Both the position numbers and the translations under genes were made by a program. A model generated the notes under the pieces. That model did not search any database and was not told the origin of the DNA. It worked only from the letters and a program-made list of their open reading frames with translations. A stretch of DNA of 64,000 bases from an uncultured Acidobacteriota bacterium (GTDB taxonomy: Bacteria; Acidobacteriota; Terriglobia; UBA7540): NCBI GenBank assembly GCA_963804995.1, contig CAWDSK010000006.1, positions 1,248,001 to 1,312,000 of the forward strand, given 5' to 3'. Shown piece after piece: positions 1-64,000 of the stretch (position 1 is its first letter; each line of letters opens with the position of its first letter).

Positions 1-190
1 CCAGACATTCCCGCGAGCCGATCAGGCCCATCACCCACTCTCGCTCAACTTCGCGCCAGGCAGGGTCTGCAAGCTGATCCAGGATCTGGTCGGTCACGTT
101 GAGCTGCGAGATCGTCCCATCGAAATCGCAGAATACGATGGGGGCAAAATCACGCTTCGCAACTTTACTGGCAAGGGATGAGTTCTTCAT
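1..190 (-). CDS. HAD-superfamily phosphatase, MtnX-like (5' part only; runs off window)
   Basis: Manual translation from ATG at 190: MKNSS...IVFCDFDGTISQLNVTDQIL..., containing HAD motif I DxDxT. Absent from the ORF track. Confidence 0.8.
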   Translation of the reverse strand, partial: MKNSSLASKVAKRDFAPIVFCDFDGTISQLNVTDQILDQLADPAWREVEREWVMGLIGSRECL

Positions 191-291
191 CGTCGGGTTA
201 TAAATCCTTTCAAATATAATTCTGAATTATGAAGGACCAAACTTTGGCCTTGTGGACTTCTTATAGTTTGCCCTTTTTCCAAATTTAGCAT

Positions 292-1605
292 TCACGCCGC
301 GCGCTCGTCCACCAAACGCCGCGGCTTCCTGCCTTGCTCGATGCTCCCCGGAGGAAGAAACCGGAAAGCCAAGCGGTACATGCCACAAACATGATTAGCC
401 CAGACATCAGGATAAAGGCCCTTCAAGCTCTCCTGGATGGCCGCTTCCACCGCAATAGCGCTAGTCCCATTGTTGAGCTCCAAGCGAAACTCCAGGATAT
501 CGTGCAGGCCTTCCTGGCGGACGACCACCTGCCAGTTCTCGCGGAGGCCTGCCACATCGTGCAGGACACGTTCGAATATCTCCGGATACATATTCCCCGC
601 GCCCATCACGACCATCTCGTCGCGGCGGCCCTTGATGCGCTCAATACGCCGTAAGGGAGCTCCGCAGGGACAAGGCGCGTCTATGAATCGTGTTACATCC
701 TGAACCCGATAGCGAATGAATGGCATCGTCCGGCGGGCCAGGGTAGTGGCTACCAGCTCGCCGTAACCCTCTTTGTCCGGGTTGAGGATCTCAAAGTAAA
801 TATTGAATTCATCCACGTGGTAGCCGTCCTGGCGCAGGCATTCCATGCCCGCCCCCCCCTGCTCGGTGGAGCCATAAGCGAGAACCACGGGGCACTTCCA
901 GACGCTCTCCACGTAGTGCCGGTACACGTCGGTCATGCGGTCACCCGCCGCCAGAATCAGCCGGAGGGGAAACGTGCCCTCTTTCTCGGCGATTTCGCTG
1001 AGGCTGACCAGCCACGTAGGGTCCGCAGCTATCACGTTGTATTTATATTGACCGAGGCGCGAGTAGACCTCGCGTGGATGGGGCTTGCCCACCGCCGAGC
1101 AGAAAACGCCCAGGTACTTGCAGGCCAGGAAGGTAACCCAACTGCTGATCCAGTAACCTGCGTCAAACGTGCATACCACGCGGGAGCCGGGGCGCACCCC
1201 GTTTTCATGCAACGCCGCGGCTTCATATCGAGCGGCGAAGTCCAACTCCTGCCAGGAGTAATAAACCTGCTTGGGGCCCCCGGAGGTTCCGGTGGTTTCG
1301 AAGACCAGTTCGGGCTCCTGGCACAAAAATTCCTCGGCGGGCAGCGCGCGCAAATCTTCGGGCGTGGTGAAGATGTCTCCCAAATCCTCAGGGCGACGGA
1401 CACGCTGGGGGTCAATCCCGTGCTCTCGTAATTTTTGCGCGAAGAATTTCTGGTGCTGTGCGGTGTAACGAACGACCTCGCGAAAGGAATCCGCCTGGAT
1501 ACTCCGAATCACGGAGTGGGGAACACGCTTACCCCAACGCACCAGCGCCGGCACCGAATTGCCAACCAAAGCGCGCTCCACGAGTTTGCGAACTTGACTG
1601 AGCAT
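292..1605 (-). CDS. Phenylacetate-CoA ligase (PaaK)-like adenylate-forming enzyme
   Basis: ANL-family motifs TTGTSGGPK, YGSTE, PFIRYR..D, GRRDEM. Confidence 0.8.
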   Translation of the reverse strand: MLSQVRKLVERALVGNSVPALVRWGKRVPHSVIRSIQADSFREVVRYTAQHQKFFAQKLREHGIDPQRVRRPEDLGDIFTTPEDLRALPAEEFLCQEPELVFETTGTSGGPKQVYYSWQELDFAARYEAAALHENGVRPGSRVVCTFDAGYWISSWVTFLACKYLGVFCSAVGKPHPREVYSRLGQYKYNVIAADPTWLVSLSEIAEKEGTFPLRLILAAGDRMTDVYRHYVESVWKCPVVLAYGSTEQGGAGMECLRQDGYHVDEFNIYFEILNPDKEGYGELVATTLARRTMPFIRYRVQDVTRFIDAPCPCGAPLRRIERIKGRRDEMVVMGAGNMYPEIFERVLHDVAGLRENWQVVVRQEGLHDILEFRLELNNGTSAIAVEAAIQESLKGLYPDVWANHVCGMYRLAFRFLPPGSIEQGRKPRRLVDERAA

Positions 1606-1804
1606 AGGAATTGTCAGTTGTCCGTGGTCCGTCGTCAGTTGTCAAATACCATCATGTCCGTGCTCCCGGAGGACAGCAAAGTCGCTGCAAGAATTGGATC
1701 CATTCAGTGGGAACAGACCACGGACTACGGACAACGGACTACGGACGTCTATTTACATCAAATACGCCGACTCACCCGATCGCGGCGGTGGCGTGGCCAG
1801 CAGA

Positions 1805-2944
1805 TCAATATAGGTAGCCTTCTTCGAGCAGCGCCACCGCCACCTGCGCAATGGCATGAGCGGCGTCCGGACGCGACCACTCGCGCGCGCGGCGCCGCAT
1901 TCCTTGCAGTTCCGGTGCAGACAAGAGCAGTTGGGACACCAGGCGCGGAAGATCCGCCAGCCTGTCAGCGTGCAGCGCCACGCCCTTCTGCTCCAGGAAG
2001 CGAACGTGCCGCTCCTCCGGCCCGGGAATGGGGTGCGTAAGGATCATCGGCAATCCTGCTGCCAGCGCTTCTGCCGCCGTAAGCCCGCCGGGCTTGGTGA
2101 TCAACAGATCGGCAACCGCCATCAGTTCCGGAATGGTTTCGGTCCAGCCAAAAAGATGCAGGTCCATAGCCAGTCGCCCGCGCAGAGCTTCCAGCCGCTT
2201 GCGAACCTTGTGGTCGTGGCCGGCCACTGCCAGCACTTGCATGGGGACACCGCAGAGCTCAAGGCTCGCAATGACTTTGTCGAGCGGCACAGGGCCCATT
2301 CCCCCACCCATCACCAGAACCACGGGCCGGTGCGCATCCAAGCCCAGCGCCCGCTTCAGGTCCGACTTGTCAAAGGGCAAGGCAAAAGCCGGATCCACCG
2401 GAATGCCACTGAGCAGCACCCGGTTGGGCAACACTCCCCAACCAATCAGTTGGCCGCGTGCCTCCTCGCTCGCCACGCAGTACATATCGATGCCGGATTG
2501 CACCCAGGGCGGCTCCGTCTGAAAATCGGTTTGCACCGCCAGGATGGGCGAGTTGAACCAGCCTTCGCGCCGGCCTAGGGCCGCGATTTCCGCCGCCCCG
2601 ATTTCCGTGACAATCACCAGGTGCGGCGCAAAGTTCTTGATCTGGCGCAGCACCTCGCGGCAGCCGCGACGAAACATCCAGTGGGGCGCCGTGGATTGAT
2701 GGAACCTGCGTTGCCGGCGCTCAAACACTGCCCGCCAAAGCCAGGGCGCGTGCCGCAACATCCACCAATACGGGTCCACGTAAAGCCAGTGGAACCAGGC
2801 CTTGGCCGAATCGAGAGCGTCCACCACTTTTACCTCGATGGGGTCCCGGCTGTCTGAGAGAGCGCGCTGCACAACTTCAGAAGCGCGCAGGTGGCCCGAG
2901 CCGACACCGAGGGTCAGAATGCAGACGCGCTTGTGAATCATCAA
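1805..2944 (-). CDS. MGDG synthase/UgtP-like glycosyltransferase (GT28)
   Basis: GxGH..AS N-terminus, GIPV, MGGGMG, ADLLITKPGGLT.AEA, PIPG.EE. Confidence 0.85.
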   Translation of the reverse strand: MMIHKRVCILTLGVGSGHLRASEVVQRALSDSRDPIEVKVVDALDSAKAWFHWLYVDPYWWMLRHAPWLWRAVFERRQRRFHQSTAPHWMFRRGCREVLRQIKNFAPHLVIVTEIGAAEIAALGRREGWFNSPILAVQTDFQTEPPWVQSGIDMYCVASEEARGQLIGWGVLPNRVLLSGIPVDPAFALPFDKSDLKRALGLDAHRPVVLVMGGGMGPVPLDKVIASLELCGVPMQVLAVAGHDHKVRKRLEALRGRLAMDLHLFGWTETIPELMAVADLLITKPGGLTAAEALAAGLPMILTHPIPGPEERHVRFLEQKGVALHADRLADLPRLVSQLLLSAPELQGMRRRAREWSRPDAAHAIAQVAVALLEEGYLY

Positions 2945-3067
2945 AAAACTCCGAGAAGAACTGAGAAGCGAAAAGCTAGAAGTTAGGAGCTAGAAGTTAG
3001 GAGTTAGAAGCGAGGGGTTAGGAGGATGCCCCCCCTTCTTCTAGCTCCTAGCTTCTAACTTCTGCCT

Positions 3068-4298
3068 TTATTCAAACCGCCGGACCAGCAAAACCGCATT
3101 CAGCCCGCCAAAGGCGAAGGAATTGGAGACCGCCACCCGCACCGATTTTTCCCGCGCCTGGTTGGGCACATAGTCCAGGTCGCACTCCGGGTCAGGCAGC
3201 GTGTAATTGGCGGTAGGAGGAATGATCCCCCGGTCAATGGCCTGAACCGTGGCCGCCATTTCGATTGCCCCCGTTGCCCCCATGGCGTGTCCGTGCATCG
3301 ACTTGGTGGAGCTGATGGCCAGGCGCCGAGCGTGATCCTTGAACACTTCCTTGATCACCTGCGTCTCCGTGACATCGTTTAAGCGCGTGCCCGTTCCGTG
3401 GGCGTTGATATAGTCCACTTCTTCAGGATTGATTTGCGCCTCAGCCAGCGCCATACGCACCGCCCGCGCCGGCCCGTCAATGGAGGGCTGCGTGATGTGG
3501 CCGGCGTCGGAACTCATCCCGAAACCGGAAATCTCGGCATAAATCCTGGCCCCACGCTTTTGGGCATGCTTCGAGTTCCTCGAGCATCAGTATGGCGGAG
3601 CCTTCCCCCATCACAAAGCCTTCGCGGTCCAGCGAAAACGGCCGGCAAGCGCGGCTGGGATTGCCATTACCTGTGGCCAGTACCCGCACCGATTCCCAGG
3701 ATCGGATCATCCCGAAGGTAATCGGCGATTCACTTCCCCCGGTGAGCATGAGGTCCGCCATGCCAAATTTAATCAAGTGAAACGCTTCCCCAATGGCGTG
3801 CCCGGAAGAGGAACAGGCCGTGGCGGTAGTAAGCGAAGGCCCTTGCGCGCCAAACTCCATGCACACTTGCGAGGTGGCGGCGTTGTGCATGATCTTGGGG
3901 ATGGTAAAGGGGTGCAAGCGTGTCGCATGGTTGACGAAAAGGTTGAAGTACCCCGATTCAAAAGTCTGGGCGCCGCCCATACCGGTGCCCATCACCACGC
4001 CGAAACGCGGCCGCTCCTCATCGCGAACCTGCACGCCGCTGGATTCCACGGCTTCCTTGGCCGCCAGCAGAGCAAATTGACTGAAGCGGTCGAGCAGATC
4101 AAGCCGCTTGGCAGGAAAAAAGTCGAGGGGATCGTAATCCGGAATTTCGGCGGCAATCTGCACGCTCAGCGGGGTAGGATCAAACTGCGCAATGCGCCGG
4201 ATGGCCGAGCGGCCCTCGACCAAGTTCTCGAAGAAACTGCCAGCATTCTTGCCGGGGGATGCAAAGACTCCAATCCCGGTGATGACTACTCTCCGCAC
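3068..4298 (-). CDS. fabF: Beta-ketoacyl-ACP synthase II (FabF/NodE-like), split by a +1 frameshift near 3571
   Basis: ORFs 3477..4298 and 3068..3517 join to [17 protein letters not shown] if one base is removed. Catalytic TACSS, NAHGTGT, KSMHGH and NSFAFGG are intact. Confidence 0.9.
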
Positions 4299-4322
4299 GA
4301 TGGGCCCCTTGGATGTCGAGGA

Positions 4323-4616
4323 TTAGCTGGTGGTGGCGGGAGTCTCGCTCTTCGCCATGGCCACCAAATCAGATACGTCTTTGCCTTCCAGAACGCGAGT
4401 GAGGGCGTCTACAACCTGGCGGACTCCCCGCATGTTTTGGGCTACGCTGTCGGGGATATCAAGTTTGAACTCCTCCTCTAGGGCGAAGAGGATATTCACG
4501 CCGTCGAGCGAATCGATGCCGAGCTCAGCAAACGTGGAGTCCACGGTGATTTTACTCGAGTCCAGGTGTTGCTCTCGGGCGATAATCTCAATAACTTTTG
4601 ACGTAACGTCCATCAT
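4323..4616 (-). CDS. acpP: Acyl carrier protein
   Basis: LGIDSLD phosphopantetheine motif; acidic ~97 aa; directly upstream of the KAS. Confidence 0.9.
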   Translation of the reverse strand: MMDVTSKVIEIIAREQHLDSSKITVDSTFAELGIDSLDGVNILFALEEEFKLDIPDSVAQNMRGVRQVVDALTRVLEGKDVSDLVAMAKSETPATTS

Positions 4617-4664
4617 TACTCCTCATCCTGCAGATTTAGATGCGAGCTTTGGCCGGAACCTTCC

Positions 4665-5048
4665 TCACGAAGAAATGCCAATGGGATCTTGCGCGCTTAG
4701 CTCCTGAACTGTCTTAATCAATTCCGAGAGCTGAAAAGGTTTGTCGAGCAAGGCATGCGCGCCCAGGGCTTGCGCTGCTTTTCTTTCTGGTCCACTGATA
4801 AACGAAGACATGAGGATGATGTCGTGCTTGGAATTCTGCTGGCGTAACTTGCGAAGAAGTTCCAGGCCGGACTCGTTGGGCATCTGGAGGTCAGCGATGA
4901 CAATGCGGTACTCGCCGTCTTGGCTCAGCACTTCGCGGGCGGCGCGACCGTCAGCCACCGTACACACGGAGTAGCCATTGGCTTCCAAAACCTCACAGAG
5001 CAGGTCTCGGCTTTCCTGATCGTCATCGACTACCAGTATCTTGTTCAT
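4665..5048 (-). CDS. Stand-alone response regulator receiver protein
   Basis: MNKILVVDDD, ADLQMP..SGLELL, KPF; start placed at ATG 5048. Confidence 0.88.
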   Translation of the reverse strand: MNKILVVDDDQESRDLLCEVLEANGYSVCTVADGRAAREVLSQDGEYRIVIADLQMPNESGLELLRKLRQQNSKHDIILMSSFISGPERKAAQALGAHALLDKPFQLSELIKTVQELSAQDPIGISS

Positions 5049-5085
5049 CGCGAAAGGTATACCCCGCACGTTCCACGTTGCATGT

Positions 5086-5103
5086 ATGCACGGGCAGTGC
5101 CAA
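5086..5103 (-). promoter_or_regulatory. Sigma-54 (-24/-12) promoter
   Basis: Minus strand TTGGCACTGCCCGTGCAT gives GG-N10-GC, about 40 bp upstream of ATG 5048. Confidence 0.7.
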
Positions 5104-5198
5104 GCCTCGCGTAAGCTTGTAACCATTTGGTTTCATTATGACTTTTTAATTTCATAGGGTCAAAGTGTCTTAGGATTACAACTTGAGCCTCTTTCTAA

Positions 5199-5215
5199 TG
5201 TGGCAATTTGCCTCA
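5199..5215. promoter_or_regulatory. Putative enhancer-binding-protein site (UAS), copy 1
   Basis: TGTGGCAATTTGCCTCA, a near-palindrome about 100 bp upstream of the sigma-54 promoter. Confidence 0.55.
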
Positions 5216-5342
5216 CAATCCGACATTCGACCCCACAAACCTGCTTTTGCTCCCATGGAAGGGACGTTTGTAGATGTAGAGTCAATTTGCCGGGGATTCC
5301 CAGTAACCCTAGAATCTCCCCTTAAATTTGTTCTAGGGTGAC

Positions 5343-5470
5343 CCCCTTACCCGTCCCGCCCCGGCTGGTGAAAGCGCCGGTTGCGGTCCACCCTCTCCCC
5401 CAAGGGGGCGAGGGAGTAAGTTCAACTCTCCCCTCGCCCCCTTGGGGAGAGGGGCCGGGGGTGAGGGGGT
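5343..5470. repeat. CCCTCACCC/CCCTCTCCC-type REP/MITE-like repeat
   Basis: Related copies at about 24812-24885, 33112-33145 and 58197-58268. Confidence 0.65.
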
Positions 5471-5619
5471 CGCCTTTGAACCCAGTGAGACTTTGTCAGC
5501 GAACTTATGACTGAGGACATTAGCTCTTATTCGCGAATTTGCACCTTGGCGTCGTAGTGCGAGGTCTTCTTCCGCTTTTTGTACCTTCGGGAACCCCGCA
5601 CTTTCAATTATCATAGGGG

Positions 5620-5636
5620 TGTCGCAATTTGCCACA
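5620..5636. promoter_or_regulatory. Putative UAS, copy 2
   Basis: TGTCGCAATTTGCCACA (TGT-N11-ACA palindrome). Confidence 0.5.
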
Positions 5637-5646
5637 CTTGTCGGGA

Positions 5647-6411
5647 TCAGGCAATAGGGAGGAACTCTTCGAGAGGAGCAAAGGAGTACCCCTGCTGGCG
5701 GGCGCCTTCAATGATGGCTGGCAGGGCTTGGACGGTGGGGGATCGGTCAACCTCCGCCACAGGCCGTGTCTCTCAACCATCGTGCAGGAGGATTACAGCC
5801 CCAGGTTTTAACCCCTTGAGGGTGGCTTCCACGATGCCCGTCGCGTCCTTTTTCCAGTCGTAGCCCGCCGCGGACCAAAGAATAAGGTGCATGCCACGTT
5901 CGAGGAGCGTAGGCACCAAACCGAACCAGCGCACCCCGTAAGGAGGCCGGAAGACTTTGGGGCGATAACCTGCCACGCTTTCGAGGGTCTCCTGGGCGCG
6001 GTCAATCTCCTCGGCGAGTCTTTGCCTTCCCTTGAAGCAGATTAGCAAGTGGGAGTAAGTATGATTGCCGAGCGTGTGGCCCTCGGCGACAATCCGCCGA
6101 ACCAATTCCGGATTTCTTTCCGCATTCTTACCGCAAACGAAAAAGGTTGCAGGTACGCGGTGCTCGCGGAGGATTTCGAGGATGCGTTCCGTAAACGGCG
6201 GCGCCGGGCCGTCATCGAACGTCAGGCAGAGGCGCTTGCCTTCCATAGAACCGCGGGTGATCGCCGGCCCGAAGAAAGTGGAAGTGGGAACGTAGCAGGC
6301 CCAATAGAACCACGCGCCGAACGCCAAGCCGATCCCGGCAATGATCCCCACTGTCAGCATGAGCAAGTTCGGTTTCCCATCAATGTCCGAAGGCTCGGAA
6401 TCGAAACTCAA
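5647..6411 (-). CDS. Polysaccharide deacetylase (NodB/CE4), membrane-anchored, with an in-frame TGA at 5773-5775
   Basis: TFDDGP, HTYSH, RPPYG, LLHDG. The frame continues past TGA as ETRPVAEVDRSPTVQALPAIIEGARQQGYSF.. to a stop at 5647. Confidence 0.85.
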
Positions 6412-6496
6412 AATAGCGGTTCGGAGGTTTACCAGGCGATTTTCGAATTTCGATTTTCGAATTTCGGCCCCGGACTTCGGACCGCAGACCTTTGCG

Positions 6497-7522
6497 CTAA
6501 ATAATCCGCAGGAAGTTCAGCCCGGATTCCAGCGCCAACATCGGGCTGTTGGTATAGGCGCTCACCTCGTACGGGCAGCCGATCTTACACCCCTTGCAAA
6601 AGTCCCACAAAGTTGCTTCTTGCGAGATGATTTTCCGCGCCTCTTCCGACGCAAAGATTTCCGCCAGGGGCGCCTGCGACTTGTGCAGGGTGGCGAAGGC
6701 GCAAGGCAAGTGGATGGCGCCATCCGGCTTCATCGAAATGAGCTTGGAAGGATGCCGGCAGGGGAACTGGGGCCCGAATCCGCCCTGGCGATAGAAACTA
6801 TAGTAATGAGTATAGAAGCGGACGTTCTTCGGGTAGGCCATGCGGAGCTCGCGCAGGAACATTTCCACAGTATCGAGCTCCTTGCCATGCAGCTCCGAGT
6901 CAGGCAGCAGTTCGCCGCTGCGCATCACGTTATGGACCGCCTCCGGATGCAGCACCAAGTGGCGTTGCTTGCAGAATTCCGCCAGGTCCGTCAAATCGTA
7001 AAGGTTCTCCAGATTCACCGCGGCATTGATTTGCGTGGTATAGGGCCGGCGTTTCGCCAGCACAAAATCGAGATTCTCCCGAATCCGGGGCAGCCCGTCC
7101 ACCCCGCGGCGTTTGGCAAAACGCTGGACATTGAGGGAGTCGATCGAGACCTCCAACATATCCAGGCGCGCCACGCCGTCCGCGTATTTCTTGATCAGCA
7201 GGCCGTTCGTAGGCATCGAGGTCCACATGCCCTTGTCCGCGGCGCGGGCAATGTAGTCACAGGTATTGGGATTGAGCAACGGCTCGCCGCCGGAGAAGCT
7301 GAGCGCAAAGATCCCCATCTCGCAGAATTCATCGATGCGCGTGAAGATGCGGTCGCGAGTGGCGCGGGTCTGCAGATCGTTGAACTTGCCCTCTTCGCCG
7401 AAGATGCAATACTCGCAAAACATATTGCACATCAGGGTAGTTTCAAACATCACCATATAGGGCAGTTTGAAACCTGACCAGAGGTGCTTCGCCGCCGATT
7501 TGACAATATGTGAATACTTCAA
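6497..7522 (-). CDS. Radical SAM protein with SPASM/twitch-like C-terminal cysteines
   Basis: CNMFCEYC, SGGEPLL, TNG, C-terminal C..C / CKGCKIGC; AGGAG RBS before a TTG start. Confidence 0.9.
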   Translation of the reverse strand: MKYSHIVKSAAKHLWSGFKLPYMVMFETTLMCNMFCEYCIFGEEGKFNDLQTRATRDRIFTRIDEFCEMGIFALSFSGGEPLLNPNTCDYIARAADKGMWTSMPTNGLLIKKYADGVARLDMLEVSIDSLNVQRFAKRRGVDGLPRIRENLDFVLAKRRPYTTQINAAVNLENLYDLTDLAEFCKQRHLVLHPEAVHNVMRSGELLPDSELHGKELDTVEMFLRELRMAYPKNVRFYTHYYSFYRQGGFGPQFPCRHPSKLISMKPDGAIHLPCAFATLHKSQAPLAEIFASEEARKIISQEATLWDFCKGCKIGCPYEVSAYTNSPMLALESGLNFLRII

Positions 7523-7701
7523 ATGCTCCTCACTTCATACCGGAAGGGCCGAAACCTCCCCATTTGAGCATAGCACCTGATGAACATATTCCGTGAGATT
7601 ATGAACATCGCCGTGGCGCGTGACCTTCGATGCCGTGAGTTTTCGTTCGCCCTGATCGGAAGGGTCAAGAATAGTCGAACTTCCGGTTCCCTGCCCGATT
7701 A

Positions 7702-8285
7702 ATTTTGGATTTTCGATTTTGGATTTTAGATTACGGACCAGGTGCGGCCGCTCCCCCTCTTTTTTCATCCAGAATTGAAAATCCAAAACGGGTGGGCCAC
7801 TGGTGAGCCCCAAAGGGGCGACCTACCCAATCCCCCCCCAACCAGCCTTCGCCGCGGAGGCACAGCGCGGCAGAGCCGCAACCAAAGCTGTGCCATGGCC
7901 GACCCGCCCCGATGCATCGGGGTCCTGGCCATGCCCGAGCAAGAGAAGCTGTGAAAAAATCCCATCAAACCTTTCACCGCGGAGACGCTGAGGCGCAGAG
8001 GCTTGAAAACAAAGGGTCATTTCTCTGCGTCTCAGCGTCTCAGCGGTGAAAATGGTATTCTTTCACACCTTCAGATGCCCGTGGCACAAAATCTTCGCGC
8101 GCCGCGAAGATTCGGGGGTTAGTAATACAGAGGAAACCCGGCGGATGCTCCGCGCCACAGGCTGCCAGGGCGGACGGACGGGCTCCCCTCCTGATTCAGA
8201 GCTTGTCCCTTCACTTCGTTCAGGGCAAGCTCTGAACGCAGTGAAGGAAGGGGGACGGCGCGCTTAGCGCCGGGGGTGGTTACGG
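7702..8285. repeat. Nested intergenic repeat cluster (heptamer hairpin, REP-like hairpins, MITE-like element)
   Basis: TTTTGGA-type heptamers; GAAGCTGTGAAAAAAT...ATTCTTTCACACCTTC inverted ends at about 7944-8072; 7860-7935 is homologous to 58007-58080. Confidence 0.7.
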
Positions 8286-8345
8286 GCCGGGGCCTTGCCA
8301 ACGGAGCAATCTTACGGTCACAAGGACGAAGCGGCCGATGGGGAG

Positions 8346-8777
8346 TCAGGGTTTCACCCCCACATCGTCGGCCCAATTGACCGTCTGCCTCACGTCGATA
8401 TGCTTCGAGCACTCTCGCAGGGTGTAGTCGTTCGTCACCAGCACGGCTCCCACCGCGGCAGCATGGGCGGCAATCAGCAGGTCCATGTTCGCCAGCGGCT
8501 TGCCGATTCGTTCCAGCGTGGCGCGGGCCTTCGCGTAGGCCCGCGCCGCGGCGGAGTCCCAGGGCAGGATGTCAATCTTGGATAGGAACAGCTCAACGGC
8601 AGCCTCCGTTGCCGCCGAGAGCTTCCCGCGGGCGAGGCCGAAGCGGATCTCCGCCTCGGTCAGCACCGAGATGCAGACGTCGTGATCGACGCTCACCCGT
8701 GCGAGCTTGCGGCGGGCGTGCCGGGACTGGCCCTTGACGATGTAGCTCACGGTGTTCGTATCGAGCAGGTAAATCAT
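8346..8777 (-). CDS. vapC: VapC PIN-domain toxin
   Basis: [28 protein letters not shown]. Confidence 0.92.
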
Positions 8778-9016
8778 ACCGTCTCTCGCTCCTGGGGCAG
8801 GCTCCGGTCGCGGTCGGCGAGAAAGTCCTCGGGCACGCCGGCACGGTCGAGCGCGGCGAACACTTCGCTCCAGTTCGCAGGCTTGCGGGACAGAATCACG
8901 TCTCCGGTGCGCGGGTTACGGTCGATGAAAACTTCCTTGGTGTCGAAGCGAAACGCGGCCGGCAGGCGCACCGCCTGGCTGCGGCCATTGGTAAAAACTT
9001 TGGCTTTTTGTCGCAC
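8774..9016 (-). CDS. vapB: VapB (AbrB/SpoVT-fold) antitoxin
   Basis: [22 protein letters not shown] start after GAGGAG; ATGA overlap with vapC. Confidence 0.9.
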
Positions 9017-9040
9017 GATCAATCCCTCCTCTCCGGTGAT

Positions 9041-9076
9041 ATATACCATGATATACAGCAAGGCTCTGAACGTCAA
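9041..9076 (-). promoter_or_regulatory. vapBC sigma-70 promoter with overlapping operator
   Basis: TTGACG-17bp-TATCAT on the minus strand; near-palindrome ATATACCATGATATAC overlaps the -10. Confidence 0.7.
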
Positions 9077-9173
9077 GTTCGTTGCGCGGACCGCCCCGAT
9101 CTGATCGGGGTCCGCGTCCATTCTCGCCATGATTTAACAAACGGTTGTAGTCAACGGGACCCCCATCAACCCC

Positions 9174-9373
9174 GAGCCCTGAAGGGGCGGGACAGTCCTC
9201 TTCAATCCCACACGTACCGCTCATCGTAGGCGATTCCGTGCGCGTCCAGCAGTATCCCGCCCTTTCAGGGCTGGGGGCAAAATTGGGGAATAATCTAAAC
9301 CCAGGCCGTTGGCCACCATTAAGATCGGCGGGCCTTCGGCCTGGGCTTCGTTATTTCGCCCCTTTCGGGCTCA
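9174..9373. repeat. REP cluster (GCCCTGAAGGGGCG / CGCCCTTTCAGGGC type)
   Basis: Three inverted or direct palindromic units at about 9174, 9258 and 9357. Confidence 0.65.
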
Positions 9374-9378
9374 AGCGA

Positions 9379-10097
9379 GTAGCCACGGTCACCGCTTTTG
9401 TGACCGTGGGTTCTTCCCTTGATGGCGAAGCCACAGCCTGCTTGAATAGTCGAACCCGGCACGGAAAGGGCGGGTCGGGCGGTGGGAAGTTGGGGGGTGG
9501 GCGAGAAAAGCCCACGGTCACGAGAGGTTGTCCACCATTAAGATTGGCGGACTTTCAGCCGCGGCGACACCGTGGCTACCCCCGACCACCTTGACCGGCT
9601 GGTGCCCAGCTCTGCGACTCATCCGAGTCGCTCACCATATCGCAGAGCGGACCTTGCTTTTCTCGTGGCACGGGCGTCCGACGCTGTGGAAAAATAGATA
9701 ATCTCGCGCAGAGCCGCTGAGACGCAGAGATTTTAAGTAAATAACTGATTTGCTTTCTCTGCGCCTCTGCGTCTCTGCGCGAGATGCTTTTGTTCGTTCA
9801 GGGATTTCTTCACAACTTCTCCCGCCCGTGATCGCACATGGGCAAGACCCCGATGAATCGGGGCAGGTCGTACATGTTACAAGTGGCGAGCGGGTAGCCA
9901 CGGTCACCGCTTTTGTGACCGTGGGTTCTTCCCTCGATGCCGAACGACCGTTGGATTGTCTTCGCGACTGCGGCCAGTAACGGGGTTGACACCGGGCGTG
10001 AGAAAAACCCACGGTCAAAACTACATTGACCGTGGCTACCCCCGACCACCTTGACCGGCTGGTGCACAGCTCTGCGACTCATCCGAGTCGCTCACCC
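9379..10097. repeat. Two copies of a ~200-260 bp hairpin element flanking a MITE-like insert
   Basis: GTAGCCACGGTCACCGCTTTTGTGACCGTGGGTTCTTCCCT at about 9379 and 9894; CCGTGGCTACCCCCGACCACCTTGACCGG... at about 9570 and 10030. Confidence 0.75.
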
Positions 10098-10371
10098 TAT
10101 CGTAGAGTTTCACTCTGCGCCTGGAGTTTGTACATTTCCTGCTCAGCACCACCCCCGCCGCTAGCGCGTCGCCCCTCCTCATCTGAGGAGGGGAGCCTTG
10201 CGGAACTCCCCTCCTGAATCAGGAGGGGAGGCGCGATAGCGCCGGGGTGGTTTCCGGCACGTAATTCACAGCGTAGGTAAATGTAGAAACTCCACTCGCA
10301 GAGTTTCACTCTGCGCCAGCCTGCCTGCCGTGTCCCGTACCCCGTGTCCCGAATCCCGTATCCCGGCTCTT

Positions 10372-11742
10372 TCAAACCAGCAGCTTGTACTTCTCCGCCT
10401 TGCGGTACAGCGTGCGCCGGTTGATCCCCAGGATGGCTGAGGTCCTCACCTTATTGCCGCCGGTCACTTTCAGCACGTGCTCAAGGTAGCGCTTCTCCAC
10501 CTCATCCAGCGAGGGCAGATCCGTGTAGAAATCTTCCAGCCGCTTGACCTCAAGGGTTTCAGCACGAACCTTGACGGGCAAATCCTCCAGCGGAATCACC
10601 CCCGTGCGGTTTAGCGCCGCGGCGGATTCCAGCGCATTCTCAAGCTCGCGCACATTGCCGGGCCAGGCGTAACTCATCAGGGTGGAAAGTGCCTGTGGAG
10701 AGACGGAGAACGCCTGTCCGCGCTCGCCGCCGATCTTCTTCAGAAAGTGTTCGACCAGCAGCGGAATATCTTCCAGGCGATCGCGCAGGGGCGGGATATC
10801 GATCTCGATGACCCGCAGGCGGTAGTAGAGGTCCTGACGAAATTTCCCTTCCTGGACGCAGTCCGCAAGATTGCGGTTGCTGGCGGCGATAATCCGCACG
10901 TCCACCTTGACGACTTCGTTGCTCCCGATGCGGCGGACTTCCTGTTCCTCGAGGGTCCGCAACACTTTCACTTGCAGCCCCGGGCTCATTTCGCTGACTT
11001 CATCCAGAAAAACCGTGCCGCCACTAGCGGCCTCAAAGATCCCGCGCTTGTTCTCCGTGGCGCCGGTAAAGGACCCGCGCACGTGCCCGAAGAGTTCCGT
11101 CTCCAGCAGGGTCTCAGTCAGCGCCCCGCAGTTCACGGCGTAGTAGTATTGCTCGGCCCGGGGGCCGTTGTAGTGGATTGCCTTGGCCACCAATTCCTTG
11201 CCGGTCCCACTCTCGCCGCAGATCAGGACGGTAGAACGCGCATCGGCCACCATGGCGATCTTCTTGTAGATTTCCAGCATCTTGGGACTGTTGCCGACCA
11301 GGCTGGAAAGCTGCACCTGGCTTCCCAGTTGCCGCTTCAGGCTGCGGTTCTCGCGCAGCAGTTTGCGATTACCCAGCGCCCGCTGTACGTGCAAGACAAC
11401 TTCATCGATTTTGAAAGGTTTCGAGATGTAGTCGAAGGCGCCGGCCTTCACCGCCTCGATAGCGGTCTCCATGGTGCCAAAGGCCGTGATGAGGATAACC
11501 TCCGATTCCGGCTGAATCGCCTTGTAAGCGCGCAGCACATCCAATCCGTTCAGGTTCGGTCCCAAGCGCATATCGCTGATGATGACGTCGACAATCTCCT
11601 GCTTGCCGATTTCCAAGGCTTCTTCGCCGCTGCCGGAAGTGAGAACGCGGTAACCTTCCTCACTCAGGACTTCGCGCAGCAACTCGCGCGTGTCTTCATC
11701 GTCGTCCACCACCAATACGCTGACCGTGCTTTCGGTTTCCAT
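10372..11742 (-). CDS. Sigma-54-dependent response regulator (NtrC/AtoC family)
   Basis: REC domain, GESGTGKE, GSFTGA, FLDE, WPGNVREL, C-terminal Fis-type HTH. Confidence 0.95.
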   Translation of the reverse strand: METESTVSVLVVDDDEDTRELLREVLSEEGYRVLTSGSGEEALEIGKQEIVDVIISDMRLGPNLNGLDVLRAYKAIQPESEVILITAFGTMETAIEAVKAGAFDYISKPFKIDEVVLHVQRALGNRKLLRENRSLKRQLGSQVQLSSLVGNSPKMLEIYKKIAMVADARSTVLICGESGTGKELVAKAIHYNGPRAEQYYYAVNCGALTETLLETELFGHVRGSFTGATENKRGIFEAASGGTVFLDEVSEMSPGLQVKVLRTLEEQEVRRIGSNEVVKVDVRIIAASNRNLADCVQEGKFRQDLYYRLRVIEIDIPPLRDRLEDIPLLVEHFLKKIGGERGQAFSVSPQALSTLMSYAWPGNVRELENALESAAALNRTGVIPLEDLPVKVRAETLEVKRLEDFYTDLPSLDEVEKRYLEHVLKVTGGNKVRTSAILGINRRTLYRKAEKYKLLV

Positions 11743-11892
11743 GGTTAAAGTCCAGTGACGAGTGACCCGTGACCAGTGACGAGCAAAAAGCTCCATTGCG
11801 CCCGCGCCGGCTCGTCACTTATCCTTGTCCCGGTCCGTTCTTGGTCGTTACTCACCATTCGTAATCGAATCCTCGCTCTTCCTTGTCACTCG

Positions 11893-13479
11893 TCACTTGT
11901 CACTTGTCACTGAACTTAGGATCGGCGCTTCCACCTTTTCGCGGCAATCCAGCGGCAGGCGAATCGTGAAAGTGGTTCCACGCTCCGGCGCGCTCTCCAC
12001 CTGAATCGTGCCCGCGTGTTGGCGAACAATCTGGTCGCAAATGGCCAGGCCCAGGCCCGCACCCGTCCCGATGCGCTTGGTTGTGAACATGGGGTCGAAG
12101 ATGTGCGCCAGGGTTTCCTGCGACATTCCGGTGCCCGTGTCCGCCACCTCCAGGGTTACTTCCGGCGGCTCACCGGGCAGCGGCGCGCGGAGTCCGATGC
12201 TGAGCTGGCCCCCCTGAGGCATGGCGTCGGTGCTGTTATTGATCAAGTTCAGCAGGACCTGGTGCAGATAACCGGAGTCGCCGTAAATCTTGGGGCAGTC
12301 TTTGGCCACATTCAGTTGCACGCGAATCTTGCGCAGCGCCAGCGCCGGCGAGGAAAGCAACACGGCGTCATCCAGCACCCGCCCCAGGTCCAGGAGATCC
12401 AGGTGCAGCTCATACTTCCGCGTCCAGGAGAGCAGTTGCCGCACCGTGCGCACAATGTTCTCCACCTGCTTTTCGATAACCTGTAGGCGCCGGGCGGTGG
12501 AGGGGTCATTGGTTAAACGCCGCGCCAGCAATTGCACGTGTCCGGAAATGGAATTGAGCGGTGTGCCGATTTCGTGGGCCAGGCTGGCGGCAAGCTGTCC
12601 CGCCACGGCCAGACGTTCCGAGCGCGCCAAGGTCTTCTGCGTCTCGAAGAGCTCCTCATTGATGCCCCGTAACTCCTCGTTCCGCTGCGCCAATTCCACC
12701 GTGGCTTCTTCCACTTTGTGGCCCAACTCGCGGTTGAAATTCTCGATGCGGCGCAGCATGCGGTTCAGGTGGGCGGCCAGCAGTCCAATCTCATCCCAGC
12801 TCTGCAAGCGCGCCCGCACGTTCAATTGCCCTTGCTCCGCCGACTCCATCACGCGAATCATTTCTTTCACCGGGTGCCGCACGGCGCGCAGAAAGAACAC
12901 GTGAATCACCAGGATAAGAAAAGCCAGACTGGCCAGCATCACCCGGCCGTTCTGCGTTACCAAGTTGCGCGTCACCACGCTCGTCTGTGACTTGGAAACC
13001 TTCAGGTCCAGGCATCCGACCGAAACGCCCTGGTCACGCACGGTCACACCCATAATCCAGTACTTGCCGTCATTGGTTTCGATCGTGATCTCGTCATCAT
13101 CGGGCCGCTCGAATTCGTTGTAGGTGTCAATGCGGGGGGTGTTATCCAATTCGAGGTGTGCCGCCTGCGTCTGAGTGGTGGCGGCCAGGTGATGATCGGG
13201 CGCGTGCAGGTACACGTCAGCCTGTCGCACTCCCGGCAGGTCACGCAACACTTGTCCCAGGATGCGCCCCAGCCGGTCGGGGTTGCTGAGTGCATCCTCG
13301 TTCACTAACTGGTGAGCCGCGACCCGGGCTTGGGCCAGCGCCTTGCGGTAAATCTCTTCCTCAACAAGTTGCTGGGTGAGAACCATGGCGATGACGGTGG
13401 AAACAGCCGTCACCGTAACGACTGCCAACGCCGTAATCACAATGATTTTGCCTTGCAGACCAAAGCGTGAAGCTCTCAT
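11893..13479 (-). CDS. Membrane sensor histidine kinase (HAMP, HisKA, HATPase)
   Basis: Two TM segments, DEIG HAMP, AHEIGTPL, NLINN, DTGTGM, GAGLGL. Confidence 0.95.
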   Translation of the reverse strand: MRASRFGLQGKIIVITALAVVTVTAVSTVIAMVLTQQLVEEEIYRKALAQARVAAHQLVNEDALSNPDRLGRILGQVLRDLPGVRQADVYLHAPDHHLAATTQTQAAHLELDNTPRIDTYNEFERPDDDEITIETNDGKYWIMGVTVRDQGVSVGCLDLKVSKSQTSVVTRNLVTQNGRVMLASLAFLILVIHVFFLRAVRHPVKEMIRVMESAEQGQLNVRARLQSWDEIGLLAAHLNRMLRRIENFNRELGHKVEEATVELAQRNEELRGINEELFETQKTLARSERLAVAGQLAASLAHEIGTPLNSISGHVQLLARRLTNDPSTARRLQVIEKQVENIVRTVRQLLSWTRKYELHLDLLDLGRVLDDAVLLSSPALALRKIRVQLNVAKDCPKIYGDSGYLHQVLLNLINNSTDAMPQGGQLSIGLRAPLPGEPPEVTLEVADTGTGMSQETLAHIFDPMFTTKRIGTGAGLGLAICDQIVRQHAGTIQVESAPERGTTFTIRLPLDCREKVEAPILSSVTSDK

Positions 13480-13509
13480 AACCCCGCCAAATACCATTCT
13501 AACATTAGG

Positions 13510-13526
13510 TGTGGCAAAAAGATACA
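13510..13526. promoter_or_regulatory. Putative UAS/autoregulatory site, copy 3
   Basis: TGTGGCAAAAAGATACA (TGT-N11-ACA) just upstream of the kinase start. Confidence 0.45.
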
Positions 13527-13675
13527 CCCGCTCAATCGCGCTAACCTATTCATAAACAGTGGGTTACACTTACGACGCTGGAACTGTTGGTGGTGGAGGG
13601 CCGGAACAGGCTAGAACGGGGTATTATGGGCATTTGCGGATTAGTCATCTTCGCAAAACCGCCCCGGAGGCCCAA

Positions 13676-15415
13676 ATGGAAAACCGCGAGATCGCCGCCG
13701 TCTTTGAGGAAATTTCCAACCTGATGAAAATTCTTCAGGACGATCCCAAGTGGACCTTCAAAGCAGCCGCCTATGATCGCGCCGAAGCGGTCCATCGAAA
13801 GTTACCCCGAGCGCCTCGAAGACGTGGCTCGCGACCCGAATCGCAAACTTACGGACATCCCTGGAATTGGCGCGGACCTCGCCAAGAAAATCGCGGAGCT
13901 GGTTGAAACCGGCCAATCAAGTTATCACCAGGAGCAACTCGCGAAAGTTCCCCGCAGTCTGCTGGACTTGCTACAACTTCAGACCGTCGGCCCGCAGAAG
14001 GTGCGCTTGTTTCATCAAGGAGCTGAACGTCCAGAGCGTGGATGATCTGGAAGCCGCTGCCAAAGCCGGCCGCCTGCGCGATCTCGCCGGCATGAGCGAG
14101 AAGTCTGAGGAAAACATCCTGAAGGCTATCGAGGTCTTCCGCCGCGCCGCGGGCCGTTTTCGACTCGAACACAGCGTACGAGACCGCTGAAGTGCTTACC
14201 GCCTGGTTGCGCGATTTGAAAGCCGTTGAGGAGGTCACCCCTGCCGGCTCGTTGCGGCGCGGACGCGAAACGGTGGGCGATCTCGATCTCCTGGTCACCG
14301 GCCGCGATCATGCGCGCATTGCCGAGCACTTCGTGAAGTTCCCTGGCATAGCCGCCATCCTGGCCAAAGGCGAAGACAAGGTCAGCGTGAAGCTCAAGAA
14401 CGACCTGCAGGTTGACGTCCGGCTGCTGGAGCGTTCCGCCTACGGCGCCGCGATGCAATACTTTACCGGCTCGAAGGAGCACAACGTGGCGCTCCGTGAC
14501 CGCGCCAAACGCCGCGGGTGGAAGCTGAATGAATATGGCCTGTTAGAAGGTGACAAAGTTCTGGCCAGCCGCACGGAAGAGGAGATTTACGCCAAACTGG
14601 GCCTCGCGTGGATTCCGCCGGAACTGCGCGAGAACCTGGGCGAAATCGAAGCGGCGGAGAAAGGCGAGTTGCCGAAACTCGTCGAGCTGGGCGATATCAA
14701 GGGCGATCTGCAGATGCACACCACCGCCTCCGACGGTCACGCCAGCATCGAGGAGTATGGCCGAGCGCCGCAAAGCACCTCGGCTACCAATACATCCTCA
14801 TCACCGACCACTCGAAAGCCGTCACCGTCGCCAATGGCCTCGATGAGCAGCGCGCCGCGGAGCACATCCAGCGCATTCACGCCGCGCGCAAAAAAGTGAA
14901 GGGGATTGAAATCTGGGCTGGCTCCGAAGTCGATATCATGGGCGACGGGCGGCTGGATTATCCCGACGAACTCTTGAAGCAATTTGATATCGTGCTGGTG
15001 AGCGTGCACTCACGCATGACCATGCCCGCCGATGAAATGACCGCGCGCCTGCTGCGCGCCTTCGAAAACCCTTACGTGCGTATTCTCGGACATCCCACGG
15101 GCCGGCAGATTCTGCGCCGCGACCCGTTCCTGTTCGATCTTGAGAAGGTCTTCGCCGCCGCCAAGCAACGCGGGGTAATCCTGGAACTCAACGGCAATCC
15201 CGAACGGCTTAGACCTCTGTGACCGGCACGTCAAGCTGGCGCGCGACCGCGGCATGAAGATCATCATCTCGACCGACGCGCACGATCCCGAGCACTTCAA
15301 GCTGATGCGCTATGGGGTCGTGACCGCGCGCCGCGGCTGGATGGAAAAATCCGGCGTGCTCAATACCCTGCCCCCGGAAAAACTTCTTGCCAGCCTGCGA
15401 CCCCTGCCGCGCTGA
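13676..15415 (+). CDS. polX: DNA polymerase X with PHP domain; six +1 frameshifts (probably sequencing errors)
   Basis: MENREIA, IPGIG Hh[43 protein letters not shown]. Extra bases near 13784, 14010, 14171, 14757, 14766 and 15211. Confidence 0.9.
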
Positions 15416-15514
15416 CGGCCGCGCGCTCCCCTCGTGGATCAGGAGGGGGTCAGGGGGGCGAGCCGCAGCCGAAAGACTCTTAGGGAAAGTCCATTTGCCC
15501 GGAAGGAATCACGT

Positions 15515-16291
15515 CTAGTGGTGGTGTCGCACCAGAAAGCGACGAACGTCGGGCCAAAATTCTTTCATCTCGTAATTGAGGGCATCCCAACCAATTTGTG
15601 TTCCCCAAATAGTGATATTGCTACCGAGCGTCCGCGGGCCGGGATGATACGCATTGGAGATTGCTGCGGCCATGCCATTACCGAGAATTTCAGAGAAGTT
15701 GAACTGAGCCTGTCCCCAATCCGAGCGTGTAACCAAAACCCTTGTGGCGGCATACGCGGCACGGTAGAGGAACCCTCCTTTTCCCATCTGGTAGAAGCGC
15801 GGCTCTTGGTGCAGCGCAGCGGGTAACGCCGCGCTGGTCAAAAAGTTTCCCAAGGTGTTGTCGGCAAACGCTAATCCGTAACGTTTGGTGTAGCCCCTAA
15901 GCCCCTGCCCAAACGTGGGATTCGAATTGCCGGCCTGGTTGATGGCAGCTTCTACGCCGATGAAAGCAAATACCACAGGGTCGAAGGTGTCCCTAGCCAT
16001 CAACTTGAATTTTTGTTCCGCCGTGAGTGGAGGGAGCGATGAGGCATTTTCAATGGTCAAGTAGTTGGGCAGCGTCCAGAGGATTCGGTCGTTTTGTGGA
16101 ACTTGGGGATCCGGATCGGGCGGGCCTTGGGCGGCGCCGGAGTCATTCGCGAACTTGGTTGTGGCCGGAGCGAGTGCTTGCCCCGCCTCCTGTGCCCACA
16201 GTTCAGGAGACAGCCCCAGCATGCAAACGAAAAGGATGACCAGGACGGCGCCGCGCGGCCCAAGGGTTCGTTTAATCATCAGTCCAGCCAT
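15515..16291 (-). CDS. Secreted/outer-membrane hypothetical protein
   Basis: Signal peptide then LPNY..PLTAEQKF..GY.KRYG..HQEPRFY..EFWPD; coherent coding frame. Confidence 0.7.
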   Translation of the reverse strand: MAGLMIKRTLGPRGAVLVILFVCMLGLSPELWAQEAGQALAPATTKFANDSGAAQGPPDPDPQVPQNDRILWTLPNYLTIENASSLPPLTAEQKFKLMARDTFDPVVFAFIGVEAAINQAGNSNPTFGQGLRGYTKRYGLAFADNTLGNFLTSAALPAALHQEPRFYQMGKGGFLYRAAYAATRVLVTRSDWGQAQFNFSEILGNGMAAAISNAYHPGPRTLGSNITIWGTQIGWDALNYEMKEFWPDVRRFLVRHHH

Positions 16292-16658
16292 CTCCACTTC
16301 TACGCATCGGCGCACAAAGCCCCACTCCCTGGCTGATTCGTAATCATCTGGGTATACCCAAGCTCTCCGGACACAAACTAGCAACAGCATCTCGGCTAGT
16401 CTGTATAAAATTGAACAATGCGCAGCCATGGTGTCGCCACGGCTGAAAGTCCGCTGATCTCAATGGCCGGCGACCAACCCTGAGCGTGACATTCTCTCAT
16501 GCGCAATACCCCGGCCGCAAGTTCATGTCTTCAATCTGGATGGAGCACGCCACGAACCGTCCGGTACGTGACACACTACTACCGTCCCGGGTGGCACGCC
16601 GATGCATCGGGGTGTCCAAGGCTGACGCCTTCACACAGGCAGGAGTGCCTGTGCTACC

Positions 16659-16720
16659 GAAGCCAGAACCGGCCACGGATAGGACGCGGTGACAGAGATG
16701 TTGCCCGTGTTCGTGGGGCG
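16659..16720 (+). repeat. GNRA-hairpin repeat, copy 1
   Basis: GAAGCCAGAACCGGCCACGGATAGGACGCGGTGACA-GAGA-TGTTGCCCGTGTTCGTGGGGCG. Confidence 0.85.
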
Positions 16721-16757
16721 GACCCGATGCATCGGGTCGCCACCCGCGCCACGTTTG

Positions 16758-17093
16758 CTATGGGTTCTCGGGTGGAGGCACCAGTGGCGCGATGGACTGT
16801 ATTAAGGCGGGGAGATGGTTTTGGACGGTGTCCCATACCACGGCGAGATCCACGTGGTCATACTCATGGATCATCAGATTCCGCATGTTGATCATCGCCG
16901 CCCAGGGAAGGGCAGGCAGACTGGCTCGCGTTTCACGCGAGATTCGGCGGGCCGCCTCGCCAATGATTTCCAGTCGCCGGATCACCGCGTCCTGGCACTG
17001 AGTGTCCAGAATGAATTCTTCGTTGGTTTTGTAAGCGGCAGCCAGTTTGGCTGCTTCCAGGATGTCCAGCAGATAGGCAACGTCACGCGGCAT
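16758..17093 (-). CDS. hepT: HepT/DUF86 HEPN RNase toxin
   Basis: QDAVIRRLEIIGEA and the RX4HXY motif MRNLMIHEY. Confidence 0.9.
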   Translation of the reverse strand: MPRDVAYLLDILEAAKLAAAYKTNEEFILDTQCQDAVIRRLEIIGEAARRISRETRASLPALPWAAMINMRNLMIHEYDHVDLAVVWDTVQNHLPALIQSIAPLVPPPENP

Positions 17094-17394
17094 AGAAAAC
17101 CCGTGCCGAATCCAATATGGCCTTTCGACGGATGTAATTCCGGCTGCTTTCAAGGCCTCGCCGGCTTACCAGATCTACTTGGCGAGCAAAGATTTCCTGG
17201 AGTTCTTCCTCCATCTGGACCAGGTCAAACAGGCTGGGGTGGGAGTCCGGTGCAAAGGTCACGAGCACGTCCACGTCGCTCGCGGGGCCAAAGTCCGGCC
17301 GCAAGACCGAGCCGAAAAGGGCGAGTTCCGCAATTTTCCACTTCCGGCAGAATTCGCCCATTCGTGTCGGGTTTACCTCACTGAGAACGCTCAT
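17083..17394 (-). CDS. mntA: MNT nucleotidyltransferase antitoxin
   Basis: LFGSVLR.DF...SDVDVLV (GSx10DxD), VDLV; overlaps hepT. Confidence 0.9.
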   Translation of the reverse strand: MSVLSEVNPTRMGEFCRKWKIAELALFGSVLRPDFGPASDVDVLVTFAPDSHPSLFDLVQMEEELQEIFARQVDLVSRRGLESSRNYIRRKAILDSARVFYAA

Positions 17395-17548
17395 CCTCGC
17401 ACCCTCCAATTGCCCTACCCCAATAATATCACGCTACGCTCGCTTCTTAACGTTGTCAGCCAGGGGAGTTTGCCTGTTTCTTGTCACTGGTCCAGTTCCT
17501 AACCTCGTTCGTCAATCGGCAATCGAAAATCGTCAATCGAAAATTACT

Positions 17549-17612
17549 TGCGCGCCTACTTGACGGGAGAAACCCGGAAGCGGTGGAAAAAGCCCCCATG
17601 AACAAGTTGTGA
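17549..17612 (+). pseudogene. 3' remnant of an HTH antitoxin gene
   Basis: GCGCGCCTACTTGACGG..GAAACCCGGAAGCGGTGGAAAAAGCCCCCATGAACAAG is nearly identical to 19530-19599. Confidence 0.6.
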
Positions 17613-17685
17613 GGTGGTAGCACAGGCACTCATGCCTGTGGGCTCTGCATTACCCTTGGACACCCCGATACATCGGGGTGCTACG

Positions 17686-17760
17686 GAAGCCAGAACCGGC
17701 CACGGATGGGACGCGGTAGCGGAGCGGTAGCGGAGATGTTACCCGGGTCCGTGGGGCGCC
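17686..17760 (+). repeat. GNRA-hairpin repeat, copy 2
   Basis: Same repeat with an internal GCGGTAGCGGA duplication. Confidence 0.85.
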
Positions 17761-17771
17761 ACTCGCGGGCT

Positions 17772-18098
17772 TCACCCCCCCGCCTCACCTTCAAGAAGGC
17801 GTTTAACATCGCGCTTGCCATGCAGAATCCGAATGATGCGGAGGGTATCTTCGTCCAGAAGGTAATAAATCCGGATGGCCTCAAATCCCGCAACCGCCCA
17901 CGTGCGAAGATTTTGAAGCTGCGGGTTGCTGGAGCGATAGCGCGGACCCACCAAGGGGTGCTGCTGCAATGATTGGACAGTTCGCCGGACTGCGGTTCGG
18001 AAACGAACGGCAACTTCGGGAAGATTCAGGGTAACGAGGTAATAGCGAAACTGGCGCACTACATCGTCGCTGGCGGCTTGCCGATACGAAACCTTCAC
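17772..18098 (-). CDS. ParE/RelE-family toxin
   Basis: 108 aa; A.DD, HPLVG, IYYL..IIRILHGKRD. Confidence 0.85.
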   Translation of the reverse strand: MKVSYRQAASDDVVRQFRYYLVTLNLPEVAVRFRTAVRRTVQSLQQHPLVGPRYRSSNPQLQNLRTWAVAGFEAIRIYYLLDEDTLRIIRILHGKRDVKRLLEGEAGG

Positions 18099-18367
18099 GA
18101 ACGCGCGCCCGTCTTATGCTCGGCAAGCAGGGCGTTCGTTTGCGCGTTCACCGAACCCCAGAATTCGTCCTCCGCCAGTTCCTTCGATGCCAGCCCTTCC
18201 GCCAGCAGCGCGTCCAGTTCTTCCTCTGTCCCCGCAAAGCCCGGTACGGTGCGCTGTTCGACGGCGGCCAAGGCTGCATCCACGACTTCCTCAACCGACT
18301 CGTAGGCGCCCCGGCTTATGACGTCGTGCACCCGCCGCTCTTGCTCGGGTGTGAGCTGAATTGCCAT
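18095..18367 (-). CDS. ParD-like (RHH) antitoxin
   Basis: MAIQLTPEQE..GAYESVEEVVDAAL..LLAEGLAS; GTGA overlap with the toxin. Confidence 0.82.
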   Translation of the reverse strand: MAIQLTPEQERRVHDVISRGAYESVEEVVDAALAAVEQRTVPGFAGTEEELDALLAEGLASKELAEDEFWGSVNAQTNALLAEHKTGARS

Positions 18368-18460
18368 GCTGTCCCGCCTTTCACATTCGTCACCCTCAGG
18401 ATACGGCAAAAGACCCGGCGGGGCAACGACGTTGAGCACGACGTGGGTGGCAACGTTTGA

Positions 18461-18522
18461 GAAGCCCGAACCGGCCACCGGCAGGACGCGGCGACAGAGA
18501 TGTTGTCCATGTCCGTGGGGCG
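18461..18522 (+). repeat. GNRA-hairpin repeat, copy 3
   Basis: GAAGCCCGAACCGGCCACCGGCAGGACGCGGCGACA-GAGA-TGTTGTCCATGTCCGTGGGGCG. Confidence 0.85.
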
Positions 18523-18600
18523 CCCCGATGCATCGGGGCGCCACCCACGATTGCACCGACCGTGCCTGCCCACATTCATTTTGAGCGGCACCACTCCCAC

Positions 18601-18714
18601 TGTCATCCTGAGCCCGTAATTTGGGCGAAGGACCCCTGTAGTTCGCTCTTCCCAGTGCGCCGCGATAAACTGCCGAGGTCCTTCGGCCCGAAAGAACCGG
18701 GCCTCAGGATGACA
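18601..18714. repeat. TGTCATCCTGAG...CTCAGGATGACA REP-like hairpin
   Basis: Terminal inverted repeats visible directly. Confidence 0.7.
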
Positions 18715-18784
18715 GTGGGTTACGTGCGTGCTTTCCTTTTCGGGGGGTGGCGCCGATATCGCATTTTATGTTGGCGACCGTTAA

Positions 18785-18848
18785 GAAGCCAGAACCGGCC
18801 ACGGATGGGACGCGGCAACAGAGATGTTGCCCGCGTTCGTGGGGCGCC
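18785..18848 (+). repeat. GNRA-hairpin repeat, copy 4
   Basis: GAAGCCAGAACCGGCCACGGATGGGACGCGGCAACA-GAGA-TGTTGCCCGCGTTCGTGGGGCGCC. Confidence 0.85.
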
Positions 18849-18874
18849 GCGAGCTCACCTCTCACGCCTGAATG

Positions 18875-19139
18875 TCAGTATGTTGTGGAGGTTCGACGCT
18901 CAATGGCCGTCACCGCAACGCGGTGCTCTTCGGGATAGACAAAAATACGCCAGTCGCCGACGCGGCGGCGGAATCCCTCCCGGCCTCCCTGGAGTTTGCG
19001 CGCGTCGCTGATTCTCTTCCATGGCATCGACCGCAAGGCGGATGCGGGCCTGGTCGTTGGACGGGGTGCGTTTAAGAGATCTTTGCGCGGGCCCGGCGAG
19101 AACTACCAGCCACGGCTATTTCCCTTCTGCGGAGTTCAT
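18875..19139 (-). pseudogene. RelE-family toxin, inactivated (early TAG and internal frameshift)
   Basis: Manual translation: MNSAEGK*PWLVVLAGPAQRSLKR..IRLAVDAMEEN / DARKLQG..FRRRVGDWRIF..VTAIERRTSTTY. Confidence 0.75.
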
Positions 19140-19365
19140 CAAGGGTCACGTAATCACCGCGTGCGTACGCGGCTCTGCCGCGCCGGATAGCTCGCAGTTC
19201 GGCCGGCGTGGGAGTCTCCTCCGGGAATTGCCGAATGGCGATATAGGTGCGGAGCGCTTCCCGGACGAGCTCCGACCGGGTCCGATTCTCCGCCTGCATG
19301 GTTCGCTCGACCTGCTCCGCCATCGCGGGGGGAAGCGAAATGGTAAAGGTCTGCCGTGTTCTCAT
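19072..19365 (-). CDS. CopG/RHH antitoxin
   Basis: TISLPP..RTRSELVREALRTY..AIRRGRAAYARGDYVTLDEL; overlaps the RelE remnant. Confidence 0.85.
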   Translation of the reverse strand: MRTRQTFTISLPPAMAEQVERTMQAENRTRSELVREALRTYIAIRQFPEETPTPAELRAIRRGRAAYARGDYVTLDELRRREIAVAGSSRRARAKIS

Positions 19366-19410
19366 GGTTGTTACCTTGTAACACCTTGTCTTAGCAGCAT
19401 AACAGAGGAA

Positions 19411-19599
19411 ATGACCGTGTCAACGCCTATCTCACTGCGCGGGCTCCCTGAGGCATCGGGCCGCTATGCCGTAAGCCCGCGCTCGCTCCAGGAATGGGAA
19501 CAAGGGCGTCGGCGTCCGGAAAGCGCTGTGCGCGCCTATTTGACGGTGATTGATCGAAACCCGGAAGCGGTGGAAAAAGCCCTCATGAACAAGGCGTGA
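19411..19599 (+). pseudogene. Truncated Xre/HigA-like HTH antitoxin
   Basis: VSPRSLQEWEQGRRRPESAVRAYLTVIDRNPEAV; N-terminal helices appear to be missing. Confidence 0.6.
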
Positions 19600-19697
19600 G
19601 ATGCGAGGGCACCAGCCGTAAGAAAATGCCACGGTTAGGACTGCGCTGACTGCGGCTGCCCGCTTGCTATTTCGGGGAAAAGTGGTAGGGTGCAAGA

Positions 19698-20099
19698 ATG
19701 ATGTATTCGTGGCTCGATGTTGTTGGCCATGTCGCTGATGTTGTGACGATTCTCGGCGTACCTCTTCTTGCGGCGGGCACTTGGCAGCTTGTTAGAGAAA
19801 CTCGGCGAGAACGGGCAGAGCGCAAAGCATTGAAGATTGTGAGCCAAGACTGTCTTGAATTCTACGATCCTCGCCAGAAGGTGGGAGTGAACCTTGTGCC
19901 GTTAGAGAGAGTACTTGCCTTTCCTAGGCCCGGGGATCGCGTCTTGCTGCCCGGAGAAACCCGCGAAGGCAAGAATCTTGGTGGGGGCCAATACGAAGTA
20001 GAGAGCATCACCTTCACCTTTTTCGAAGCCCCGGAAGTGGATCAACCTTGTCCTGCGGTCCCTTCCAAGGTCATCGCTCGCGTCCGCAAGGTGAGTTGA
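19698..20099 (+). CDS. Hypothetical membrane-anchored protein
   Basis: N-terminal hydrophobic segment then a small beta-rich domain. Confidence 0.6.
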   Translation: MMYSWLDVVGHVADVVTILGVPLLAAGTWQLVRETRRERAERKALKIVSQDCLEFYDPRQKVGVNLVPLERVLAFPRPGDRVLLPGETREGKNLGGGQYEVESITFTFFEAPEVDQPCPAVPSKVIARVRKVS

Positions 20100-20127
20100 A
20101 CGAGCACAGGTACCGGCGGGCCGCAAT

Positions 20128-20679
20128 ATGAGAAGCTCCTATCTAGTTGATAGCATTCTCGAGGAGATCACAAAGGTCATCAATACCGGTGCCTCCCGCG
20201 TTCTCGTGTGCGCCCTTTACCGGGTGAGCTGTGAGGGTTGGTTAAAGGTTGAGCTACTGAAGGCGCTCACCGGGACGTTTGTAGGAAAATCGGACGTAGA
20301 GTTATTGCCAGAGATCGACGACATCGACCTGACTGTGAAGGCTGCTGAACAGCAAGTCTATATTGAACTGAAAACCTTTCCGACGAATTATGGCGGCGGG
20401 GGCAAGCCCATCACGAACTTTATCGACGGCGTGATCCACGATCTGTCCAAATTGGAATTGCGCTCCGGCGCGAATAGCGTTGGTCTGGTTGTCTGGCTCG
20501 CCTATCCTATTCCCGAACCCCCACCGCCGCCTTGGTTGAAGCATCTCGAAAGGGTTGAAGCCGCATCTGCAGGCACTTTGCGCATCGAGAGGCTCTTACT
20601 ATACGAGAACAAGTTCGCTCACATGTACATCATGCGAAGCAAACCGCACGACGGGGAGCCACGGTCAGCGCAGTCCTGA
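20128..20679 (+). CDS. Putative PD-(D/E)XK nuclease-fold protein
   Basis: E.WLKVEL helix, IDL strand and VYIELK motif in restriction-endonuclease-like order. Confidence 0.55.
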   Translation: MRSSYLVDSILEEITKVINTGASRVLVCALYRVSCEGWLKVELLKALTGTFVGKSDVELLPEIDDIDLTVKAAEQQVYIELKTFPTNYGGGGKPITNFIDGVIHDLSKLELRSGANSVGLVVWLAYPIPEPPPPPWLKHLERVEAASAGTLRIERLLLYENKFAHMYIMRSKPHDGEPRSAQS

Positions 20680-20813
20680 CCGTGGGCTTTTCTCTCTCCG
20701 AGCCGGATCCATATGAAGCAATTCCAGCAGGCCATGCCATTGCCAACAATGCAAGAATCCACGGTCAGCAACCCACTGACCTTGACTACCCGCTGAAAAG
20801 GGGGAGGACGCTC

Positions 20814-20993
20814 ATGTCCAAGAAAGCCAAAGGAAAACCGTGGTACTCGAAAGATGGAACGGTGCATCACGACAATTCTATGTGCGCCGAGGGAAAGAAG
20901 GTTTCACCTTCACAGCGACTTGAAGGAACCGGCCAAAAACCCCACTGCCCGGAGTGCGGAAAGCTGAATAACTTGCCTAGTTCGTTCCAATGA
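20814..20993 (+). CDS. Small putative zinc-binding protein (59 aa)
   Basis: GGAGG RBS; VHHDNSMC...CPEC. Confidence 0.6.
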   Translation: MSKKAKGKPWYSKDGTVHHDNSMCAEGKKVSPSQRLEGTGQKPHCPECGKLNNLPSSFQ

Positions 20994-21059
20994 CGGAGTG
21001 AGCGACGATGAGTACCGACGTGCTGGTCGTGCTGCAAAGACCAGCGAAGGAGTTGTGGA

Positions 21060-23427
21060 CTAAAACGATGACCGCTTGCCTCCGCAAAGTTCCACCGCCT
21101 TCTTGAACGCCTTTTTGAACTTCGGGGCAAACAATTCGTTCGTAAAAACGGTGTAGTCTGACGTGGGAATCGGCTCGTTGAGCTGCGATGAAGTGTGGAT
21201 TATCTTCTTAGCATAGTTCGTTGTGTGGAATCGTACGGAATATTGTCCAGCTACGGCCTCCTTCGAGGCACCCGTTCCAAGGTTTTCAACCTGAATATCC
21301 TCGGGGTCTATGTCTGTAAGAGAGAAGGATTCACGAATCCAGAAGCCCGGAGATGCTTTAGCACGGGTCTCAGTAATAGTCACAGCGCAACTATCACCGC
21401 CATTGCTCTCAAATGTGATGTTGGTTGTTCCGTTGCCTGACTCCTCTTCGGAAGCTCCCTTGAGCCATTGCAGTGTCTCGCTCAGTTTTGCGGGCACCGG
21501 AGGCTTTTCGTTGGGACCAAGCTCCGCCAGCGGTGCCTCGACCCTGGGCTTTTGTGCAGCGGACGCGATAGCGGCCGGGGGAGACTTCACTTGTTCTTGT
21601 GCAGGACTCAATCCAGACCCTGTCCGAATTAGCTCGTCGTTGGTAATGTCTAAGAAATCTGCTGTTTGCACCGTGTTTATTCCTCTCCAAGGTGAAAACA
21701 CGAGTTGATTCTGCTCTTGCCGCATAAGGTCATCTCCTATGCTCTTTCCTACCCTGTCGACCATATACGTGCAATCATGGTCAGTCATCGGTCGGCCAGG
21801 TTTGTACGGGCCGTCAAAAAAGGTTAAAGACTCACGGCACTTTGCGGTCATGCGGTGACCCTTGTGTTCAATAATGTAAGCGCCGTTTCTGAAGGCGGTG
21901 ACGTAGTAGGCATCGGCAAGTGTCGTTTCATTAGAATTGGTAAAATCAGGGCGCTGGCTGTGGTGCGAAAAATACCAGACCCCGACAACGATAACGATCA
22001 GCGCAGCCCCCGCGATGATGAAAAACTTGACCTTCTTGTGCGGCCTTGAAATCGTCTGGAACTGCAGAGGCTGGGCCGCCTCGGGCGGGCGCCTAAACCA
22101 ACGCACAAGAAAGAGGACCAGATAGATAAATCCCCACGCCAGAGATACGGGGACGAATGCGACAATTGCTGCCTCCATTCGCTCGCTGGGAAGCCTTCCG
22201 TCAAGAATGGCTTGTTTTAGTTGTTCACATTCGTTTTCACCCACCTGCTTTTCAAGGCAAGCCTGCCACATCACAAAGGCAAACCGCATATCGGCGTCGT
22301 TTGTGACCTTGAGAGTATAAATACCTGCACCGAGAATCCAGATGATTGAAGCGATAACGCCTATTTTTTTCCAACGAGACCAAAGCCATTTTCGTCGCGA
22401 GGGGTGAGCTGTTTCGGGGACGGCTTTAGCGGCAACTGTGTCGCCCACCGCGGTGGGAACAATTGTACTGGGCGCGGGCGTGACGGCGGTCTGTGGCTGT
22501 GACTTGGCGGCTTCCCGTTGCGCCTCGGGATGCGCAGCAAGCTGAGTACCGGCTTCGGTTGCCTGCGCGAACTCACGTGCGAATTCCAACACCGAGCCGT
22601 AACGCTGATTACGGTCTTTAGTGAGGGCTTTCATCACCGCGATTTCGAATTGGGGCAGGGCGGCGAAGTTCGATTTGACGGTGCGGAATGACGGCGGGTC
22701 TTCCTGCATGTGCATGCGCAGGTATCCGACCGGAGTATCGGAATGAAACGGCGTGCGGCCGGTGAGCATCTCGTACACCACCACGCCCAGCGAGTAGATG
22801 TCGGAGCGCGCGTCCAGTTCATCGCTCCTCATGCCCGACGCCTGCTCGAATGACATGTACGCGGGCGTGCCGAGCACCATTCCGGTCTGCGTGTGGGCGC
22901 CGGATTCGCGCAGCTTGGCAATGCCGAAATCGACGATTTTCACCTGAACGTTCGCCGGTGGGGATGTGGGCGCTAGAGCCTTCCAACTGTGCCGGCGGGG
23001 ACGCCGGCGCTACGGTCTGCGCGGGTGGGGACACCCGCGCTACAGACTCGTCGTCGGGGTACGTAAGGAAAATGTTATCGGGTTTGAGGTCGCGATGAAT
23101 GATGCCCAGCTTGTGCGCGGCGTTCAGTCCACGCGCCGCTTGCTGGAGAATTTCCGCAACCTCCGGCACGGGAAGCGCGCCACGCCGCGTGAGGGCCTGA
23201 CGGAGAGATTCGCCTTCGAGATACTCCATGGCGATATAGGGCGTGCCGTCATCGGCCTGGCCGGATTCGTGAATGGTGACGACATTCGCGTGATGAATGC
23301 GCCCCGTGGAAGCAGCTTCACTCTGAAAGCGCAGCAGAAATTCAGGGTCATCCAGCAGCTTGCGGCTCAGGACCTTGAGCGCTACGGGACGTTTGCCGAC
23401 TGCGATCTGCTCAGCGAGGAGGACCGC
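21060..23427 (-). pseudogene. Hanks-type Ser/Thr kinase with TM and extracellular modules; 5'-truncated and frameshifted near 22980
   Basis: VALK, HRDLKPDN, DFG, GTPAYMS, SDIYSLG. The Gly-rich loop and start are replaced by repeat DNA. Confidence 0.75.
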
Positions 23428-23433
23428 AAAGTT

Positions 23434-23716
23434 GAACCACCAAGTCACCAAGACACAAAGCAGGAGCTAGACAGGAGAAGTCCTCTAGCTAGGATTGTTA
23501 ACCGAGAGTTGGCTACTCGATGCTCAGCTTTCTTGGTGTCTTGGTGGTGGAAAGAAACCATGATCTGAGGCGCTTTCACCGACGGCAAAATGAACCACCA
23601 AGACACCAAGCCACAAAGAAGGAGTTACAAGGTGGAAGTCGGCAGGCCAGGACTGTTAGCCGGGAGTTGGCTACTCCACCCTCAGCTTTCTTGGTGTCTT
23701 GGTGCCTTGGTGGTGG
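23434..23716. repeat. Two tandem copies of an ACCACCAAG..CTTGGTGGT hairpin element
   Basis: Homologous units at about 23434-23550 and 23592-23716. Confidence 0.75.
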
Positions 23717-24074
23717 GGGCTTGAAAAACTGGTCAGCGGTATTTCAAGGGGTGATTTGTCCGATTTATTTCATATTTGGGCTACCGGTAGCCCAAACGCA
23801 TACATTGCCTATTGACATAGGCCAGTCGATGAAGCGCACAATAGAGGTGAGGAAGCGTAGCGCCATGATGCGTCCAGGCAGCCCTCGAAGAACCACGGAC
23901 CCCAAACACGGGGGTCTGCCATGCCCTACCGTGAAGGCTTGTAAACATTTCTCTGTGTCCTCTGCGTCCCGAAGAGCAGAGGTCACGGAGAAGCTCTGGG
24001 AGGAGCGCAGCGCCGTGCCAAGGCGCGGCTGAAGTTCTTCTGTTTTTCGGAACACAGCGCCCGAGGTTTGTGAA

Positions 24075-24328
24075 GATGTTCATGAAAATAAAGGGGGTTA
24101 GGCGTGAGAAGGGATTTTTTAGCAAAAACCTATCTAGTTGAAATAAAATGAGTTGCATTTACTGCGGGTAAGAAAAATAGCGCAAATAATTTCGATCAGG
24201 ATAGTCTGACGATGTGTATGAAAACAAAGGAAAACAAAAGCGACAATTTGGCAAGTCTAGCGATGTTGATGAAAACACGTAAGTTATGGCTGTTTTGCCA
24301 CGATGTTTATGAAAAGAAAGGTAGTTAG
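24075..24328 (+). repeat. Cluster of about five AT-rich GATGTNNATGAAAA(N)AAAG..GTTA motifs
   Basis: Copies near 24075, 24131 (degenerate), 24211, 24262 and 24302. Confidence 0.65.
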
Positions 24329-24665
24329 TGAAGAAAATGGGAAGAAAAATGGACCAAGCCGTCGCCATTCGCACCAAGCGTCTGCATCCAGCCGGGAACC
24401 ACCAAGCTCGCGGCGCTGCGTCCAAATGGGGAGACGAAAGAACCCCCATCGAGTAGAGGGCTGAAAGAATCGGGTGACGCGATGATCGGGGCGAAGCTGG
24501 AAGGTAGGAAGAGCGTTGGACTGGAGATAAAAAGCGGTGAGGCCCGCTCCCTAACCGACCCGCCGCAGCCCCTACCTCGGCCACCGGTTGTCACCGCGAG
24601 GACAAGCAACCGCGACGGCCCGGCAGACTCGCGGCGAGCGACCAACCCTACCGACCGAATGCCCC

Positions 24666-25260
24666 CCGCCCGTGACGCACTTCCCCAAATCGGTAATCGG
24701 TGGGTTGGCAACTCGGGATGAGGGAAATTGGGTGGCCTGCGGGACAACTCGTGCCGCATTTCGGCTCGTCGGCGATCACAAGATTAGGTCCATATGCATC
24801 GGTGGCTAAGAGACCCCTCACCCGTCGCGCTCCGGCTGGTGAAAACGCCGGCAGCGCGCCACCCTCTCCCCCTCGGAGAGGGCTATGAATTTTCACCTTG
24901 CGCTGATGACCGCTGGCCCGATGGCGCGATCTCCACCCCCCCCCCGCCGTGACGCACTGCCCCGCTTCGGTTATCGGCGGTGCCAGTTAAGAAAATGAAT
25001 CAAATGCTGACTTTGAAAATCGCCAATCACAAGTCGGAAAGCAGAAATGAGCGGATCACCGGATCGCCCGATCAACCGATCTCCCGATTGCCCGCCCCGC
25101 CCGTGACACACCTCCCCGCTTCGGTCATCGGCAGGCTGGCGTCAGAGGATGAGGTCACAAAGACTGGCCGAGGGCGCGACGCAATGAGGATCAAATAGTG
25201 ACACCCAGCCTGACCGACTCCGCCCCCGCCGTGACGCACTCCCCCGCTTCGGTTATCGGC
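24666..25260 (+). repeat. Four ~36 bp direct repeats encoding P[PA]VTHxPxSVIG
   Basis: Copies near 24666, 24943, 25097 and 25225. Confidence 0.75.
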
Positions 25261-25563
25261 AAGTTTATGACGGAACCTGAGCCCAATTCCGCCGATCGGA
25301 GGCGGGCAGCAAATCGCTGGCCTGGCAATTCGACCGCCCGATTGCCGCCACAGGGGCCGTTACCCCGCAAATCAAACTGCTCAAACATCCCACCGCAGGC
25401 AGATTCCAAAATCGCGCCTGGGGGTGTTACACTCGCGACCGGCTGCGACGATCTGCGGGGATTCTAACTTCCACCGTCGCGGTACCGCAGGGCGCAGTAG
25501 CAAATGGTCGGCGTTGTGCGAATGGGAACGCGGCGTGGGCAGCAGGAGAGAGGGAGAGTAGAC

Positions 25564-26730
25564 ATGAGAAAAGATGGTTCAGGATTGTTCGGCCGCCGCG
25601 AGGTGGCCAAGAGTGCATTTCTCGGCGGAGCGTCAATTCTGCTCGGAACGTCGGCGCGGGCAGAAGGAGTTGCGGTGGGCGGTGAGTTCATCAACGTCCG
25701 GCAGTTGGGCGCCACTGGAGATGGGAAGACGGATGACACCAAGGCCTTCCAGCGCGCGCTCGATGCGGCCGGGGAAACGCGTGGCGCGGTGTTTGTGCCC
25801 GCCGGTGTGTATCTTTGCGCGGAACTCCAGATGCATCCCAACACGGCGCTGGTGGGCGTTCCCACCTGGGATTATCGCAGCACGGGCGGAACCGTCATTC
25901 GGCTGTTGAACCCTGACGCGAGTTGCCTGCTCAACATTACCGGTGCTTGGGGCTCCACGGTGGACGGCCTGGCACTCGACGGCAGGAACTTGGGCAAAGG
26001 CATAAATGGGATCTTTCTCAACAAACCGACCTATGGAAAACGCGAAGACGCCTTCCGCATTGAGCGCTGCCAGGTACGAAACTTCTCGGGCGACGGGCTG
26101 AACCTGACGCGCGCCTGGTGCTTCTCCGTCCGGCACTCGATGTTGGCAAGTAACCAGGGAGATGGCTTGAGGCTCAGGGGTTGGGATGGATTTCTCGTCG
26201 ACAACTGGTTTTCCGGAAATCGCGGAGCGGGCTATGGGGCGCGGGAGGAGAACGCTTCGGTTACCTTCACCGATAATCGTATCGAGTGGAATCGCCAGGA
26301 GAATATGGTTATCACCGGCTGCGATGGGTACCAGATCACCGGGAATTTCTTTGATCGCGCCGGAACCTGTGGCCTCGCTCTGCGCAACGGCAAGCAACCG
26401 TGCGCGCAGATCACCATCACAGGGAATTATTTCAAGCGCAGCGGTAAGGAGGCGGATCCCGAAAGCTATGATTCGTCGCAGATCATGATGGAAGGGGCGA
26501 GCGGTGTCACTTGCGTGGGAAATAACATCTGGGCAGGGCGGGATGATGATGGCCGGGGCGACTGGAGCCCATCCTACGGTATCGTTTACAAGGGCCTTGA
26601 GAACTGCGTCATCTCCCAGAACGTTCTGCACGACGGCGCCCTCCGGCAAGTGCTGACGGATTTGGGGGGCCACGGCGAAGGTGTGATCATCAAGGATAAT
26701 CCCGGCCGGCTGTTTAAGGTGCCGCAATAG
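25564..26730 (+). CDS. Tat-exported right-handed beta-helix (pectate lyase-fold) protein
   Basis: GRREV Tat-like signal, NVRQLGATGDGKTDDTKAFQRA, FVPAGVY, repeated I.GN rungs. Confidence 0.85.
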   Translation: MRKDGSGLFGRREVAKSAFLGGASILLGTSARAEGVAVGGEFINVRQLGATGDGKTDDTKAFQRALDAAGETRGAVFVPAGVYLCAELQMHPNTALVGVPTWDYRSTGGTVIRLLNPDASCLLNITGAWGSTVDGLALDGRNLGKGINGIFLNKPTYGKREDAFRIERCQVRNFSGDGLNLTRAWCFSVRHSMLASNQGDGLRLRGWDGFLVDNWFSGNRGAGYGAREENASVTFTDNRIEWNRQENMVITGCDGYQITGNFFDRAGTCGLALRNGKQPCAQITITGNYFKRSGKEADPESYDSSQIMMEGASGVTCVGNNIWAGRDDDGRGDWSPSYGIVYKGLENCVISQNVLHDGALRQVLTDLGGHGEGVIIKDNPGRLFKVPQ

Positions 26731-26860
26731 ACGTGGCGAACCGCCCATGCGGGCCAGATCATGGCGCGCCACAAAGCGTAGCGGCAACTGTCGGTAGGTC
26801 CGCGGCTTTGCTTTGTCAATAGCAAACGAACCGCGGACCTTCAAAACATCGGCTTCAGGC

Positions 26861-27847
26861 CTAGCATTCAGAGGCTCCTGAGTTGCGTTCTGCGGCCAGG
26901 CGGCCAACTTTCATCGAAAGAGAAAAGACTTCGCCGATTTTCACCAGTCCCGCCAACTTGTATTTTCCGAAGGAGGCAAGCCCTGCCGATGCCATGCAAC
27001 CGCACTCCGTGCAAACCGGACGCCCACCAAACTGGCACGGCGTGATGGCAGTAGTGAGGTCCGCCGAAATACAAGTCGTCGCCTGGGCGAACATGCACTC
27101 CTCCGGCGAGGTGGGAGGATCGAGGAAGCCTTTTAAAACGCGGTCGCCTAATTCGATGAGCGGGAAAATCCGACGCAAGCGGGAGAGTTCTTCGAGCGCC
27201 CGGGCGCGATCCTGCGAGGTCAGCCGTTCTTCACTCTGCTCTCCCTCTTGCGGCGTGTACAGGCTGAACCAAATCTTTCTCACTTCCTTTCGCTGCGACC
27301 AGAAGCTCGCGAAATCATGCAGATAGTTTGGCCGCTGTACTATCTGCCGGGTGATCGTACAGTGAACGTTAATTCTGTGGCCGACAATGTGTTTCAGGAT
27401 GCGCTCGTACGTGGCTGGGGCTCGGCGCAAATCATGTTCGGGCTGCAGGCCGTCTATCGAGATGGCAAGATAAAGATTGGACAAGTCAGCGAAGGAAGCA
27501 GGGATGGGCCGCACGGCGCTAGTGACCAGCAACACCTCCACGCCCATGTCCTCGAGCTTGGGAAGCAGGACTTCCAATTCGCGGTAGCGAACCAGGGGTT
27601 CACCTCCCACGATGGAAACGTGCAGCGGCCGGAAGCGGCGGACCACCCCTAGAACTCCCGCCACTAACGCGTCTCCCTGAAGGTCGCGAAGTTGACGGAG
27701 GGGGCCCGCGTTGCCCAAATGGCCTGGCTCGTAAGCGTAACAGCCGGGGCACCGTAGGGGACATTCGCGGGTGATCTCAATCGATAGGAAGGGCTTCTGT
27801 CCACGCAAAATTCGACCCCAGGCTGGGATCAGATCTCTAGTCTTCAT
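26861..27847 (-). CDS. Radical SAM protein
   Basis: CPLRCPGC, VGGEPL, SIDG, C-terminal C..PC..CTECGC. Confidence 0.9.
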   Translation of the reverse strand: MKTRDLIPAWGRILRGQKPFLSIEITRECPLRCPGCYAYEPGHLGNAGPLRQLRDLQGDALVAGVLGVVRRFRPLHVSIVGGEPLVRYRELEVLLPKLEDMGVEVLLVTSAVRPIPASFADLSNLYLAISIDGLQPEHDLRRAPATYERILKHIVGHRINVHCTITRQIVQRPNYLHDFASFWSQRKEVRKIWFSLYTPQEGEQSEERLTSQDRARALEELSRLRRIFPLIELGDRVLKGFLDPPTSPEECMFAQATTCISADLTTAITPCQFGGRPVCTECGCMASAGLASFGKYKLAGLVKIGEVFSLSMKVGRLAAERNSGASEC

Positions 27848-28247
27848 TACTGCTCCCTTTTCGACCCTTTAGGTCCAGTTTCCGGGCTGAAAAGTCCATC
27901 GCTCGATTTCGCTGCGATCAGTCCCACCTGGGCGAAAAGTAGTGGGACCTCGCGCGCTATGCCGCTGGATGCGCAACTTCTGGGACAAATCCAACTGACA
28001 TTTAGTCCGTTAGATTAACATATCCGCAGTGGAGTTGCAGGGTCCGCCGATTTTGTCTCCGCCACTGGGCCGCACCAGAAAAGCGGACAAAATTACCGAC
28101 ACGCTTTAGCCCCGGCAGGCTCATTATTAAAGCTTGCCTGGAGCCCCGCCTAGCTCCCCAAGGTGCCCTGGCTGGCTGATTAGGGAGCTTCAGTCGGTTT
28201 CGCGAATGGCCATAGAGGAAAAGAATTCTCAACCCAGGATGAACCCC

Positions 28248-28301
28248 TTGACAGAGGCCATTTGGCTGGATATTCTATATCCGACAAGATTAGTCGGATA
28301 T
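28248..28301 (+). promoter_or_regulatory. Sigma-70 promoter plus IscR type-1-like operator
   Basis: TTGACA(28248)-17bp-TATTCT(28271); perfect inverted repeat ATATCCGAC-N7-GTCGGATAT at 28277-28301. Confidence 0.8.
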
Positions 28302-28305
28302 CCAT

Positions 28306-28743
28306 ATGCTGAAGCTCTCGAAAAAGGCGGATTACGGATTGATAGCGGTAAGACATTTGGCAGAGCAGCCTCCTGCAACGGCCAGCAGCGCCAAGGAGAT
28401 TGCCCGCACCTACGGGATTCCGACCGAATTGCTCGCCAAGATACTTCAGAAGCTGGTCAAGAACGGCGTTCTGGTCTCCCAGCATGGGATGAACGGGGGT
28501 TACGCCTTGGCCCGGCGGCCAGCGGAAATCTCTGCCTTTGAGGTGATTCGCGCCATAGAAGGCCCATTGTTCATCACCAGTTGTGTGACCGACCGCCGCG
28601 AGTGTGGCCAGATGACGCGCTGCACGGTCCGCGAGCCTCTGCAAAAGGTGAATGAGACGCTGGTCAAAGCGCTGAGCGCCGTATCGATTTCCAGCCTCTC
28701 CGAAGGCGACCAGGATCTGGTGCAAATCGGAGGCGGGCGATGA
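28306..28743 (+). CDS. iscR: Rrf2-family Fe-S regulator (IscR-like)
   Basis: [14 protein letters not shown], three Cys (SC..ECG..RC); heads the Fe-S operon. Confidence 0.85.
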
Positions 28744-29909
28744 ACCTTCCTCTTTATCTCGACAATCACGCCACCACGGCGGTTGACCGGCGCGTAGCGG
28801 CGGCCATGCTGCCCTATTTCACCGAAGCCTTTGGCAACCCGGCGAGCCGGAGCCACAAATTCGGATGGGCGGCGGCGAATGCGGTTGAGACCGCGCGCAA
28901 GCAAGTGGCGCGGCTGATTAACGCCAGCGTAAAGGAAATCGTCTTCACCTCAGGTGCGACAGAGTCCGACAACCTGGCCCTCAAGGGAGTGGCGCACCAT
29001 TACCGCGGGCGCGGCAACCACCTGATCACCCTGCCCACGGAGCACAAGGCGGTGGTCGACTCCGCCAAGCGCCTGGAGCAGGAAGGTTTTCGCGTAACCT
29101 ACGCGCGCCTGCATCCGGACGGTCTGGTGGACCTGGACGATTTGAAGCAAGCCATCACCTCCGACACCCTGCTGGTCAGCATCATGGCGGCGAATAACGA
29201 AATCGGAGTGCTCCAGCCGCTCACGGAAATCGGCCGCATGTGCCGCGAGCATGGCGTGTTGTTTCACACGGACGCCGCGCAGGCTGCCGGCAAGATTCCG
29301 CTCAACGTTGAGGCGATGCAAATCGATCTGCTCTCCATTGCCGGTCACAAGATGTACGGACCGAAAGGGGTCGGAGCTCTCTACGTGCGGCAGTGCGGCA
29401 CTCCGGTAGAGCTTACGCCTCTGTTGGACGGTGGCGGCCACGAGGGTGGTTGGCGCTCCGGAACCCTGAATGTGCCGGGAATCGTGGGCCTGGGCAAAGC
29501 CTGCGAAATCTGCCGCGAGGTGATGCCGGAAGAATCAAGGCGCCTGGCCTCCCTGCGCGACCGGCTGAAGGATGGCTTGCTGGCGGGGCTTGAGGGCATT
29601 CACATCAACGGCAGTCTCGAGCACCGTCTGCCGAACAATTTGAATGTCAGCTTCCCGGGCGTCGAGGTCGCGACGCTGATGATGGAATTGAACGATATCG
29701 CGCTTTCCTCGGGATCGGCCTGCACCTCGGCGACTCCCGAGCCCTCTTATGTGCTGAAGGCTTTGGGCGTGCCCGAGGAGTTGGCCCAAACGCCGCTGCG
29801 CTTCGGCCTCGGCCGGTTCAACACGGAAGAGGAAATCGATTACACCATCCGCCGCGTGGTGGATAGCGTAAAGAGGCTAAGGGAAATGGCGGGAACGACG
29901 GCGGCGTGA
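28740..29909 (+). CDS. iscS: Group I cysteine desulfurase
   Basis: [32 protein letters not shown]. Confidence 0.93.
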
Positions 29910-29931
29910 GGCCAAAGAACAAGGCAAAAGG

Positions 29932-30117
29932 CAAAACGCAAAAGTCAAAAGGCAAAAGTAAGAAACAAGGCAAGAGTGAAGGACAAGGCAGGAGTGAGAA
30001 GCAAGTGAAAAGGCAAATACAGACAGCAAGGCAAATGGCAAAGCCGCGGGTTGGATCGCAGGCCCTTATGGGATTTTCACTTTTGCCTTTTGACTTTTGC
30101 GTTTTGCCTTTTGCCTT
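29932..30117. repeat. Heptamer-periodic long inverted repeat (GGCAAAA type)
   Basis: GGCAAAAGGCAAAACGCAAAAGTCAAAAGGCAAAAGT with its exact reverse complement near 30080-30117. Confidence 0.8.
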
Positions 30118-30149
30118 CGCTCTTCCTGCTTTGCCTTGAAGGAGGATAA

Positions 30150-31598
<1,449 letters not shown>

Positions 31599-31786
31599 TT
31601 TTGAATTATGAATTCTGAATTCTGAATTGGGAGTTATCAGTTATCAGTTCTGAGTTATGAGTTTTGAAGAATTGCTTTTTTCACCGCAGAGGCGCTGAGA
31701 CGCAGAGGTTTGAAAACAAACAGTCCCTTCTCTGCGTCTCAGCGCCTCTGCGGTGAAAAAACAGCAATAAAGAAACGGCAACATCC

Positions 31787-32161
31787 ATGTCCAAACTTTC
31801 AGACATCGTCCTGGCTTTGACGCGCATTGTTTTTGCCTTCCTGTTCGCCTGTCACGGCGCTCAGAAGCTGTTTGGCCTCTTTGGGGGGAATCCGGCGCTG
31901 AACAATCCCTGGACCCTCACGGCGGGAATCCTGGAGTTGGCCGGCGGGCTGTTCATCGCCTTGGGACTCTTCACTCGAGCCGTGGCTTTCGTACTGAGTG
32001 GCGAGATGGCCGTGGCCTACTTCAAGGCGCATTTTCCGGCGGGCTTCTGGCCCATCCAGAACCACGGCGAACTGGCCGTGCTGTACTGCCTCTTCTATCT
32101 CTATCTGTCGGTGCGCGGGGCAGGCGCCCTAAGCATTGACGGGATGCGAGGGAAAACATAA
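31787..32161 (+). CDS. DoxX-family membrane protein
   Basis: HGAQKLFG, LGLFTR..A, GEMAVAYF, GAGALSID. Confidence 0.9.
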   Translation: MSKLSDIVLALTRIVFAFLFACHGAQKLFGLFGGNPALNNPWTLTAGILELAGGLFIALGLFTRAVAFVLSGEMAVAYFKAHFPAGFWPIQNHGELAVLYCLFYLYLSVRGAGALSIDGMRGKT

Positions 32162-32282
32162 GCAATTTTGGATTTTGGATTTTCGATTTTGGATTGAGGT
32201 GCGGGAGCCGACGGAAGCGGGATCGAAGGGGATAATCCAAAATCCAAAATCTAAAATCCAAAATGAAAAAACGGAGCAATGA

Positions 32283-33050
32283 ATGCTAACTATCAAGAAT
32301 CTACAAGCCAAGGCAGGCGACAAAGACATCCTGCGCGGAATTGATTTCCAGGTGAACGCGGGCGAAGTGCACGCCATCATGGGGCCAAACGGCTCCGGCA
32401 AATCCACGCTCGCCCAGGTGCTGGCGGGCCGCGAGCTTTACGAGGTTACAGGCGGCACTGTGACCTTCGAGGGCAAGGATCTGCTCGAGATGTCTCCCGA
32501 AGACCGCGCGCGCGAGGGCATATTCCTTGCCTTCCAATACCCGGTGGAAATCCCCGGCGTCTCCAACACCTATTTTCTGCGCGCCGCGCTCAACGCCGTG
32601 CGCAAACATCGGGGCCTCGAGGAGTACGACGCCATGGATTTCCTCGCCCTCATCCGCGACAAGGCCAAGTTGCTGGAGATGGATGAGCCCCTGCTCTGCC
32701 GCTCCGTCAACGAAGGATTTTCCGGGGGCGAAAAGAAGCGCAATGAGATTTTCCAGATGGCCGTGCTGGAACCGAAGCTGGCCATTCTGGACGAGACCGA
32801 CTCCGGCCTCGATATCGACGCCCTGCGCATCGTGGCCAATGGCGTCAACGCCCTGCGCGCGCCCGAACGCGCCATTATTGTGGTGACGCACTATCAACGC
32901 CTGCTTGACTACATCGTTCCGGATTTCGTGCACGTGCTCTCCGGCGGCCGCATCGTCAAGTCCGGCGGCAAAGAACTGGCCCTGGAACTCGAAGACAAGG
33001 GGTATGGATGGCTGGAGGAGACGGTACAGTCCGGTGTGGGCCTGCAATGA
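32283..33050 (+). CDS. sufC: Fe-S assembly ATPase SufC
   Basis: MGPNGSGKST, FQYPVEIPGV, FSGGEKKR, LDETDSGLDID. Confidence 0.98.
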   Translation: MLTIKNLQAKAGDKDILRGIDFQVNAGEVHAIMGPNGSGKSTLAQVLAGRELYEVTGGTVTFEGKDLLEMSPEDRAREGIFLAFQYPVEIPGVSNTYFLRAALNAVRKHRGLEEYDAMDFLALIRDKAKLLEMDEPLLCRSVNEGFSGGEKKRNEIFQMAVLEPKLAILDETDSGLDIDALRIVANGVNALRAPERAIIVVTHYQRLLDYIVPDFVHVLSGGRIVKSGGKELALELEDKGYGWLEETVQSGVGLQ

Positions 33051-33230
33051 GGGAAGAACAAGTCAAAAGGCAAAATGCAAAAGGCAAAAGTCAAAGCCAA
33101 CGTTGCAGCGCTCGCCCCTTTGGGGGAGAGGGGCCGGGTGGGGGTCAATCAATCGCGGGCTGGAACTCCCTGACCGGGTCTTAAGAAAAGCCGCGGACCT
33201 ACAAAACAGGTCCGCGCAACAACTGCCCGG

Positions 33231-33369
33231 TTTTGGAGTGCGGCAGCTCGCTGCCGCTTTCCTCCCCGCGAGCTCGCTCGCGGGAATCACCACCTCGGGC
33301 CTTATCCGGCCAAGGCACGGCCAGCAAGCTGGCCTGATTGAAAGCGGCAGCGAGCTGCCGCACTCCAAA
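33231..33369. repeat. REP-like hairpin (GGAGTGCGGCAGC..GCTGCCGCACTCC)
   Basis: Near-perfect inverted repeat of about 30 bp. Confidence 0.7.
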
Positions 33370-33410
33370 GCGGGCTGTGCCCGCATCAGAGGAAGGAAAA
33401 CAGGAACTTC

Positions 33411-34742
33411 ATGACTGCTGTTAAGGAACAAGAAGGACATTACCTCGAAAGCTTCACCCGCCGGGAGGGTGCTCTCAATGAGCATGGACCGGCGTGGCTT
33501 CCCAAACTCCGCCGCGGCGCCATTGACAGCTTTGCGGAGCTGGGCTTTCCCACCACGCATGACGAGGATTGGTTGTACACCAACATCGCGCCCCTCGCCT
33601 CCCTGCCGCTCCAGCGCCCGCACGCCAAACTGACAGCGGAAATCCGCGAGAAGATTGAGCGCCTGCCGCTGGCCAATCTCGACTGCAGCCGGCTGACTTT
33701 TTTTAATGGCCACTACGTTCCGGAACTCTCGAAACTTCGCGAGATTCCGCAGGGCTTGAAGGCCGGCAGCCTGGCTTCCGCGCTCAAGAATCATGGCCCG
33801 GTGCTGGAGCGTCATCTGGCGCGCTACGCGGAAGCCCGGACGCACGCTTTCGTGGCGCTCAACACCGCGTTCTTTGAAGACGGTGTTTTCATCGAAGTTC
33901 CCAAGGGCGCCGTGGTCCAGAAGCCCCTGCACATCCTTCACGTTTCAGATGGCGGAGGCAGGACTACCGTTTCGCATCCCCGCAACCTGATCCTGGTGGG
34001 CGATACGGCCCAGGCGACCATCATCGAAACCTTCTTCAGCCTGACGGAAGACACCACGTTTACGAATTCGGTGGTTGAAATCGTCGCGGGCGAAGGCGCG
34101 CTGGTGGACTATTGCAAAGTGCAGCAGGAAAGTGACGAGGCATTCCACTACGCGCGGATTCAGGTGCACCAGGCGCGCTCCTCGAGCGTGACCACTCATT
34201 CCATCCAGCTCGGCGCCGCCCTGATGCGCGAAGAGGTCCAAACCGTGCTGGCTGGCGAAGGCGCTGAATCCATGCTGGACGGCCTCTACGTCCTGACCGG
34301 ACGGCAACACGCGGACAACCACACCACCATCGACCACGCCAAGGCGCATTGCGCCAGCCGCGAGGTTTATAAGGGCGTGCTGGAGGGCAAATCGCAGGGC
34401 GTGTTCAACGGCAAGATTATCGTCCGGCCCGACGCGCAGAAAACCGATTCCAAGCAGAGCAACAAAAACCTGCTGCTTTCTGAAGACGCCATCATCAACA
34501 CCAAGCCGCAGCTTGAAATCTTCGCCGACGATGTCCGGTGCACGCACGGCGCCACGGTGGGCCAGACCAATCCCGAGGCGATTTTTTATCTGCGCTCGCG
34601 CGGCATCGCGGCCGACGAGGCGAAGAGCCTGCTGACTTACGCTTTCGCCAACGATGTGATGGAACGGATCAAGTATCAGCCTCTGCGCGAACGGCTCGCA
34701 GACCGGCTGTTTGCAAGGCTGGCCAAGAGAGTTGGGAACTGA
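33411..34742 (+). CDS. sufD: Fe-S assembly protein SufD
   Basis: FPT..EDW.YT, FNGKI.V..AQKTD, KPQLEIFADDVRCTHGATVG. Confidence 0.97.
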   Translation: MTAVKEQEGHYLESFTRREGALNEHGPAWLPKLRRGAIDSFAELGFPTTHDEDWLYTNIAPLASLPLQRPHAKLTAEIREKIERLPLANLDCSRLTFFNGHYVPELSKLREIPQGLKAGSLASALKNHGPVLERHLARYAEARTHAFVALNTAFFEDGVFIEVPKGAVVQKPLHILHVSDGGGRTTVSHPRNLILVGDTAQATIIETFFSLTEDTTFTNSVVEIVAGEGALVDYCKVQQESDEAFHYARIQVHQARSSSVTTHSIQLGAALMREEVQTVLAGEGAESMLDGLYVLTGRQHADNHTTIDHAKAHCASREVYKGVLEGKSQGVFNGKIIVRPDAQKTDSKQSNKNLLLSEDAIINTKPQLEIFADDVRCTHGATVGQTNPEAIFYLRSRGIAADEAKSLLTYAFANDVMERIKYQPLRERLADRLFARLAKRVGN

Positions 34743-34969
34743 TTATTGGTGATTTGTGATTGAAAGAATTGATCATTGGTGATTTGCGATTGATGAATGG
34801 TGATTGAAAACATTGGCGATTTGTGATTCGTGAATGGTGATTGATGGATTGGGCGATTGGCGATTGAGGGGATTGAAAGGTTGGGCGATGAAAGAAGCTG
34901 ACGATTGGAATTGGTCAATCACCAATCGCAAATCACCAATGCCTTCAATCACCAATGTAAGGAGTTGTG

Positions 34970-36241
34970 ATGGCAACCACTCGTAATTTAGTCCAGGCGC
35001 CGCCCCGCGAAACGCCGGCGGCGGGTTTTGATGTTCGCAAAATCCGCGAGGACTTTCCCTTTCTCAAACAGAAGGTTTACGGCAAGCCGCTGGTCTATCT
35101 TGACAACGCCGCCACCAGTCAGAAGCCGCAGGTGGTGCTGGACGCCATGCTGCGCTTCTACACCCAGGATTGCGCTAACGTGCATCGCGGCGTGCACATC
35201 ATCAGCGAGCGCGCTACGCAGTCCTATGAGCACGCCCGCGTCAAAATCCAACGCTTCATCAATGCCGCCGACCCCCGCGAAATCGTCTACGTGCGCGGCT
35301 CGACGGAAGGCATTAACCTGGTGGCGCAGACTTACGGCCGGCAGCACGTCCAGGCGGGCGACGAAATCCTGATCAGCGCGCTCGAACACCACTCCAACAT
35401 CGTGCCGTGGCAGATGTTGTGCGAAGAAAAAGGCGCGCATCTGCGCGTGGCGCCCATCAACGATCGCGGCGAATTGATCCTCGATGAATTCGAGAAGCTC
35501 TTGAGCGACCGCACGCGCCTGGTCGGCATTGCCCACGTTTCAAACGCGCTCGGGACGGTCAATCCCATTAAGCAGATTGTGCAGATGGCCCACGCGCGGA
35601 ACATTCCGGTGCTGGTGGATGGCGCGCAGGCCGCTCCGCACACGAAGCTTGACATGCAGGCGCTGGGGTGCGACTTCTATGTGGTGTCGGGCCACAAGCT
35701 TTTCGGGCCTACGGGGATCGGCGCGCTTTACGGCAAGGCGAGCCTGCTTGAATCCATGCCGCCTTACCAGGGCGGCGGCGACATGATCCTCTCCGTCACT
35801 TTCGAGAAGACGATTTACAATCATCTTCCCTATAAGTTCGAAGCGGGCACTCCCAATATCGCCGGAGCGATTGGACTGGGCGCTGCTATAGACTATGTTA
35901 CGAATGTCGGGATGGAGAATATCTCCTCCTACGAGCACGCCCTGCTCGCTTACGCCACTGAAGCCATCGGGCAGATTCCCGGCGTGCGCCTGATCGGCAC
36001 GGCGCGCGAGAAGGCCGGCGTCCTCTCCTTCGTGCTGGAAGGCGTGCACCCGCACAACGTCGGCACCGTGCTTGACCGCGAGGGCATCGCCGTGCGCACG
36101 GGCCACCATTGCGCGCAGCCCGTTATGGAACGCTTCGGCGTGCCCGCCACGGCCCGCGCCTCCCTGGCGTTTTACAACACCAAGCAGGAGATTAACGCCC
36201 TGGCGGCAGGCCTGGAGCGGGTGAAGACGATGTTTGCTTGA
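34970..36241 (+). CDS. sufS: Group II cysteine desulfurase SufS
   Basis: YLDNAATSQKP, EHHSNIVPW, SGHKLFGPTG, RTGHHCAQP. Confidence 0.97.
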   Translation: MATTRNLVQAPPRETPAAGFDVRKIREDFPFLKQKVYGKPLVYLDNAATSQKPQVVLDAMLRFYTQDCANVHRGVHIISERATQSYEHARVKIQRFINAADPREIVYVRGSTEGINLVAQTYGRQHVQAGDEILISALEHHSNIVPWQMLCEEKGAHLRVAPINDRGELILDEFEKLLSDRTRLVGIAHVSNALGTVNPIKQIVQMAHARNIPVLVDGAQAAPHTKLDMQALGCDFYVVSGHKLFGPTGIGALYGKASLLESMPPYQGGGDMILSVTFEKTIYNHLPYKFEAGTPNIAGAIGLGAAIDYVTNVGMENISSYEHALLAYATEAIGQIPGVRLIGTAREKAGVLSFVLEGVHPHNVGTVLDREGIAVRTGHHCAQPVMERFGVPATARASLAFYNTKQEINALAAGLERVKTMFA

Positions 36242-36398
36242 AGGAAGCTGTCAGCTGTCAGCTCTCAGCTTTCAGCCAAGGCTCCAGCGCCAAGCTGTAG
36301 AAGTGAGCGACGCTTTTTGGAGCGGGGCGGAAGGACGGGGCTTTAGCTGAACGCTGAGAGCTGATAGCTGAAAGCCAATCTCTGAAAGCTTGATTCCT

Positions 36399-36854
36399 AT
36401 GTCTGAACTTGACTCGCTTTACCAGGAAGTCATTCTCGATCACAGCAAGCGGCCGCGGAATTTCAAGGCGCTTCCGGATGCTGACCACCACGCCGAGGGA
36501 TACAATCCTCTGTGCGGCGATAAAGTGACGATTTACCTGCACCTCGTCGACGATCGCATTGCGGATATCAGCTTTCAGGGTTCCGGCTGCGCGATTTCTA
36601 CCGCTTCCGCTTCCATCCTGACGGAAACGCTGAAGGGCAAGACCCGTGCCGAGGCCGAAGCCCTTTTCGAAGTCTTTCACAACCTGGTGACCGGGCAGCC
36701 GGTAAAATCCGCTGGTGCGCCCGCTCTCGGAAAGCTGGCGGTCTTCTCCGGTGTCTCGGAATTCCCCGTGCGCGTCAAGTGCGCTTCGCTTGCCTGGCAC
36801 ACCCTGCATAGCGCGCTCGCGGGAGATAAAGCCGTCACCAGCACCGAGGAATGA
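36399..36854 (+). CDS. sufU: SufU (NifU-like) sulfur-transfer protein
   Basis: LYQEVILDH, NPLCGD, GCAISTAS, RVKCA.L.W. Confidence 0.95.
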   Translation: MSELDSLYQEVILDHSKRPRNFKALPDADHHAEGYNPLCGDKVTIYLHLVDDRIADISFQGSGCAISTASASILTETLKGKTRAEAEALFEVFHNLVTGQPVKSAGAPALGKLAVFSGVSEFPVRVKCASLAWHTLHSALAGDKAVTSTEE

Positions 36855-37003
36855 AGGCCGAAATTCGAAAATCGAAACTCGAAAATCGCTCGAGTTACGA
36901 GTTCCTGCTTTTGAATTTACGAGTTTCGAATTTCGATTTTCGGTTTTTGATTTTGCGAGTTTCGATTTTCGGCTTTCGATTTTGTTCTATAAGGATAAGG
37001 ACT

Positions 37004-37363
37004 ATGGCTGACCAAATCCCACCCCCGGCTTCGCAGCCCACCCTGAATGTGTCCGAGGTCGTGGCGCTCCAGGACAAGATTGTGGAGAAAATGCGCACCG
37101 TCTACGATCCGGAAATCCCCGTAAACATCTACGACCTCGGCTTGATCTACGAAGTGAAGGTGGAACCTACTGGCGACGTTTATGTGAGAATGACCTTGAC
37201 TTCGCCCGGCTGCCCTGCCGCCGGCACGCTTCCCGGCGAGGTGGAAGATAAGATCGTCGTGATCCCGGGAGTTCAGAAAGTCAAAGTCGATGTGGTGTGG
37301 GAACCAACCTGGGATAAAAACATGATGACGGAGGCCGCCAAGCTGCAACTGGGATTCTTCTGA
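37004..37363 (+). CDS. sufT: SufT/DUF59 Fe-S maturation protein
   Basis: VYDPEIPVNIYDLGLIY, MTLTSPGCP, VWEP.W; ATG after AAGGA. Confidence 0.9.
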   Translation: MADQIPPPASQPTLNVSEVVALQDKIVEKMRTVYDPEIPVNIYDLGLIYEVKVEPTGDVYVRMTLTSPGCPAAGTLPGEVEDKIVVIPGVQKVKVDVVWEPTWDKNMMTEAAKLQLGFF

Positions 37364-37452
37364 TTTTGGATTTCGGATTTTAGATTTTGGATTGAAGAAG
37401 GACGGTAGTTACCCGCGTTTCCTAATCCAAAATCCAAAATCTAAAATCCAAA

Positions 37453-38535
37453 ATGGACATGCCCGACACCCTCAAATCTCCTTTAGCCGATTACCATGCA
37501 TCACAGGGCGCTACGCTCGCGGAATATCACGGTGCGATAGTTCCCGCGCGCTTCACGGACCCCGCCGCCGAGCATCGCGCGGTGCGTGACGCCTCCGGAC
37601 TATTCGATTTTTCCTTCCGCGCCAAGTTCCGCATGAAAGGCCGCGACCATGCGCGCTTTCTGCAGCGCCTGGTCTCAAACAACGTCAAGAAGCTGACCCC
37701 GGGCCAGGGCACTTACGCCACGCTCTTGAACGCTCAGGGACACATCCTGGTTGACCTGCGCCTGCATTGCGCCGAAGACAGTTTCCTGGTCGACACCGAC
37801 GCCGACTTGCGCGATAAGGCCATCCAAATTTTCCGGCGTTACATCGTTGCCGATCAAGTCGAGATTGAGCCGCTCAACCTCTTCACCCTGGCGTTTCAGG
37901 GGCCAAGCGCGCTGCACCTGCTCGAGAAGACCCTGCACATCGACCTGCCCGCGATGCAGGAGTTCGACCACTTTGCAGCGAACTACGCGGGCTTCCCCAT
38001 CCGCGTCGTGCGTGCCTCGAGCACCGGCGAAGAAGGCTATGAAGTTTGGGTGGGCGCTCAAGGGATGGAAGCCGTGTGGGGCGCGGCGTGTGGACAGGCG
38101 CCGACCTATGGGACGCTGCCTTGCGGGTGGGAGGCGCTGGAGAGTCTGCGCATCGAGGCCGGCATTCCCCGCTACGGACAGGAGTTGGGCGAGGACGTGA
38201 TTCCGCTCGAAGCCGGGCTGCTGAATGCTCTTAGCTTCAACAAGGGTTGCTACATCGGGCAGGAAATCGTGGAGCGCGCGCGCAGCCGCGGCCACGTGAA
38301 TTGGAAACTAATGGGATTGGTCATGGAATCCGGGCCGCCTCCCCAGCCTGGCGAGAAGGTCGTGGTGGAAGGAAGAGAAGTGGCGGAGATCACCAGTTCC
38401 TGCGTTTCACCTACGCTCGGTAAGGCGATTGCCCTCGCTTACGTGCGCCGCGAAGTATCAGAACCCGGCGCGAAGATTACCTTTGCGTCAGGCGTGGAGG
38501 CGGAAGTCGCCGCGCTGCCCTTCGCTAGGGGCTAG
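37453..38535 (+). CDS. ygfZ: YgfZ/GcvT-family folate-dependent Fe-S protein
   Basis: KGCYIGQE signature; GcvT-like N-terminus. Confidence 0.9.
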   Translation: MDMPDTLKSPLADYHASQGATLAEYHGAIVPARFTDPAAEHRAVRDASGLFDFSFRAKFRMKGRDHARFLQRLVSNNVKKLTPGQGTYATLLNAQGHILVDLRLHCAEDSFLVDTDADLRDKAIQIFRRYIVADQVEIEPLNLFTLAFQGPSALHLLEKTLHIDLPAMQEFDHFAANYAGFPIRVVRASSTGEEGYEVWVGAQGMEAVWGAACGQAPTYGTLPCGWEALESLRIEAGIPRYGQELGEDVIPLEAGLLNALSFNKGCYIGQEIVERARSRGHVNWKLMGLVMESGPPPQPGEKVVVEGREVAEITSSCVSPTLGKAIALAYVRREVSEPGAKITFASGVEAEVAALPFARG

Positions 38536-38668
38536 GCCTCTGGAAAGACCGAAAATCGAAACTCGAAAATCGAAACTCGCGAGTTCCCTTACTTCCCGAG
38601 CTGGGGACGAGGGAGTAGTGGCGATTTTCGAATTTCGATTTTCGATTCCCGGCCCTGACGCCTGCAAT

Positions 38669-39604
38669 CTACTGGACTGGTCGCCCCAACTGCAGGGCCA
38701 TCAGCACAAACGATCCGGCGATGATCAGCACGGACAGCACCGCGAGCGCGTTCCACAGGTTCTCGCTGGGGCGCGTGGCGGGCTCACCTTCCGGAATCAG
38801 ATAACCCAGCACCAGCCCGGCAATCAGCCCGCCGAAGTGTGCAGCATTGTCAGCCGCGAAGAAGATTCCAAACACCGCGATGTACATCACCCATCGCCAA
38901 AGTTGGCTGCGGTATTCCTTGCCGAGGTGCCCGTGATGGAAGCTCGCGCCGATCAGGATGCCGATGAGCCCCAGGATGGCGCCCGACGCTCCCACCGAAA
39001 CTCCGAAGGGGGACCACCAAAGGCTCAGCAAAAATCCTGCGACACCTGTCACCAGATAGAACACCGTGAATTTGGTGGCCGAGAAAAGGGATTCCACCGC
39101 CGGGCCCAGGTCCACCAGGCACCACATGTTCATTCCAATGTGGAGCAAGCCCGCGTGCAGGAAAATGGCCGTCACCAGCCGCCACCATTGGCCGGCCCAG
39201 ATGTAAGGGGACTTGGCGCCGAGGCGCATCAGCACTTCGCCGCTGATGCCGCCCATTGCCGGCGCGCCGTACAACTGCGCGGCCTCGGTGTTCTGCGTCA
39301 TGTACCAGGAGACGGCGTAAAGCGCGATGCAGGCCGCGACCATGACGGAGGTCGCCGTGGTGGGAACCGGGATCACGCCCAGAACGCGTCCGGGTGTACT
39401 GCTGCTGCCTCGGGCGCGAACGGGGCCGGTGCGCTCACCGCACAGAGGACACACGGACGCGTCACGGTCAATCAGCGCGCGGCAATGCGGGCACATGCGG
39501 ACGGCGCTGACCGGCGCAGTTTCCTCGGCGCCCCAGGATATTCCCATGGACTTCTTCAAGCGTTGCAACTGAAACCAGATTTTAGGAGGTATTTTCATTC
39601 CCAC
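38669..39604 (-). CDS. Rhomboid intramembrane protease with N-terminal Zn ribbon
   Basis: CPHC..CPLC, WWRLVT..FLH, H..MN, VGASG, AHFGG. Confidence 0.92.
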   Translation of the reverse strand: MGMKIPPKIWFQLQRLKKSMGISWGAEETAPVSAVRMCPHCRALIDRDASVCPLCGERTGPVRARGSSSTPGRVLGVIPVPTTATSVMVAACIALYAVSWYMTQNTEAAQLYGAPAMGGISGEVLMRLGAKSPYIWAGQWWRLVTAIFLHAGLLHIGMNMWCLVDLGPAVESLFSATKFTVFYLVTGVAGFLLSLWWSPFGVSVGASGAILGLIGILIGASFHHGHLGKEYRSQLWRWVMYIAVFGIFFAADNAAHFGGLIAGLVLGYLIPEGEPATRPSENLWNALAVLSVLIIAGSFVLMALQLGRPVQ

Positions 39605-39849
39605 CTTTCACCTGCTCCTACCAACTCAAATTATATCTGACCTGCTGAGCTGCCAGGAACTTGATTTGTCGATCGCGGGGGGCCCTGCTGCTGTAGCGGC
39701 GAGTTTACCTCGCCATAGGGCGGCGTCCCGATCAGATCGGGATGAATGCCGCCGTCGCTACGTCAGATCGAACCACCACCCCGGCGCGGGACCGCTTCAC
39801 TTTTTTCCGTACCCTGCTAGAATAGCGATTATTGGGGTGGAGCGGGGTT

Positions 39850-40020
39850 ATGACATTTGAGGATGCTGGGCGCGCCGTGGATCGCGAACTTGAAAAATTG
39901 CGGAAGTACCTTGATGAGGAAGTCCGTCCGGAGACCCGTAAGGAGATGGCGGATTTTTTGCGCCGCGCCTCGGACCGTCTGACAAAACTGGCCGAACGGC
40001 TGGAAAAAACGAAGCGCTGA
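39850..40020 (+). CDS. Small helical hypothetical protein
   Basis: 56 aa charged amphipathic ORF directly upstream of rlpA. Confidence 0.6.
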   Translation: MTFEDAGRAVDRELEKLRKYLDEEVRPETRKEMADFLRRASDRLTKLAERLEKTKR

Positions 40021-40024
40021 CCCG

Positions 40025-40813
40025 GTGCTGAGTCGCTCAATGGAAGGATCTAAGAGAAGACCACTTCGCCGCGCTCGCAGGCTCAGCTTGGCGATGGCGC
40101 TATTTCTCTCTGCGACGGGCTGCCTGCACCGGCACAATGCGCCTCCACCCGTGGCGCGCACAACACCGCCACCCGCGCCCTCTCCTACCCCCACCACACC
40201 AACTCCCGAGCCCGCGCCACCGACCACGACTCCGCCGGGCCCGCACCCTGCCCCCGCGCCGGCGCCGATCATCCAGGGCGAAGAGGGCATCGCCTCCTGG
40301 TACGGCCATCCCTACCATGGCCGCGCCACCGCAAGCGGCGAGATCTACAACATGTATGCCATCAGCGCCGCGCATCGGACCCTGCCCTTCGGTACCGAGG
40401 TGCGCGTCCATGACCTCGAGAACGGCCGCGACGTGACCGTGCGCATCAATGACCGCGGCCCGTTCATCGAGGGGCGCATCATCGATCTCTCCTACGCCGC
40501 GGCCCAGGCCATGGGGATGACCGGCATCGCGCGCGTGCGCCTCGAGATTCTAGGCTACGACTCGAGTCCCGAGCCCGGCATCTTCGCGGTCCAGGTCGGG
40601 GCTTTCCGCGAGCGCGCCAACGCCGACCGTTTAAAGGCCCTGATCGAAGCAAGCTATGCACCTGTGGTCATCCAGGGATTCGATCGCGGCGACGGCACCT
40701 TCTATCGCGTGCGAGTGGGAAGTGAGAAAACGGAAGGCGCCGCCCGTGACCTGGCCCAGAAGCTCCGCAGCGCGAATCTGGCCACGGCGACCTTCGTGGT
40801 CAGGATGAACTAA
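40025..40813 (+). CDS. rlpA: RlpA lytic transglycosylase lipoprotein with SPOR domain
   Basis: ATGC lipobox, ASWYG, AAHRTLPFGT, INDRGPF, VQVGAF. Confidence 0.95.
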   Translation: MLSRSMEGSKRRPLRRARRLSLAMALFLSATGCLHRHNAPPPVARTTPPPAPSPTPTTPTPEPAPPTTTPPGPHPAPAPAPIIQGEEGIASWYGHPYHGRATASGEIYNMYAISAAHRTLPFGTEVRVHDLENGRDVTVRINDRGPFIEGRIIDLSYAAAQAMGMTGIARVRLEILGYDSSPEPGIFAVQVGAFRERANADRLKALIEASYAPVVIQGFDRGDGTFYRVRVGSEKTEGAARDLAQKLRSANLATATFVVRMN

Positions 40814-41157
40814 TGCCGGATTGCCTCTTCTGCCGCATCATCGAGCGCAAAGCTCCCGCCAAGATCGTTTACGAGGACGAATTCACCATGGCGGTTGAGG
40901 ACATTCATCCGCAGGCCCCGGTCCATCTCCTGGTGCTTCCCCGCAAGCATCTTCCCTCACTCAAGGAGGCTCTGGCTGAAGACGAGTCTCTGCTGGGCCA
41001 TCTATTCCTGGTAGCGGCGCAACTAGCGCGCGAGCGGGGACTGGACTCGAAGGGTTATCGTACGGTCATCAACAACGGCACGTGGGCCGGGCAATCGGTG
41101 TTCCACCTGCATATCCATGTGCTGGGCGGCCGGGTCTTTCATTGGCCTCCAGGATAA
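40813..41157 (+). CDS. Histidine triad (HINT) nucleotide-binding protein
   Basis: DCLFCRI, GQSVFHLHIHVLGGR. Confidence 0.95.
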   Translation: MPDCLFCRIIERKAPAKIVYEDEFTMAVEDIHPQAPVHLLVLPRKHLPSLKEALAEDESLLGHLFLVAAQLARERGLDSKGYRTVINNGTWAGQSVFHLHIHVLGGRVFHWPPG

Positions 41158-41206
41158 GTTTTAGCTTTCGCATGGAAGGGGGCCGGCGGGGTCTTCCGTG
41201 TTCCGC

Positions 41207-43696
41207 TCAATGCACCACGGCCAGCAGGTTTTCCTCATCGATAGCCACGCGAGAGGGTTTCCGCGTAACGGTGAATTTAAAGCGGCCGCCATTCTGGTTG
41301 ACCGCCACGCTTCCCAGCCTGATCCGTTTGTTCGCATAAACGGCCACGACCGGCACCAGCATCTCAAAATCTTCGGGAGCATCGCTTTGTGCAATCGACC
41401 CTTCGACAACGTATTTGTCGCTAGCGAGGGGACGGACGTCGGACTGGATCCGATAAGTTGGGACCCCAGTTTCATAAACCCACTCCTCAAAGAACCAATC
41501 CAGATTGTGCGCCTTTTCCAGATCGCTCTCAGCCACCATGTATTTCTCAGCATGATGGATGAAGTCTGCGGTGGAGACAGACTGGCCTTGGTACTTGCTA
41601 GTGAAGTCGCGGAGCATCCGGAAAAACCGTTCGTCAGAACCAGTTTTAGGATCAGTCATGATCACTCTTAGCATATGGAGAACCCAGCAGGCCTTCTTGT
41701 AAACGATGCTCGCGTATCCCTGGGGATCCACCGAACTCGAAAGCCTTTGCCCGAGCCACATGGGGCCACCGGATTCAACAGTCTTCCCTTCCGCAGTCTT
41801 GGCCAGAAGATCAGACTTGTAGGAACGCATGAGGTCGCGGAATTGCCGGTCGCCATCCTTTTGTCGAGCCAGGAAAAGCGCCGCCGCGTAGCTGGCGAGC
41901 CCTTCTGAAAGCCATTGGTCGTGATATGTCTGCCATCCCAGGAGGTTCCCCCACCACTGATGAGCCACCTCATGCGCGATAACAACCGGTCCCAAAGGGT
42001 CGCTTCCTCCCTTCTGGGGAACCAACTCGTCACGCTCCGCCTTGGGAAGAAAGGTGAGCGTAGGCAAGTACACAAGCTCCGGCCATCCTTGGCCAAAGTT
42101 CCCCGGGGCTTGCGCCAGGGCCACATGGGGATAAGGAAAAGGACCGAATACCGTGGAAAGGTAACTCACCGCATCAGCAGCGGTTTGCGCCACGTTGCCA
42201 AGAAGTGCTGAGGGTGTGAGGGGCAAGGGAATTTGGGGAACGTCAGAGAGCGTGCCGGTGCTGCCACCGCGTCTTCCGAGAGGGGCCGCCGGTGGAACCT
42301 CCTCCGCTGCTTCCCGCCGTTTTTCGAGCGAAGTTTCGGCTTCGCGCGCGGCATATACCGTCACCTGCGTCTTTCCCGCCTGCCGGGCAACGGAAAAATA
42401 GGGGCCGAGGTTGAATCCCGCCACCCGAAAGATACCGTCGGAGCGCCAGCGGCTCTCCTGCCAACCTTCCGACGATTTCTCCTCAACGCGCGTGCCGGTC
42501 GCCACCAACGTCAGTTTTTCCGGGTAATGAAAGGTGAGATCGTAGAGTGATGAATCGCCCACATCCAGATTGGGGTACCAGCTTCCCCGCGCGCCCACGT
42601 AAAGCACGCCATTACCAACGTCCATTATGACGTTGCCGTGATATTTGAAGTTCAGGCGAAAACGTTCGCCCGCCGGATGGGCCTCAGGCAGAACAATCTC
42701 AACGTGGTTGTAAGCTCGGGCCTCGGGCGGCGGTTCTCCCCCCGCGGGGTTTTCGACAACCAGAATGTTTCGTCCGCGGTCGTCCTCGACCTCTGAGACC
42801 GCAAGCCAGCGTGAGAGCTCAAACGAAAGGACGCGGTCGGTCGAGGAAAGCGACTCGAGTTGAACCTCAGCGCGACCTTCCAGACTGTGATCCGGATGAA
42901 TGCGTATATCCAGCGTATAAGAGACTGGCCTGGCGGGGCCCCGCTCGAGCGTTGCCGCCCTCGCCTGAGAAGTCTGAGTCGGGAAGGAGCACCAGACATC
43001 TGTGAACACATGGGATCCCACCGTTCGATTCGCGATCACACTGAGTGCTTCGGTCTGGCGCTCATCATCCATGACCTCAAACACTCCCAGATTTTCTCCG
43101 TGCACACGCGCGTAGAAGTAAGGGTGGCTGCGATCACCGAGCAAATCCATGAGGATGCGCGCGGAGATTGAGATATCCGTCTGCTTCACGGCAGCGGCCC
43201 ACTGTTCCACAAACTCGTCGGGCTGGTCTGGATCATCCGGGTCAGGCTTGTTCGACGCCGCCAGAAGCTCCCGGGCAGTCTGATCGGTAAAGCTCATGTA
43301 AACAAATTCAAAAGCCTCCTCCAGAATGGAGGCGTGGGTGAATTGCGCGAGGTTCCGCTTCTCCGCCGGGGTGGGCGGTATCAATAAGATTTCTCCCTCC
43401 CCCGAAAAAACCGCCCCCGTAATCTCCCCACCCGTTTTGGTTAGAAAAGCTATGAAACCGCGGTTGAAATAGAGACTCATCCTGTCCCGGGTAATTCGGC
43501 AGTTGCGGATGGCATATACCTGGGTGCGATCGAGGGTGGAACTGTTCAACTGTTTCAGAAGTTCGCGCGGGTCAGGGGGCTGCTGCGCTCGGCTCGGGAG
43601 CGGGCAGAGGGAGCACGCAAGCAGGAGGAACGCGGGAAGTGCGAAGTTCCAATGTTTCCAACGGTGCTGCTGAGATTCTGTTGCCGGATCTTCCAT
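41207..43696 (-). CDS. M1-family Zn aminopeptidase-like protein
   Basis: AHEVAHQWWG..WLSEG, YKK; signal peptide. Confidence 0.88.
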   Translation of the reverse strand: MEDPATESQQHRWKHWNFALPAFLLLACSLCPLPSRAQQPPDPRELLKQLNSSTLDRTQVYAIRNCRITRDRMSLYFNRGFIAFLTKTGGEITGAVFSGEGEILLIPPTPAEKRNLAQFTHASILEEAFEFVYMSFTDQTARELLAASNKPDPDDPDQPDEFVEQWAAAVKQTDISISARILMDLLGDRSHPYFYARVHGENLGVFEVMDDERQTEALSVIANRTVGSHVFTDVWCSFPTQTSQARAATLERGPARPVSYTLDIRIHPDHSLEGRAEVQLESLSSTDRVLSFELSRWLAVSEVEDDRGRNILVVENPAGGEPPPEARAYNHVEIVLPEAHPAGERFRLNFKYHGNVIMDVGNGVLYVGARGSWYPNLDVGDSSLYDLTFHYPEKLTLVATGTRVEEKSSEGWQESRWRSDGIFRVAGFNLGPYFSVARQAGKTQVTVYAAREAETSLEKRREAAEEVPPAAPLGRRGGSTGTLSDVPQIPLPLTPSALLGNVAQTAADAVSYLSTVFGPFPYPHVALAQAPGNFGQGWPELVYLPTLTFLPKAERDELVPQKGGSDPLGPVVIAHEVAHQWWGNLLGWQTYHDQWLSEGLASYAAALFLARQKDGDRQFRDLMRSYKSDLLAKTAEGKTVESGGPMWLGQRLSSSVDPQGYASIVYKKACWVLHMLRVIMTDPKTGSDERFFRMLRDFTSKYQGQSVSTADFIHHAEKYMVAESDLEKAHNLDWFFEEWVYETGVPTYRIQSDVRPLASDKYVVEGSIAQSDAPEDFEMLVPVVAVYANKRIRLGSVAVNQNGGRFKFTVTRKPSRVAIDEENLLAVVH

Positions 43697-43775
43697 GCTA
43701 CAACCCTCCCAATTCCTTCTCCTACTGTAACGCGGAACTGGAAATCCCCTCAACTCGACGGGGCCCGCAGCACTG

Positions 43776-45281
43776 TTGTATGATGCCAGGAGGATGCCAG
43801 GGCGCCAAACGAATCGAGTTCGCGTCGCCGGCTGTAAGGCGGCCCGGGGGGCATGGATATTCCTGCCCCTTCTGTTCCTCCTTTTCCCTTCCCTCCTCCG
43901 GGCGGATATTATCTATCTAAAGAACGGCCGGAAGATTGTTGCTCGCGTCACCAAAGAAGATGAGAAACAGGTCTTTTACGAGTTGGGCAGCGGGGAATTC
44001 GCGCTGTCGAAAACCCTGGTGGACCACGTCGAAAAATCGGATGTCCCGGCCGCTTCGCTCCAGCAGGATATACCTCGGGCCGGCCGCGATCTGGCGTTGC
44101 CGCTTTCCGCGCTGGCCGACACACCTGTGGAGGAAGGATCGAAGCTCATCCACGACGGCCGCGTCGATGAGGCCTATCTCACGGAACTGGCCGACAACGC
44201 AGGCCGCAACCCCTCACCCGAAAACCTTCACCAGCTCAAGCTAGCGTACCAGCAGACAGCGGTTTTTCTGACCCGCAAAGGTAACCCGGAAGCTGCCATT
44301 CAAAAATATCGTGAGGCGCTCCAGCACTTCCCTCACGACCAGGCCTTGCTGCTCGCCCTGGGCTACCTTTTGACGAAGCAGGACCACGATCTGGAAGCCG
44401 TTGACCTGCTTTTGCCGGAAGCCGACGCGCACCCAAGAGCGCCAGACTTCCATGTGCTGTTGGGCTCCGCCTTCTATGGAATGGAAAACCTTGACCAAGC
44501 CATCGCGGAATGGAACAAGGCTCTCGCATTGGTGAATAATCCCCCCCTGCGCGAAGTCGTCGAGAGGGTTGAACACGAGCGGGAGGTTTCAGGTTCCTAC
44601 TCCGAACTGCGCAGCGAACACTTCCTGCTTCGCTATGAGGGCCAAACCGCCGAAAGGCTGAGCGGCGACATTCTGAACAGCCTGGATGGCTCCTTTCAAA
44701 ACCTGGTGCTTGACCTCGACTATTCTCCTTCGGAAATCATCATCGCCATTCTCTACCCTCGGCAGGCCTTCAGCGACATTACCCGGTCGCCCGCCTGGGT
44801 GGGGGCGTTGAACGATGGCAAGATTCGTATTCCCATCTCCGGCCTCTCCGTGATGACGGCGGACCTCGCCCGCGTCCTGAAACATGAGCTGACCCACTCC
44901 TTCGTTCGCCAGATTACTTTGGGGCATTGTCCGACCTGGTTCAATGAGGGCCTGGCCCAACTCGAGGAAGGCTCCACCACCGCAGCGCTGGGAAGCCAGT
45001 TGGCCCGGGCGATGGCCGCCGGAAAAATCCCTGCCTTCACATCACTCGAAGGGTCCTTTGTGAACCTGCCACCAGACCAGGTGGTCCTGGCTTATGCCAA
45101 ATCTCTTGCCGCGCTCGAATACCTTCGCGACACTTTCGGCATGGGAGAGGTTCGCCGCATGTTAACCCTCATGCCCTCCACGGGCGACTTCAATATCATC
45201 CTGCAAAACGAGATTCGCATGAGTTATCCCGCCTTCGAAGAGGAAGTCGCAAACTACATCGTGAAGAAGTATGGGTCGTAG
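43776..45281 (+). CDS. TPR-containing peptidase MA-like protein
   Basis: TPR-like helices then HELTH..WFNEGLA. Confidence 0.85.
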   Translation: MYDARRMPGRQTNRVRVAGCKAARGAWIFLPLLFLLFPSLLRADIIYLKNGRKIVARVTKEDEKQVFYELGSGEFALSKTLVDHVEKSDVPAASLQQDIPRAGRDLALPLSALADTPVEEGSKLIHDGRVDEAYLTELADNAGRNPSPENLHQLKLAYQQTAVFLTRKGNPEAAIQKYREALQHFPHDQALLLALGYLLTKQDHDLEAVDLLLPEADAHPRAPDFHVLLGSAFYGMENLDQAIAEWNKALALVNNPPLREVVERVEHEREVSGSYSELRSEHFLLRYEGQTAERLSGDILNSLDGSFQNLVLDLDYSPSEIIIAILYPRQAFSDITRSPAWVGALNDGKIRIPISGLSVMTADLARVLKHELTHSFVRQITLGHCPTWFNEGLAQLEEGSTTAALGSQLARAMAAGKIPAFTSLEGSFVNLPPDQVVLAYAKSLAALEYLRDTFGMGEVRRMLTLMPSTGDFNIILQNEIRMSYPAFEEEVANYIVKKYGS

Positions 45282-45303
45282 GGGAGGCGCGAAGGGTGGA
45301 CGG

Positions 45304-45332
45304 TTGACAACCTCTCAGGCAGGCCCTAGACT
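45304..45332 (+). promoter_or_regulatory. Sigma-70 promoter, probably leaderless
   Basis: TTGACA-17bp-TAGACT; ATG 6 nt after the -10. Confidence 0.65.
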
Positions 45333-45338
45333 TCAACC

Positions 45339-45578
45339 ATGGAAGTACCCCTTAACCCCGCAGTGCAAGCCAAGCTCGCACGCCTAGCTGCTGAGTGCGG
45401 CCGCGACGCCCAAGCGCTGGCAAGAGAAGCCATTGAGCGTTTCGTGGACTACGACGAGTGGTTTGTCAAAGAGGTAGAAAAGGGCTTGGCGCAAATCGCC
45501 CGGGGCGAAGTGCTGACCCATGAGGAAGTGGGAGTGCGCCTCGAAAAGTCGCTGACTGAAAAGCAGTCCCGCGCATGA
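45339..45578 (+). CDS. CopG/RHH antitoxin
   Basis: LAREAIERF..EVEKGLAQIARGEVLTHEEV; ATGA overlap with the toxin. Confidence 0.85.
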   Translation: MEVPLNPAVQAKLARLAAECGRDAQALAREAIERFVDYDEWFVKEVEKGLAQIARGEVLTHEEVGVRLEKSLTEKQSRA

Positions 45579-45856
45579 AAAGGGAGCTTCGCTGGGCAGA
45601 GGAAGCTGCCGCTGACCTGGAACACATCACTGATTATCTGTTTCAGAACGCGCCGGAACGGGCCGCCGAACTGGTACGTGGAATTTACAATGCGCCCGCT
45701 GAGTTGCTGACGTTCCCCTATCGCGGGCGTGTGGGTAGAAAAGAAGGCACGCGCGAGCTCGTGCTTTCCTCGCTTCCCTATGTGGTAGTCTACCAACTCA
45801 CCCGCGAGGTCGTGCACGTTGTACGCATCCTGCATGGCGCCCAGAAATGGCCTTAA
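45575..45856 (+). CDS. RelE/ParE-family toxin
   Basis: W.EEAAADL..I, FPYRGR.G..GTRELV, VRILHGAQ. Confidence 0.9.
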   Translation: MKRELRWAEEAAADLEHITDYLFQNAPERAAELVRGIYNAPAELLTFPYRGRVGRKEGTRELVLSSLPYVVVYQLTREVVHVVRILHGAQKWP

Positions 45857-46013
45857 GAAACCTGCCGCAGATTAGCGGGTTATTTTGTGGAGCCCCCAAC
45901 CCTCCATCCCGGGGACGCGCGGGAGTCTAGGTGTCATCGACCATCGTCACGGGAAGGTTCAGCAAGGCGAAGGCGACGGTCAGGACTGCGCCAACCGTGG
46001 ATCCCCCCTGAGT

Positions 46014-46764
46014 TCATTCCAGAAGACCCTTCTCCTTCACATCCTGAGCGGCTTGCAGCACATGCTCCGGTCTGCCGAGATCACGCCAATAGTATTCATC
46101 GGCCCGAAAGGCGAGGATTTTCCCTTCGTGGGCTGCAAGCCGCAGATAAGTAGTAATGATCGAGAAGGCGCCTTCTTCAGTCATCATCGCCAGCAGACGC
46201 GGAGAAATAACGTGGATGCCGCCAAAACCCAGAGCTTGCAACTGGGGTGAGGGGCGCACGAGTTCAGGGTTTTCGTCACGCCCGACCCGGCGGCCACAAA
46301 GCTGGAGATGCTCGTCAAAGAGAAGGTATCGCGAAGCCTCCCGGTCTTTCACCGCCAGAGTGGCGAGGGCCTGTTTTTCGGTATGAAATTGCACCATGCG
46401 CCCGAGATCGATCGTGCTGATCACATCGACATTGTGCAGAATGAACGGCTCTGCCACGCGCTTAGAATCCTCGAGGAAAAACCAGGCGGCCTTCTTCAAC
46501 CCGCCGCCGGTGTCGAGCAAGACTTCCTCGCGAGAGACCTCGATGCGCATGCCGAAGTTGTGGTTCGTTTCGAGATATCTCGAGAATCATTCCGGCGAAG
46601 TGATGCACATTGATGATCACCTCGCGAATCCCGAAGTCGCGCAACCGGGAAAGGGTGATCTCCAGCAGCGTGCGGCCGGCGATTTCCACCAGCGCCTTGG
46701 GGCGATCATCGGTAAGTGGCCGCAAGCGCGTCCCCAGGCCGGCGGCCAGAATCATCGCTTTCAT
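46014..46764 (-). CDS. MurU-like sugar-phosphate nucleotidyltransferase; +1 frameshift near 46579
   Basis: MKAMILAAGLGTRLRPLT..PKAL, LLDTGGG, W.DLG; two ORFs rejoin on removing one base. Confidence 0.85.
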
Positions 46765-48188
46765 TTGCCCAGGTTCTCCAACTCCAGATGCCGCACCACC
46801 ACCTCTACGCCAGTCCTGCCGCGCAAATGGGCCGCCAATTGCTCAGCCAGATATACTGAGCGATGCTGGCCGCCGGTGCAGCCAAACGACACCATCAGGT
46901 TCTGGAAGCCGCGACGCTGATAACTGCTCACGCTCGAATCCACCAGCGACAGGACGATCGAGAGGAATTGGCGCACGCTCTCTTCCTGGTTGAGGTAATC
47001 GATCACCGGCGCGTCCTTTCCGGTGAGAGGCTTGAAGCGCTCTTCCCGTCCGGGATTGGGAAGGCTACGGGCATCAAAAACAAACCCGCCACCGTGCCCG
47101 GTCCCGTCCTTCGGCAGGTCGTGGTGAAATGAAAAACTGAAAATCCGCACCGTGAGATTTCCTGTTCCGGAGGCCAGACCCTGCAACTTCTCCGAGCCCA
47201 GCATGCTTTGGAAGGCGCCCACGAGCGTCGGCAGCGGGATCGGCAACTGGACGTGGTGCAACAACCAGCGCAGGGATTTCAGCGCGTACGGCACGCTTTC
47301 GAGGAAATGTGCTTTGCGCTCGTAGAAGCCGCGGAATCCATAAGCGCCCAACGCCTGCATGATGCGGACGTAAACGTAGGCATAGTAGTGCTGCATGAAC
47401 ACTTCGCGCTCCAGCTTGATGAAACCGGCAAGCTGGTCAAGATAGTAATCGAGCAATTGCTGGCGCAGTTCCGGAGGCAAGTCGGCCTTGCCGTCATACA
47501 AAAGTGAGGCGATGTCATATTGCAGGGCGCCGCGGCGGCCGCCCTGGTAGTCCACAAAAAAGGGCTGGCCGGTGCGCCACATAACATTGCGGGATTGGAA
47601 ATCGCGGTAGAGAAAATAGTTGCGGTCGGCGCTCAACAAGAACTTTGTCAAATGGCCGAAATCGACTTCCAGAGCTTGTTCGTTGAAGGGAATGCCGGCG
47701 AGCCTGAGAAAGTAGTACTTGAAGTAATTCAGATCCCAAGCGATGGATTGGCGATCGAAGCTCGAACGCGGATAGCACACCTTGTAATTCAAATCGCGGC
47801 CGGCTTCGATTTGAAAGCGTGGCAAGACGGCAACAACCTGGCGATAGGCTTCGACCGCCTCGGGAGCGATATTCTCGCCGGCCCGATGTTTCGAGAGAAA
47901 CTCAAAGAGCGTTGTGTCCCCAAGGTCCTCTTCGAGGTAAGCCCCGTGACTTAAATCTTCAGCATAAATTTCCGGCACGGGCAGGCCGTGGCGGCGAAAA
48001 TGCCGGGAAAACTCGAGGAAGGCAACGTTCTCCTCGCGTACGTTGTACAGAATGCCGATAGCGCTGAAGGTTTCACTGGTCAGGCGGATGATCTTGCGCC
48101 CCGAACCGCCCAGTTGGCCCTGCAGCGACTGCACCCGTTCCACGGGTGTGTGGAAATGCTGCTCAAAAAGTTGGGTGAGAGCGTTCAT
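46761..48188 (-). CDS. AmgK-like sugar kinase fused to a RapZ C-terminal domain
   Basis: GS.R, EDLG, YRDFQSRN, DYQG, YDIASLL; C-terminal FDARSLPNP and GCTGGQHRSV. Confidence 0.85.
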   Translation of the reverse strand: MNALTQLFEQHFHTPVERVQSLQGQLGGSGRKIIRLTSETFSAIGILYNVREENVAFLEFSRHFRRHGLPVPEIYAEDLSHGAYLEEDLGDTTLFEFLSKHRAGENIAPEAVEAYRQVVAVLPRFQIEAGRDLNYKVCYPRSSFDRQSIAWDLNYFKYYFLRLAGIPFNEQALEVDFGHLTKFLLSADRNYFLYRDFQSRNVMWRTGQPFFVDYQGGRRGALQYDIASLLYDGKADLPPELRQQLLDYYLDQLAGFIKLEREVFMQHYYAYVYVRIMQALGAYGFRGFYERKAHFLESVPYALKSLRWLLHHVQLPIPLPTLVGAFQSMLGSEKLQGLASGTGNLTVRIFSFSFHHDLPKDGTGHGGGFVFDARSLPNPGREERFKPLTGKDAPVIDYLNQEESVRQFLSIVLSLVDSSVSSYQRRGFQNLMVSFGCTGGQHRSVYLAEQLAAHLRGRTGVEVVVRHLELENLGK

Positions 48189-48266
48189 GAAGATGATTTC
48201 CAGCGATTCAGTTTCCAGCTAGCCAGGGATCGAGAATCCCCAAGGCAAAGTCCGTAATCAACCCTG

Positions 48267-49409
48267 CTAAAGCGTCGCCAACAGCGCGGCCAGCAGGGCG
48301 GCGCGGGGGGGCAACTCGCGAATGATGATGTGCTCGTGGCGGGCGTGGGCCCCGTCTCCGGTTGCTCCCAGGCCGTCGAGGGTGGGGATCCCCAGGGCGG
48401 CGGTAAAGTTGCCATCAGAGCCTCCTCCGGTCGAGGCTTCCTTCAGGTCCAGGCCCATCTGACGCCCCAACTCGCGGGCCTTGCGAAACAGGGCAATCGC
48501 CATCTTCCGTTCCATGGGCGGGCGATTGACGCCGCCCGTGATTTCCAATTTGGCTTCACGGTTGACGGGTCGCAAGGCCCGCATTTGCCTCTCGATCAAT
48601 TCTCGGTCACGCGCCGTGGGCACGCGCACATCAACCCACGCCGTGGCAAGCTCCGGAATCACATTCGAGCGTGTTCCGCCCTCAACCACATCCACATTGA
48701 CGGTCAGCCCGCGTCCGGGGCGCGCCAACTTTTCAATCCGCAAGATCTGCCGGGCCAGTTCCGAAATCGCATTGACCCCGGCCGAGGGATTAATCCCGGC
48801 ATGGGCGGAGCGGCCATGCGCTGTGACCTTGAAATCTCCCACCCCTTTGCGGGCCGTCTTGATTGCACCCTGCGCTGCGGCGGGCTCAAGCACCAGCACG
48901 GCGCGGGCCCGACGAGCTTCAGCGAGCAATTCTTCGCGAAAGGCAAAGCTTGACACTTCCTCATCGGCGTTCAGGAAGAATCGCACCGGGCTTGACGGAG
49001 TTATTCTCAACGCGGTAAGGGCCTGGACCGCCCAGAGGCCTGCGATCATGCCGGCTTTCATGTCGAGGATGCCCGGCCCGTACGCGCGTCCGGCCTTGAC
49101 TCGAAACGGCATTCTAGCCAGCGTGCCGATCTCCCAAACGGTATCGAGGTGGCCGAGCACGAGGATCGGCTTCTGCCCGCGCGCCTGCCCCCAGAACTCC
49201 GCCACCACGGCTGAGCCCGCCGTGGCGTGGTCTAGCAATTTCACTTTCGCGCCGCGCCTTTCGAACTCCTTGGCAAAGAAGTCGGCCATGCGGTCGATGG
49301 CAGCCTTGTTCTGGCTCGGTGATTCAATCTCCACCGCCCGCCGCAAGCACTCCAGAAGCACGTCAGTTTCCGACTTGCAGTACGCAAGCAATCCTTTGGG
49401 GTCGGCCAC
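48267..49409 (-). CDS. M20 metallopeptidase (glutamate carboxypeptidase-like)
   Basis: GHLDTV, GPG..DMKAG, DEE, GGGSDGN, GAHA..E. Confidence 0.92.
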   Translation of the reverse strand: MADPKGLLAYCKSETDVLLECLRRAVEIESPSQNKAAIDRMADFFAKEFERRGAKVKLLDHATAGSAVVAEFWGQARGQKPILVLGHLDTVWEIGTLARMPFRVKAGRAYGPGILDMKAGMIAGLWAVQALTALRITPSSPVRFFLNADEEVSSFAFREELLAEARRARAVLVLEPAAAQGAIKTARKGVGDFKVTAHGRSAHAGINPSAGVNAISELARQILRIEKLARPGRGLTVNVDVVEGGTRSNVIPELATAWVDVRVPTARDRELIERQMRALRPVNREAKLEITGGVNRPPMERKMAIALFRKARELGRQMGLDLKEASTGGGSDGNFTAALGIPTLDGLGATGDGAHARHEHIIIRELPPRAALLAALLATL

Positions 49410-49621
49410 GATTCCTCCCAGGTCAAGCCGCGTTACGAACCCAGCCCTTCCGCGCAGCAGATTCTATCACGCTCTGCCGTGGGCGCGTCTTCAGGCCTCG
49501 CCGTCATGTTCCTGTAACCTTCCGTGGCCCAAAGTGAGCCCTATATGATCGGGATAATATATTTCTCACTAGCAATAACCAAGGTTCCATCTTATTCTAG
49601 GTTCTCCGGAATTTCCCTCAA

Positions 49622-51817
49622 TTGTCAGGAGAGACCGCCAAATTGAGCAAAGTCTCCTTCGCGCTCGTCATTCATTCACATCAGCCGGTAGGAAACTTTG
49701 ACCACGTGATCGAAGACGCCTACCAGAAGGCCTATGCGCCTTTCGTGCGTGCCCTCCTCAAGCACCCACGCATCCGCATGAGCCTGCATTTCTCGGGCAT
49801 TCTGCTGGCGTGGCTGGAAAAGCATCATCCGGAATACTTCCGGCAACTCCGCGAACTCGTGGATCGCAGCCAGATTGAGATGGTGGGCGGCGGCTTCTAC
49901 GAGCCTATCCTGCCCATGATTCCCGACGTGGATAAAGTCGCGCAGCTTCGCAGGCTGGCCAGCTACATCCAAGGTCACTTTGGCGCGGCGCCCTCTGGGG
50001 CGTGGATTGCCGAGCGCGTTTGGGAGCCCACGCTCGCGCGCCCCCTGGCCGAGGCCGGGGTGGAATACGTGGTGCTGGACGACACTCACTTCCTGGCCGC
50101 GGGCTTGCAGCCCTGGCAACTGCGCGGCAGTTACATAACTGAAGAAGATGGTCACCCCTTGCGTTTGGTGCCCAGCCTGAAATCTCTGCGCTACACGATT
50201 CCCTTTCAGGAACCGGCGGAGACGGTGCGCATCCTGCGTGAGGGAGTGGCCCAGGCCGACGCTCTTTTTGCCATGGGCGACGATTGCGAAAAATTCGGCG
50301 TGTGGCCGGGAACCTACGAGCACGTTTACACGCAGGGCTGGCTGGAGCGATTCCTCACGACGATTGAAAGTAGCCAGGATTGGCTTGAGACCACGACGGT
50401 TTCTGATTATCTCCGCTCGCACCCTCCCCTGGGGCGCATCTATCTCCCCACCGCCTCCTATGCGGAGATGATGGAGTGGGCGCTCCCCCCCACGGCTTCG
50501 TCAGATTTCAAAGCCTGCATGGAAGAAGTTGAACACTTGCCCCATGGCGAGCGGTTCCAGCGCTTCCTGCGGGGAGGTTTGTGGCGCAACTTCTTAAGCA
50601 AGTACCCCGAGGCCAATCAGATTCAGAAACAAGTGCTGGGCGTGAGTCATCGCCTGCAAAAGCTGCGGGGGTCCGCGGCCGGTGGGAATGAGAAAGCCGA
50701 TTTGCTGGCGGAGGCCGAGACGCACCTTCTGGCCGCGCAGTGTAATGACCCGTATTGGCACGGCGTATTTGGCGGCCTCTACGCACCCCACCTGCGCAGC
50801 GCGAATCTGCGCCAACTCATCCAGGCCGAGTCCCGGCTCGATCGTGCCGAAGGCCGCGGCGCCGATTCCAAACCTGAGATCGTGACCACGGACTTCGACA
50901 TGGACGGCCAGGATGAGATTCTCATTAATCAGAATCCTGCCGGTATGACTCTGCGCCCGGCGGACGGCGGCACCGTTTCAAGCCTGCGCTTCAAGCCTGC
51001 GGATGTTGAGCTGGTTAATTCCCTGATGCGGCGTCCGGAACCCTACCACGCGCTGGTCAGGAAGCAGGTGGCCTCCAAGGAATCGCCCCGCGAGGGCCCG
51101 GCTTCCATCCATGACCAGGTGCTCAGCAAGGAAGCGCACCTGGATGCCTTGCTTCGCTACGACCGTTACGCGCGGCACAATTTCCGCACCTACCTTTTCC
51201 CCAGCGCCAGGAATTGGAAGGATTTTGAATTCCTTCGCCTGGAGGAGAATGAGAGCCTGGCGCGGGACGCCTGGAACGCGACCACTATCAAATCCTCTGC
51301 GGCCATCATCGAGCTGCGTAACAGCGCTCAAGTCCGCGTAAACGGCTGCGAGATGCGGGTCGAGGCGCTCAAGACCCTGACTTCCAAAACCTCTGGTTCG
51401 ACCTGGCAGCTCGAATGCCGCTCTTCGCTTTCCACCGACCGTTCCTGCCCGGGGGGATTGGCCACGGGGCTGGAGTTGGTCCTGAACCTTCTGGCGCCCG
51501 ATGCCACGGACAGATATTTCCAGGCCAATGAAGTTCGGCGCCCACTGGAATTCCGGGGGGAAATCGATTCTGCCAAACTGCTGCTGGTGGACGAGTGGCA
51601 ACGCGTCCAGATCACCCTGCAAGCGCGGCCCCAAGCCCGCTGGTGGATCGTGCCAATTGAAACCATTTCGCAATCTGAACTGGGATTCGAGCGCGTGTAT
51701 CAGGGTTCGGCGATCCTCGTGGTTTGGAAAATCGATCCTCCCTCCTGGCGTAACATGACTTGTGCGCTGCAAATGGAAATCACGCCCTGGGAGAAGACAA
51801 TCACCGACACGGAGTGA
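49622..51817 (+). CDS. GH57 alpha-amylase/4-alpha-glucanotransferase
   Basis: HSHQPVGNF, W.AERVWEP, DDCEKFGVWP, QCNDPYWHG, SE.GFERVYQG. Confidence 0.93.
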   Translation: MSGETAKLSKVSFALVIHSHQPVGNFDHVIEDAYQKAYAPFVRALLKHPRIRMSLHFSGILLAWLEKHHPEYFRQLRELVDRSQIEMVGGGFYEPILPMIPDVDKVAQLRRLASYIQGHFGAAPSGAWIAERVWEPTLARPLAEAGVEYVVLDDTHFLAAGLQPWQLRGSYITEEDGHPLRLVPSLKSLRYTIPFQEPAETVRILREGVAQADALFAMGDDCEKFGVWPGTYEHVYTQGWLERFLTTIESSQDWLETTTVSDYLRSHPPLGRIYLPTASYAEMMEWALPPTASSDFKACMEEVEHLPHGERFQRFLRGGLWRNFLSKYPEANQIQKQVLGVSHRLQKLRGSAAGGNEKADLLAEAETHLLAAQCNDPYWHGVFGGLYAPHLRSANLRQLIQAESRLDRAEGRGADSKPEIVTTDFDMDGQDEILINQNPAGMTLRPADGGTVSSLRFKPADVELVNSLMRRPEPYHALVRKQVASKESPREGPASIHDQVLSKEAHLDALLRYDRYARHNFRTYLFPSARNWKDFEFLRLEENESLARDAWNATTIKSSAAIIELRNSAQVRVNGCEMRVEALKTLTSKTSGSTWQLECRSSLSTDRSCPGGLATGLELVLNLLAPDATDRYFQANEVRRPLEFRGEIDSAKLLLVDEWQRVQITLQARPQARWWIVPIETISQSELGFERVYQGSAILVVWKIDPPSWRNMTCALQMEITPWEKTITDTE

Positions 51818-51923
51818 GGTATGAGGCAGCTTGAATTCACTCCAGGCGTTTGCTAGATTCCTGGGATTGGCCCCGATCACCAATTTGAAATGAACGCGCT
51901 ATCGGGGCGAGGGAGGTTTTGGG

Positions 51924-52097
51924 ATGGCGGTATCTCAAGAATTGCTCGATATCCTGGTCTGCCCGGCCTGTAAGGTGGCGGTCAAGCTCACCCCGGATGG
52001 CCAGGGGCTGAAGTGCAGCCAGTGCCGGCGCGTTTACCCTATCAACGACGATATCCCCGTCATGCTCATTGACGAAGCCAAAGTTGAACCGGAGTGA
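51924..52097 (+). CDS. Trm112/YcaR-family small protein (57 aa)
   Basis: Manual translation MAVSQELLDILVCPACK..LKC..C.RVYPINDDIPVMLIDEA; GGAGG RBS; absent from the ORF track. Confidence 0.9.
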   Translation: MAVSQELLDILVCPACKVAVKLTPDGQGLKCSQCRRVYPINDDIPVMLIDEAKVEPE

Positions 52098-52229
52098 GGT
52101 CCAGGATACGGGGTACGGGAAACGGGATACGGGAATCGTGACCCTGGCTTGGCCCCGAAACGTAGCATTTGACAGATGGCGTGCCCCGTATCCCGGACCG
52201 CGAGTGGCTAATTCGGAATCCCTAACCGT

Positions 52230-53318
52230 ATGAACCCGGCTTCCCTCCTTCCCGACCTCCCACCCGGGGCCCGCATCCTCATCATTCGCCTTAGATCCAT
52301 CGGCGACATCGTATTGTTGACGCCGGCGCTGCGTTTGGTGAAGGAGTGGCGTCCTGACTTGCGCCTCTCCGTAGTGGTGGAATCCCGGTTTAATGAGCTC
52401 TTGGAGGGCAATCCTGCAGTGGAGGAAATCCTCACGCCCGGCCAGGGTTCCGGCTGGGGAAAGTTTACCTCGCGATTTGACCTCATCCGATCCCTGCGCC
52501 GGCGCGCTTTTGCAATCTGCGTGAACTTGCACGGCGGCCCCACCAGCCGCCTGCTTACTCGCTGGAGCGGCGCCCGCTGGCGCGTGGGCTTTGCTCATTA
52601 CCGGGGGTCGGGCCTCTACCACGTCCTGGTTCCGGACGCCCGGACGATACTGAATCAGCCTTCGATTCACACGGCCGAACATCAGGCGGCCGCGTTTTTC
52701 TACTTGGGATTGCCTCGGCAGGAAATCCCGCGCGCCCAACTCTTTTCGGGACTGGCCCAGGCTACTTGGTGGGACGCCAAACGCCAGAGTCTGGGAATCG
52801 CTCCTGAAAAACCTTACGCCATCGTTCATCCCACCGCACTTTACAAAACCAAGGAATGGGCTCCCGAAAGATTCGCGCGCCTCGCCGAACACCTGGAAAA
52901 GGATGCGGGCCTGGCATCCGTCTTTACTTGTGGGCCGGGAGAATCTGCTGTCCTTGACGCCGTGGAGAAGGCCGCTGGCGCGCCGATCCAGCGGCTGGAA
53001 GGGATGGGCCTGGCTCAATTCGCAGCCGCTTTGGCCCGAGCGCGTCTGTTCGTGGGAAATGACAGTGGGCCTGCCCACATGGCCGCGGCGCTGGCTCGGC
53101 CCGTGGTGGTTATTTTCGGGTCTTCGAGCTCTCCCATCTGGGGCCCCTGGCCGCGGCAGAGCGCAAGGCCGGCAGCGCGCGTGGTACAGAATCCCTATGA
53201 TTGCAATCCCTGCCCCGGCGATCACTGCTATCGATTCGACAAGCCCGAGTGTATTCTGTCTGTGACCTTCGATCAGGTAAAAGACGCGGTAGACTCCGTA
53301 CTGGCACAAGCTGATTAG
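52230..53318 (+). CDS. GT9 LPS heptosyltransferase-family protein
   Basis: IIRLRSIGD, K.W..ERF, GNDSGPAHMAAA, IFG. Confidence 0.92.
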   Translation: MNPASLLPDLPPGARILIIRLRSIGDIVLLTPALRLVKEWRPDLRLSVVVESRFNELLEGNPAVEEILTPGQGSGWGKFTSRFDLIRSLRRRAFAICVNLHGGPTSRLLTRWSGARWRVGFAHYRGSGLYHVLVPDARTILNQPSIHTAEHQAAAFFYLGLPRQEIPRAQLFSGLAQATWWDAKRQSLGIAPEKPYAIVHPTALYKTKEWAPERFARLAEHLEKDAGLASVFTCGPGESAVLDAVEKAAGAPIQRLEGMGLAQFAAALARARLFVGNDSGPAHMAAALARPVVVIFGSSSSPIWGPWPRQSARPAARVVQNPYDCNPCPGDHCYRFDKPECILSVTFDQVKDAVDSVLAQAD

Positions 53319-53323
53319 CGGTT

Positions 53324-53725
53324 TCAAAACGGGGAATAGGCAAGGCCCTTGGTCTTGCGATCGACCAGGAGTTCAAGAGGTGGCTGACGATCGTTGATAG
53401 TAAGCGTGACGATGACCGTCCCCGAACCCTTGGAGCGTGAACCCAGAATCTCAAAGGTGCGAATCTTGCCATAATCACCCTTATCGCCCCAGTCGTGAAG
53501 GAAATCCGGGTAGGAGTAAGACTGGCTGGGCTGCCACAGGCGGTAAGCTTCCTGAAAATTGCTTTGCTCCAGAGTCTTGAGAAACTGTGAGACGGCGCGT
53601 TCCTCCGGAAAGTTGCGGAAGAACATGTAAGCCGCCCCGCTCAGGATGATGATCACCAGGGCAAGGGTAACGTAGCGCCCTATCTTACGCGGCGGTTTGG
53701 GAGGTGTGGCATCCAGTAAAGTCAT
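53324..53725 (-). CDS. Membrane-anchored hypothetical protein
   Basis: Single TM then a small alpha/beta domain. Confidence 0.7.
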   Translation of the reverse strand: MTLLDATPPKPPRKIGRYVTLALVIIILSGAAYMFFRNFPEERAVSQFLKTLEQSNFQEAYRLWQPSQSYSYPDFLHDWGDKGDYGKIRTFEILGSRSKGSGTVIVTLTINDRQPPLELLVDRKTKGLAYSPF

Positions 53726-53951
53726 CGGCGATTCTCCGTGGGAGTATAAACGAACCCCCGAGCCCCGTCATTATATTAGATGCGCCGGCAAGTTGTGAGG
53801 AGGGCTGTAGCACAGCCACTCCTGGCTGTGTTGTTGGGCTCGAACCTCGCGCCGCAGTCACAGGCAGGAGTGCCTGTGCTACCGTGCGGGGGTGGCGCGC
53901 CGAGCGCCGGGGTGGTGCTGATAGTGGGGTCAAGCCACTCGCGGTAGATTC

Positions 53952-55064
53952 TCAGAGGGAACGCTTGAAAAGGGCGGTTTCAGCAACCACCATCACCACA
54001 GTGAACACCGCCAGAAAAGCCAGGTCTCCGGCAATGGCCATGATTCCCGTGTTTTTAAGCAGCAGCGCTTTGAACGCATGCACGGCGTAGGTAAAGGGAT
54101 CACATTTGGAAATGACTTGCATCCAGGGTGGAAATCCGTAGATGGGATAGACGGCGCCGCTGGGGAAGTAAAGCAGCGTGTTCAGCACACCGAAAGTGGC
54201 GCGGGGCACCAGGGGGTCATTGACGCGGACCATCAGGAAAAACATCATGCTGATCAGCGCCAGGGAGGTCAAGACGATGACCAGCAGAAGTTTCAGCAGG
54301 CGGATGGGTTCAAGCGGATTGGGTATTCCGGCGATGAAGGATCCCACCGTGGTCAGCACGAGCCCGGCCAAAACCGCCTTGGCCGCTCCGGAGAGATTGA
54401 AGCCGAGGATCAGTTCAAGTTTGGTAATCGGCGTGACCAGATAACCTTCATGCAGGCCGCGCGCTTTATCATCGATATAGATAATCCCTCCGCCAATCAT
54501 CGCGGAAACGAAGATCGCCATGACGATCGAGCCCGACAGGAGGTATTGGATATAGGGAACGTAGGGATAGAGTTCCACGACCGAGAGCGTGACCCCAGTG
54601 GGGACGCGCGGCGTGGCGCCACCTTGATTGTAGGTTCCCACAATATCGCTGAACCCAGCCTCGAGCGCGCCGACCGCGAAGTTGTCGGTGTTGTCTTCAA
54701 TCAGCGCCACTTGCGGCGCATCCTTGGCCAGAACCCGGCGTGAGTAATCGGGCGGAAAATTCAGGACCCCATTGACTCGCCCATCCCGCAAGTCCTGCAT
54801 GGCCTTCTGGAGATCGGAGTAGTCAACCGTTTCAAAGGTCCGCGCGTTGGCGGCGATGGCCCCACACATTTCCCGCAGCTTGACGGTGGGCAGGCCATGA
54901 TCCTGATTGACCACCGCGACGCGCAGGTCCCGGATTTTCCCGCCAAAGGCGTATCCCAGGACGACCAATTGCACGATCGGCATCACCATCGACACCAGGA
55001 TCAGCGTGGGGCTGTGTATAAACTTGCGCAGATCGCGTTCGACAAGTGCCAGGATTCGATTCAT
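53952..55064 (-). CDS. ABC-2 exporter permease
   Basis: Multiple TM segments, LVTP, SGAVYP..P.W..PFTY. Confidence 0.92.
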   Translation of the reverse strand: MNRILALVERDLRKFIHSPTLILVSMVMPIVQLVVLGYAFGGKIRDLRVAVVNQDHGLPTVKLREMCGAIAANARTFETVDYSDLQKAMQDLRDGRVNGVLNFPPDYSRRVLAKDAPQVALIEDNTDNFAVGALEAGFSDIVGTYNQGGATPRVPTGVTLSVVELYPYVPYIQYLLSGSIVMAIFVSAMIGGGIIYIDDKARGLHEGYLVTPITKLELILGFNLSGAAKAVLAGLVLTTVGSFIAGIPNPLEPIRLLKLLLVIVLTSLALISMMFFLMVRVNDPLVPRATFGVLNTLLYFPSGAVYPIYGFPPWMQVISKCDPFTYAVHAFKALLLKNTGIMAIAGDLAFLAVFTVVMVVAETALFKRSL

Positions 55065-55070
55065 GACCTT

Positions 55071-56087
55071 CTACCTTTGCGCCAATCCCGGGAAGAGAGT
55101 GGGAGCCGCATCTTGCAAAGAGTCGCGCAATTGCCGGCCCGTGTAATGCATAAACACATCGTCGAGCGAAGTGCTTTGCACGGAAAGCGAAGTCACCTCA
55201 ATTTGCGCGTCGCGGGCCGCCTCCAGCAGCGCCACCGTGGTCTTGGGACCGTTATCGGAGCCGATGCGGAACACGTGGTCGTCAGACTTCACGTCTTGCA
55301 CGTCCGGGAGGCTTTGCACGGTTTTGAGCCATCCTTCCGGGATGCGCGAAAAACCGACTTCCAGGATATTGTTTCCGGGGATAGAAGCCTTGAGCTTGAG
55401 CGGCGAATCCAGCGCCATCAGCTTCCCATGGTCGACGATGGCAATGCGATCGCAGAGCTTGTCAGCCTCGTCCATATAATGGGTGGTCAGCAGGATGGTT
55501 AATTCCCGTTCATGCTTGAGCCGCATGAGCATTTCCCACACGCCCACGCGGGAAGCCGGGTCAAGTCCGGTGGTGGGCTCGTCCAGAAAAAAGATGCGCG
55601 GCTCATGCACCAGGCCGCGCGCGATCTCCAAACGCCGCCGCATGCCACCGGAGAAATTCTTCACCGGCTTATCCGCCCAAGCCAGCAGATCGACCGCTTC
55701 CAGGAGTTCTTTGGCGATCTTGATGCGGCGCTCCCGCGGAACCCCGTAAAGCTTGGCAAAGATCTGCATGTTCTCCATGGCGGTCAAATCCAGGTCGGAG
55801 GTCATGGCTTGGGGAATAACCCCGATGCATTTGCGGACCTGGTCGGCATAACGAACCACGTCGAAACCCAGAATGCGCGCCACGCCGGAAGTGGGGGGGA
55901 GAAGTGTGGTCAGCACGCGGATCAGGGTGGATTTCCCCGCCCCGTTCGGTCCCAGCAAGCCGAACACTTCGCCGTACGCCACCGTAAAATTCAAATCATC
56001 GACGGCGCAAAAGGTGCCGAAACATTTGCGCAGGTGCTCGACTTCCACCGCGATGATCGTTTTGGGCTGCGTCGGCAATGTTTCCAT
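55071..56087 (-). CDS. ABC exporter ATP-binding protein
   Basis: GPNGAGKST, FSGGMRRRL, LDEPTTGLDP, TTHYMDEA. Confidence 0.95.
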   Translation of the reverse strand: METLPTQPKTIIAVEVEHLRKCFGTFCAVDDLNFTVAYGEVFGLLGPNGAGKSTLIRVLTTLLPPTSGVARILGFDVVRYADQVRKCIGVIPQAMTSDLDLTAMENMQIFAKLYGVPRERRIKIAKELLEAVDLLAWADKPVKNFSGGMRRRLEIARGLVHEPRIFFLDEPTTGLDPASRVGVWEMLMRLKHERELTILLTTHYMDEADKLCDRIAIVDHGKLMALDSPLKLKASIPGNNILEVGFSRIPEGWLKTVQSLPDVQDVKSDDHVFRIGSDNGPKTTVALLEAARDAQIEVTSLSVQSTSLDDVFMHYTGRQLRDSLQDAAPTLFPGLAQR

Positions 56088-56116
56088 AGTTAGGATCCCG
56101 GCCACCCGGAGGGGGT

Positions 56117-57172
56117 TTAGAGGCCGTCTTGCGCGGGCAACGTCACGAAAGCGGTCAGGCCGGGCCACAACCGGCGGTCCTGGTTGTCAACGCGCAAACG
56201 GAGTTCGAAGGTCTTGATGTCCCGCTTGCTTTGGCTCACATCGCGCTGGGTGGCATAGTCAGCGTCGACACCACGATAGAAAACCGATCCCTCGCGCTCC
56301 ATCCCATCGGGAAATCGGACGTGCATGCGGTCGCCCAGGCGGATGCGATCCAGGAACGTTTCCGGCACGTCCGCGCGCACCCAAAGGTCATCCGGATTAA
56401 TAATGGAGACAATCGGTTGGCCGATGTTCACCACTTCACCCTGGCGGGCAGCCAGCACGGAGATGATGCCGGAAATGGGCGCGTGAATCTCCGTGTAGTC
56501 CAGGCGGACTTGCGCCTTGGAGCTTTGCGCGCCGGCGGCGGCCAGTTGCCCCTGCATGGCTAGAAGTTGACTCCGCCGCACCGCAATCTGATCCTGGTTC
56601 GATTGGGCGAGGGCGACCGCGGCGCGCTGGGCATCCACCTGCTTGCGGAGAGATTCCACGTGCGCCTGCTGCGCCTCAAAAGTGGCGCGCGCCTGATCCA
56701 GCGCTTGCTGCGATTCAATCTTCTGGTCGTAAAGGCCCTTGGTGCGCTGATAGGTCAAGCGGTCAAGTTCCAGGTTCGCTTTGGCTTCATTTTCCTGGGC
56801 CACGGCCGCGGCCAGCCCTGCCTCAGCCTGGTTGATCTGGTCACGCGTCTGGGCTTCCTGGAATTTCAGCGCCGCCTCGGCTTCTGTCACCTGCGCGGCC
56901 GTTCCCCGCTGGGTGTGAAGGTAAAAGGACTCGTCCGCCCGCAGCTCCTGGGGTTCGATGACCGCCAGCAACTGCCCGGGCTTTACCACATCACCTTCCT
57001 TCACCAGTACCTGGGCAAGCTGACCCTGGATTTGTGAGCTCGCAATCACATCGTTGGTCGTGACGATGCCGGTCAGGATAATGGGTTGTGGTCTGGTGAC
57101 GGCCTTATAATAAACCACTCCACCCCCCAGGAGGACCAACGCCAGGATGGGTATAATAATCTTGCGCTTCAT
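56117..57172 (-). CDS. HlyD-family membrane fusion protein
   Basis: N-terminal TM, V.EGD.VKPGQ, coiled coil, IHAPISG. Confidence 0.92.
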   Translation of the reverse strand: MKRKIIIPILALVLLGGGVVYYKAVTRPQPIILTGIVTTNDVIASSQIQGQLAQVLVKEGDVVKPGQLLAVIEPQELRADESFYLHTQRGTAAQVTEAEAALKFQEAQTRDQINQAEAGLAAAVAQENEAKANLELDRLTYQRTKGLYDQKIESQQALDQARATFEAQQAHVESLRKQVDAQRAAVALAQSNQDQIAVRRSQLLAMQGQLAAAGAQSSKAQVRLDYTEIHAPISGIISVLAARQGEVVNIGQPIVSIINPDDLWVRADVPETFLDRIRLGDRMHVRFPDGMEREGSVFYRGVDADYATQRDVSQSKRDIKTFELRLRVDNQDRRLWPGLTAFVTLPAQDGL

Positions 57173-57837
57173 GGTTCCCGAGCCTCCGGATTTCGAAAAA
57201 GAGCGTAGCGGATGAACTTCAGTACCTCCGCTTTCCTCGTGGCTAAGTTCGACTTGCTGTAGGGGTCTTGCCCCGTGATCATCCGAAACGCCGGAGCGAT
57301 ATTGAAATAATGCGCCGTCATGCCGGCAATCGAAACGATCGTGTGCCCCTTGTCCAGGCGCCGGAATTCCCCGGCTTTCATTCCCCGCTCGAGCAAGGCC
57401 ACCAACAGCTTCTTGAGGGGAATCGAATACTCGCGCACCATCCGCTCCAAGGTGCGATCACCTTCCATCATCATGCGCTGGAAGATGCGCGGGTAATGCG
57501 GATGAGTTCCGATGAAGTCAAAATGATAACTCACATAACGGAGGAGAGTTGGACCCGCAGACCCCGGGGCCGAAAGTATCTCCTCCGCTTTCCGCTGGAA
57601 TTCCCGAACTTGCGAGCCCACCACCGCCTGGTAAAGGCCTTCCTTGCTCTTGAAGTAGTAATATAACAAGGCCTTGTTCACACCGGCGCTCGCGGCGATG
57701 GCCTCCGTGCGCGCGCCCGCCAAGCCGCCTTCCGCATAGATGCGCTCGGCGGCCCTCAGGATGGCGGCGCGGGTCTCCACACTGTCGTGGTGCCGCGCGT
57801 GATTTGGAATTGCTTTCTTTTTGCTCGCCCTTGCCAT
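57169..57837 (-). CDS. TetR-family regulator
   Basis: IA..AGVNKALLYYYFKSKEGLY. Confidence 0.93.
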   Translation of the reverse strand: MARASKKKAIPNHARHHDSVETRAAILRAAERIYAEGGLAGARTEAIAASAGVNKALLYYYFKSKEGLYQAVVGSQVREFQRKAEEILSAPGSAGPTLLRYVSYHFDFIGTHPHYPRIFQRMMMEGDRTLERMVREYSIPLKKLLVALLERGMKAGEFRRLDKGHTIVSIAGMTAHYFNIAPAFRMITGQDPYSKSNLATRKAEVLKFIRYALFRNPEAREP

Positions 57838-57885
57838 TTAACTAACCAGATAGTTAAATACCATATTTCGCATGGCGGCGTCAAG
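57837..57885 (-). promoter_or_regulatory. TetR operator palindrome and promoter
   Basis: TTTAACTA-N6-TAGTTAAA abuts the start codon; TTGACG..TATTTA upstream on the minus strand. Confidence 0.7.
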
Positions 57886-58667
57886 CACTCCCGCGCGCGT
57901 TGCTCTGCGCCACTAAAGGTCAACATGTTTGCGGCTCGCCCAGATTTTCCAGGTCTGTTTGGTTGCCGCTCGGCCGCGCTGTGATCTCAGCGTTAAAGAT
58001 CGAGAGGCACAACGCGGCAGAGCCGCGACGAGAATGTGCCACGGCCGACTTGCCCCGATGCATCGGGGTCCTGGCCGTGCCGGTCACGGGCGGGACACCC
58101 GTGGCACAGAGGACATGGCGAGTTTCGTTTTGGTGGCGGCTCAACGGCGCGGCGCTACTCGCTTGCTCAACCACGAAGGATAAGAACTGAAATCATAGCC
58201 CTCTCCGAGGGGAGAGGGTGGACCGCCGCCGGCGTTTTCATCAGCCGGGGCGGGATGGGTGAGGGGTTACTTTACCACCCGGCGAGCGGACCCGTCCCCA
58301 ACTATGGAACTGTTAGTGCCTCTTCTAGTTTGGCTGCATATCGTTTGCGTCGCATTGCTTCGAGACGCGGCACTTATCATCGCGAGATTTGGGGTGTGAG
58401 ATGGAGGTGGGAAATCTACACATACGGGCGGGCGAATGGCGAAAAGATCGGGCTCAGTGTCCCGCGCTGGCCTACTTTACGGTTGCAGGCCGGCGAATAT
58501 TTGTCATGTGGGACATGTCCCAGTTGTTGCTCTCCGCGCGCCATAGCGCGCGAGGTCCCACCAACTTTCCCAACTTCATGACGTTTTTTCCCCCTGACTT
58601 TTTAGTTGCAGTTCGGCTGCTCTGCGCCGCTCACTTTACAGCGGCACCAGAAGCCCTCGAGTTCCGC

Positions 58668-59408
58668 TTACGGACCTTTTCCCGTGGTGGGTGGAAATGG
58701 CCGGACGGGAAACGTGTAATAGAATCGCTTCCCTTCCGGCAGGGTAATAAGAACGGTGACGGTATCTTCCGCCTGAGCGTCAGCGGGCACTTGCACGTCG
58801 AACCCGCGGCCGTCCGCCGTCGGTTTGACGACGCCCCGGCCGTCTTGCACGGTGACGGTGCAATTGGCGGTGGTCAGGTTCAGGTCCAGGAAGCGGAGGG
58901 GCATCACGCCACCCGGACGCACGTCGAGCTTGGCGGCAATGAACATGTTTGAGAACTTGCAGGGCAGGAAAGACTGCGATGCGAGGGTGGGAGTAGTGAC
59001 AACACCTCCGTCTTTCAACCAGTCGTCAATGATCGCCACATCTTTCTCGTCAATTTCACCGTTCAAGCTGAGGTCCGCAGCGGCCGGGCACGGGGCTGAG
59101 TCAGTGATAGCCGGCTTGGTGCGAAATTGCGCCAACATCCTGATCAATGCCCGGTCGGCCTCGTCTACACGCCCGTCCTCGTTCACGTCCCCCACGATGT
59201 AGAGCGGTACCACGCTGACTTCAAGGTGCTGAAGCACGGCCACCCGTTGATCGTGGTTGGTAGGCCGATTGGGAGGAGCGGGCGCCTGGCCGTGCGCCAG
59301 CCGCACGTCAAGTCCGGTGGCTAGGAGAATCACGAGTGAGGCAACACGCGCCCAGTATTGGAGGCATCGAAATACATCGCCATGGTAGCCGCAACCTTTT
59401 TGCCGCAT
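58668..59408 (-). CDS. Secreted protein with dockerin-like duplicated Ca-binding loops
   Basis: GDVNEDGRVDEAD and ADLSLNGEIDEKD; signal peptide. Confidence 0.7.
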   Translation of the reverse strand: MRQKGCGYHGDVFRCLQYWARVASLVILLATGLDVRLAHGQAPAPPNRPTNHDQRVAVLQHLEVSVVPLYIVGDVNEDGRVDEADRALIRMLAQFRTKPAITDSAPCPAAADLSLNGEIDEKDVAIIDDWLKDGGVVTTPTLASQSFLPCKFSNMFIAAKLDVRPGGVMPLRFLDLNLTTANCTVTVQDGRGVVKPTADGRGFDVQVPADAQAEDTVTVLITLPEGKRFYYTFPVRPFPPTTGKGP

Positions 59409-59422
59409 GTGGTCCTCCCTCG

Positions 59423-61522
59423 TTAGTAACCTGTCCGCGTGTGGGCCGGTGGGTTGTCCTTGGCGTAGCCGTGGTCGGAATATCCGCCTTTACACTGGTC
59501 CGCATTCTTGAGCAGTTTCCCCGCCAGTCGTTGATAGTTGATCGAGCCCCACCAGAAGTTCTCCCGGACCCAGGTACTGACTTCCTCGCTCAGAACGCTC
59601 TCGATATAGGAGGCGTTATCTGAGGCATCGCCATTTGTGGAGCGTGCGTCGGCGGTGGAGTCCGTAAGCGCCATATCCGCTTCCCACCCGGCGTGAAGAG
59701 GGCAGTCGATCGTGGAGGACATCGAGCAGGTTGCGGTGGCGCGGTTCTCCAGTTCGTCAATCGCCTTGGCAGTCAGACCCGCATAACAGCTAAAATCCAC
59801 CACCACCCAGTCACACACATTCTTATTGGCGGCCTTGTAGTTGTTCTGGTGGAAGTCGCAGCGGTCGATGTAATCACCGGAATCATGGTGTGTCGCCAGG
59901 ATGCCGCAGGCATGGAATCGGTCGTCCTCATAGGCGCATTTGTTTGACTCCACGTCGGAGCACGAACCGTGTCCTCTGAACATCTCGATGCCGAGTTCCA
60001 AACCGCCGCGCAGTTTCGCCCGATGCTCACCTATAGCTTTCCATACTTTCGCCCACTCCGAGCGGTTGTGATCCCGGGCAGCCTTGACTTCATCTTTGTC
60101 AGGGTAAACCTTCTTCCCGATTTCCTTGCCCAGCACAGTCACACCAATCAAATACGCTTCAGGGACCACCTTGAAATCCGGCGTGACGTAATCCACATCA
60201 CACTGCAACTGGCGGAGTTTCCGGCTGATGGCTTGAAAATCCGGTTCGTACCAAACCGCTTTGCTGAAATCAAGAATAAGGGCCGCACAGGGTTTGTCGC
60301 GCTGGGGGCAGTCCGACACCTCCGTCGTGTGCGTGGGCATAGGATTGGAGGGCGGCGTGACAGGTGGAGTGACCGGAGGGGGATTCTCCGGGGGCGTTAC
60401 CGGTGTCGGATTCTCGGGCGGCTTCGTGACCGTGGTGGGCGGCGTCACAGGCGGCGACACGGTGGTCGGCGTCTGGGGTATGGGAGTTACCGGCGTGGGA
60501 TTCTCCACCGGAGGAGTCGTCGGAGTCTCGGGCAGCGGAGGGTTCGCGGGGATTGTGCCAGGAGGCAGAACCGGGTGCCCCAAGAGATGTCCCGCTGCTT
60601 CCTCACGCCGGCGCGCGTTGGCTTCATCCCATTTGGCCTCATCTTCCCACGTTTTCCTGGTCTTCGGGTCGGTCGCTTCCCGCGCGTACCGACGCGCCTT
60701 CTCGGCTTCCTCGTGCCAGAAGCGGGCGCTGTCGATCAGGTCTTGAGCCAACTTCCGGTCGGCTTCGGTCGGCCCCGGCGGCGACACGGGAGCAACTACC
60801 GGCCCCGCTGGCACTGATTCCTTGAAACCCTCCAAATCCTTCGCCGCTTGATCGCAGGCCTCCGCTTGTTGCTGACGCTGCCGGGCAGTCTCCTCCCACA
60901 TTAGCCGGTTGGTAGGATCGGAGGTATTCTTGGCGGTCTCCAGAGCTTCCCGAGCCAGCCTGCGAAACTCCTCGGCGTTCTTTCGCATTGCCTGGGCATG
61001 GCCACTAATTTCCTCCGACTCTCGCGGTCCCACCTGTGGCGCCGGAGGGCTTGGGGGAGTTGGTGCGGCAGGCGTAACCGTAGTCTCCGGGGGCGCAAAA
61101 ATCGTCAGGTGAACCGGCAGGACGGATCGGTCCTGGTGGCAAGTAGGCTCCTTGCGGCAAGTTTCGCATTTCACCAGGACTGTCCCTTGGTATTGGCCAA
61201 GGGCCATTCCGGTGGTGTCAAAACGGACCGGCAAGGCTTGACTGCTGTGGCCGGGAACGGTGGCTTGCGGTTTCGCCAACAACTGAAGAAAAGGAACATC
61301 CACTGGCGTGATGTTGAAGGTGTGCGTACGCTTGCACTCGTTGTGGATGTCGAGGTTGCTGGTTGCCTGGAAGTCAGGTTTCAGGGTCACATTCCAGGCT
61401 GCCTTCTCTTCAGACCCCTGCTGAGCCCGCAACGGGGCGCACAGGGTACACACTCCCAGCCATCCTGAGAGCAATAGAAAAACAATGCGCGCGCGCTGGT
61501 CCATGTCGACGTGTTCCCCCAT
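59423..61522 (-). CDS. Large secreted modular protein (Ig-like, helical repeats, Pro/Thr linker, Cys-rich putative clan-CD domain)
   Basis: Signal peptide, PT-rich linker, MFRGHG and VVVDFSCYAG motifs. Confidence 0.7.
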   Translation of the reverse strand: MGEHVDMDQRARIVFLLLSGWLGVCTLCAPLRAQQGSEEKAAWNVTLKPDFQATSNLDIHNECKRTHTFNITPVDVPFLQLLAKPQATVPGHSSQALPVRFDTTGMALGQYQGTVLVKCETCRKEPTCHQDRSVLPVHLTIFAPPETTVTPAAPTPPSPPAPQVGPRESEEISGHAQAMRKNAEEFRRLAREALETAKNTSDPTNRLMWEETARQRQQQAEACDQAAKDLEGFKESVPAGPVVAPVSPPGPTEADRKLAQDLIDSARFWHEEAEKARRYAREATDPKTRKTWEDEAKWDEANARRREEAAGHLLGHPVLPPGTIPANPPLPETPTTPPVENPTPVTPIPQTPTTVSPPVTPPTTVTKPPENPTPVTPPENPPPVTPPVTPPSNPMPTHTTEVSDCPQRDKPCAALILDFSKAVWYEPDFQAISRKLRQLQCDVDYVTPDFKVVPEAYLIGVTVLGKEIGKKVYPDKDEVKAARDHNRSEWAKVWKAIGEHRAKLRGGLELGIEMFRGHGSCSDVESNKCAYEDDRFHACGILATHHDSGDYIDRCDFHQNNYKAANKNVCDWVVVDFSCYAGLTAKAIDELENRATATCSMSSTIDCPLHAGWEADMALTDSTADARSTNGDASDNASYIESVLSEEVSTWVRENFWWGSINYQRLAGKLLKNADQCKGGYSDHGYAKDNPPAHTRTGY

Positions 61523-61681
61523 TCGCCGTGACGCGGTTTCTCGAACTCAATTACCGGGTTTACCCTTTGGATTACGGATACCGTTAAGTATACACCAGAT
61601 TTTTTCCGAAGGAGTGTCCCAATAACTCCGACGCAAGGGTGGATAGGTGCGGTGAGTTGTGAACGACTGGGTAACAGGAAT

Positions 61682-62791
61682 CTACACTTTCGGCGAGTAG
61701 GTAAATCGCGTGCGGGATTTTTCCTGGTGGCGCTCCAGGGCCAGCGCGACCAGGCGGTCCAGTAGCTCGGAGTAAGGAACGCCGCTCGCTTCCCAAAGCT
61801 TGGGATACATGCTGATGGAAGTGAAACCCGGGATGGTATTGATCTCGTTCAAGTAGACCCTTCCGGTCTTGCGGTCAAGGAGAAAGTCCACGCGTCCCAT
61901 GCCGGCCCCGTCGATGGCTTGAAAGGCGCGCACGGCAACATCCTGAACGCGTTTAGTCTGCTGAGGTGTAAGAGAGGCTGGAATGATAAGGTCAGAGCCC
62001 TCCTTGATATACTTCGCCTCGTAATCATAGAACTCATTGACAGGGACAACTTCCCCCGGCACGGAGGCTTGCGGAGCGTCGTTACCGAGCACCGAGCACT
62101 CGATCTCGCGAGCGTCGATTCCCTTTTCGACCAGTATCTTGCGGTCATACTGCGCGGCCAGATCCATCGCGGCGGGGAGTTCGCGCCGCGTGTGGACCTT
62201 GCTGATTCCCACCGATGAGCCAAGATTCACGGGTTTGACGAAGAGCGGATAGCGCAGCTTCTTTTCGATGCGCTTGCGCACGGTATCGGGATTCTTCTCC
62301 CAATCGGCGCGCAGCACCAGTTCCCAGGGCACGACGGGCAGACCCGCGTCGCGAAACAGGCGCTTCATCACATCCTTATCCATCCCCGCCGCGGACGCAA
62401 GCACGCCCGCCCCCACATACGGGATGTCAGCCAGCTCCAGCAATCCCTGCACAGTGCCATCCTCGCCGAAAGTCCCGTGCAGGACGGGAAAGATGACATC
62501 GACCTCCGGGCGCAGTTTTGTGGCGGAGACTGAGCCCGCCAGGGGCAGGAGTTTGGGCCCGGTGGGATCCACCGAAGGCGTTACAGGGTCGCCACTTTCA
62601 AGAACTTCGGGGAGAAGCGCGATGGCCCCGGAGCCCACCCGCCAGTGTCCCTCGCGCGTAATGCCGATGGGCACAATTTCATACTTGGACGGATCGAGCG
62701 CCTTCAGGATGGAGGCCGCGGAAATGAGCGAAACGTCGTGCTCGCCCGAGCGTCCGCCAAATAGAATCCCCAAGCGGATTTTCTTGGTCAC
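61682..62791 (-). CDS. ddl: D-alanine--D-alanine ligase
   Basis: [37 protein letters not shown]. Confidence 0.97.
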
Positions 62792-63696
62792 AGAATTTGT
62801 TTCCCCAGTGCGGAGGCAGCAAGTCCCACGCCGAGAATTGCGGTTTTGTTCATAACGTCGACAATCGGATTGATCTCCACCAATTCAAAAGCGATCATCT
62901 TCTGACTGTCGGCGACCATTTCCATCGCCAGATGAGCTTCCCGGAACGTGATGCCTCCGCGGACAGGTGTGCCCACGCCCGGCGCTTCCTCAGGATCGAC
63001 AACGTCCATATCGAAGGATACCACGAACCCTGCGGTGCCTTGCGTGGCGAGCGCGATGGATTTGTCCATCACCGTGCGCATCCCCTGTTCGTCGATTTCA
63101 CGCATGGTGAAGACGTTGACGCCCAACGTCTTGACGATCCCACGCTCGCGAATGTCGAGGTCGCGGGCCCCCACCAGCACGCAATTCTCCGGCAGCATCT
63201 TGGGCGCGAACCCATAGATATGAGTCAGCGATTCCGGTCCATGACCCAGAGTGGCAGCGAATGGCATGCCATGCACGTTGCCGCTGGGGCTCAACTCCGG
63301 TGTGTTCATATCGGCGTGGGCGTCAATCCAAAGGCATCCCACGGATTGTTGGCGGTCACGAAAGAACTTGGCGACTCCGGCTTGGGTGCCGATCGCCACG
63401 GAGTGATCGCCCCCCAGCGAAAGGGGGAAGCAACCTGCCTCCAGCGTCTGGTAAATGTGGTGCGCGACTTCCTGACAGGTCTCGGCAATCTCCTTGAGGT
63501 ACTTGGCGCGCTGGTCACCGAAGTGTTGCTCCTCTGGCAGCCGGACGTGAATGTTGCCAGCGTCCTCCACCTGGTGCCCCAAACTTTTCAAGGCCTGATT
63601 CAGGCCCGCCGCGCGCACGGCGGAGGGGCCCATGTCCACGCCACGCCGCGCTTGGCCGAGGTCCAACGGGACACCGAGGATTCTGATTTTCAGCAT
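62788..63696 (-). CDS. rocF: Arginase
   Basis: [36 protein letters not shown]. Confidence 0.95.
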
Positions 63697-63704
63697 GCTG
63701 CCCT

Positions 63705-64000
63705 CTACGGCGTCAAGCGATACAACATGCGCGGGAAAGGAATAGTCTCGCGAACGTGTTCGAGCCCGCAAATCCAGGCCACCACGCGCTCGATGCCCAT
63801 GCCGAAGCCAGAATGGGGGACGGTGCCGTAGCGGCGCAGGTCGAGATACCATTCGAAAGCCTGTCGCGGCAGGTTGTGTTCCTTGAGGCGTTGCTCAAGC
63901 AGCGCGAGGTCGGCCAACCGCTCACCGCCGCCGATGATTTCGCCGTAGCCTTCGGGGGCGAGCATGTCGACGCACAGCGCCACTTCCGGGCGCGCAGGAT
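63705..64000 (-). CDS. asnS: Asparaginyl-tRNA synthetase (3' end only)
   Basis: [34 protein letters not shown]. Confidence 0.93.

Follow-up and report, generated by a model that had tools for sequence, protein, structure and literature searches.

What separates the toxin–antitoxin (TA) modules that stand one behind another in this stretch of DNA, and does the separator act on their transcripts or on their movement? The window, that is, the whole 64,000-nucleotide stretch that was analysed, contains four copies of a short repeat beside minus-strand toxin genes. A preliminary description saw in them a folded RNA or a recombination site of an integron-like array. It also named a match to a known REP as evidence against both readings, and the repeat is indeed part of an element of the REP type for which a cognate RAYT transposase exists. 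Its 62 nt form the conserved spacer of a REPIN, a dimer of GTRG-REPs in which two inverted hairpins are arranged around approximately 70 nt. Among soil and peat Acidobacteria, one family has this element between TA modules that are lined up in same-direction arrays.

The four repeats start, as described before, at 16659, 17686, 18461 and 18785, all on one strand (family D4, 78–100% to the reference). The distance from core end to toxin stop codon is 29–38 bp for HepT and the RelE-like gene and 13 bp for ParE, and Pfam bears out the minus-strand HepT, MNT, ParE and RHH genes beside them. This genome holds 25 copies with E values of 2e-10 to 2e-19, far beyond chance. The repeat is real, but it is not a whole unit: it is only the middle of a 105–175 bp element bounded by GTRG-REP hairpins (Table 1).

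Table 1. Features of the array and its right flank in the window
Feature	Position	Strand	Content	Basis
Element 1	16591..16748	+	GTGG-REP, linker, inverted REP (CTAC foot), 62-nt spacer 16659-16720, right REP terminating CCACC-CGCG	sequence and boundary analyses
Cassette K6	16758..17391	-	MNT antitoxin 17083-17391 and HepT toxin 16758-17093; adjoins the element in relatives too, at 89-93%	Pfam NTP_transf_2 E 9e-17 (MNT), HepT-like E 1e-24 (HepT)
K5 antitoxin tail	17549..17612	+	3' remnant of a HigA/MqsA-like antitoxin gene, ahead of element 2; 100 truncated vs 9 full copies of the gene	Pfam HTH/MqsA on the full gene
Element 2	17617..17767	+	REP doublet, spacer 17686-17758 with 11-nt internal duplication, right hairpin deleted, end foot retained	
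Cassette K7	17772..18367	-	ORF 18095-18367, small and antitoxin-like, a putative antitoxin by position (no Pfam match); ParE toxin 17772-18098	Pfam ParE_toxin E 2e-10 (toxin)
Element 3	18447..18549	+	left foot alone, spacer 18461-18522, right REP intact	
Non-coding unit	18550..18746	n/a	324-bp period; palindrome of a different repeat family at 18601-18714; recurs at four further genome sites	
Element 4	18747..18851	+	single left GTGG-REP, ACCGTTAA, spacer 18785-18846, right hairpin deleted	
Cassette K3	18875..19365	-	RHH antitoxin 19072-19365 and frameshift-broken RelE/ParE-like toxin 18875-19117	Pfam RHH_1 E 4e-10; intact toxin orthologue, ParE_toxin E 8e-6
Array end	19462..19660	+	second K5 antitoxin tail, then CCACGG-type REP (other family)	
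Ser/Thr kinase gene	21060..23451	-	5'-truncated, REP-interrupted, converges on the array	Pfam Pkinase

The kinase gene is a recurrent neighbour of these arrays. All 15 kinase matches sampled at 75–83% identity lack the element; they were picked from matches not already known beside an array and so provide no control. A syntenic empty site for the window array was not found in 12 relatives, because polX leads into other genes there and the flanks lie on different contigs. When contigs from relatives are placed on the window, loose ends pile up at 16659 and 16720; these contigs carry no expression or strain-level joint information, those of the one RNA run among them show neither strand nor ends, and the sequencing runs contain at most 0.18 of the words. 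No coding signal was found in the spacer (0/6 frames significant, best p 0.09). Its alignment to the CCACGG-type REP (median score 23 vs 17, 95th percentile 24) gives just a hint of an origin from that family. With GC skew too weak, no leading or lagging strand bias emerged (5 vs 7 of 12 entries), and none of 49 reverse transcriptase matches lies beside an array by coordinate.

Passages of PMC6006769 define REPs by a short palindrome with GTAG or GTGG immediately on its 5' side, and this tetranucleotide foot is present here. Two inverted REPs with their feet outside and a spacer of 20–100 bp occur in other genera, as the single-copy form, and in element 4 of the window, whose single left REP before the spacer is the ancestral REPIN layout. 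Many array copies depart from the plain form through an extra doublet or a deleted arm. The plain single REPINs of other genera are mostly without TA neighbours. Conservation of the spacer reaches 92% per column, far above that of the arms (pairwise, 0.79–0.89 vs 0.35–0.61). The right end is sharp to the base: 46 of 62 independent flanks start exactly after CCACC-CGCG, and conservation of 87–90% gives way to 37% or less one base further on. No such sharpness is seen at the left end (41–83%), and the breakpoints of many cassettes are scattered within a K5 tail.

The sharp right end is also the end seen at the loci of a particular transposase. All 14 RAYT loci of one clade, at 62–100% identity to the RAYT of locus L142, have the gene flanked by the element's right-hairpin REP, which occurs at 0 of 16 more distant RAYT loci. 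The L142 protein, encoded at 1444–1992 on the minus strand of that locus, scores over the cut-off of NF047646 and has both the HUH and Y motifs, and a HigBA-like pair lies next to its gene between the same REPs. At one metagenomic locus, represented by two contigs (L215 and L246), the whole element lies 75 bp from a 74%-identical RAYT. The flanks of the RAYT loci differ in each genome. The element is non-autonomous and tied to this Terriglobia clade of HUH tyrosine transposases. With the L142 RAYT as the query, the cognate clade was not found in this genome (best match 53%, without these REPs), nor in G005 and G002, two genomes with long arrays.

Enrichment next to TA genes was named as a check in the preliminary description and stands far above that of other REP families: a toxin gene is found within 700 bp of 15 of the 25 copies. 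For other REPs the figure is 41 of 601, and for random points it is 2.5%. Other REP families are mildly enriched (7% vs 2.5%), one of them at 21% of its loci. Where these REP arms occur without the spacer, just 3–8% are TA-linked. Across the genome, only 10 of 110 toxin matches have an element nearby.

In relatives, the arrays contain up to 10 element copies on the same strand, and neighbouring copies are co-oriented in 95/95 pairs. TA modules make up 62 of 91 internal units and 62 of the 71 over 600 bp. Individual cassettes turn up again in other genomes, next to near-random neighbours: none of the 36 ordered cassette pairs is repeated, and among 268 copies, cargo is shared upstream alone in 299 pairs, downstream alone in 311 and on both sides in 5. 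Cassette proteins are 88–99% identical across genera. The full-length relatives of the window cassettes keep one orientation and nearly the same element joint in 20 of 24 cases, in different species, and 4 are free of the element. Four close genomes compared at a single orthologous site have different copy numbers and share none of the DNA beyond the last element, and nine more distant genomes lack the element. A unit is tandemly duplicated at L102, and L300 shows an arm-to-arm collapse. These comparisons of cargo and sites are between species, and repeat misassembly may affect fragmented genomes. Synteny is poor throughout this genus.

The exchange falls between the left and right REP arms. 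The right hairpin type tracks the downstream cargo (0.57 vs 0.38, 0/1000 permutations) and the left arm the upstream cargo (0.50–0.70 vs 0.35–0.58), with weaker left-arm linkage in the larger set (0.34 vs 0.29, p 0.08). Spacer columns track neither neighbour, and no linkage step is seen along the spacer. The integron-like array proposed earlier is thus upheld in its architecture, with single modules in shuffled order set apart by sites that all face one way; neither the folded GNRA hairpin as the recombination site nor one fixed crossover is supported.

The best explanation, to which we give a probability of approximately one half, is that the REPIN belongs to a RAYT clade that makes the joints, that recombination in the spacer shuffles the units and that addictive TA modules survive deletion. 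This draws together the observed anatomy, cognate RAYT, sharp right end, same-strand arrays, TA-dominated cargo, shuffled neighbours and exchange between the arms. By cutting at the GTGG foot and transferring the strand, the RAYT would join the element's right end to new DNA, and a module trapped between two element copies would become a unit. Passages of PMC3333891 report that TnpA-REP cleaves in linkers and exchanges and recombines strands in vitro. Recombination within the roughly 90% identical spacer and arms could then duplicate and delete units and exchange them among arrays and genomes. The host's own machinery, RecA or replication slippage, would be the likeliest agent, with no RAYT needed in the genome. 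Because every unit between direct repeats would be prone to deletion, self-promoted addictive TA modules would persist and the arrays would fill with TA pairs, on which the REPIN would hitchhike. PMC13108822 describes TA cassettes that kill cells under high cassette excision. Several points weigh against this explanation. The roles of the RAYT and of host recombination are ones that we infer, and this genome, G005 and G002 are without the cognate RAYT although arrays are present. The spacer-less arms have no TA link, so a deletion filter alone does not explain the association, and both the many toxin matches away from the element and the element-free cassette relatives count against it. The loose left end, scattered K5-tail breakpoints and weakened left-arm linkage are also adverse, and the explanation does not account for the recurrent kinase gene.

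Of the other readings, action on toxin mRNAs by a structured antisense RNA or a terminator has become highly improbable. This reading was rejected because there is no covariation and no fixed place relative to toxin ends. The plus strand does fold better than the minus strand in 24 of 25 genomic copies, but this edge stems from its G/T richness: the median folding z is −0.9 (+) and 0.0 (−), which does not indicate a selected plus-strand fold. The supposedly invariant GAGA loop is GAGA in 111 of 142 copies and GNRA in 127, and the 3' arm given as CCGCGTYC was recovered in one of the four window copies, copy 2 having a G·G mismatch besides its 11-nt duplication. Stem pair 28–50 is unpaired in 43/100 copies. 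Changes on both sides of the stem occupy 2 of 1300 cells, the covariation is reached by 34 of 500 shuffles, and the RNAalifold consensus (−1.5 kcal/mol) has 0/7 pairs compensated. A scan of 15300–21000 against Rfam gave one chance match (E 3.4) and no family, and no T-run lies 3' of the hairpin. Three window copies abut toxin stops, and the claim that the repeats face toxin 3' ends holds in the window; it is not general, as 35 TA units run in the element's direction and 27 in the opposite one, and units starting behind the element outnumber those ending at it. It is also improbable, to a slightly lesser degree, that the spacer is the folded site of a site-specific recombinase and the REP arms are incidental. 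The flat, high conservation of the spacer, its retention where arms are deleted and a TA link that follows the spacer rather than the arms would suit such a site. Nevertheless, no fixed crossover was found, in that no spacer column is linked to either neighbour (gene conversion could mask one), and no fold appears to be selected. The attC consensus consists of R'' (RYYYAAC) and R' (GTTRRRY) boxes, which were found in 0 of 268 copies on either strand at a 50–150 nt span. TIGR02249 gave 12 matches in this genome (92% complete), none over the cut-off for an integron integrase (best 78 of 265 bits), and no recombinase is among the ORFs recurring beside 29 loci. Modules of the pdif type are enclosed by pairs of 28-bp XerC/XerD sites; no such dyad was noticed in the element consensus.

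Two further readings concern mobility itself. The arrays may, more tentatively, be a RAYT-driven analogue of the integron, in which the transposase captures modules and excises and re-inserts whole units as single-stranded circles through cuts at several spacer-internal linker sites. It would act in trans, or in pulses that follow the gain and loss of the RAYT gene. The spacer of such an integrase-free, RAYT-powered cassette system could be a dedicated single-strand exchange site through which the transposase stockpiles and reorders TA modules of at least 30 types and hands them on from one species to another, in arrays beside a polymorphic kinase-FGE receptor gene. Its conservation far above the arms, the right end common to the RAYT loci, the HigBA-like pair at L142, linker cutting in vitro and the near-identical cassette proteins of different genera are all consistent with this. 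It is opposed by the missing cognate RAYT in this genome (G000), G005 and G002, by linkage without a step along the spacer and by the intact RAYT found beside just one of the element-bearing loci examined. That the cassettes do not move at all, and that the REPIN inserts repeatedly by itself into gaps between TA modules of TA-collecting islands, is unlikely and already weakened. Single REPINs without TA, the element-free relatives, the mild enrichment of other REP families and the generally poor synteny would fit; the joints and orientations held across species, the uniform co-orientation of neighbours and a right hairpin type that moves with the downstream cargo would not.

The benefit of REP/RAYT systems to the host is an open question, as is the build-up of dozens of TA modules in a genome. 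In these arrays, units the size of genes are delimited by a REPIN and pass from array to array and from species to species, and what they chiefly carry is TA pairs. The element and its cognate RAYT offer a defined substrate for asking whether RAYTs move genes, and the arrays are a natural test of addiction selecting what survives between direct repeats. They double as a catalogue of neighbouring small ORFs that are likely unrecognised antitoxins or toxins. A RAYT-powered cassette system, if true, would be an HUH counterpart of the integron and would give REP/RAYT a concrete host-level job.

Neighbouring DNA is also captured by IS200/IS605 and IS91/ISCR elements, whereas the units here are without a transposase and form arrays instead of single composite elements. 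A sharp end made of a tetranucleotide plus hairpin and one loose end are common to both (for IS608, passages of PMC8266576). REPIN/RAYT systems and BIMEs are alike in the GTAG/GTGG foot before a palindrome, the inverted dimer around a spacer, the cognate Y1 transposase gene with these REPs on its flanks, and tandem amplification with mosaic variants (PMC3733652, with GTAG head-head REP dimers; PMC3116915, on REPINs of P. fluorescens SBW25; PMC3333891, on TnpA-REP of E. coli). They differ in that the copies here are stacked on one strand with gene modules between them, have a strong TA bias and have RAYT loci whose flanks change with the genome. In SBW25, according to passages of PMC3116915, REPIN doublets are random in extragenic space and the spacer is less conserved than the REPs; here, the copies are clustered and TA-linked, and the spacer is the more conserved part. 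Sedentary chromosomal integrons and CALINs with TA cassettes, as portrayed in PMC13108822, likewise have direct-repeat sites between single modules in shuffled order, and there too each TA cassette brings its own promoter and can face either way. The arrays described here have no attC boxes, IntI or single crossover, and TA modules are the bulk of their cargo, not a minority guarding other cassettes.

The repeat arrays are a REPIN/RAYT-type system that works like a cassette array; they are neither an integron nor a structured RNA. The four same-orientation repeat copies of the preliminary description were found again in the window, and an iterated profile search gave 25 copies in the genome of 7.55 Mb. 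Every copy of this repeat, the spacer, is flanked by REP hairpins whose foot reads GTAG or GTGG. The simplest layout, found in element 4 of the window and, elsewhere, in the single copies of other genera, consists of a foot, a REP, ACCGTTAA, the 62-nt spacer, an inverted REP and a foot. This is a head-to-head REP dimer and hence a REPIN, as outlined in excerpts of PMC3116915 and PMC3733652. In array copies, a REP doublet often takes the place of the left REP, and either arm can carry a deletion. The genome contains 1256 foot-plus-hairpin matches from many families and six RAYT (REP-associated transposase) genes above the NF047646 cut-off. In it, more than 20 GTAG/GTGG REP families stand alongside at least six RAYT genes, several RAYTs being flanked by their own family. 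Spacer positions 14–36 resemble, with weak statistical support, a decayed, inverted CCACGG-type REP, which is the other REP family commonest near toxin genes.

Features of the window and of other loci (L numbers)
Feature	Position	Description
Spacer copies	window, starts 16659, 17686, 18461, 18785	all on one strand
MNT-HepT pair		set apart by spacer copies in the window (Pfam)
ParE module		set apart by spacer copies in the window (Pfam)
324-bp non-coding unit		set apart by spacer copies in the window
RHH-RelE-like module		toxin frameshifted; set apart by spacer copies in the window (Pfam)
VapBC-type pair (PIN + MazE-like)	window 8346-9130	REPs of other families on the flanks, without spacer
polX-PHP gene	window 13773-15415	broken across several frames
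3' tail of one HigA-like antitoxin	window 17549-17612, 19462-19599	now a repeat in its own right
Converging kinase sub-clade	window 21060-23451; L100-L109, L111, L113, L114, L116, L117	
Non-coding mosaic	window 23400-25350	large; several repeat families
DDE transposase genes	L002:3331-5217, L003:7409-9295, L001:3914-5488, L004:7096-8670	adjoin or interrupt element arrays of the window's genome
Metallo-beta-lactamase-fold protein (~400 aa)	L103:7414-8586, L105, L117	last cargo of three arrays
Gp49/HTH (HigBA-like) pair	L142:543-1183	directly next to the RAYT gene, between the same REPs
Cognate RAYT genes	L153-L163, L178-L180	62-100% identical; flanks different in every genome; ends sharp, REP-defined

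The hairpin proposed for the repeat is able to form, yet its structure is not conserved. The folding z-scores of the 25 genomic copies have medians of -0.9 (+ strand) and 0.0 (- strand), and the consensus fold of the spacers reaches -1.5 kcal/mol. All 13 stem pairs are kept in just 34 of 142 ungapped copies, and the loop, described as invariant, reads GAGA in 111 of them. Covariation did not bear out the stem either. Among 100 spacers drawn randomly from 237 distinct ones, double-sided changes occurred in 2/1300 cells (spacers x stem pairs), the covariation score was equalled by 34/500 shuffles, and pair 28-50 was unpaired in 43 spacers. An Rfam search returned zero matches, and the coding signal sought in the spacer was absent. 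The repeat is not a structured RNA, and any RNA role for it is highly improbable.

The spacer copies are enriched near toxin genes. Six Pfam searches of the window's genome gave 110 toxin-family matches. Such a match lies within 700 bp of 15/25 spacer copies (8/12 loci), compared with 41/601 copies of other abundant REPs, 3–8% for arm types of the element where no spacer accompanies them and 2.5% of random points. The linkage accompanies the spacer, not the arms. The element is near just 10 of the 110 toxin matches and another REP near 30; one other REP family has 21% of its loci near a toxin.

Arrays were compared in 20 regions of relatives, picked for multiple matches, and nine regions of the window's genome; these comparisons are between species, and the fragmented assemblies may mis-join repeats. 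Up to 10 element copies stand in a row, mostly 0.5–1.6 kb apart, and neighbouring copies are co-oriented in 95/95 pairs. Many units are recurrent, 72/126 grouping into 20 clusters found repeatedly across arrays. When cargo was annotated with Pfam (one representative per cluster plus singletons, ORFs pre-selected by codon score), TA modules made up 62/91 internal units and 62/71 of those longer than 600 bp. Their 30 types include VapBC, ParDE/RelBE, MazEF, HepT-MNT, HicAB, MqsRA, BrnT, DUF433-DUF5615 and Gp49 types, and their direction relative to the element is the same in 35 and opposite in 27. The remaining internal units are Uma2 (3; a repeated cargo, in three arrays), IS (3) and short units that are non-coding or lack annotation (23). 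Many modules adjoin, at scattered breakpoints, a 3' tail that comes from a single HigA-like cassette, and across the loci examined this antitoxin is present as 100 truncated copies versus nine full genes.

The order of the units is shuffled. No two of the 36 ordered pairs formed by labelled cassettes are alike. Among 268 copies, pairs sharing cargo do so upstream only in 299 cases, downstream only in 311 and on both sides in 5, versus about 4 expected under random pairing. When the genus was searched with the three modules of the window, 24 full-length relatives were recovered. Of these, 20 have a spacer no more than 330 bp away on one or both sides, always oriented as in the window, and four are free of it. 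Two adjacencies of the window were seen again, once each, in relatives: MNT-HepT with ParE in G042, and ParE with the RHH-RelE-like module in G021. In another genus, an orthologous site holds 1–2 copies in each of four close genomes (flank gene 96–100%), and the DNA behind the last copy differs; nine more distant genomes have zero copies within the 0.9–1.5 kb examined. In the window, the region behind polX-PHP has been rearranged, since the conserved block that follows this gene in relatives is here on other contigs. Parts of the non-coding mosaic are present 15–30 times in the genome and directly follow three other element loci. The genome also has 49 reverse transcriptase matches, 38 of them in 528-aa frames.

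A Ser/Thr kinase gene converges on, or lies inside, the array in 17/29 regions. The array-side kinase mostly has a C-terminal FGE-sulfatase domain and is often 5'-truncated or REP-interrupted. The C-terminal part of this sub-clade is variable, with WD40 and PEGA in neighbours; FGE domains are typical DGR targets. Among the 33 best genus-wide matches to the N-terminal part, 21 have an element within ~8 kb, and the other 12 are without an element, on short contigs, or unchecked. The kinase stands between two elements at L116, and a kinase fragment is joined to the right end of an element at L399.

The element ends indicate where units are exchanged. Of 116 copies with an intact right end, 62 have independent flanks, and in 46 of these the flank starts exactly after CCACC-CGCG; conservation is 87–90% and at most 37% one base on. 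The left end is looser (41–83%). The right hairpin type is associated with downstream cargo (0.57 against 0.38, 0/1000 permutations, 268 copies), and the left arm with upstream cargo (0.50–0.70 against 0.35–0.58 in 126 copies; weaker when scored by type in 268, p 0.08); in the 268 copies, no spacer column was linked to either cargo. Since the left arm follows the upstream unit, the right hairpin the downstream unit and the spacer columns neither, units are exchanged between the arms, with no single fixed crossover visible. Two events are compatible with recombination between copies: at L102 a unit is duplicated in tandem, and at L300 one arm has collapsed onto another. Independent insertion of the REPINs is a quite unlikely account. 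The integron-like TA array proposed earlier stands as regards co-oriented, shuffled, TA-rich units, but not as an integron: attC boxes are absent from the 268 copies, and no integron integrase exceeds the cut-off in the window's genome. A recombinase of another, unknown kind is very unlikely.

Element matches are found in 21/24 genomes of the genus, 41/132 of the family (7/33 genera) and 0/16 outside it; database pattern matches fall in records labelled Acidobacteriota or Terriglobia. The cognate RAYT, at locus L142 of the relative G013, has HUH and catalytic Tyr motifs and is flanked by a hairpin identical in type to the element's right-end hairpin. Among 30 RAYT loci returned by a genus search, the right-end REP is present at 14/14 with 62–100% identity to this protein and at 0/16 with 43–60%. 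The ends of the 14 cognate loci coincide with those of the element, and their flanks differ. In one metagenomic locus, on two contigs, a RAYT of 74% identity starts ~75 bp from a whole element. In the window's genome, the best match to the L142 RAYT (53%) is without the right-end REP, as are the best matches in G005 and G002. That the cassette system is driven wholly by RAYT is doubtful, though the least improbable of the alternatives. Our preferred reading, to which we give a probability of about 0.5 as a whole, combines RAYT-made joints, host recombination and TA persistence, and builds on what is directly established: the anatomy of the element, a RAYT clade cognate to it, its sharp end, and arrays that are shuffled and biased towards TA modules. 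RAYT strand transfer would create new joints at the foot. Excerpts of PMC3333891 describe TnpA-REP cleavage 5' or 3' of the REP, within linkers and also further away, as well as strand exchange, and propose that flanking genes are sequestered; according to part of PMC8266576, cleavage can be directed by the GTGG foot. Units would be moved by host recombination in the spacer, and TA modules may persist since cells that lose them die, as an analogy with PMC13108822 suggests.

The REP/RAYT and integron-TA literature searched, with most subscription journals lying outside it, yielded no description of TA cassette arrays bounded by REPINs. The different flanks and sharp, REP-defined ends of the cognate RAYT loci suggest that the REPtron of this clade, the RAYT gene with its flanking REPs, moves as a unit. 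In some E. coli strains, a TA operon is present in place of the REPtron (as excerpted from PMC6006769), and the unit movement suggested here differs from the description of the E. coli REPtron.
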